The notes under the pieces were generated by a model that saw nothing but the letters and a program-made list of their open reading frames with translations, ran no database searches and was not told the DNA's origin. Shown here in pieces: positions 1-27,376 of a stretch of DNA of 27,376 bases; the stretch's first letter is position 1, and every line of letters starts with the position of its first letter. The stretch comes from an uncultured Deinococcales bacterium (GTDB taxonomy: Bacteria > Deinococcota > Deinococci > Deinococcales > JAAFIG01). The stretch lies in NCBI GenBank assembly GCA_964247135.1, contig CAXTTL010000035.1, forward strand, positions 1 through 27,376. The letters run 5' to 3'. A program made the position numbers and the translations under genes.

Positions 1-132
1 AGCGCCAACGTGAATGTCCATCGGGATATTGAAACTCGAGATATGGAAAATTTCTAATTTGGCAACTCAAACCCAGGTGCGTGTATAACATCTCAAATTT
101 GCGCTATTGCCGTTTTGGTTTTTACTTTACAT

Positions 133-564
133 TCATCTCGACTCGAGCAGCTCGTAGCGCTCGATGTTTAGAATTTGCCGACGCGTCAGGATCACGCCGT
201 CGTTCAGTTCGAGTTCATACCCCTCGCCGCTTCTGACTTGGTGGCTGGTGTGGATGATTCTGGTTTGCCCGGCGCGTTGTTGTGCGTTGCCCTGAACAAC
301 ACGAACCCGCCGACCAATCAAGGTTTCTGCCTCCTCGAGCGTGTAATGGCGCGACACTGCGTTACGCGCTGATAGCGCTTGCTTCTCGAGCAAGCCAAGC
401 TCGAGCAGTTCACCGATTTCTTTGGGCGTGAATTCGTTCAATCGTTCAAACAAAGCTTTGGGCGCTCGGATGCGGATGGGTTTGGAAGCCTCACCCTTCT
501 CGAGCGGAATTACCCCGAGCGCTTGGGGGTTGGGTTTGAGGAACTTGAACCTCGGGTTCTGCAC
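133..564 (-). CDS. Hypothetical protein, possible N-terminal ribbon-helix-helix-like DNA-binding domain
   Basis: ORF 133..567. Start moved to GTG 564 because TAAGAT (571-576) lies exactly 6 nt upstream (leaderless pattern). SKPIRIRAPKALFERL..TPKEIGELLELGL fits a strand-helix-helix pattern. Confidence 0.55.
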   Translation of the reverse strand: MQNPRFKFLKPNPQALGVIPLEKGEASKPIRIRAPKALFERLNEFTPKEIGELLELGLLEKQALSARNAVSRHYTLEEAETLIGRRVRVVQGNAQQRAGQTRIIHTSHQVRSGEGYELELNDGVILTRRQILNIERYELLESR

Positions 565-570
565 CACATG

Positions 571-593
571 ATCTTACAATGCGTAACGCAGTG
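571..593 (-). promoter_or_regulatory. Leaderless -10 box with adjacent palindromic operator-like site
   Basis: TAAGAT at 571-576 (minus) and palindrome TGCGT-A-ACGCA at 580-590. An inverted 13-bp copy (CACTGCGTTACGC) lies at 355-367. Confidence 0.5.
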
Positions 594-651
594 CTGGGTC
601 GAAGCTCTTGAATCGCGTTCATGTGGACGCCTTTATCAATTCTCGTTGCGT

Positions 652-1032
652 CTACAGGGGGTCGGTTGTCAGGTGTTTCAACGAATCCAGCAATTTTTGC
701 TTCAGTTCTCGACTCGAGTTGGCGGCAAATGATATCAATCTCCCGCCTGTGAACATCATCAAGGGCACTGTAAAACTTTCAAGTGACGACGTGGCAAACA
801 GAAGACCAATCGTTTTCACTGAAAAACAAACAAAACCGACGAGCGACAATCCAAGTCCGATGGTGTTGATCCAGGATAGGTTTTTTATGGCTCGCGTGAA
901 TGATCGCGCATATTGCGGATCATTGAGCATGTCGTTTAGTTCGTCAACGCACAGTTGCGTCATTCGATCATCTGTGCCAATTTTTTGGGATTCAACAACA
1001 ATTCGGGCTTGCAAAGGGGATTGGTCTGTCAT
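652..1032 (-). CDS. Hypothetical membrane protein
   Basis: AGGAG-aaaccaa-ATG at 1032 (MTDQSPL); hydrophobic segments in the second half. Confidence 0.6.
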   Translation of the reverse strand: MTDQSPLQARIVVESQKIGTDDRMTQLCVDELNDMLNDPQYARSFTRAIKNLSWINTIGLGLSLVGFVCFSVKTIGLLFATSSLESFTVPLMMFTGGRLISFAANSSRELKQKLLDSLKHLTTDPL

Positions 1033-1124
1033 TTGGTTTCTCCTTGGACGTGTTTCGATCATTTTGCACTTTGATTTCCGTTGCGAATCAGGTTGGGTTT
1101 AATTGTGGGCAACTGGTTATTTGG

Positions 1125-1427
1125 CTAAGTTCTGAGTTGATAACTTGGGCAAAAGGAATTGTGGACGCTGATCAAGCCCAAGAGTAGGGTTCTCAAATTC
1201 TTTACCTGCAGCTTGTCATTGGAAACTGTTTTAGCATCTTTGCCAAACGACTTCGTGTCAAGGGATTCAAGCTCGATGGTGAGTTTGAGTCGGTCCTGAC
1301 GCGAATTAATCTCGAGTTCGGAGGCTTTCCAGATGCCTTGCTCTCGTTTTTCGGTTGATATCACGGTGAGCGGCGAAAATACCAGGGCAAAGACGGGTAA
1401 TGAAGGCAATTTGAGGTTTTTCAACAT
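1125..1427 (-). CDS. Hypothetical protein
   Basis: 3' part of ORF 1125..1643; ATG 1427 immediately follows the upstream stop at 1430. Confidence 0.4.
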   Translation of the reverse strand: MLKNLKLPSLPVFALVFSPLTVISTEKREQGIWKASELEINSRQDRLKLTIELESLDTKSFGKDAKTVSNDKLQVKNLRTLLLGLISVHNSFCPSYQLRT

Positions 1428-1429
1428 AC

Positions 1430-2035
1430 TTAGCCTTTCGATTGTTGGAGTTGATGCTCGAGTTGTCTTTGAAAAACAGATCGTGCAATTCTGAAGCTGA
1501 TTTGTTGATAGTTGTATCTGTGGAACTGCCAAATCGAAAATGCCACACAGCCTCCAGCCAAGACATATTGCAGCGTTGGAGTGATGAAACTGGTGCTTGA
1601 ATTGATGACCTCGAGTGGCAACAAAAACTTTTGAACCAACCAAACGCTCAGCAACGCCAGCATGGGCATGATCGCCTGACTCAATGCGCCTTGTGATGAG
1701 ATTTTGATATCAACCAAGACCGCGAAATTTTGGTTCACTTCTGAAGCAATTTGAATCACGTTTGGTTTTGGATTGACGTTGCGGAAAAATCCGATAAATT
1801 GCCCTTTATGGTCAATGAACAACGGGGCTGAACCTTCCAAAAAAGCTTTGACCTCAGTCGGTATTTGAATTTGATTCTGCGATTGCTCGAGCAGATCAAT
1901 CCAGGATTCAATGGCGTTTTTGTGGTTGTTGGAATTCGAGGAGAACTCAAACAAGCCTGTCGGACCGGGATCATAGACAAAATAACGGTTATCGCCCTGT
2001 TTATTGTGCTCGAGCCAGTTTTGAAAATTCACCAT
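1430..2035 (-). CDS. Hypothetical protein with two C-terminal TM helices
   Basis: AGGAGG-ttc-ATG at 2035 (MVNFQNWLE); two hydrophobic segments near the C-terminus. Confidence 0.65.
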   Translation of the reverse strand: MVNFQNWLEHNKQGDNRYFVYDPGPTGLFEFSSNSNNHKNAIESWIDLLEQSQNQIQIPTEVKAFLEGSAPLFIDHKGQFIGFFRNVNPKPNVIQIASEVNQNFAVLVDIKISSQGALSQAIMPMLALLSVWLVQKFLLPLEVINSSTSFITPTLQYVLAGGCVAFSIWQFHRYNYQQISFRIARSVFQRQLEHQLQQSKG

Positions 2036-2179
2036 GAACCTCCTGTTGGTTTGCTTGAGCATTCTCAAACTTAAGGACGTGCAAGCCGCGTAGTGTTGTG
2101 TGATAGCTGATGAAGTTCATGCTTGTAGTGCCTCCTAAATTCTCAAGCGTGGTTGGAATTTTTTTCGTTGAACCGACGT

Positions 2180-2437
2180 TTAGTTGTAACGTTTCTTGAC
2201 ATGGATGTGGATGCTCGGGATGCCGTTTTCATCGGAATCTCGATTGTTGGTTCTCTCGAGTCCCATTTGGATTGGAAGGTGTACAACATTGAGCACGGTA
2301 AATGACGTTGTGATGAGTTTTGGTCCTTCGAGGTGACTGAGTGCAATGATGTCATTTTGACTTGGGCAGGCGGCGAATTGGTAATGTCCGACGTACTGCT
2401 GATTGTTATAAAGTATGGCGATAATATGGTTTTTCAT
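2180..2437 (-). CDS. Hypothetical protein
   Basis: 85-aa ORF, co-oriented with neighbours, AAAGG upstream. Confidence 0.5.
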   Translation of the reverse strand: MKNHIIAILYNNQQYVGHYQFAACPSQNDIIALSHLEGPKLITTSFTVLNVVHLPIQMGLERTNNRDSDENGIPSIHIHVKKRYN

Positions 2438-2482
2438 GTCGCCTTTTGACTTTCGTTGGCATGGGTTTGCAAAGATCGGTGT

Positions 2483-2848
2483 TCATTGATCGGTTTTGTC
2501 ATGATGACCGTATGCGATTCTGAGTTTTTTGATAACAAAATCGTAGTCTTGGCGCAATGTTTGGAAGAGGTTGTCTTGCAAAATTTTGCTTGTTTGAAAA
2601 ATGCGAGTGATCCAAAAGACTGTGAGAAAGATGGTGAGACACAGGAGATTCCAATCATGGGAAAATATTCCGATCAAAGAAAACACTGAGGTCATCAGAG
2701 CAGATAATATGGAAATATATCGGTAAATGCGTGGCGCTTTGTAGTCGGTCAGTGCCACCAAGAGTTCAATCATCAAGAAAATGACCATGCACATGAATAT
2801 CACGACAACGTTCAACCCGATCTCGATGATCTGCATGATGATATTCAC
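2483..2848 (-). CDS. Hypothetical membrane protein (about 3 TM)
   Basis: Strongly hydrophobic ORF, GGAG upstream of GTG start. Confidence 0.6.
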   Translation of the reverse strand: MNIIMQIIEIGLNVVVIFMCMVIFLMIELLVALTDYKAPRIYRYISILSALMTSVFSLIGIFSHDWNLLCLTIFLTVFWITRIFQTSKILQDNLFQTLRQDYDFVIKKLRIAYGHHDKTDQ

Positions 2849-2873
2849 GGTAGGCTCCGTTCAAACGCTTGGT

Positions 2874-3500
2874 TCATTGTTTACCTTGGCTGTTTATGCC
2901 GTGGGTTCTTGGGTTGTGTGTTAATAAGTCAAAAAGTTCGTGTAACTCGAGGTTTGGCTCAGTCCATGGCTCAAACCTGCTGAATTGTAAAGTTCTAAAA
3001 GTTAAAGGGCTGAATACCATCATGAACAGCGTCATGGCGCACGCGAGAATCCACATTGCTGCCCAAAAGGTGATTTCAAATTGCGATTGACCCGAAAGGT
3101 GTCTGGCGAAATAGATCATATAAATGGCTGGTGCCGCTAAGATCAAGCAGTTTATTGAGTGAACTCGTTGTGTTTGTCGCACAGCTTTGGTGAAATCTTT
3201 CAATTGCAGGGCAGCTATCGTTTCAATCGGTGGTGACCATTTCAGGTTTTGGTGGTACAACCGATTCCCATGTGCCTCGAGTTCTAAATCCTCGAGTGTG
3301 AGTTGTCCAGCCTCGAGCGCCCCTTCGTTTAGCTTGACGCGTTCGAGCCGAACACTGCCCCAAAGTGCTTTTGGGATTGGCTCGAGCCATGATTTCAGTG
3401 TTTTTGAATTTGTTGTGTTCAATTCCAGTGCGCGTTGCGACGCTTGCTGGGCTTCGTCGTTTTTGATGGCTGCGGCAAGGGAAATGGGTGGGTTTTGCAT
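2874..3500 (-). CDS. Hypothetical 2-TM membrane protein, paralog of 8275-8883
   Basis: AAAGGA-cacc-ATG at 3500 (MQNPP). Shares KSWLxPIP, VxLExVK, QLxL..LxAxGxxLxHxN and WxEPxxEL with 8275-8883. Confidence 0.75.
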   Translation of the reverse strand: MQNPPISLAAAIKNDEAQQASQRALELNTTNSKTLKSWLEPIPKALWGSVRLERVKLNEGALEAGQLTLEDLELEAHGNRLYHQNLKWSPPIETIAALQLKDFTKAVRQTQRVHSINCLILAAPAIYMIYFARHLSGQSQFEITFWAAMWILACAMTLFMMVFSPLTFRTLQFSRFEPWTEPNLELHELFDLLTHNPRTHGINSQGKQ

Positions 3501-3611
3501 GGTGTCCTTTGAGTGAATCATGGTTTCAATACGGGTCGGATCAGTGTTTGGTTGCAGGGCATTATTTGTTGATGGCATTTGTTTGATGGTTTTGATTGAA
3601 CGAACCTTAAA

Positions 3612-3653
3612 TTCAATGTTAGCGTTTTGCACTAATGGGTCGTCAAATCCCGT
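3612..3653. repeat. 42-bp direct repeat copy 1 (promoter/operator-like), overlaps the recombinase stop codon
   Basis: 39/42 identical to 9332-9373. On the minus strand it reads TTGACG-N19-TAACAT with the imperfect dyad TTAGTGCAAAACGCTAA. Confidence 0.85.
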
Positions 3654-4746
3654 TCTCGAGCCTCGCATCGCCTGCCTCAACCGCCGCCAAAAGATCATCT
3701 GTGTCCAAGGTTGCATAAATTTTCGTGGTGTCCAGACTCGAGTGCCCCAACAACCCACCGACCACGTGTAAATCTTTGGTCGCACGGTAGGTTCTCGTGC
3801 CAAACGCCCGGCGCAGCGCGTGAACTCCACCGAGGCGATCTGCTTGCTTGACTGCCATGAAAAACCGATCTACCACGCGCCACGCCCCCGAGTTTGAGAG
3901 TTGCCCGCCGCGATTGCGATCCGACAGGCTCAAAATCAGCTTGGTGCTGGATTGGTCCGGGCGGTGCTCGAGCCAATTTTTGATCAGTTTTGAGAGTCGT
4001 TTGCTGATTGGAACTTGGCGGTCTTTGCTGCCCTTGCCGTGAACATAGAGGATGGTGTTCGAGATATCATTCAAATTCAATTCCGTGATCTCGGACACCC
4101 GTAACCCGGCAAGTAAACCCAAACCCAAAAGCAACTGGTCTCGAGCGACGCGGGTTGGGTCGTTCGGGTATTCTTCGCCCGGTGCGGTTAACAGCGCGTT
4201 GGTTTCAAGGTCGCTTAGAACTTTGAACTGTTTGCCTTTGGGGGTTTGCACCCGTATGCGGTGGACTGCCTGGGCGGGACTGTGGTTCATTGCTTTCGCC
4301 CAGACCAGTGCCTCGAACAAAATTGACACGCCTGCGAGGTAAAGATTTCGGGTTCGTGGTTTGAGGGGTTTCTCGTCCGTGGATTCGGTGTGACGGCTCG
4401 GTTTGGGATGCTCGGACTTGGGTTTCTTGACGCGCTCGAGTTGGTCTCGAAAACGCTCGAGGTCATCCTGGGTGGTTTTGACGATTTCCACGCGTGGGTT
4501 CTCGGTGAACTCGAGCCACCGTGCCACCGCGACGCCGTACATGATGATGGTTTTCCGACTGAACGTGCCATGTTTGTGGCGCAAATACGCTTCAACCAGT
4601 TCGACCAAAGCGGGCAAGTCCCTTGCTTGTGCGGCTTTGTGCGCCTCGCGCCTTCGGTTTTCGGGATGCGTGAACCGTGATTGGAGCACCAGTTCAAAAC
4701 CTGAACTCGAGGACGGCGTGACTGTTGGCTCGAGCGTTTGGGTCAT
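3643..4746 (-). CDS. Tyrosine recombinase (XerC/D-like integrase/resolvase)
   Basis: All catalytic motifs present: GLRVSE (R), GKGSK (K), HALRR (HxxR), LLGHSS (H), TKIYA (Y). ATG 4746 overlaps the upstream stop (ATGA). Confidence 0.95.
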   Translation of the reverse strand: MTQTLEPTVTPSSSSGFELVLQSRFTHPENRRREAHKAAQARDLPALVELVEAYLRHKHGTFSRKTIIMYGVAVARWLEFTENPRVEIVKTTQDDLERFRDQLERVKKPKSEHPKPSRHTESTDEKPLKPRTRNLYLAGVSILFEALVWAKAMNHSPAQAVHRIRVQTPKGKQFKVLSDLETNALLTAPGEEYPNDPTRVARDQLLLGLGLLAGLRVSEITELNLNDISNTILYVHGKGSKDRQVPISKRLSKLIKNWLEHRPDQSSTKLILSLSDRNRGGQLSNSGAWRVVDRFFMAVKQADRLGGVHALRRAFGTRTYRATKDLHVVGGLLGHSSLDTTKIYATLDTDDLLAAVEAGDARLENGI

Positions 4747-5219
4747 GGCTTGAGTGACCAAAGTGTCAAGACTCGAGCGAATTGTCCGATGGTGAGAATA
4801 ACGCTGACCACAAGGCTCACCACAAACAGTTGTGCGGGAGTAAATGCCATGAGTGATAGGATGATTTGTGCAAACACCGAGCCAATCCATATTTTCGAGC
4901 ACCATTCAAAGCCTTGTGTTGTGTTTGACAACCTTATTGACCAATGCTGCCAGAAACGGTACTCCCAGTTCGGTGGCTGATTGACATACAGTTGTTTCAG
5001 GTGTTTGACACTGTTCTCGAGCAACCTGAAGACTGTCAGTAAAAACAACAGCAAAAAGAGCACTTGGAGCGGTTGAACATTGATCACTCGGCTCAAGACA
5101 AACGCGAAACCTGATATGAAAATCCAGCCCAACGGAGAAGGGTTGGTTAAAAAGCTGAAAAATTTTTCACTTTGCTGGCTGAAGCTTTTCAGCAAGGGAT
5201 GACTGCTCTGGGTGTGCAT
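4743..5219 (-). CDS. Hypothetical 4-TM membrane protein, paralog of 10342-10824
   Basis: GGAGG upstream of ATG 5219 (MHTQSS). Shares TNPSPLxWI, EYRxWQ and GQxxRVLxLWS with 10342-10824. Confidence 0.75.
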   Translation of the reverse strand: MHTQSSHPLLKSFSQQSEKFFSFLTNPSPLGWIFISGFAFVLSRVINVQPLQVLFLLLFLLTVFRLLENSVKHLKQLYVNQPPNWEYRFWQHWSIRLSNTTQGFEWCSKIWIGSVFAQIILSLMAFTPAQLFVVSLVVSVILTIGQFARVLTLWSLKP

Positions 5220-5220
5220 C

Positions 5221-5613
5221 TCAACGCCCTCCAAACAAGCGCTGAAATCCGACCAGCGTCCGTGGTTGACATGGGGTGGAATGAGAGATCGACCAGGCAT
5301 CCATCAATTCGTGATTCTCGATGCGAATGTTTCCACATACGCTCTTGATGCGATTGAGCGTTGTGGCTGAAATGAAGTCTGCTTCATTTTCTCGCATATC
5401 AACCACCAGTCGCTGTTTTTGAAATTCCACCGCAGCATGGGCGTTTTGGATCTCGAGAATTTGAACCACGCCTTGTCGGATTGTACCTGCATACAATCCG
5501 TACCAAATGCCATAGATCCCCAGGCAAAAGGCAAAAAAGAGAAACACAGCCAAGAATTTAAAGACTCCGGGGACGATTTGATCGATTTGTTCGATTTGAG
5601 TGTGCTGTGCCAT
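5221..5613 (-). CDS. Hypothetical single-TM protein
   Basis: AAAGGA RBS; hydrophobic segment at about aa 15-42; abuts the next gene. Confidence 0.65.
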   Translation of the reverse strand: MAQHTQIEQIDQIVPGVFKFLAVFLFFAFCLGIYGIWYGLYAGTIRQGVVQILEIQNAHAAVEFQKQRLVVDMRENEADFISATTLNRIKSVCGNIRIENHELMDAWSISHSTPCQPRTLVGFQRLFGGR

Positions 5614-5657
5614 TGCTTGTCCTTTTGAACACTTTTTCTTTGGGTCGAGGATTTCGC

Positions 5658-6101
5658 TTATGAGGCGAGCATTCGCACGGTCGGGTGTTTTGCCCTGATG
5701 CCCTGGTCGTAGAAGGCTTTCGCCATTAACCTTCCCCAGTTGGTGAAAACCACCGCTGTTGAGGATGAATCGACCACCACAAACCCCGCACGAATCAGCG
5801 CATAGGTCGATTCGTAAATGTTGCTATGCGCGATACATGAAATGTTCTCAAGTTCATATTCATACATGGTCATCAGTTGATCTCGAGGTTGACCGTCACG
5901 CAGTTTGGTCATTTTCCGAATGTCGGGTTGGTATTGTGGACACCAATCGCTGGACTCGACTGTTTTGCCTTGATGGATGGAGCTTTCGGCGGAGCACGCG
6001 CCAATTCCTTTTTGACGCAAGGTTCGGGTGTAAAACAAACACGATTTACAGCTTCCCGAAATGACTTTGTATTGTGTTGGTTCTGAGGGCATAATGCTCA
6101 C
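5658..6101 (-). CDS. Hypothetical protein with Cys cluster (possible Zn binding)
   Basis: CKSC..C..C motif; overlaps the upstream stop (GTGA); alternative start ATG 6092. Confidence 0.6.
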   Translation of the reverse strand: MSIMPSEPTQYKVISGSCKSCLFYTRTLRQKGIGACSAESSIHQGKTVESSDWCPQYQPDIRKMTKLRDGQPRDQLMTMYEYELENISCIAHSNIYESTYALIRAGFVVVDSSSTAVVFTNWGRLMAKAFYDQGIRAKHPTVRMLAS

Positions 6102-6295
6102 CTTTTCTGCATCGCCCAGGCTTCGAGGGATTCAAGCCTGGCTCGAGCGTCTTGGAGTTGACTGATGACCTGCTGATTTGGGGCGTCAAGGTAAGCACGC
6201 GCTTGTTGTGGATTGACGATGGCGTCATCGGCGTACTTGAGGGCAGCTATGTGACGATGATCGGCTTTCCTTTGCTCGTTTAACAGTTCGTTCAA
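6098..6295 (-). CDS. Small coiled-coil hypothetical protein
   Basis: 65 aa, helical heptad-like pattern, coupled to the downstream gene. Confidence 0.5.
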   Translation of the reverse strand: MNELLNEQRKADHRHIAALKYADDAIVNPQQARAYLDAPNQQVISQLQDARARLESLEAWAMQKR

Positions 6296-6390
6296 GCTTT
6301 CGACCTTGGTTACAGTAACTTGGGTTGCCTCTGCCTGGGGTTGATTTTCGGATCACAGTGTTTTTTATGCGTTTTGGTGGGGTTGAATGC

Positions 6391-7269
6391 TTACCATGTT
6401 GGATTGATGTTGGTTGGTGTCGGTCTTTCGCCAATTCTCTTGTAATATTCGCTGTAATGGTCACGTCGGTTTTGGTCAATGTCACCCATTGGCAGCGTCA
6501 TTTTGCTCTGAATTTGTGCGAGAATGTCGTTTAGGATTTCGGGGTTGATGTGTTCTTTGAGTCGATCAAACACTTTTTTGTCATGTCGATGGTCTTGTAT
6601 TTGCATGTATCCCACTCCATCTTCTGCGCCAATGGCAATCAACCCGTTGTCCCAGTTTTGCATCAAGGGATATCCAAGGTGATACAAATTGTGCAATTGG
6701 TCGGCGAGGGCAGCAATGTTGGTCATGCGTTCTGATTCAGGGAATTGGTGCAGCCCCCAAGCGTTCGCGCGGATGACCAGTGCCACCCTGGCGATGTAGT
6801 CGATGAGCGCACCCAGTTCACGGTGCAAGTTGATGCTTTTGATCAAATCTTGCCCGTTGTCCAAATTATCCTGTTGAAACTGGGGATCACTGAAATCAAC
6901 AACGATGGCGTCTTCGAAAATTTCTGGTAAGGTTTCAATATTCGGGTCATGGATGTGAATGTTTGGTTTAGCGTGTTTCGTCGTTTGACTGGCATTTAAA
7001 CCGCTCCAGGTTTCAACGGCTTCTGGACTGCCCCAGCATTCTCCTGGCGCAGTGCGCTCGAGGAATCGAATCAGCCAGCCAAAGCACGCCAGCATTTCTG
7101 GGTCGGCATTGCAGGCGGCATCACCGTAACGACCCTCCAGGAGTGCCTGCCAAAAGCTCGAGAGGAATCCGCCGTGGTTGATCCAAGCCTCGAGCTTGTT
7201 GATGGCTCGAGGGTGCAGGTGTTCCAGGTATTCGTTGGTGATTTTAAAGGTATCCATGAAAGTATCCAT
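6391..7269 (-). CDS. Hypothetical protein; N-terminal domain paralogous to 7383-7766
   Basis: AGGAG RBS. NEYLEHLHPRA is identical in both genes. G.FL..LL...A...AD.....CWGS...V..W resembles a small uncharacterised phage/MGE family (recalled, not searched). Confidence 0.75.
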   Translation of the reverse strand: MDTFMDTFKITNEYLEHLHPRAINKLEAWINHGGFLSSFWQALLEGRYGDAACNADPEMLACFGWLIRFLERTAPGECWGSPEAVETWSGLNASQTTKHAKPNIHIHDPNIETLPEIFEDAIVVDFSDPQFQQDNLDNGQDLIKSINLHRELGALIDYIARVALVIRANAWGLHQFPESERMTNIAALADQLHNLYHLGYPLMQNWDNGLIAIGAEDGVGYMQIQDHRHDKKVFDRLKEHINPEILNDILAQIQSKMTLPMGDIDQNRRDHYSEYYKRIGERPTPTNINPTW

Positions 7270-7382
7270 GTTTGGTTCTCCTGAGCGTTTGGAGGTGGGG
7301 AGATATTGTAATTACGTTGAGAGTTACCGCAAGGTTAAGGCTCGAGCTGTTTGACCAGCGATCAGTATTGACCTGACTACAG

Positions 7383-7766
7383 TCACTCGAGTTGATCGGT
7401 GTTGTCGTTCATCAGCATCAACTGCCCGTTACGGATGAGATTGACATCTCGAGCGCTTAATTTTTGCTGCATTTGAATTTTTGGATTGAATTCCTCGCCA
7501 TTGTTGTAGCCTTTCCAGTGATTGATCGCCTCGTGGCTGGAACGCAATGATTGGGGGATTTCTTGTTCGATGCAGATGATCAGCCAGGCGAAACAATTGA
7601 GAAAGTCCGGACCAGCGAGAAATGCCGCATCTTTGTATTGCCCTGCCAACAGGTATTGCCAAAACACCGAAATCGATCCGCCGTTGTTAACCCAAGTCTC
7701 GAGTTGCTCGACGGCTCGAGGGTGTAGGTGTTCGAGGTATTCGTTGGAGATTTTATATGGTTGCAT
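7383..7766 (-). CDS. Hypothetical protein, tandem paralog of the 6391-7269 N-terminal domain
   Basis: AAGGAG RBS; about 85-aa collinear similarity to 6391-7269. Confidence 0.75.
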   Translation of the reverse strand: MQPYKISNEYLEHLHPRAVEQLETWVNNGGSISVFWQYLLAGQYKDAAFLAGPDFLNCFAWLIICIEQEIPQSLRSSHEAINHWKGYNNGEEFNPKIQMQQKLSARDVNLIRNGQLMLMNDNTDQLE

Positions 7767-7832
7767 GGTTGGAACTCCTTCTTGAAGTGTTTGTTGGTTT
7801 AATTTGAAGCTCGGGTGTAGCGAATTTGGCGT

Positions 7833-8177
7833 TTATTCGTCTGGGAATTTGCACAACTGGTCATGCAAATCGCTCAGGGCTTGGCTGAGGGTTTTGGCTC
7901 GAGCATTGGCGACCCAAGGTCCATGTTCGCCCTCCCAGGCGATCACTTCAATCTCTTCATGTTGGTGGTCGGGAACGGTGACGCTCACGTGATAACCGAT
8001 TTCGCTGATCGCGTTGAATTTGAGCCTTGCCAGCTCGAGGTCACCCCGCATGGGTCGGAGATGCTCGATGATGGTTTCAACGTGCTTGACGCCCAATTTG
8101 AGGAAGCCTTCCCAGATGGCGTGCTCGAGGCTGTAGATTTGTTTGGGTTTGGGTTTTCTGGTCACTCGAGTCTCCAT
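7833..8177 (-). CDS. Hypothetical protein
   Basis: GAGGA upstream of ATG 8177 (METRVT); 3' part of ORF 7833..8381. Confidence 0.6.
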   Translation of the reverse strand: METRVTRKPKPKQIYSLEHAIWEGFLKLGVKHVETIIEHLRPMRGDLELARLKFNAISEIGYHVSVTVPDHQHEEIEVIAWEGEHGPWVANARAKTLSQALSDLHDQLCKFPDE

Positions 8178-8278
8178 CGTTCGATTTCCTCGAGCCATTT
8201 TTTGACCTGCGGGTTTGCGTTGTTTTCGTTCTGAATTTTTATAAACAAAGCCTCGAGAGCTTCTCTTGCGGTCATCAT
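8162..8278 (-). CDS. Small 38-aa helical protein
   Basis: GGAG RBS; ATGA overlap with the stop of 8275-8883; MMTAREALEALFIKIQ... Confidence 0.45.
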   Translation of the reverse strand: MMTAREALEALFIKIQNENNANPQVKKWLEEIERWRLE

Positions 8279-8883
8279 GGCTGATCTCCAGATTGACCAG
8301 CAGTGTTGGAAAAAAGCGTTTGGAGTTCGGCGCTGGGTTCTTGCCAAGCTGGAGCAAAATACCGAAAAAACGATTGATCATCCCTGAGAGTTAACTGAAA
8401 TAAACCCAGTGTTCCCGCCAAGCTGAACACCGCTGTAAAGGCTTGCAAGTACCTCCGAACCATTTCATGAACAGTGTTGTCTGTCTGCATGGCAAATTCA
8501 AGCACCAAAGACATCACGAGCCACAATCCAATCCATGCGTAAATCAGGATTCTGCCTGTTTGTGTTCGTTTGGAAAAGTATGCAACATTCAAGTCCTTTA
8601 CTGATTGTATCGATTCAAGGCTTGCCACGTTGCGGTGGAACAAGTTGTAGCCTTCGGCTTTTAGCGCCATGCCCGCCAAGTTGAGTTGCGCCGCATAGGG
8701 TTGCTTGCGGCTGATTTTGACTTTTTCAAGGACGACTTGCGCTCGCAGTTCGAACGGAATTGGCTTGAGCCAGGATTTAATGATTTGCACCGTGGACTCT
8801 TCTTTGGCTGAGTGTCGTTTTGATTGCTCGAGCAATTCAGCCTGTTGGATGGCATGAGTAATTAATTCGGGGGTATTTTGCAT
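8275..8883 (-). CDS. Hypothetical 2-TM membrane protein, paralog of 2874-3500
   Basis: AAGGA-aatc-ATG at 8883 (MQNTP), collinear with the paralog start. Alternative start 8907 is coupled to the padR stop. Confidence 0.75.
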   Translation of the reverse strand: MQNTPELITHAIQQAELLEQSKRHSAKEESTVQIIKSWLKPIPFELRAQVVLEKVKISRKQPYAAQLNLAGMALKAEGYNLFHRNVASLESIQSVKDLNVAYFSKRTQTGRILIYAWIGLWLVMSLVLEFAMQTDNTVHEMVRRYLQAFTAVFSLAGTLGLFQLTLRDDQSFFRYFAPAWQEPSAELQTLFSNTAGQSGDQP

Positions 8884-8903
8884 GATTTCCTTGCTGTTCT
8901 TGG

Positions 8904-9329
8904 TCATGATTTAAATACGGTTTGGACTGGTGTTTGGTTGCGTTGGTTGAACTGCTCGATTTGTTGTTCAATCTCGACCATCTGTTCACTGATGGTTTCA
9001 AGCCTTGTAGGATCGGTTTCGCCCACGAGCAGCACCTTGAGTTTGGCTCTTAAGAAGATTAGGTATTTCAGGTGCATTTTGCCGCGCTCGAGTTTGCCCG
9101 TTGGGGTGGTGTAATGTCGAATGATGGCTCGAGGTTCTTCAACTTCGTGTCCTTTGATCCATCCTTGGGCTTCAAACCTTTTTAAAACAGGGTAAACAGC
9201 GTTGGCTTGAAATGTGAGTGATCCGTCTGAGGTTTGTTTGATGGTTTTAGCGATGCCGTAAGCGTGTGCGCTTTGACGCGCGAGGATGCTGAGGACGAGC
9301 AGTGGTAGGTCTGAGGTTGGTCTTGCCAT
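8904..9329 (-). CDS. PadR-family transcriptional regulator
   Basis: LLVLSIL...HAYGIAKTI...AVYPVLKRFEAQGWI...YTTPTGK winged-helix signature; leaderless start. Confidence 0.88.
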   Translation of the reverse strand: MARPTSDLPLLVLSILARQSAHAYGIAKTIKQTSDGSLTFQANAVYPVLKRFEAQGWIKGHEVEEPRAIIRHYTTPTGKLERGKMHLKYLIFLRAKLKVLLVGETDPTRLETISEQMVEIEQQIEQFNQRNQTPVQTVFKS

Positions 9330-9331
9330 TG

Positions 9332-9373
9332 TTCAATCCTAGCGTTTTGCACTAAGGGGTCGTCAAATCCCGT
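9332..9373 (-). promoter_or_regulatory. padR promoter, 42-bp direct repeat copy 2
   Basis: TTGACG (9361-9366), 19-bp spacer with dyad, TAGGAT (9336-9341), 6 nt, ATG 9329. Confidence 0.75.
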
Positions 9374-9412
9374 AACTCGAGTCTTCTGTTTTTGGAAAAT
9401 CCGTTTTATCGA

Positions 9413-9462
9413 TGATGGTTCGGATTTATCGAAAAATTGATGGTTCGGATTTATCGAAAAAT
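9413..9462. repeat. Perfect 25-bp tandem repeat, two copies (TGATGGTTCGGATTTATCGAAAAAT)
   Basis: Copies at 9413-9437 and 9438-9462; degenerate partial unit CCGTTTTATCGA at 9401-9412. Confidence 0.9.
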
Positions 9463-9491
9463 CTCGCTCTCCCCTATTGTGTTTAAATTTA

Positions 9492-9523
9492 GTATAGCAC
9501 ATAAGTAAGATTATGTGCTATAC
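9492..9523. other. Candidate tyrosine-recombinase crossover site (dif/lox-like)
   Basis: Perfect 13-bp inverted arms GTATAGCACATAA / TTATGTGCTATAC around the asymmetric 6-bp spacer GTAAGA; CATAA-N6-TTATGT core as in dif. Confidence 0.7.
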
Positions 9524-9533
9524 AATTTGAGGC

Positions 9534-9569
9534 TTGATTTAGCCACATCAATGCGGCTAAACTACAAGC
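9534..9569 (+). promoter_or_regulatory. Promoter with overlapping dyad operator
   Basis: TTGATT (9534-9539), N18, TAAACT (9558-9563), N6, ATG 9570. Dyad TTTAGCCACAT-CA-ATGCGGCTAAA at 9538-9561 (1 mismatch). Confidence 0.6.
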
Positions 9570-9698
9570 ATGATTCAGGACGAAATGAAAAAACCCCCGA
9601 ACGGAGGCGACTGGATTTGTGAGAAGATTTTGAACTCGAGAAAACCGAAGAACGAATTAAACCTTAGTCCAAAACTCGAGGTTTGTCAAGATGGATGA
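9570..9698 (+). CDS. Putative 42-aa leaderless ORF overlapping the parB-like start
   Basis: MIQDEMKKPPNGGDWICEKILNSRKPKNELNLSPKLEVCQDG; ATGGATGA overlap with 9691; below the ORF-track cutoff. Confidence 0.4.
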   Translation: MIQDEMKKPPNGGDWICEKILNSRKPKNELNLSPKLEVCQDG

Positions 9699-10251
9699 AA
9701 TTACCCGCACCGAAACCGCGATCCGCGAACTCGCCCAACTGCTGAAGACCAACCGCGAGCACGCCATTAAATTGATCCGCAAAATCAACAACGAAAAACG
9801 CGGCACCATCCCCGTCACCACCGGACCGCGCAGGGTCGCTGAGGTGATCGACCTGGTCAACCGTCACGGTTGGAAGCTCAGGGAATTTTCAGAACGCAAA
9901 ATTCCACTGCTCGAGCTGCCCCACGACCTCGAGATACTGGTGCGAGCAGGGAAACTACAGCCCACCAAGGCGCTCTGGCTGGCGAGAATCCTCGACGAGG
10001 ATCAGCGCACGGATTTTACCTTCACTGTGCTGGCGGGCAAGCTGAGCGTGGCGCAGATCAAGGTCAAAATCGAGGGGAAAACCTCTGGCAAGAAAACCTC
10101 GCTCGAGCAGCAAGAGTTGGATCAGGTTGCCAAGGCACTCGAGCACAAGTTGATGACCAGGGTGATCGTCAAGAAGAACCAGGTGATCTTGTATTACCAC
10201 GACAGGGAGTCGCTGGATGCGATTTTGGATCGGTTTGAACTCGAGTTTTAG
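9691..10251 (+). CDS. ParB/Spo0J-like protein lacking the N-terminal CTPase domain
   Basis: LLELPHDLEILVRAGKLQPTKALWLARI and LSVAQIK (helical DNA-binding region) plus LEHKLMTRVIVKKNQVILYYHDRESLDAILDRF (C-terminal dimerisation). No GxRR motif; in-frame stop at 9658-9660. Confidence 0.8.
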   Translation: MDEITRTETAIRELAQLLKTNREHAIKLIRKINNEKRGTIPVTTGPRRVAEVIDLVNRHGWKLREFSERKIPLLELPHDLEILVRAGKLQPTKALWLARILDEDQRTDFTFTVLAGKLSVAQIKVKIEGKTSGKKTSLEQQELDQVAKALEHKLMTRVIVKKNQVILYYHDRESLDAILDRFELEF

Positions 10252-10341
10252 TGTTGTTGAACTGATGGTTTGCCTTTACAATGGGATACGGTTTGCATAC
10301 TAAAATACCTCAAAAATGATGTCAACTGACGGGAGACGATT

Positions 10342-10824
10342 GTGCTTTATCGATTCACCTATGCCCCATTCAAAGTCGGGCGAGACAGTTTCAACAAGTT
10401 TTATCAACTCATCACCAATCCATCACCTTTGGCTTGGATTTTGATTGTGGGTGTCGCCTTTATTTCAGGCTGGTTTTTGAATTACGAACTTGTAGGGTTG
10501 GGTTTGACCGTTGTGTTTGGTATCGCGCTTCTTGTGTTTTTACCGAAAGCGGTCGTTGACTTAAAATTGTTGATCGTGGATCAAGCCCCTAGCCAAGAAT
10601 ATCGTTGGTGGCAAAAGTTAACTGACAGATATTGCAATACTGTTTTTCAACACAATTTATGTACGCTCATGACAGTCTTTTCATACCTGATTATCGCGAT
10701 AAATCCGATCATACCGTTCTTAAAATCAACTCGATCTCCAGTTGTGATTGTTCTTGTTGGCTTGATCATGATGTTTGGCCAAGTCACTCGGGTTTTGAGG
10801 CTATGGTCGTCAAAGCAAAGCTGA
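10342..10824 (+). CDS. Hypothetical 4-TM membrane protein, paralog of 4743-5219
   Basis: GGGAG RBS, GTG start; motifs shared with 4743-5219. Confidence 0.75.
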   Translation: MLYRFTYAPFKVGRDSFNKFYQLITNPSPLAWILIVGVAFISGWFLNYELVGLGLTVVFGIALLVFLPKAVVDLKLLIVDQAPSQEYRWWQKLTDRYCNTVFQHNLCTLMTVFSYLIIAINPIIPFLKSTRSPVVIVLVGLIMMFGQVTRVLRLWSSKQS

Positions 10825-10876
10825 TCTGGCGCGTCAAAAACGTCGCAGGGCGGCTTGAGTTGCGTGACCAAGCGTT

Positions 10877-10891
10877 GGTTCTGTCAACTTG
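10877..10891. repeat. Orphan IS6 terminal inverted repeat
   Basis: GGTTCTGTCAACTTG, the reverse complement of 11721-11735; 53 bp outside the IR at 10930. Confidence 0.85.
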
Positions 10892-10929
10892 AGGTGCGTC
10901 GGAGTAAGCCCGAGCGATGCCTTCTGATC

Positions 10930-11735
10930 GGTTCTGTCAACTTAGCAACGTCATGCAGCAGGTCCGAAACACCTCGAACTATTCAAGCGTTCAATATTTA
11001 ACTCGGTGACACGCTCGCCAGCACTACGCCCCAACTTTGAAACGCATTCTGCCACCCAGCTCGAGTTTCTCCTGCTGTTCCCCGCTTTTTCTTGAACACG
11101 TTCCTCACAAAATCCCGACACCGCCATTGAACCTCGAGCTGCGCTGGTGGTGACCGCCAACCTCGAGACACCCGCTGCTTGTCTCGCCTGTGTTCATGAT
11201 CCCGCTCAATGCGATTGTTTAACCGAGCATCAGATTTGACGAACACGTGCTTGACCATCTCGAGCACTGGAATTTCATTCCACGCCGCCTTGTACGAACC
11301 AAGTTGATCGGTGATGATCTTTTCAGGCATGAACTCCAACCCCTCGAGCAGTGTCTCAAAGAAACGCTTAGCAGCCTCGGTGTTACGAGCGTCTTGCAGC
11401 AAGATGTCCAAGACCATGCCGTGTTCGTCCACGGCTCTCCAGCGACCATGCCCGAGAGGTGCGTTTTATGGTCAAGACACAACCACCTGACCTTGCCTTG
11501 CGCGACGACGTGCATCTCGTCCAGATGCCATGTCTTGCCTGGTGCGGCTCGACGATGATACCGCGCTCGAGCAGCATTTCTTGAACGGTGCGTAAACTTA
11601 GGGTGAAGCGATTGAGCAGCCATAAGGCGTGATGAATGACTGCCTTGGGAAAACGATGCCCAGCGTAGCGAGCAGGATCGGTTGGGTCAGTGGGCATCAG
11701 TCGAGTTTACCCCGCTTCACCAAGTTGACAGAACC
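10930..11735 (-). mobile_element. IS6-family insertion sequence (defective)
   Basis: 14-bp terminal IRs GGTTCTGTCAACTT (10930-10943) and AAGTTGACAGAACC (11722-11735); no target-site duplication seen. Confidence 0.92.
10998..11697 (-). pseudogene. IS6-family DDE transposase, frameshifted
   Basis: Motifs split over three frames: YAGHRFP...LSLRTVQEMLLERGIIV / WHLDE / WRAVDEHGMVLDILLQ, IITDQLGSY, LNNRIERDH. Internal deletion near 11550 and 38-bp insertion at 11442-11479. Confidence 0.92.
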
Positions 11736-11778
11736 CTTTGAACACCATACAGATGTGCTTCTTTGCTACGATAAGACA

Positions 11779-12366
11779 ATGTTTTCAGCCCATCTTGCCA
11801 AACCCAACGAACTGCCCAGCACCTTCGAGCTTTCTAATGTCGAACGCACCCTGGAGCAGCGTGCCTACCTCAAAACTTTTGATTTCAGCTGTAAATTCTG
11901 TCAAGGTAGGTTGATCGTCGCCGCAGGCTGGCACAAAGCTTGGCATTTCCGTCACCGCGAGAAACAACCATGTCGTTACATCGAACAAAAAGGCGGTCAA
12001 GAAACCCGCCAACACCTGGCACTCAAATACGCGGTTTATACGTGGTTAAAAAACAAATACCCTGATGCCAGCCTCGAGACAGACCGCGACCTTAAACCGA
12101 TCAACGCACGAATCCCTGATGTTGTGCTCGAGTATCAGGGAGAAAAAATTGCCTTTGAATGCCAATATTCAAAACTCGAACTTAGCGAATTGCAGCAACG
12201 AACCCGAGACTTGCAGGCGGCAGGGCTTGATGTGGTGTGGATCATCGCGGATCGGCAATGGTCAAACTTCCAACAACACATTGAATGGCTGCATTCACAG
12301 AACTGTGAGGTCATGCAAGCTACCATCGAAGAATCCAGCGAGCTTGTCCATGAACAAACAATTTAA
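11779..12366 (+). CDS. CoiA-like protein (Zn finger plus PD-(D/E)xK nuclease domain)
   Basis: CKFC...WHFRH...C, ETRQHLALK, RIPDV...IAFECQYS, RTRDLQAAGLDVVWI; leaderless TACGAT-N6-ATG 11779. Confidence 0.85.
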   Translation: MFSAHLAKPNELPSTFELSNVERTLEQRAYLKTFDFSCKFCQGRLIVAAGWHKAWHFRHREKQPCRYIEQKGGQETRQHLALKYAVYTWLKNKYPDASLETDRDLKPINARIPDVVLEYQGEKIAFECQYSKLELSELQQRTRDLQAAGLDVVWIIADRQWSNFQQHIEWLHSQNCEVMQATIEESSELVHEQTI

Positions 12367-13207
12367 GCTTAACGTCAAACTCGAGGTCTACCCACAAGGG
12401 ATTCAACTTTATGGGATCAACCTTAAAGTGATACTACCCACGCAAGCAATTGCAAGATACATTCAGCGTTTGATTCATGCTAACCAGCGCATCGCACTGA
12501 AGGCATTTTCGATCAAGCTCACACTCTTTCAAACCCAAGAGGCAATCGTCTTGCCAACAGAGCAACTGAATGCCTTGATCTTTGAACGAGCGATCCTCAG
12601 CAAGTTAACCACAGTCCTCAAACGGCGAGTTTCGGTTCATCAACTCGAGACCCAATTGGCACAACGAAGTCCCGAGCTTCTCAATGGTTGGCGAACCTAC
12701 CGAAACTCCACCCGTGCGCTCGAGCGCCTACGCTGGTTGACCCCTGACACCCTGACCGAACCACCCTGGATCAGCCTCCAGCACGCTGCGCCGCGACCCT
12801 CGAGCGAACTGCAATCCTCAATGCAAAGTCTAACCCAAAAATCCGATTGGCTTGCATTGCGGTTTTGGCGAGGATATTGCAAAAACCAAGAAACCCTTGA
12901 CACCATGCGTCGTCTCGAGCCAGACCTCGACATTTGTGAGGAAATCGAGCGTCACCACACCGCCAGGGCAAACCAATCCAACAACGGAGGTTTGTACGCC
13001 ATTCGCTTCCCAGATGGCTTGATTTTCGAGGACAGAGGCTACCGACATATCATCATAAATGGAATGTACGAACTGCGTTCACCCAGTGGCAACCTGGCAG
13101 CCTCCGTCAGAGAGACCATCCCGCCATACGTCCTTCAACAACTGTCCAGACTCCCTCGAGAGATCGGAGAGACGGGTTTGGTGATGGTTCAAGAACTCAA
13201 AGCCTGA
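12350..13207 (+). CDS. Hypothetical protein, operonic with the CoiA-like gene
   Basis: ATG 12350 (MNKQFKL) overlaps the CoiA-like 3' end by 17 nt; 285 aa. Confidence 0.65.
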   Translation: MNKQFKLNVKLEVYPQGIQLYGINLKVILPTQAIARYIQRLIHANQRIALKAFSIKLTLFQTQEAIVLPTEQLNALIFERAILSKLTTVLKRRVSVHQLETQLAQRSPELLNGWRTYRNSTRALERLRWLTPDTLTEPPWISLQHAAPRPSSELQSSMQSLTQKSDWLALRFWRGYCKNQETLDTMRRLEPDLDICEEIERHHTARANQSNNGGLYAIRFPDGLIFEDRGYRHIIINGMYELRSPSGNLAASVRETIPPYVLQQLSRLPREIGETGLVMVQELKA

Positions 13208-13278
13208 TTCGTTCGTCTCGAGTGATCTTACCTTTGTGGGCGATACCCAGCATCTTTGGCGTGTTGTTCGGCTTCATT

Positions 13279-13746
13279 TTAAACTCCGATATAACAGTGG
13301 GGAACTCGAGTAAAAATGTCGTCGAGTGCCGTCTCATATGCTTCCCACAATTCATGAATCGAGCGTGCTTGTGGTATCAAAAACTGCATTTCATCACGGC
13401 TAAAACAGTAACGCTGATGATTGATTTCCTGATTGTAATGTGATTTAAACTTGGGGTGCTGGGTATTGATTCGAATGAGAGGAAGCCTCATCAGCACGCT
13501 GTTACGGTACAGCAGAATCCAATCCTCGGCTTCATAATGTTTGTATTTTCCGTAATCATACTTGTATTCAAATCCCAGCGGTTCTACCTGATGGCATTTG
13601 CAAAGGAATTCGTCATGCTCGAGGAAGTACATGGCGATTGGAATTTGTTTGAAAATGGTGGGCTTGATTGATTTGCCATCAATTTGCAATGCCAGGACGT
13701 TTAACCGGACTGGTGACAAATTCACGTTCGCTGTCCACATCGTCAT
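13279..13746 (-). CDS. Hypothetical protein
   Basis: GAGGG RBS; 155 aa; follows 13779-14549 on the same strand. Confidence 0.65.
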   Translation of the reverse strand: MTMWTANVNLSPVRLNVLALQIDGKSIKPTIFKQIPIAMYFLEHDEFLCKCHQVEPLGFEYKYDYGKYKHYEAEDWILLYRNSVLMRLPLIRINTQHPKFKSHYNQEINHQRYCFSRDEMQFLIPQARSIHELWEAYETALDDIFTRVPHCYIGV

Positions 13747-13778
13747 GGTGCCCTCGAGATTTGGGATGAATTTGGTCG

Positions 13779-14549
13779 TTAAGGAAGTTTGTTTAGGTCA
13801 AACGAACAAAAATCGCTTTTGCGCCAGCCGTGCTGAAAGGTGACCTTGCCGTCTTTGATTGCGCCAGCTTTCAATAAGCTGCTGAGGCTAAACTCGGCTC
13901 GGTAGTACGTTGTGTATTTGGTATACGATTGACTGACTTGCACCGAAGTTGAATCGACCACGATTTTTTCTGCTCCGACCCGTTGGCTCTCGGCAATCGC
14001 AACAACTTGTTGCAAGCGTTCAGGTCTGGTGTAGGTGGCATCGTCATATTCAACATAAACGCGATCTTGTTTCCCCAAGGAAACAATCGCGGTTTTGAGT
14101 TCCTCGTTCCCCACCGCATTTTCAAGATTCATAACACTGTTGCGAATGATGCGTTCTCCAATTGCCGCTTCGCCAAGCAGATAGCAAACGGAATTCGGAA
14201 CTGTGCCGATTTTCTGACCTGTTGCTTTGATTTCAGCGATTGAGGGGTTTGTCAAAATCAATACGCCTCCCTTACCATCGGCGTTGGGTCCAACGTAAGC
14301 GGCGAAACGAAGCGGTTCATAGAGACTAGGAAAAGAGGCTTCGGATCGGTCATTCACCAGGGCGCCGCCACTACTCAACGGAGTGTAGTCTGGATCGGTG
14401 CCATACGAATTTGGAACAATGGTCGGCGTTTGAAAAAGCAGCGCCATTTTGTCGTACCAGTTTTCGTCTACCTGCGTTCCGAATTGAGAGCTTTGCGCGA
14501 GAACAACAGACAAAGCCAGAATCAATGTGACCATGATTGTTTTGATCAT
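13779..14549 (-). CDS. Secreted hypothetical protein
   Basis: Signal peptide MIKTIMVTLILALSVVLA/Q; leaderless TAGAAT-N6-ATG. Confidence 0.75.
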   Translation of the reverse strand: MIKTIMVTLILALSVVLAQSSQFGTQVDENWYDKMALLFQTPTIVPNSYGTDPDYTPLSSGGALVNDRSEASFPSLYEPLRFAAYVGPNADGKGGVLILTNPSIAEIKATGQKIGTVPNSVCYLLGEAAIGERIIRNSVMNLENAVGNEELKTAIVSLGKQDRVYVEYDDATYTRPERLQQVVAIAESQRVGAEKIVVDSTSVQVSQSYTKYTTYYRAEFSLSSLLKAGAIKDGKVTFQHGWRKSDFCSFDLNKLP

Positions 14550-14657
14550 GCTTTGATTCTAGTGACTCGAGTTCTGGTCTGCAAGCACGGTGGGCAGGTT
14601 TTGCTTGGAATTCACACGCAAGAGGCTTTGATTCTCAGCCTCAAAGGTTACTTGCAA

Positions 14658-15152
14658 TTACCGAGCGTTGAACACGATATCGTGCGAAGCAATCCCAAAC
14701 ATGACCAGCCATCCGCTCACGCGCAGGTAATGGCTGAGCCTGCGGTGAACGCCAGCGACGGTCACGCCATCGTCACGGCTTGGATTGGCTTTGAACCACT
14801 CGAGCAGCGACCCTTTGAAGACAGATGTCAGGTCGCTCCCGTACTCGATCATACGTCGGTACAGCTTGGGCATGATCAGTTGCCCGTTGGCTTCGACATC
14901 CGAGATCGCCCGCAATTTGAAACCCGAGCTGTGATCGAGTTTCCATAACCCACGCCTGGCGCGGTCCGCCTCGAGGCTCGCCGCCCGTAACATTTGATTT
15001 TCCCTGTTGGCGGAATCGTAAAACGCCGAGTAAGCATGCTTGGACTCGAGCATCGTGTGATTCAGACTCGCCTTGACGGAATTCTTGTCAAACCATTCAA
15101 GTTTCGTGTCGTGTTGATTTGAACGTTCTTGGTCGGTATTGCCACAACGACT
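14658..15152 (-). pseudogene. 5'-truncated thermonuclease (SNase-like) gene remnant
   Basis: SLNHTMLESKHAYSAFY...ADRARRGLW...IMPKLYRR resembles the C-terminal half of SNase-like proteins. The frame is closed by a stop at 15153-15155; no catalytic N-terminus. Confidence 0.55.
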
Positions 15153-15292
15153 TCACATTCATGCGTTCGGTGTAAATTGTATTGAGCGAAAATCTCTTGT
15201 CTCCAACGGGTAATTTAGCTCTGTCGTATGTTGCAATTGGCAAAATGTGATAAATTAGAATTCAAATAGGAAACCCATAACTGGAGAATCGC

Positions 15293-16129
15293 ATGAACAA
15301 ACGTATTGCAATATTGATCCTTACTTTGATGGCACTGATCTCCTGTGCTCCGACATCGGCACCGAATCAACTTTCGGCGCCGGTTGTGGATGTTTTCGGT
15401 GTGATGTCTCCTCCGCTGCCAACTTCGGCGTCACCTCAGTCCTCAACAACACCTCAGACTTTGACACCATCGCCACCCTTGACATCAGACCCCACAGAAC
15501 CTGGCAAACAATTGCCAGTCCCGCTTGGGATGAACAATGATAACGGACAGCTCAATTTGACTCGAGTCTCCACAGAGGACCAGCCGAGTCTTGAATTTGT
15601 GGGGACTGACGACACGGTTTTTATTGCCGGTCAAGATTCGAGTGGCAATGTGGTCACGAATTTTGAAAGCTTACAACCAGGTGTATATACGATAACGTTC
15701 AGTAAATCTGGTTATGACCCCAAAATCGCAACTGTCACAATCAAGGTCAAGGAGAAGGTGGTCATTCAAGTTCCAGATTTGACCCGTATCTCTGGTGATA
15801 CCTCAAATATCGCTCCAATTCAATTTAACGGCGGGAGTTTTAAATTTACAATTTTAATTGTCAATACTGTAACAAATATATTTATCACCAACATTTCGCA
15901 ATTGTCCGGCGGTACTTACCGTGTTATCTTTGTTAAATCGGGGTTTGCTTCGCAAACTACAACAGTTTCCACACAGCCTGGCATTGTTATTCAGATCACT
16001 GTCCCAACACCAATTCTAGCCCAGCCCACAACCACACCCTCCAGTGGCCCTGCGCCAGGATTGTGCTGGGTTAACGGTTATTATCGCAAAAACGGGACTT
16101 GGGTGAATGGGTATTGGCGTAGGTGTTAA
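15293..16129 (+). CDS. Lipoprotein with P/S/T linker, two PEGA-like repeats and C-terminal WVNGY repeat
   Basis: GGAGA RBS; lipobox LIS-C; repeats LQPGVYTITFSKSGY and LSGGTYRVIFVKSGF; tail CWVNGYYRKNGTWVNGYWRRC. Confidence 0.8.
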   Translation: MNKRIAILILTLMALISCAPTSAPNQLSAPVVDVFGVMSPPLPTSASPQSSTTPQTLTPSPPLTSDPTEPGKQLPVPLGMNNDNGQLNLTRVSTEDQPSLEFVGTDDTVFIAGQDSSGNVVTNFESLQPGVYTITFSKSGYDPKIATVTIKVKEKVVIQVPDLTRISGDTSNIAPIQFNGGSFKFTILIVNTVTNIFITNISQLSGGTYRVIFVKSGFASQTTTVSTQPGIVIQITVPTPILAQPTTTPSSGPAPGLCWVNGYYRKNGTWVNGYWRRC

Positions 16130-16217
16130 ATGAAGCATCGAAATGTACTCTGGCTTGCGAGGTTGCGATAAACGAGAACGTGCGCAAGGCTGATATCTTG
16201 CCATGAGTGCGTTTAGC

Positions 16218-16982
16218 TTAACGAGCCGCGCGATACCCAGCGGCTTGTGCGTCTGCAACCGTCGCAAAACACGCCACCGCTCGAGTTCGCGCATAATTTG
16301 CATCCCCTTGCGGCAAATGGTAAATCCCCGACCGCGAGCCTTTGATCGGCGCAGATTCTGGGCAAGAGCCATCGGGGTTCGGCAAGACCAAACCAACGGG
16401 CTGAGACGGCGTTGGAACAGTCGCTGGGGGTTCAGAGGGCTGAATGGCTGGCGAGCTGGGTTGTGGGGTATTTGGCACCACACCAGGGGGTGTGGGGATC
16501 ACCTTTGAAGGATCGCTGCCGTCCGTGAGGTTTCCGAGGTAATCCTTGTACGCCTGTGGCCAGTTGGCAGCGATCTCTTGCTGCACTTGTTTAAGGTCTA
16601 GCCTTCCGCTGCAAACCAGATCACGCAGCGCGTTTTCCAAGCGGTCTTTGATCCGATAGTTTAATGGACTCGTGAAGCCCGCCTCGGGCCAGAGATTGCG
16701 CACCGAGTTCGAGCCACCCAACTCGAGCGCCACCAAGTGATCCACCTCCCAATCCTCGCCCACTTTTTTGACCAGACCATACATTTGGAAAACCTGGCGC
16801 TTGGTCGCGGCGGAGACATTGCGAACTCGAGCCGAATACCCACTGACACAAACCACGTTGGCATCTGAAGTCAGAACATCGCCTGGGGTGAGGCTCGAGT
16901 CGGGGATCATCGGTGGACTCGAACTTTGTGCCAAGCCCAAGCCGAACCAGACCAGTAGCAAAGTGAACAAACGTCGTTTCAT
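16218..16982 (-). CDS. Secreted HNH-like endonuclease with C-terminal Ada-metal-binding-like domain
   Basis: Signal peptide ending GLGLA/Q; EVDHLVALELGGSNSVRNLWPE; Pro-rich linker; CP...IKG...IYHLP...CF....AQAAGYRA; leaderless TAGATT-N6-ATG. Confidence 0.8.
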   Translation of the reverse strand: MKRRLFTLLLVWFGLGLAQSSSPPMIPDSSLTPGDVLTSDANVVCVSGYSARVRNVSAATKRQVFQMYGLVKKVGEDWEVDHLVALELGGSNSVRNLWPEAGFTSPLNYRIKDRLENALRDLVCSGRLDLKQVQQEIAANWPQAYKDYLGNLTDGSDPSKVIPTPPGVVPNTPQPSSPAIQPSEPPATVPTPSQPVGLVLPNPDGSCPESAPIKGSRSGIYHLPQGDANYARTRAVACFATVADAQAAGYRAAR

Positions 16983-17020
16983 CGCCTTAATCTACACGCT
17001 CGAGACGAATACCAAGTCGA

Positions 17021-18952
17021 TCAATTTAAATTCACGAAGACCATCGCCGCGTCCTCAAAAACATCCGGCACTTCACCGAGTTCCGTCCGAAACCGCGAAC
17101 GCAACCGCTCGAGTTCCTGCGTGGCATGACCGCTGCCTTCAAGTCCATAGACCGCTTTGAGCAACATAATCGCAATGCTGGCATCGACGGGATTGACCTC
17201 GAGCAAGGCGCGAGCCAAGTTGCGACACGCCTCGAACGAGCCTCGAGCCAAGAGGTCTTCAATCACGTTTAATCCAGCGCTGCTCAATTCCCACTCGAGT
17301 TCGCTCCTGAAGTTGATGACCCATTCGCTTTCCGAGTTTGGCAAGAAGCGCCCCGCGTGGAGGGCAAGCGCCCGTTGCAAACTGCCTTCGGTTTTCAAAC
17401 TCAGGGCGCGTTTGACCTCCGCCGCATCCCACTGGACGCGCATGCCTGGATGCTCGAGCTGGTAGGTACGTGTGGAACTATCAAACGGGATCGCCAAGCC
17501 TTTCAAATGCAGTCGGATAAAATCGCGAATCACATGGACGTGTTTTCGCCCGTGGGTCGGGGATTTGTCGCCAAAGACATTGGTTTGCAATTGCTCAAGT
17601 TGGCAGTGTTGGTTGGTCAGCATGTAGGCGATCAGTTCGACCGTCCGCGCCAAGCCCGAGGTCACATGGACCCGATGCCCGTCGAGCGACAATCCGATCT
17701 CGCCCAGGGTCGTGAGTTGGAGGGTTCTTGGGGCGTGCTGCTCGAGCGCCCGCCAGTCGTCGAGCAGGATTCGGGCGTAGGCATCGCCGGGCAAGACCGT
17801 AAGATTTTCAAAGACATAGGGCAAATCCCGTACTTCAAGGGCGAAACTCCCGCCAGCGCCGCAGGCGTGCCTCGCATCGCTGGCGCGTCTGAGGGCGCTG
17901 TTGGCTTGACCGCGTTGCTCGAGGCGGTAATGCAGCTCGGCGATCTGCAAGCAGACCAAACCCAGCTCGCGCTCGAGTCCGAGTCGCTGAAACGTCTCAA
18001 CCGCCCGCTCGAGCAAGGGCAGGGCATCGGGGTTGTCGGCACGCACCAGCAGCGCCCCGTAATCCCAATCGAGGTGTGCCAGTTCGATGGGCGAATCGTG
18101 GTTGACCAGCCCTTTGGCGCGGCTCAAATGGGCGCGAGCCACCACCAACGCCTGGGTGGAGAGGGCGACATGGGCGGCATAAACTTCGGCATAAAATTCG
18201 GCTTCGGGTTCACGCCGTTCTCGCGCCAGGGCGGCGCATTCGAGAAAGGCAATCATGGCCTGCTCGTACAAACCGCTGAACAACAACCATTGCCCCTCGC
18301 GGTAACGCAGGTGTCCCAGAAAACTGGTTTGGCACTCGCCGACTCGGGCTTCACTCAGGTCGGCTTTGGAGGCGATCAGGTCGCCCAAATTCATGTGGCA
18401 GATCGCCCGTTGGGTCAGCAGTTCGACGCGGCGGTTCGGTGTGGCTCGCTCGAGGCTGAGGTTGAGGTGGTCAATCGCCCGCCCATCCTGACCGGCATGG
18501 GCGAGGACATAGCCCAGCAGTGAACTGAGGCCTGGCTTTAAAAACGCCGCACTGGGTTGGCTGGCCGTCTCGAGGGCACGTTCGAGGGCGTGAACCGCCT
18601 GGCGGTATTCGCCTTTGGCGTACAAAATCGCGCCGCGTTCGCGCTCGAGCAAGCACCAGCCAATCGCATCCAACTCGGACGGCTTGATCGTCTCGAGGAT
18701 TTCCTCGGCTCTGGCTGGCTGACCCAAGATTCGGTAGACCGTGGCGAGCAGCACTCCAGCCGCTTCAAAGCCCAAGGCTCGAGCATGGTTCAGCCGCTCG
18801 AGGGCTTCGACATTTCGTCCCAGGTGGGCCAGGCACAAGCCCGCCCAGCCACCGTCCTCGGCGCTGGGATCGGTCAAGCCCAGAAAATGTTCGTATCCAA
18901 GGGCGTATTGCCCAGTGGCGACACAGTCTTTGATGGTGGTGTGGTTCAACAT
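17021..18952 (-). CDS. TPR-repeat / winged-helix / BTAD transcriptional regulator
   Basis: About 400 aa of TPR-like helical repeats; then LQLTTLGEIGLSLDG...ELIAYML (OmpR/SARP-type wHTH); then WDAAEV...LALHAGRFLPNSESEW...LLEVNPVD (BTAD). Confidence 0.88.
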   Translation of the reverse strand: MLNHTTIKDCVATGQYALGYEHFLGLTDPSAEDGGWAGLCLAHLGRNVEALERLNHARALGFEAAGVLLATVYRILGQPARAEEILETIKPSELDAIGWCLLERERGAILYAKGEYRQAVHALERALETASQPSAAFLKPGLSSLLGYVLAHAGQDGRAIDHLNLSLERATPNRRVELLTQRAICHMNLGDLIASKADLSEARVGECQTSFLGHLRYREGQWLLFSGLYEQAMIAFLECAALARERREPEAEFYAEVYAAHVALSTQALVVARAHLSRAKGLVNHDSPIELAHLDWDYGALLVRADNPDALPLLERAVETFQRLGLERELGLVCLQIAELHYRLEQRGQANSALRRASDARHACGAGGSFALEVRDLPYVFENLTVLPGDAYARILLDDWRALEQHAPRTLQLTTLGEIGLSLDGHRVHVTSGLARTVELIAYMLTNQHCQLEQLQTNVFGDKSPTHGRKHVHVIRDFIRLHLKGLAIPFDSSTRTYQLEHPGMRVQWDAAEVKRALSLKTEGSLQRALALHAGRFLPNSESEWVINFRSELEWELSSAGLNVIEDLLARGSFEACRNLARALLEVNPVDASIAIMLLKAVYGLEGSGHATQELERLRSRFRTELGEVPDVFEDAAMVFVNLN

Positions 18953-19059
18953 TGGTTTTTGCGTCGCTCAACCGAATTGGACATTTTTTGGATTTTCTTG
19001 CACGGGCGTTGATCGTGCGGATCATAACCTGCCGACGATTCATCGAAACGGAGGCAGGT

Positions 19060-19179
19060 ATGAAATTCATCCACAAGCATTGGTTGATGTTTTTGGCGAC
19101 GCTCGTCCTTGGAGCGCTGCAAGTGGCGCTCGCGCACGGCGGCGGTGCCAGCGGTGGGGGCGGTTTACCAGGGGGTTAA
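19060..19179 (+). CDS. 39-aa secreted Gly-rich propeptide, candidate signalling peptide
   Basis: GGAGG-caggt-ATG 19060; MKFIHKHWLMFLATLVLGALQVALA/HGGGASGGGGLPGG with an A-x-A cleavage site; divergent from the TPR regulator. Confidence 0.75.
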   Translation: MKFIHKHWLMFLATLVLGALQVALAHGGGASGGGGLPGG

Positions 19180-19219
19180 AGCTTGAGGGATCACTTGAGC
19201 CTGAGTTGAGGGCTGTGCG

Positions 19220-19252
19220 TTGGGGCGCTGAGAACTTGATTGATCGCCCCAA
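19220..19252. terminator. Possible hairpin between convergent genes
   Basis: TTGGGGCG-N17-CGCCCCAA; no clear U-tract. Confidence 0.25.
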
Positions 19253-19382
19253 TGATCACGGGCTTGATTGACTTGCCATTGATTTGTGGCTTCAAGACGT
19301 TCAATCGAACTGGCATTTGACGTTGACTTGCCACATCGCCATGATGGCTGACCTTGAGACTTGGATTGAGAAAAGCTTGTCT

Positions 19383-19880
19383 TTATCCAGCCATCATATG
19401 CTTTGATTTTTCTTCCAGCGCAAGTTTGGCGATTTGAAGCCATAAGTTGTGAAAACTCGAGCCGAGCGGGGTGACCTCTTCACCTGTGACAATCACGATG
19501 TCCCAGCCTTCAACGATGTGCTCCAGTCCTTCGGCAAGTCGAATCGCCAAGCGGTGTTCGTGCGCTGGATACAGTGAATGGGGGATATCGATTTGTTTTG
19601 AACCTTTGTAGTTCGCGGGTTGATTCTCGAGCAGTTGTCGGATTTCAATCAGTGCCTCGATATCGATTTCGTTGTTTAACTGTGCCATTTCTTGCTCCTT
19701 TTTCTGCGTTGTTGCGACGCTCAGTCGTTTACTTGCTTCGAACCCAAATGGGTCATGTTTACCCTTGCGGCTGCTTCCCTTGACCAAAGTCGAGCCATCT
19801 TCAAGTTGATAAATTTCGCTGGCTCTTGATAGATCGAGTGGGATTTTTAAGACATGGGTTTGGTTTTGTTTGGGTTTCAT
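19383..19880 (-). CDS. Hypothetical protein
   Basis: AAGGAG RBS before ATG 19880 (MKPKQ); a second in-frame AAGGAG-ATG at 19688. Confidence 0.6.
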   Translation of the reverse strand: MKPKQNQTHVLKIPLDLSRASEIYQLEDGSTLVKGSSRKGKHDPFGFEASKRLSVATTQKKEQEMAQLNNEIDIEALIEIRQLLENQPANYKGSKQIDIPHSLYPAHEHRLAIRLAEGLEHIVEGWDIVIVTGEEVTPLGSSFHNLWLQIAKLALEEKSKHMMAG

Positions 19881-19890
19881 CGATGCTCCT

Positions 19891-20406
19891 TCACTGCTTT
19901 GACGTGTCCGATTTCGTATCTTTGGTTTTTGCAACATTCGCTGCCGTTTGCTGTGTTTCCGTAAGCAAATATCCTTTACCTTCAAGGATTAAATTTTCGA
20001 TGCCCTGCATTCGATGGTGTCCGCTGACAAGGATTTGAGAATTAAGCGAACTCCACAATCCGCAAATTTGCTCAAGCGTGAGGTTCAACGGTATCTCGAG
20101 GTTCTCTGGGTGGTTCAACACCTGTTGATAGATTGTGACCGCTGCTGCTGCTTGACCAAGTTTGTGCAAGGTCATGGCACTCTTCAACAAGGTCGCAAAG
20201 TCATTGGGGTGTTCGCTGAGGATTTCGCTGTACAAGTTCTGAGCAGCTTGATAGCGTTGCTGGGCAAAGTACAGATTGCCCAACACGGCTCGATCATCAT
20301 CGTTTTCGTCGAATTGATCAAAGGCGCTGATCAGTGCCCTTTGGGCGGATTGGATGGTTTTGGTGAATTGCGAAAGTTGTTCGATTGGAATGGGCTGTGG
20401 TTTCAT
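19891..20406 (-). CDS. TPR-repeat protein
   Basis: GAGGAGG RBS; LGNLYFAQQRYQAAQNLYSEILSEHPND and AMTLHKLGQAAAAVTIYQQVL TPR motifs. Confidence 0.8.
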   Translation of the reverse strand: MKPQPIPIEQLSQFTKTIQSAQRALISAFDQFDENDDDRAVLGNLYFAQQRYQAAQNLYSEILSEHPNDFATLLKSAMTLHKLGQAAAAVTIYQQVLNHPENLEIPLNLTLEQICGLWSSLNSQILVSGHHRMQGIENLILEGKGYLLTETQQTAANVAKTKDTKSDTSKQ

Positions 20407-20501
20407 GAAGTCCTCCTCGAGCTGATTAGTTCGCAGTTTAAACCTTGAATCTGTGTTGGCGTCAACGGGTGGTTTGAAGCTCTTGTTAAGCGATTGGGGT
20501 T

Positions 20502-20927
20502 TCAGCCGTGCGGAGTGTCAAGCTCTTCAAAAGTCTCAATCTCTTCAAGCGAACTGAGCGCCAAGATGTTTTCGATTCGACCAAGTATTTCGGGCTTTAC
20601 GCGCTTGCTTTCAAGCATCATTCTGACCTCGAGCAACCCCTGGTTCAAGCGCTTGACCTCGAGCCGCAACTGCTCGGCTTCGATTTTAGAGGACTTGGTG
20701 ATCGCCGTGATCTCGTGCTTGATGCGGTCCACCGTGTGGATCAACTTGATGGGTTTGGCGCGTTTGCTGCTGTGACCGTGCCGCACCAGGACGCATTCAA
20801 AAGGGTTGATTCGCAAGATTTCCCAAGCGATGCCGTGATCGGCGGCATTTGTGGGCATTGTGCTGAAACCGTCCTGCTCCTGTTGCGGCAGCGATGACCA
20901 GGACAAGCCAGAAAAACACGGTGGCAT
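20502..20927 (-). CDS. Hypothetical coiled-coil protein, start uncertain or frameshifted
   Basis: C-terminal half is helical. No clear RBS; a TM-containing ORF starting at 20973 overlaps in another frame. Confidence 0.4.
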   Translation of the reverse strand: MPPCFSGLSWSSLPQQEQDGFSTMPTNAADHGIAWEILRINPFECVLVRHGHSSKRAKPIKLIHTVDRIKHEITAITKSSKIEAEQLRLEVKRLNQGLLEVRMMLESKRVKPEILGRIENILALSSLEEIETFEELDTPHG

Positions 20928-21079
20928 AGTTGGGTGAAGTTTTTGGGGTGAGTGGTTGGATTCGCTTGGTCATGGGATTGTTACGCCCTTTGGTTGGAGT
21001 TGGTTTCTGTAGTTATTTGACATCATTTGCGGGGTTTTGGTAAGCAATATTTTGAGTCAAAGTGCTGCTGTTTAGCCAT

Positions 21080-21337
21080 TTACTGTGATGGCGACTTCGT
21101 GTTTTGTGACAGTTTCATTGACCCGAACACGCTTTTCTCAATATCTGTAAACCTGATAAGCCTTGGTTCAGAAAATTCTTTTTGTGTTTGGTTTTGGAGT
21201 ATGCCGGGCAAATCTTCTGGCGTTTGAGGAAGTTTTGCGAAAAATTCCTCCATAAATGCGAGACGGATTTTAAGGTTCGAGCCGCAGCTTGGACAGGTCT
21301 CAAAGGTCGTTGGCGTGCCGCAGTACGGGCAGTTCAT
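21080..21337 (-). CDS. Zinc-ribbon protein
   Basis: CPYCG...CPSCG; ATGA overlap with the padR stop. Confidence 0.7.
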   Translation of the reverse strand: MNCPYCGTPTTFETCPSCGSNLKIRLAFMEEFFAKLPQTPEDLPGILQNQTQKEFSEPRLIRFTDIEKSVFGSMKLSQNTKSPSQ

Positions 21338-21747
21338 AGCGCACCTCGAGTTTGTTTGTCCCCGTTGGTTTGTTGGACGACCGCACAGATAGCCTTATGA
21401 AGCTTTTGGTATTTGGCGAAGCGTTCGGCAAGCATTGTTTTGCCCAATTCGGTGATGTTGTAAGAGGTCACGGGCACGCCTCCCCTCGGCGATGGTTTGG
21501 ACTGAGATTCCAATGCGCCGAGGTACACCAAGCGATGAAGGGCTGGATAAAGTCCGCTGATATTGAGTTTCATCTCAGCATTGGTGATTTCTTCGATGGC
21601 GCGGGTAATTTCGAGTCCGTATAGTGAGCCTTCGCGCTCAAGAACCCCCAGTATAATCATGTCCACACTGCCGCTGAGATGGTCATCTGGATTCATAAAA
21701 CCCTGGGAAGTCAAAACTGATTGTTTTTTCGATTCCGTTTTTTTCAT
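21334..21747 (-). CDS. PadR-family transcriptional regulator
   Basis: IILGVLE...YGLEI...LYPALHRL...YNITELGK; GGAG RBS and ATGA overlap at 21747. Confidence 0.9.
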   Translation of the reverse strand: MKKTESKKQSVLTSQGFMNPDDHLSGSVDMIILGVLEREGSLYGLEITRAIEEITNAEMKLNISGLYPALHRLVYLGALESQSKPSPRGGVPVTSYNITELGKTMLAERFAKYQKLHKAICAVVQQTNGDKQTRGAL

Positions 21748-24077
21748 TTCAACTCCGCATTTAGACGATGTTCGAGTTGCTCGATGATGCTCCTCGCCAG
21801 CAGCCGTGGGGTGTAGCCGTGATAGCTGTGACGCACAAAATGACCGCAATTAAGTTCAATTTCTGGTTTTAAAGTGCCGATGGCGTGACCCGCCAGCCGC
21901 ACGATTTGCACCAGCACGCTGACATTCTCGCCGCGTACCAGATTTCGCAGTTGCTCGAGGCTTGAGTGAATTCGGTATTCTGGCCAGACGACTTCTGACA
22001 GCTCAAAAGCGTGTTGGATTCGGGCAATCATTTCGGGTTGTGGTGTTCCACCAACGATGATCAGTTTTGTTCCTTTGAGGTGTTCGCGGACCTTGAGCAC
22101 CACTTCGTCTTCGTCGGGGTTGTGCTCGTCGCGTTCAGCCTCAATGGGTTGGTTGGCAAACAGTGGTTGCAATTTGACTGGGAAGTCGGCAGGGTTACAG
22201 ATTCCCTTTAACCTTGAACGCCAACCGTCCCATTTGAGATGTCCTGGAATCACCTGATCGTGCGCCAATCTTTGGAGTGCCGCATTGATGGACTCTTGGG
22301 CGTACTCCTGCCCGCTTTCGAGTGCTTGAGCTGCGACTTTTAATTGCTCCCAATGTATTTCACTCTCGTCCGTTGTCTCGAGGTTCATCATGCTGTCTAG
22401 AGCAGTTCGGCATTCGAGCCGTTGGGCTTTAGTGATGATGTCAGCGCTTTTGAGAAAGGGGACAAACATGTTTGGATGATTTGCCAGGATGTCTCGAATG
22501 ACGCGGTACATTGCTTGTTGGGTTTGGTCAACGACTGCGTTGCCAAATCGGTTGCGAATCCAGCATTGAGCGATTGCCGCCCAATGAAGGCGTTCTTTGA
22601 GGTCTTCGAGACTCCATACGTCGTCAAGGAGGCACTCTGCACTGAGGGCCAGGGTTTCAAAGCCTGATGCCAGATTTTGAAGCTGCTCGAGGGAATAGTC
22701 GTTGAGTACAAACGTTGATTCAATTGAAAAGAGTTTTTGATCGTTGAAGCGACCCGAATTTAAGCTGGCAAATTTTGCTTGGGCTTCGTTTAAAATGCGT
22801 CTTAAGGCTTGCCTGGTTAAGTCTGAAAGCCGTGGCGATTCAAAATCAACTGCAGGAGGGGCAGTAAGGGTCCTTACGTCCTCTTGATCGATTTGGAGCT
22901 GGGTGGTGTCTTGGATGGGTGGCTTGGCATCTCTGGCATTGCTGTGGGCGTTGGAAAGGTGTTGCTCGAACCTTGATTCCAGCTCGTCCATTCGCAATGC
23001 AAGTCGCCGTTGAAAATTGTCATCAGCGTGTTGACTGGCTAGGGTTTCAGTTTCAACTGATGTGCGTTGTGATTTCAGCATGGCTCGAGCGTCAAACAAG
23101 TATTGAGCCTGAGTTTCTCGTTGTTGCAGTGAGGTTTTTAAGCTAACCTCGAGCGTTTTAACTTGGTCTGCTAGATTTGCGTTGCTCTGTTTACTTTGCT
23201 CGAGTCTTGATTCCAAGACCTTGATACGCTCGATATTGCCTGTGGCAAGCGCGGTTTTGCGTTCTTCATCTTTGTGAAGCGTTTCTAACTCGAGTTTGTG
23301 TGCCTCGCGTTCTTGCGCAAGCTGCTGTTCCAGAATGTTGATTTGATTTTGCAGTGTTCGAGCGTCAATGTCGCTATTGATGCCCGGGGAAGCGATATCA
23401 TTTGAGGATTTGGTTGTTTTTTGCTTGAGCTTGAAGCGCAGATCATCAATCAGCGCCTGTTGTTCACCAAGGGTTGCTTTGGATTCCAAATACTGTGCTC
23501 GAGCCTCGAGCGCGGCACTGGCAAGTCCTCGGGTGATGGCATATTTGGTGAAAGCAAACAACTGGGTTTGGTCAACTGGTTGAAACAAGTCGAGCACTTT
23601 TGGATCAGCAAAGCGAGCCTCGAGCCTGGTGAGGATTGGTTGAACTTTCGTCCATGCTTCGCTTGGTTGGACCTGTGGTCTTGGCACAATATCGGCAAAA
23701 AACGATTCGGGCAACAACTCCGCCACGCGTTTGAGTCGTTGTCTCCAAGCCCAAGTGCAATGCTCGAGCGGTTCGAGCTGCTTGGCTGCCAACAGGTCCG
23801 GTTCGTGATGGTAAAGCAAACCAAAGACGATAGCAGAAAGTAAAAGCGGTTCTCGCTTGCGGATGGCGTGAAGGTTTTCAGTCACCCTGGTGACCGTCAA
23901 TTCCTTGATTGGAAGTCCGAAGATTTTTTCGCAAGACCCTCGGGGCTTGCGTTGGTAAAACGTTTTGATGCCCTCGAGCAGTTGAAATGGGTTGGCATCC
24001 TCAAGAAAGCCGAGCAGTTCGTCATGCAAGGCTGCGTGGGTCAGATCGTGCGTGGCGAGCAATAGGTGTTTGGACAT
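21744..24077 (-). CDS. Large coiled-coil protein with C-terminal DUF2325-like alpha/beta domain
   Basis: Long heptad region at about aa 190-380; C-terminal KGTKLIIVGG...VLVQIVRLAGH...FVR; TAATG coupling to the upstream gene. Confidence 0.7.
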   Translation of the reverse strand: MSKHLLLATHDLTHAALHDELLGFLEDANPFQLLEGIKTFYQRKPRGSCEKIFGLPIKELTVTRVTENLHAIRKREPLLLSAIVFGLLYHHEPDLLAAKQLEPLEHCTWAWRQRLKRVAELLPESFFADIVPRPQVQPSEAWTKVQPILTRLEARFADPKVLDLFQPVDQTQLFAFTKYAITRGLASAALEARAQYLESKATLGEQQALIDDLRFKLKQKTTKSSNDIASPGINSDIDARTLQNQINILEQQLAQEREAHKLELETLHKDEERKTALATGNIERIKVLESRLEQSKQSNANLADQVKTLEVSLKTSLQQRETQAQYLFDARAMLKSQRTSVETETLASQHADDNFQRRLALRMDELESRFEQHLSNAHSNARDAKPPIQDTTQLQIDQEDVRTLTAPPAVDFESPRLSDLTRQALRRILNEAQAKFASLNSGRFNDQKLFSIESTFVLNDYSLEQLQNLASGFETLALSAECLLDDVWSLEDLKERLHWAAIAQCWIRNRFGNAVVDQTQQAMYRVIRDILANHPNMFVPFLKSADIITKAQRLECRTALDSMMNLETTDESEIHWEQLKVAAQALESGQEYAQESINAALQRLAHDQVIPGHLKWDGWRSRLKGICNPADFPVKLQPLFANQPIEAERDEHNPDEDEVVLKVREHLKGTKLIIVGGTPQPEMIARIQHAFELSEVVWPEYRIHSSLEQLRNLVRGENVSVLVQIVRLAGHAIGTLKPEIELNCGHFVRHSYHGYTPRLLARSIIEQLEHRLNAELK

Positions 24078-25027
24078 TATTTTCCCCTGTAAAGCCGAGT
24101 TAGAAGTGCCATGCTGGTCGTTTGATTGTTCGAGGTCGGAATTTTAGATTTGAGAGTGCTGAGACTTGGTGAGCTTTGCGTTTGAATTTTTGGCTTTGTC
24201 CGTTGCCTAAATTCTTGGTCGAAGTCATTGAGTTCTACCCCGGCTTTGCGCAGTGCGATCACAATTTGACTGACTCGACTGGGGCACACCCCAAGGCGTT
24301 GGGCAATGTGTCTGTTGTTGCCTCGAAGTTCGTCCCAAATGGCTTCAATGGCTTGTTGGTGTTTTACTTTTTTAGCGTAGGTTTGTAGTGGTACTCCATT
24401 GGTTTTCAGGCGCTTAACGATTTGGTCTGTGCATCCACTGGTCATGTTTCCAGCTTTGGCGATCGACTGAATGTTGCCCTCGAAACGATCCCAATTTGCT
24501 TGAACGAATTCACGACGCCTTTGGGCCAATCCTGTCCAATTGGCATCGACTTTTCGTTTGGACCGTGTCATTTGAGATCTTGTTTGATTGTAGGTTGTCA
24601 GCGGTATGCCACTTGCTCGCAGCAGCAGCACAATCTTTGTTACGTAGCTAATTGAGATTCCTGCGGCTTTGGCGATGGCAGATCGCGAACCTTGATGGCG
24701 ATCCCAATTTTCTTGCACGAACATTCTGTGATTTTTGGCGCTTTGATGTTCTGGCACCGTTAAGATAACGCCTTGTGCCCGCAGTTTGTCCACAATGCTG
24801 TTGACACAGCCTGGGTGCATATTGCCCGCGTTGGCGATGGTGGTTTGATTGCCGTGGAACATGTCCCAGTTTGCCAAAACAAATGCTTTGCGTTGCCACG
24901 CCAGTTCGCGCCGACCAATTGATTCGAGTTTTGTTGTTTTCTTTGGTTTTAAGTTTTTTGAAGGTTTGGAGTCGATTGCGCGATCCACCGCTTTTTGAAC
25001 GGTTTGGGAATTGTTATTGAGGTTCAT
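24077..25027 (-). CDS. Protein with four tandem HTH-like repeats
   Basis: Four copies of FV..NWD...G....IA...(G/N).....V..IV..LR..G(V/I).L; leaderless TACCGT-N6-ATG 25027. Confidence 0.8.
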   Translation of the reverse strand: MNLNNNSQTVQKAVDRAIDSKPSKNLKPKKTTKLESIGRRELAWQRKAFVLANWDMFHGNQTTIANAGNMHPGCVNSIVDKLRAQGVILTVPEHQSAKNHRMFVQENWDRHQGSRSAIAKAAGISISYVTKIVLLLRASGIPLTTYNQTRSQMTRSKRKVDANWTGLAQRRREFVQANWDRFEGNIQSIAKAGNMTSGCTDQIVKRLKTNGVPLQTYAKKVKHQQAIEAIWDELRGNNRHIAQRLGVCPSRVSQIVIALRKAGVELNDFDQEFRQRTKPKIQTQSSPSLSTLKSKIPTSNNQTTSMALLTRLYRGK

Positions 25028-25070
25028 GATTTTACGGTAGCGCAGACCACTGGACACCTGTCAAATTGGG

Positions 25071-25709
25071 CTAAATTTCCCAGAACACTTTGTTAGAAGT
25101 CCAAATTTCACGCATTGATTTCCAGATTGTTTTGACATTTTTATTTGAAATGCCATTGTGTATTCCAAACACGATACGGTTGTCATCCACGACCACCAGC
25201 ACTTTTTTGCCAAGGTGAACAAACTCCATGTTTTGAAGTTCTCCGGTGAGCACCCCAATGTTTTGGTCGTTGAATTTTTTTGTTAGTTCAACGATTTTGC
25301 TGCCAAGACCCCACGAGTCTGCCAACGCCGAGCGTGGTTGACCGAGGTAAGGCACCCCGTCGAGCATTGCGATTAAGAGTGCAAATCCATCAAGCTCCGC
25401 AAATTGTTCAAGATTGTTTTGTTTGGCTTGGAATTCCTCGAGCGCACGAATTGCCAACAGTTGTAAGTCCAAGCTGTCGGCACTGACGTTTGGAACCATT
25501 GCGAGCGTGTTTTCAGTGACGTTAAATTCTAGCGCTTGGAGTGCCAACCATCGGCTCAGGGCTTCAAGTCCAGCCAACCAGCCGAGTTTGGCTTTGATGA
25601 CCCTGCCGTTACGAATCTCGAGACAATCGTGTGGACTTTGAGTGATGGTGATCGTGGCATTTGCACGGGTGATTTCGAGATGCTTGAGTGCTGTTAAAAC
25701 TTTAACCAC
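25071..25709 (-). CDS. DUF4388 (PATAN-like) domain plus roadblock/LC7-like domain protein
   Basis: LEIRNGRVIKAKLGWLAGLEAL...FNV (DUF4388 pattern); C-terminal ALLIAMLDGVP...GELQNMEF (roadblock-like). Confidence 0.65.
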   Translation of the reverse strand: MVKVLTALKHLEITRANATITITQSPHDCLEIRNGRVIKAKLGWLAGLEALSRWLALQALEFNVTENTLAMVPNVSADSLDLQLLAIRALEEFQAKQNNLEQFAELDGFALLIAMLDGVPYLGQPRSALADSWGLGSKIVELTKKFNDQNIGVLTGELQNMEFVHLGKKVLVVVDDNRIVFGIHNGISNKNVKTIWKSMREIWTSNKVFWEI

Positions 25710-26151
25710 GTTGGTTCATTTCCATGGCGATTTGAATGCTGCGCCGCATTCGTTCGATGCCGTTGGCAAGCTCTGAGATTTCATCGTTGCCTTTGCCCCT
25801 AAGACTTTTGTGAATCTCACCATTTGAAATCTCGACTGTTCTGGTGGCGATGCGTTGTATGCGGTAGACCAGTTTGAGTTCAATATGGTTCTTGATTTGG
25901 TAAAAACACCAGCCAAACATGACGCTTGTGAAGAGGACACAAAAGATTGCACGCAAGGTGTTGTTGTTGATGGTTGCGACGATCATTTGAATGCAGATCG
26001 AGCCGACAAAGGCGGCAACCCATAATTGTCTGAGCATGGTTTGGAAAGTATCGATCACTCGAGTTTTGCTGACTTCTTGTTCTATGAGGGTATCGGTGGT
26101 CGAAATTTCTCGGTAGACGACATCAGTCGGGTGTTTGGGTGGGTTGTTCAT
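25702..26151 (-). CDS. Two-TM HAMP-domain protein without output domain
   Basis: Two TM helices, then RIQRIATRTVEISNGEI...NDEISELANGIERMRRSI. Confidence 0.82.
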   Translation of the reverse strand: MNNPPKHPTDVVYREISTTDTLIEQEVSKTRVIDTFQTMLRQLWVAAFVGSICIQMIVATINNNTLRAIFCVLFTSVMFGWCFYQIKNHIELKLVYRIQRIATRTVEISNGEIHKSLRGKGNDEISELANGIERMRRSIQIAMEMNQRG

Positions 26152-26708
26152 GGTAAGTCCTTGCCTTTGTTGATGGCTCGTCGCAATCGACGTTTGGTGT
26201 TTTCCTCGATGTTTGACTTGTGAAGATACGAGATCAAACCTTCTTCGTCGTTGCCTTCAAACATCATGCCTACGCCAAGACCGAGGTCTTTGAGTGCGTT
26301 TTCAACGACGATTCGCGCAAACGGTCCGATGTCTCGGGTAACAATTTGAATCAATTCGTCCAGCAGGCGTTGGGAGAGCGTGGTCCCGACTTCTGGCTGT
26401 TGGCTGTGGCTGAGGTGGGCATTTTTGGTCAGCGCCAGCAGGTGCTCGTGCCAATTTGCACCAGGATTGGTCAGTGCGATGACCGATGTCGTCTCATATC
26501 TGGCGAACCAAGCGGCAATTCTTTGATACTCGATGCAGGCATAGTTCGTTTCAAAGCTTTCAAAGATTGGACATAGCTGTTCCACGAGGTATTTTAAAGG
26601 GGTTAGTTTTGCTTGACCCTTGATGACCAATCCGTTGATCACCCAGAGTCCCAGCAGGTCTGGTTCGTGAAAGGCAAGTTCAAGGATTGGATCAATGATT
26701 TGTTTCAT
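26148..26708 (-). CDS. Hypothetical protein, possible degenerate roadblock/LC7 domain plus helical C-terminal domain
   Basis: C-terminal LIQIVTRDIGPFARIVVENALKDLG motif of the type seen in roadblock/DUF4388 clusters; ATGA coupling. Confidence 0.55.
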   Translation of the reverse strand: MKQIIDPILELAFHEPDLLGLWVINGLVIKGQAKLTPLKYLVEQLCPIFESFETNYACIEYQRIAAWFARYETTSVIALTNPGANWHEHLLALTKNAHLSHSQQPEVGTTLSQRLLDELIQIVTRDIGPFARIVVENALKDLGLGVGMMFEGNDEEGLISYLHKSNIEENTKRRLRRAINKGKDLP

Positions 26709-26955
26709 CGTTATTTAAGCTCTCTAGCCACCGATGGATTTGAGGTTTGTAAATTAGCGCAACGATTTGAAACACGATAAAAAGACCGAGGGCAAGGTTT
26801 TCAACTTGGTGCGTTTTGGGCGGTAACTTCAGGACGCAGTACAACAAAACGGGTGTGATTACAAAACAGATGCCTCCAAACACGCTAGAAAGCTTTGAAA
26901 TACCGTGGCGATATGCTTGGAGCAATCTGGTTATTGTGTTTCGGTCTTGACCCAT
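26692..26955 (-). CDS. Small 2-TM membrane protein
   Basis: Two hydrophobic segments; tightly packed between neighbours. Confidence 0.6.
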   Translation of the reverse strand: MGQDRNTITRLLQAYRHGISKLSSVFGGICFVITPVLLYCVLKLPPKTHQVENLALGLFIVFQIVALIYKPQIHRWLESLNNDETNH

Positions 26956-26956
26956 A

Positions 26957-27277
26957 TCAGCCTTTCTTTAAGCCCAACAAAAAACCTGGGGTAAATGATG
27001 CCGCGAACGGCAAGTTGTTGCTGATTACAGACCAGATCAAATTCATTGCCCGAGCTGTGTTCGTCTTGTTGAAGCCGGGTTCGATAAAGTGTTCGATTCT
27101 GAGCCAGTTGATTTCGAGGATTTTGAGGTATGCCAGGACTTGTAGTGCGATGAACAGCAAGCCAAAAATCACCATGGCGGTTCGTCCAATTTTTTTGCTG
27201 GCCAAACCCGTACCGAGTCCGGCGACGAAGCCAAAGCTAAGCTGACCAAAATAGGGCGCGATTGCCTCGAGTTTCAT
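26957..27277 (-). CDS. FUN14-family membrane protein
   Basis: GQLSFGFVAGLGTGLASKK...GLLFIALQVLAY..ILEINW...FAASFTPGFLLGLK. Confidence 0.85.
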   Translation of the reverse strand: MKLEAIAPYFGQLSFGFVAGLGTGLASKKIGRTAMVIFGLLFIALQVLAYLKILEINWLRIEHFIEPGFNKTNTARAMNLIWSVISNNLPFAASFTPGFLLGLKKG

Positions 27278-27376
27278 GCTCGACCTGCGTGAGTTTGTAA
27301 AACGTTTGTGAACATAATTGACCTTACAGCGCCTTGCATATTGGTTGACGTAAGCGCAAACTAAACCATGAAACCC

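Follow-up and report, generated by a model that had tools for sequence, protein, structure and literature searches.

A TPR-SARP regulator and a divergent secreted-type micropeptide gene in Deinococcales: a candidate autoinducing circuit

The window analysed here, a stretch of 27,376 nucleotides from an uncultured Deinococcales bacterium, contains a large regulator gene lying head-to-head with a very short open reading frame (ORF). This arrangement raises the question of whether the two genes form a peptide communication circuit, as a preliminary description of the DNA had proposed, in which the short ORF would encode a secreted signal and the regulator its receptor.

A conserved pair of divergent genes

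The regulator gene, identified from the ORF list, Pfam matches to TPR families and BTAD, and an AlphaFold2 model, occupies 17021..18952 on the minus strand and encodes 643 aa. The divergent peptide ORF (19060..19179, plus strand) encodes a 39-aa product, MKFIHKHWLMFLATLVLGALQVALAHGGGASGGGGLPGG, and the two genes are separated by a gap of 107 bp (18953..19059). A GGAGG ribosome-binding site is located at 19050..19054 (plus strand), 5 nt 5′ of the ATG, and is invariant among three aligned cassettes. The pre-peptide starts with a signal-peptide-like part (aa 1-25; 19060..19134, plus strand) consisting of a basic n-region, a 13-residue hydrophobic core and A-L-A preceding His26, and ends with a 14-aa Gly-rich tail, the predicted mature peptide HGGGASGGGGLPGG, which together with the stop codon occupies 19135..19179 (plus strand). 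The signal-peptide call was made with a crude hydrophobicity and AxA heuristic plus family conservation; by this heuristic, n-, h- and c-regions and an AxA-like site recur across the pre-peptides of the family. The length of 39 aa, and that of mostly 33-55 aa at homologous loci, falls within the 10-100 aa range of propeptides in the RRNPP signature. A comparison with NCBIfam showed that the peptide matches no family and that the regulator gets weak generic TPR matches only. The head-to-head layout, the gap, the ribosome-binding site and the A-L-A site with its 14-aa cargo had all been put forward in the preliminary description, and every one of them was recovered when the coordinates were re-derived, the signal part by heuristic. 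Neither of the two named plasmids whose PLSDB gene tables were inspected has the peptide ORF listed, these tables being incomplete.

The presence of a similar small ORF was scored at regulator-homologue loci by criteria fixed beforehand: a divergent ORF of 28-60 aa starting within 200 bp, with K/R near the N-terminus, a hydrophobic 9-mer and a last 10 aa rich in G/P/S/T. The results showed that 32 of 47 homologue loci carry such an ORF, loci of related genomes not being independent of one another. Of the 2773 crude genes of 200 aa or longer in the window's genome, 19 scored by the same criteria, 3 of them regulator paralogues; with the regulator family excluded, the background is 16 of 2770 genes, and the rate at homologue loci is about a hundred times higher. 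A lenient automated pick found a small ORF at 52 of 59 loci, and a curated count, which removes L044 from the lenient pick and adds L015, L032 and L046 by eye, at 54 of 59; the ORF is missing at the remaining five (L027, L043, L044, L045 and L056). It is present at all 12 loci added from other families. Atypical cases comprise 81-aa ORFs (L016 and L086) and regulator-peptide distances of 217-474 bp (L032, L042, L077, L081 and L082). The regulators compared share 24-82% identity with the query, and in the curated set the cassette is distributed over four Deinococcales families and named Deinococcus plasmids. The adjacent secreted-type small ORF for which the preliminary description wanted homologues searched is therefore widespread, with the direct, divergent neighbourhood of the two genes conserved. 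These results demonstrate that the pairing of regulator and small ORF is far above chance, and that both genes of the cassette are real and have been kept together across the order.

A second copy in the same genome (C311) matches the window only at 17019..19178, with 79% nucleotide identity, and homology between the same-genome copies stops exactly at the peptide stop codon; the duplicated unit is exactly the two genes. All plasmid matches (10/10) were to Deinococcus, examples of carriers being Deinococcus gobiensis I-0 plasmid P2, D. ficus, D. taeanensis and Deinococcus sp. KNUC1210; together with the close homologue loci, which are from Deinococcales, they agree with the earlier assignment of the system to Deinococcota. 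The cassette was found in many differing chromosomal and plasmid contexts, and the only recurrent neighbour families are HD_5 (11/59 loci), PAS-kinase and PAS-GGDEF. At L015, a gene read from the DNA translation as thioesterase-like adjoins the peptide gene. The contig of the window carries an integrase and no phage hallmark; a tblastn search against 50,697 phage records gave no match, a PHROGs search with 10 window proteins returned the integrase and one weak tail-protein match only, and a tRNA search found none. With an integrase but no phage hallmark, and with such varied contexts, the earlier suggestion that a mobile element uses the system to sense the density of its carriers found no specific support.

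Architecture of the regulator

The AlphaFold2 model of the full regulator (pLDDT 91.1, pTM 0.82) shows an all-helical, TPR-like superhelix of about 23 helices in the sensor half (aa 1-405; 17738..18952, minus strand), whose helices run straight into a winged helix. Pfam placed several TPR families (TPR_2, TPR_12, TPR_8 and TPR_1) above their cut-offs at aa 40-360, and no signal peptide or membrane segment was seen in the 643-aa protein. Structural comparison by VIA-align showed that the sensor of about 400 aa has the Rap/NprR/PlcR/AimR type of fold, being closest to the Rap, NprR and AimR receptors, tied with MalT domain III. The alignments to Rap, NprR and AimR span nearly the whole receptor with an rmsd of 3.4-3.9 Å, compared with 4.3 Å for MalT domain III. 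These matches came only via VIA-align: in a plain Foldseek search with the full model, generic TPR proteins filled the first 50 ranks, among which MalT domain III came 50th and RRNPP receptors did not appear. At the level of the model, the fold match cannot tell a peptide receptor from a small-molecule sensor. For the sensor (aa 1-405, supplied with an alignment) together with its 39-aa pre-peptide, a complex prediction run without controls scored 0.02 (mark 0.32), which counts neither way. Identities to the query were similar whether the whole protein or its C-terminal part was compared, giving no sign of faster diversification of the sensor half. Conserved Arg and Glu residues include R104, R278, R328 and E373. 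The fold of the sensor half strengthens the analogy with RRNPP circuits drawn in the preliminary description.

The output half (aa 406-643; 17024..17737, minus strand) is predicted to be a SARP module, that is, an OmpR-type winged helix followed by BTAD. A separate model of the C-terminal 243 aa (aa 401-643) had a pLDDT of 91.0, and a Foldseek search of the PDB with this model returned six chains at E ≤ 1e-3, all of them AfsR (8k60 and 8hvr, TMq 0.70-0.72) or EmbR (2ff4 and 2fez, TMq 0.66-0.68). Pfam detected BTAD at aa 524-629 with 25.6 bits in the full protein and 28.9 bits in the C-terminal half alone (cut-off 22.1), and did not detect the winged helix at the sequence level. Compared with PDB sequences, the single C-terminal sequence gave nothing meaningful, and a profile of the C-terminal half found AfsR weakly (0.0023). 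Pfam found neither an N-terminal HTH family nor an ATPase family of the NB-ARC/NOD kind in the regulator. The modelled structure indicates that the C-terminal half folds as a SARP module, in agreement with the architecture proposed at the outset, a TPR-like sensor first and wHTH-BTAD last.

Upstream repeats and the proposed circuit

The intergenic region contains three hexamer repeats, TTGGAC, TTGGAT and TTGCAC, phased by 11 and 10 bp (18977..19003, plus strand), the third of which stands at the would-be -35 position of the peptide gene. A possible -10 element, ATCATA (19021..19026, plus strand), suggested by the sequence and a three-way alignment, lies 17 nt past the third repeat within the best-conserved intergenic block. 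The phasing of the repeats is kept in an 82% paralogue and a 75% orthologue. A consensus promoter and terminator scan flagged neither the proposed peptide promoter nor a terminator after the peptide gene. Across the family, 10 of 45 upstream stretches contain a 9-mer repeated (at least 8/9 identities) at an offset of 11, and 5 of 45 contain one at an offset of 12; each of the other offsets from 4 to 30 occurs in 0-3 stretches, so that direct-repeat enrichment is confined to offsets of 11-12 bp. Overall, 13 of 45 stretches scored, compared with 200 shuffles, which averaged 0.65 and never exceeded 4. The arrays stop 38-67 nt short of the peptide ATG but lie 10-153 nt from the regulator start, so that the phased repeats keep a fixed spacing from the peptide gene downstream of them. 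The window's own repeats are imperfect hexamers, and a stringent pattern built from them found, genome-wide, only the two cassettes that gave the pattern, which is circular. SARPs bind direct repeats of 11-bp units overlapping the -35 element (PMC10972967), and the arrangement seen here corresponds to such a target site at the level of the DNA letters. We infer that the phased repeats are a candidate binding site of the regulator.

The cassette is, somewhat more probably than not, a peptide autoinducer circuit outside Bacillota that works like RRNPP systems and has another kind of output domain. The small gene would give rise to the 39-aa pre-peptide, which would be exported by Sec and cut by signal peptidase after A-L-A to release the 14-aa Gly-rich peptide. 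The peptide would build up outside and re-enter the cell, presumably through one of many oligopeptide permeases; PF00496, an oligopeptide-binding family, has 26 matches in the genome, which are permissive only and make peptide uptake possible. A point against the circuit is that in Deinococcota the signal would need to cross an outer envelope layer twice. Once inside, the peptide would dock into the cytoplasmic regulator at its Rap/NprR-like TPR groove and switch the SARP module on the 11-bp-phased repeats over the -35 element, activating the peptide promoter in positive feedback; in this scheme the DNA site can be read directly from the intergenic letters, and binding by the regulator and the sign of its effect are predicted. 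The HD_5-type phosphohydrolase, GGDEF or PAS-kinase genes that neighbour the cassette in part of the family suggest that the circuit may also be linked to a second messenger. A broader version, in which a phylum-wide pheromone language would comprise several orthogonal Gly-rich peptides per genome and Rap/NprR-like sensor-SARP readers, some feeding c-di-GMP turnover or lifestyle switching, and would spread as units of 2.2 kb carried by plasmids and islands, is offered tentatively, as falling a little short of probable.

The diversity of the peptides is of a kind typical of pheromone genes, and the tail is the part of the pre-peptide under purifying selection, as the substitution counts given below show. 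Each regulator clade has its own tail, and same-genome paralogues differ in their tails; within clades, the conserved part of the pre-peptide is the C-terminal end. The peptide genes are tandemly duplicated in L004, L012 and L013, and the tails are internally repeated in L024 and L025. A subclass of tails has a C-x-x-C end (L054, L055, L057, L058, L042 and L034). Two features count against a pheromone: Gly-rich tails offer few side chains for specific recognition, and the tails of different paralogues look alike.

It is rather unlikely, but far from negligible, that control runs one way only, with the SARP-type regulator activating the peptide gene, the TPR half sensing a metabolite or protein, and the peptide being an extracellular product with a role in the envelope, matrix, metal binding or antagonism. 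Such an arrangement would resemble AfsR driving afsS, an earlier instance of a SARP that has a small ORF as its target (PMC10972967), and it accords with the repeats before the peptide gene, which point to regulator-to-peptide control only. The tie of MalT domain III, a small-molecule sensor, with Rap as best fold match also suits it, but Rap, NprR and AimR align near full length and at the lower rmsd. A mature tail of 8-18 aa would moreover be very short for a structural or antimicrobial product, and a separate 640-aa regulator for each peptide, several per genome, would be costly for a mere product; signals that diversify are a better fit to tails that are specific to each clade or internally repeated and to peptide genes that are duplicated.

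A further, improbable alternative is that the 39-aa product is the precursor from which a modified peptide or bacteriocin-like toxin is made, with the regulator as its pathway-specific activator. SARPs classically activate biosynthetic clusters (PMC10972967), and the C-x-x-C subclass and the thioesterase-like gene of the single locus L015 would be in keeping with this; however, no conserved modifying enzyme, immunity gene or dedicated exporter adjoins the cassette, the leader resembles a Sec signal peptide rather than a RiPP leader, and the duplicated unit holds two genes only.

Marginally less probable again is a pre-peptide that acts before or without export, the regulator sensing the unexported precursor or the Sec load, or a private cue held in the envelope. 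Regulator and pre-peptide are both initially cytoplasmic, and the outer layer could impede release, but the pattern of substitutions is at odds with this explanation. Between the tails of the window and the C311 copy, six codons differ without any residue change, and between those of the window and the G005 copy there are nine synonymous differences and one change of Ser to Thr (stop codon counted in both); in the 18 codons preceding the tail, the window and C311 copies show four synonymous and six non-synonymous differences. Among the window copy and its two closest copies, the synonymous to non-synonymous ratios were 6:0, 9:1 and 9:1 in the tail and 4:6, 7:5 and 4:7 in the preceding 18 codons, and the totals for 12 same-length pairs, which have loci in common and are not independent, were 62/33 in the tail and 35/53 in the signal part. 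These data show that the mature tail is under purifying selection and that the signal part evolves faster, a pattern that fits a product that is released better than a leader that is sensed. The conservation data already contradict the last and highly improbable alternative, in which the ORF would be open merely by chance within the divergent promoter region: the ORF is short, Gly-rich, set in GC-rich DNA and missing from the two incomplete plasmid gene tables, but its frame and ribosome-binding site are conserved across regulators of 24-82% identity, synonymous changes predominate in the tail, and its rate is about a hundred times the background.

Relation to known systems and significance

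The autoinducing circuit proposed here is most like the RRNPP(A) systems of Bacillota, especially Rap-Phr and NprR-NprX, in which a cytoplasmic TPR-type receptor is encoded beside a small pre-peptide gene. Duplicated or internally repeated propeptides have likewise been described for RRNPPA systems (PMC9765709). RRNPP pre-peptides are of Sec type with a short C-terminal active part, and those of the cassette are predicted by heuristic to be alike; many paralogous pairs per genome occur in both. The RRNPP receptor signature specifies 250-500 aa (PMC10075063), and the cassette regulator, at 643 aa in a family of 630-680 aa, lies outside it. NprR, PlcR, Rgg, PrgX and AimR bind DNA through an N-terminal XRE-type HTH, whereas the cassette regulator has a C-terminal SARP module; it also differs from Rap, which has an N-terminal three-helix bundle without DNA binding. 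Further differences are the Gly-rich peptides, the phylum Deinococcota and a sequence similarity at the generic TPR level only. In Rgg-SHP of streptococci, receptor and peptide genes diverge from a short intergenic region common to both, and transcription from the peptide promoter is activated by the receptor. The divergent gene order is shared with the cassette, but the HTH of Rgg is at the N-terminus. SHPs differ in being hydrophobic, in having no Sec signal and in their export through PptAB (PMC10075063).

The match to AfsR lies in the SARP module, and AfsR likewise has a TPR-type domain. MalT, a STAND activator that senses maltotriose and has an ATPase and a LuxR-type HTH, differs from the cassette in that it has no partner peptide gene. 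To our knowledge, afsS does not encode a secreted peptide. AfsR activates this adjacent small ORF via promoter direct repeats (PMC10972967, PMC10936776), and the SARP classes distinguished in the review (small, medium, large and SARP-LAL) all have an N-terminal SARP (PMC10972967). In the cassette regulator the domain order is reversed, with the SARP at the C-terminus, and the NB-ARC/NOD ATPase was not found. Clusters of proteins combining BTAD and TPR are also listed in the Atlas for Chloroflexota, Pseudomonadota and Actinomycetota.

The preliminary description knew of no characterised system of this form, and our literature search, which left the supplementary tables of PMC10075063 and PMC9765709 outside its scope, likewise found no description of such a cassette. 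The cassette points to peptide cell-to-cell signalling in a phylum with none known. Quorum sensing by peptides that act on cytoplasmic receptors is regarded as belonging to Bacillota and the mobile elements they carry. RRNPP_detector, the principal program for finding RRNPP systems, was run on Firmicutes and viruses and excluded receptors of more than 500 aa (PMC10075063). The peptide genes missing from the gene tables of two records are a case of systematically overlooked micro-ORFs, and the presence of the cassette in cultured, sequenced strains makes the idea directly testable. If the proposed circuit is true, RRNPP-type cytoplasmic peptide sensing would not be restricted to Bacillota and would extend to a phylum with a different envelope, the sensor fold would have entered a new combination with a DNA-binding module of quite another kind, linking a TPR sensor to a SARP activator, and the SARP family would gain its first peptide-controlled member.

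The regulator gene and its divergent small ORF

The source genome is 5.09 Mb in 386 contigs and 84% complete, and the window is the entire 27,376-bp contig C35. ORF reading placed a regulator gene of 643 amino acids (aa) at 17021..18952 on the minus strand and a small ORF of 39 aa at 19060..19179 on the plus strand, head to head with 107 bp between them. The small ORF has GGAGG 5 nt upstream of its ATG and begins with a basic stretch, followed by a hydrophobic core of 13 residues, A-L-A and a 14-aa tail, HGGGASGGGGLPGG. The preliminary description had noted this pair with its gap, GGAGG, A-L-A and tail, all of which were found again in the sequence.

The window's genome contains four more relatives of the regulator, and in each of those with upstream DNA a small ORF runs divergently from the regulator gene, starting like a signal peptide and ending in a short tail rich in Gly. 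The copy on contig C311 (82% identical) encodes an identical 14-aa tail in other codons, all six tail codon differences being synonymous (6/6), and the 18 codons before the tail show four synonymous and six non-synonymous differences. At 79% nucleotide identity, the homology between C311 and the window is confined to the two genes (exactly 17019..19178), ending at the peptide stop codon. In a sister genome, an orthologue with 75% identity differs from the window tail by nine synonymous changes and one conservative change. Across 12 same-length pairs, with loci shared among pairs, the tail showed 62 synonymous and 33 non-synonymous differences and the signal part 35 and 53, respectively.

Homologous loci were gathered from 41 related genomes and 20 further regions, and 364 Deinococcota genomes were surveyed for more. 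The pairing criteria were set beforehand, and 47 loci with usable upstream DNA were scored, three contig-end loci being left out. The result showed a divergent ORF at 32 of the 47 loci; the identical script applied to the window's genome scored 19 of 2773 crude genes, three of the 19 being family members. Visual inspection added seven typical ORFs overlooked by the preset criteria and three atypical loci, one with an 81-aa ORF and two with ORFs at 317 and 474 bp distance. In more distant genomes, all 12 loci had a divergent ORF (eleven of 34-47 aa and one of about 81 aa). A lenient automated pick found an ORF in 52 of 59 loci and the curated count was 54/59, the small ORF not being seen in L027, L043 (whose regulator has an internal stop), L044, L045 and L056. 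The loci are not independent, their genomes being related, yet the regulators are only 24-82% identical to the query. The check proposed in the preliminary description, namely whether homologues keep an adjacent secreted-type small ORF, thus came out positive, and these results confirm that the pairing is family-wide and statistically strong. A chance reading frame was considered for the small ORF and is excluded by its conservation.

At L044 and L045, a divergent gene whose start resembles a lipobox (L-V-A-C-G-S) lies about 300 bp off instead of the small ORF. On contig C137 of genome G000, an orphan ORF of 39 aa, hydrophobic at its start and with a family-like tail, adjoins a minus-strand ORF of 336 aa (script coordinates 3356..4364 of the reverse complement), which is secreted and not a regulator homologue; the orphan could be a chance ORF or a stray propeptide gene.

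Across loci, tail length ranges from 8 to 25 aa, and Gly, Pro, Ser and Thr are abundant; the tails often start with Asp-Pro or Asn-Pro directly after the A-x-A site. They vary between regulator clades and are conserved inside clades, most strongly at the C-terminal end. One subclass (loci L054, L055, L057, L058, L042 and L034) ends in C-x-x-C, suggestive of a C-terminus that is closed by a disulfide or binds metal. Tandem pairs of peptide genes were found at L004, L012 and L013, and a tail motif in two or three copies within one ORF at L024 and L025; for RRNPPA systems, PMC9765709 describes several peptides within one propeptide and more than one propeptide gene. Two named plasmid records contain the small ORF in their DNA but not in the gene table, itself incomplete by design. 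On the Deinococcus sp. KNUC1210 plasmid (L087), and at this one locus only, an S8 serine peptidase gene (3908..5230) comes after the unannotated peptide ORF, in the same orientation, and is a candidate for the processing protease; EAL and HD-domain genes lie nearby.

Fold of the regulator and its relation to known receptors

Pfam assigned TPR families to aa 40-360 of the regulator and BTAD to aa 524-629; neither Pfam nor the full-length model showed an ATPase domain. The full-length model (pLDDT 91.1, pTM 0.82) consists of helices at 7-404, a strand/helix unit at 409-517 and a helical bundle at 522-640. When the C-terminal 243 aa were modelled separately (pLDDT 91.0), only AfsR (TMq 0.70-0.72) and EmbR (0.66-0.68) matched at E <= 1e-3, and the C-terminal half is therefore assigned as a SARP module; by sequence alone it gave BTAD and a weak AfsR profile match. 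Foldseek returned generic TPR proteins for the N-terminal half; an independent alignment against 48,161 representative chains was more specific and placed MalT domain III (30.4), Rap (27.3), NprR (25.9) and AimR (23.6) all among the top seven. By these top alignments, the modelled sensor half is of the kind used by transcription factors for small-ligand or peptide binding, and in the model it is as near to RRNPP receptors as to any solved structure.

Three of the five features of the RRNPP signature, as given in PMC10075063, were found in the cassette, Sec export being judged heuristically, and the regulator's length lies outside the receptor length given there. There are further differences in the DNA-binding domain and in where it sits, and the cassette was therefore not filed as an RRNPP member. 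The regulator is a SARP by fold, but its module sits at the other end of the protein compared with every class described in PMC10972967. No such system is described in the literature covered (RRNPP, peptide signalling, SARP, BTAD, TPR and Deinococcus), most subscription journals and supplements lying outside this coverage.

Distribution and genomic setting

A profile search at E <= 1e-40 detected the regulator family in 162 of 364 Deinococcota genomes: 17/18 in the window's own family, 82/125 in the family including the large genus g7 (69/111 in g7 itself), 5/68 and 0/23 in two families with small genomes, and 57/128 in a fourth family, where most matches are shorter and reach only from profile position 8 to 555. 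Many genomes of the Deinococcales family f2 (e.g., loci L027 and L029) have relatives of about 555-620 aa, also confined to profile positions 8-555, which seem to be without most of BTAD; no peptide ORF was found at L027, the sole such locus examined. Among 1.84 billion cluster representatives, 487 proteins matched at E <= 1e-30, which makes this a family of modest size and restricted taxonomic range. Look-alike BTAD+TPR clusters occur in other phyla in the Atlas, the likeness being by domain content.

The cassette's neighbours are variable. The sole recurrent ones among the 59 loci are genes for an HD_5 phosphohydrolase (11 loci, mostly directly downstream of the regulator), a PAS-histidine kinase (3-4 loci) and a PAS-GGDEF protein (3 loci). 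In the window, a 'sunset'-domain protein of 254 aa (16218..16982, minus strand; NF051437, 48.8 bits, C-terminal; weak Ada_Zn_binding match) with a signal-peptide-like start begins 38 bp past the regulator stop; this position is taken by an IS240-type transposase gene in the closest orthologous cassette. In the window, the regulator, the small ORF and the 'sunset'-domain gene share a raised G+C of 56-61%, compared with 44-53% in the rest of the contig and 52.6% in the genome. A TPR-only protein of 171 aa (19891..20406, minus strand) lies 0.7 kb beyond the peptide gene.

The contig (49.5% G+C) also encodes a tyrosine integrase (3643..4905, minus strand; Phage_integrase, 93 bits; phrog_1) surrounded by mostly family-less ORFs, and it may be an integrative element; no tRNA was found on it, and no phage structural hallmark save one weak tail-protein match. 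Ten matches to the regulator were found among 72,556 plasmids, all in Deinococcus, and none among 50,697 phage records. The earlier suggestion that a mobile element uses the pair to sense the density of its carriers was not supported. The last 53-54 bp of the window (27323..27376) recur with 100% identity on contigs C280, C386, C208 and C110, at a contig end in at least one case, and look like a dispersed repeat breaking the assembly.

The proposed peptide promoter and a possible autoinducing loop

SARP targets are direct repeats in 11-bp units overlapping the -35 element, according to PMC10972967. The 45 upstream stretches of sufficient length were searched for a 9-mer recurring with at least 8/9 matches at offsets of 4-30. 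Such repeats occurred at offset 11 in 10/45 stretches and at offset 12 in 5/45, all other offsets giving 0-3; in total 13/45 stretches scored, compared with 0.65 on average and 4 at most in 200 shuffles, and an exact-run version scored 11/45 against a mean of 0.67. The repeat sequence is clade-dependent. As the distance from the array end to the peptide ATG is narrow (38-67 nt) and that to the regulator start is wide (10-153 nt), the arrays were assigned to the peptide promoter.

In the window, the hexamers TTGGAC, TTGGAT and TTGCAC (18977..19003) form an imperfect array phased at 11 and 10 bp, and TTGCAC is followed 17 nt on by ATCATA, making up a candidate promoter. A consensus promoter scan did not call this promoter, which is not unexpected if it is activator-dependent, yet lends it no support. 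An inverted repeat, TGATC-N5-GATCA (19010..19026), lies between the proposed -35 and -10, in the intergenic block that is best conserved among the three closest cassettes, and may serve a second factor as operator.

The best-supported reading, which we consider slightly on the probable side, is that the cassette would form an autoinducing signalling loop. The main rival, rather unlikely but to be taken seriously, is one-way control, in which the regulator would respond to a different ligand and the small ORF would encode a secreted product, as with AfsR and afsS. The repeats and the MalT match are compatible with such control, but the very short, clade-specific and duplicated tails, and the pattern of one regulator per peptide, fit it less well. 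That the small ORF is a RiPP or bacteriocin precursor is improbable, as no conserved modifying, immunity or export gene lies beside the cassette.

Of the signalling loop, the parts observed are the paired genes, the tail under selection, both folds and the repeats, and we infer its other steps by analogy. The regulator would act on the phased repeats so that the pre-peptide is made; the pre-peptide would be exported and cleaved, and the peptide taken up again; and the peptide would bind the sensor groove and change the activity of the regulator, closing the loop. As far as sequence tells, the cassette would thus work like an RRNPP system.
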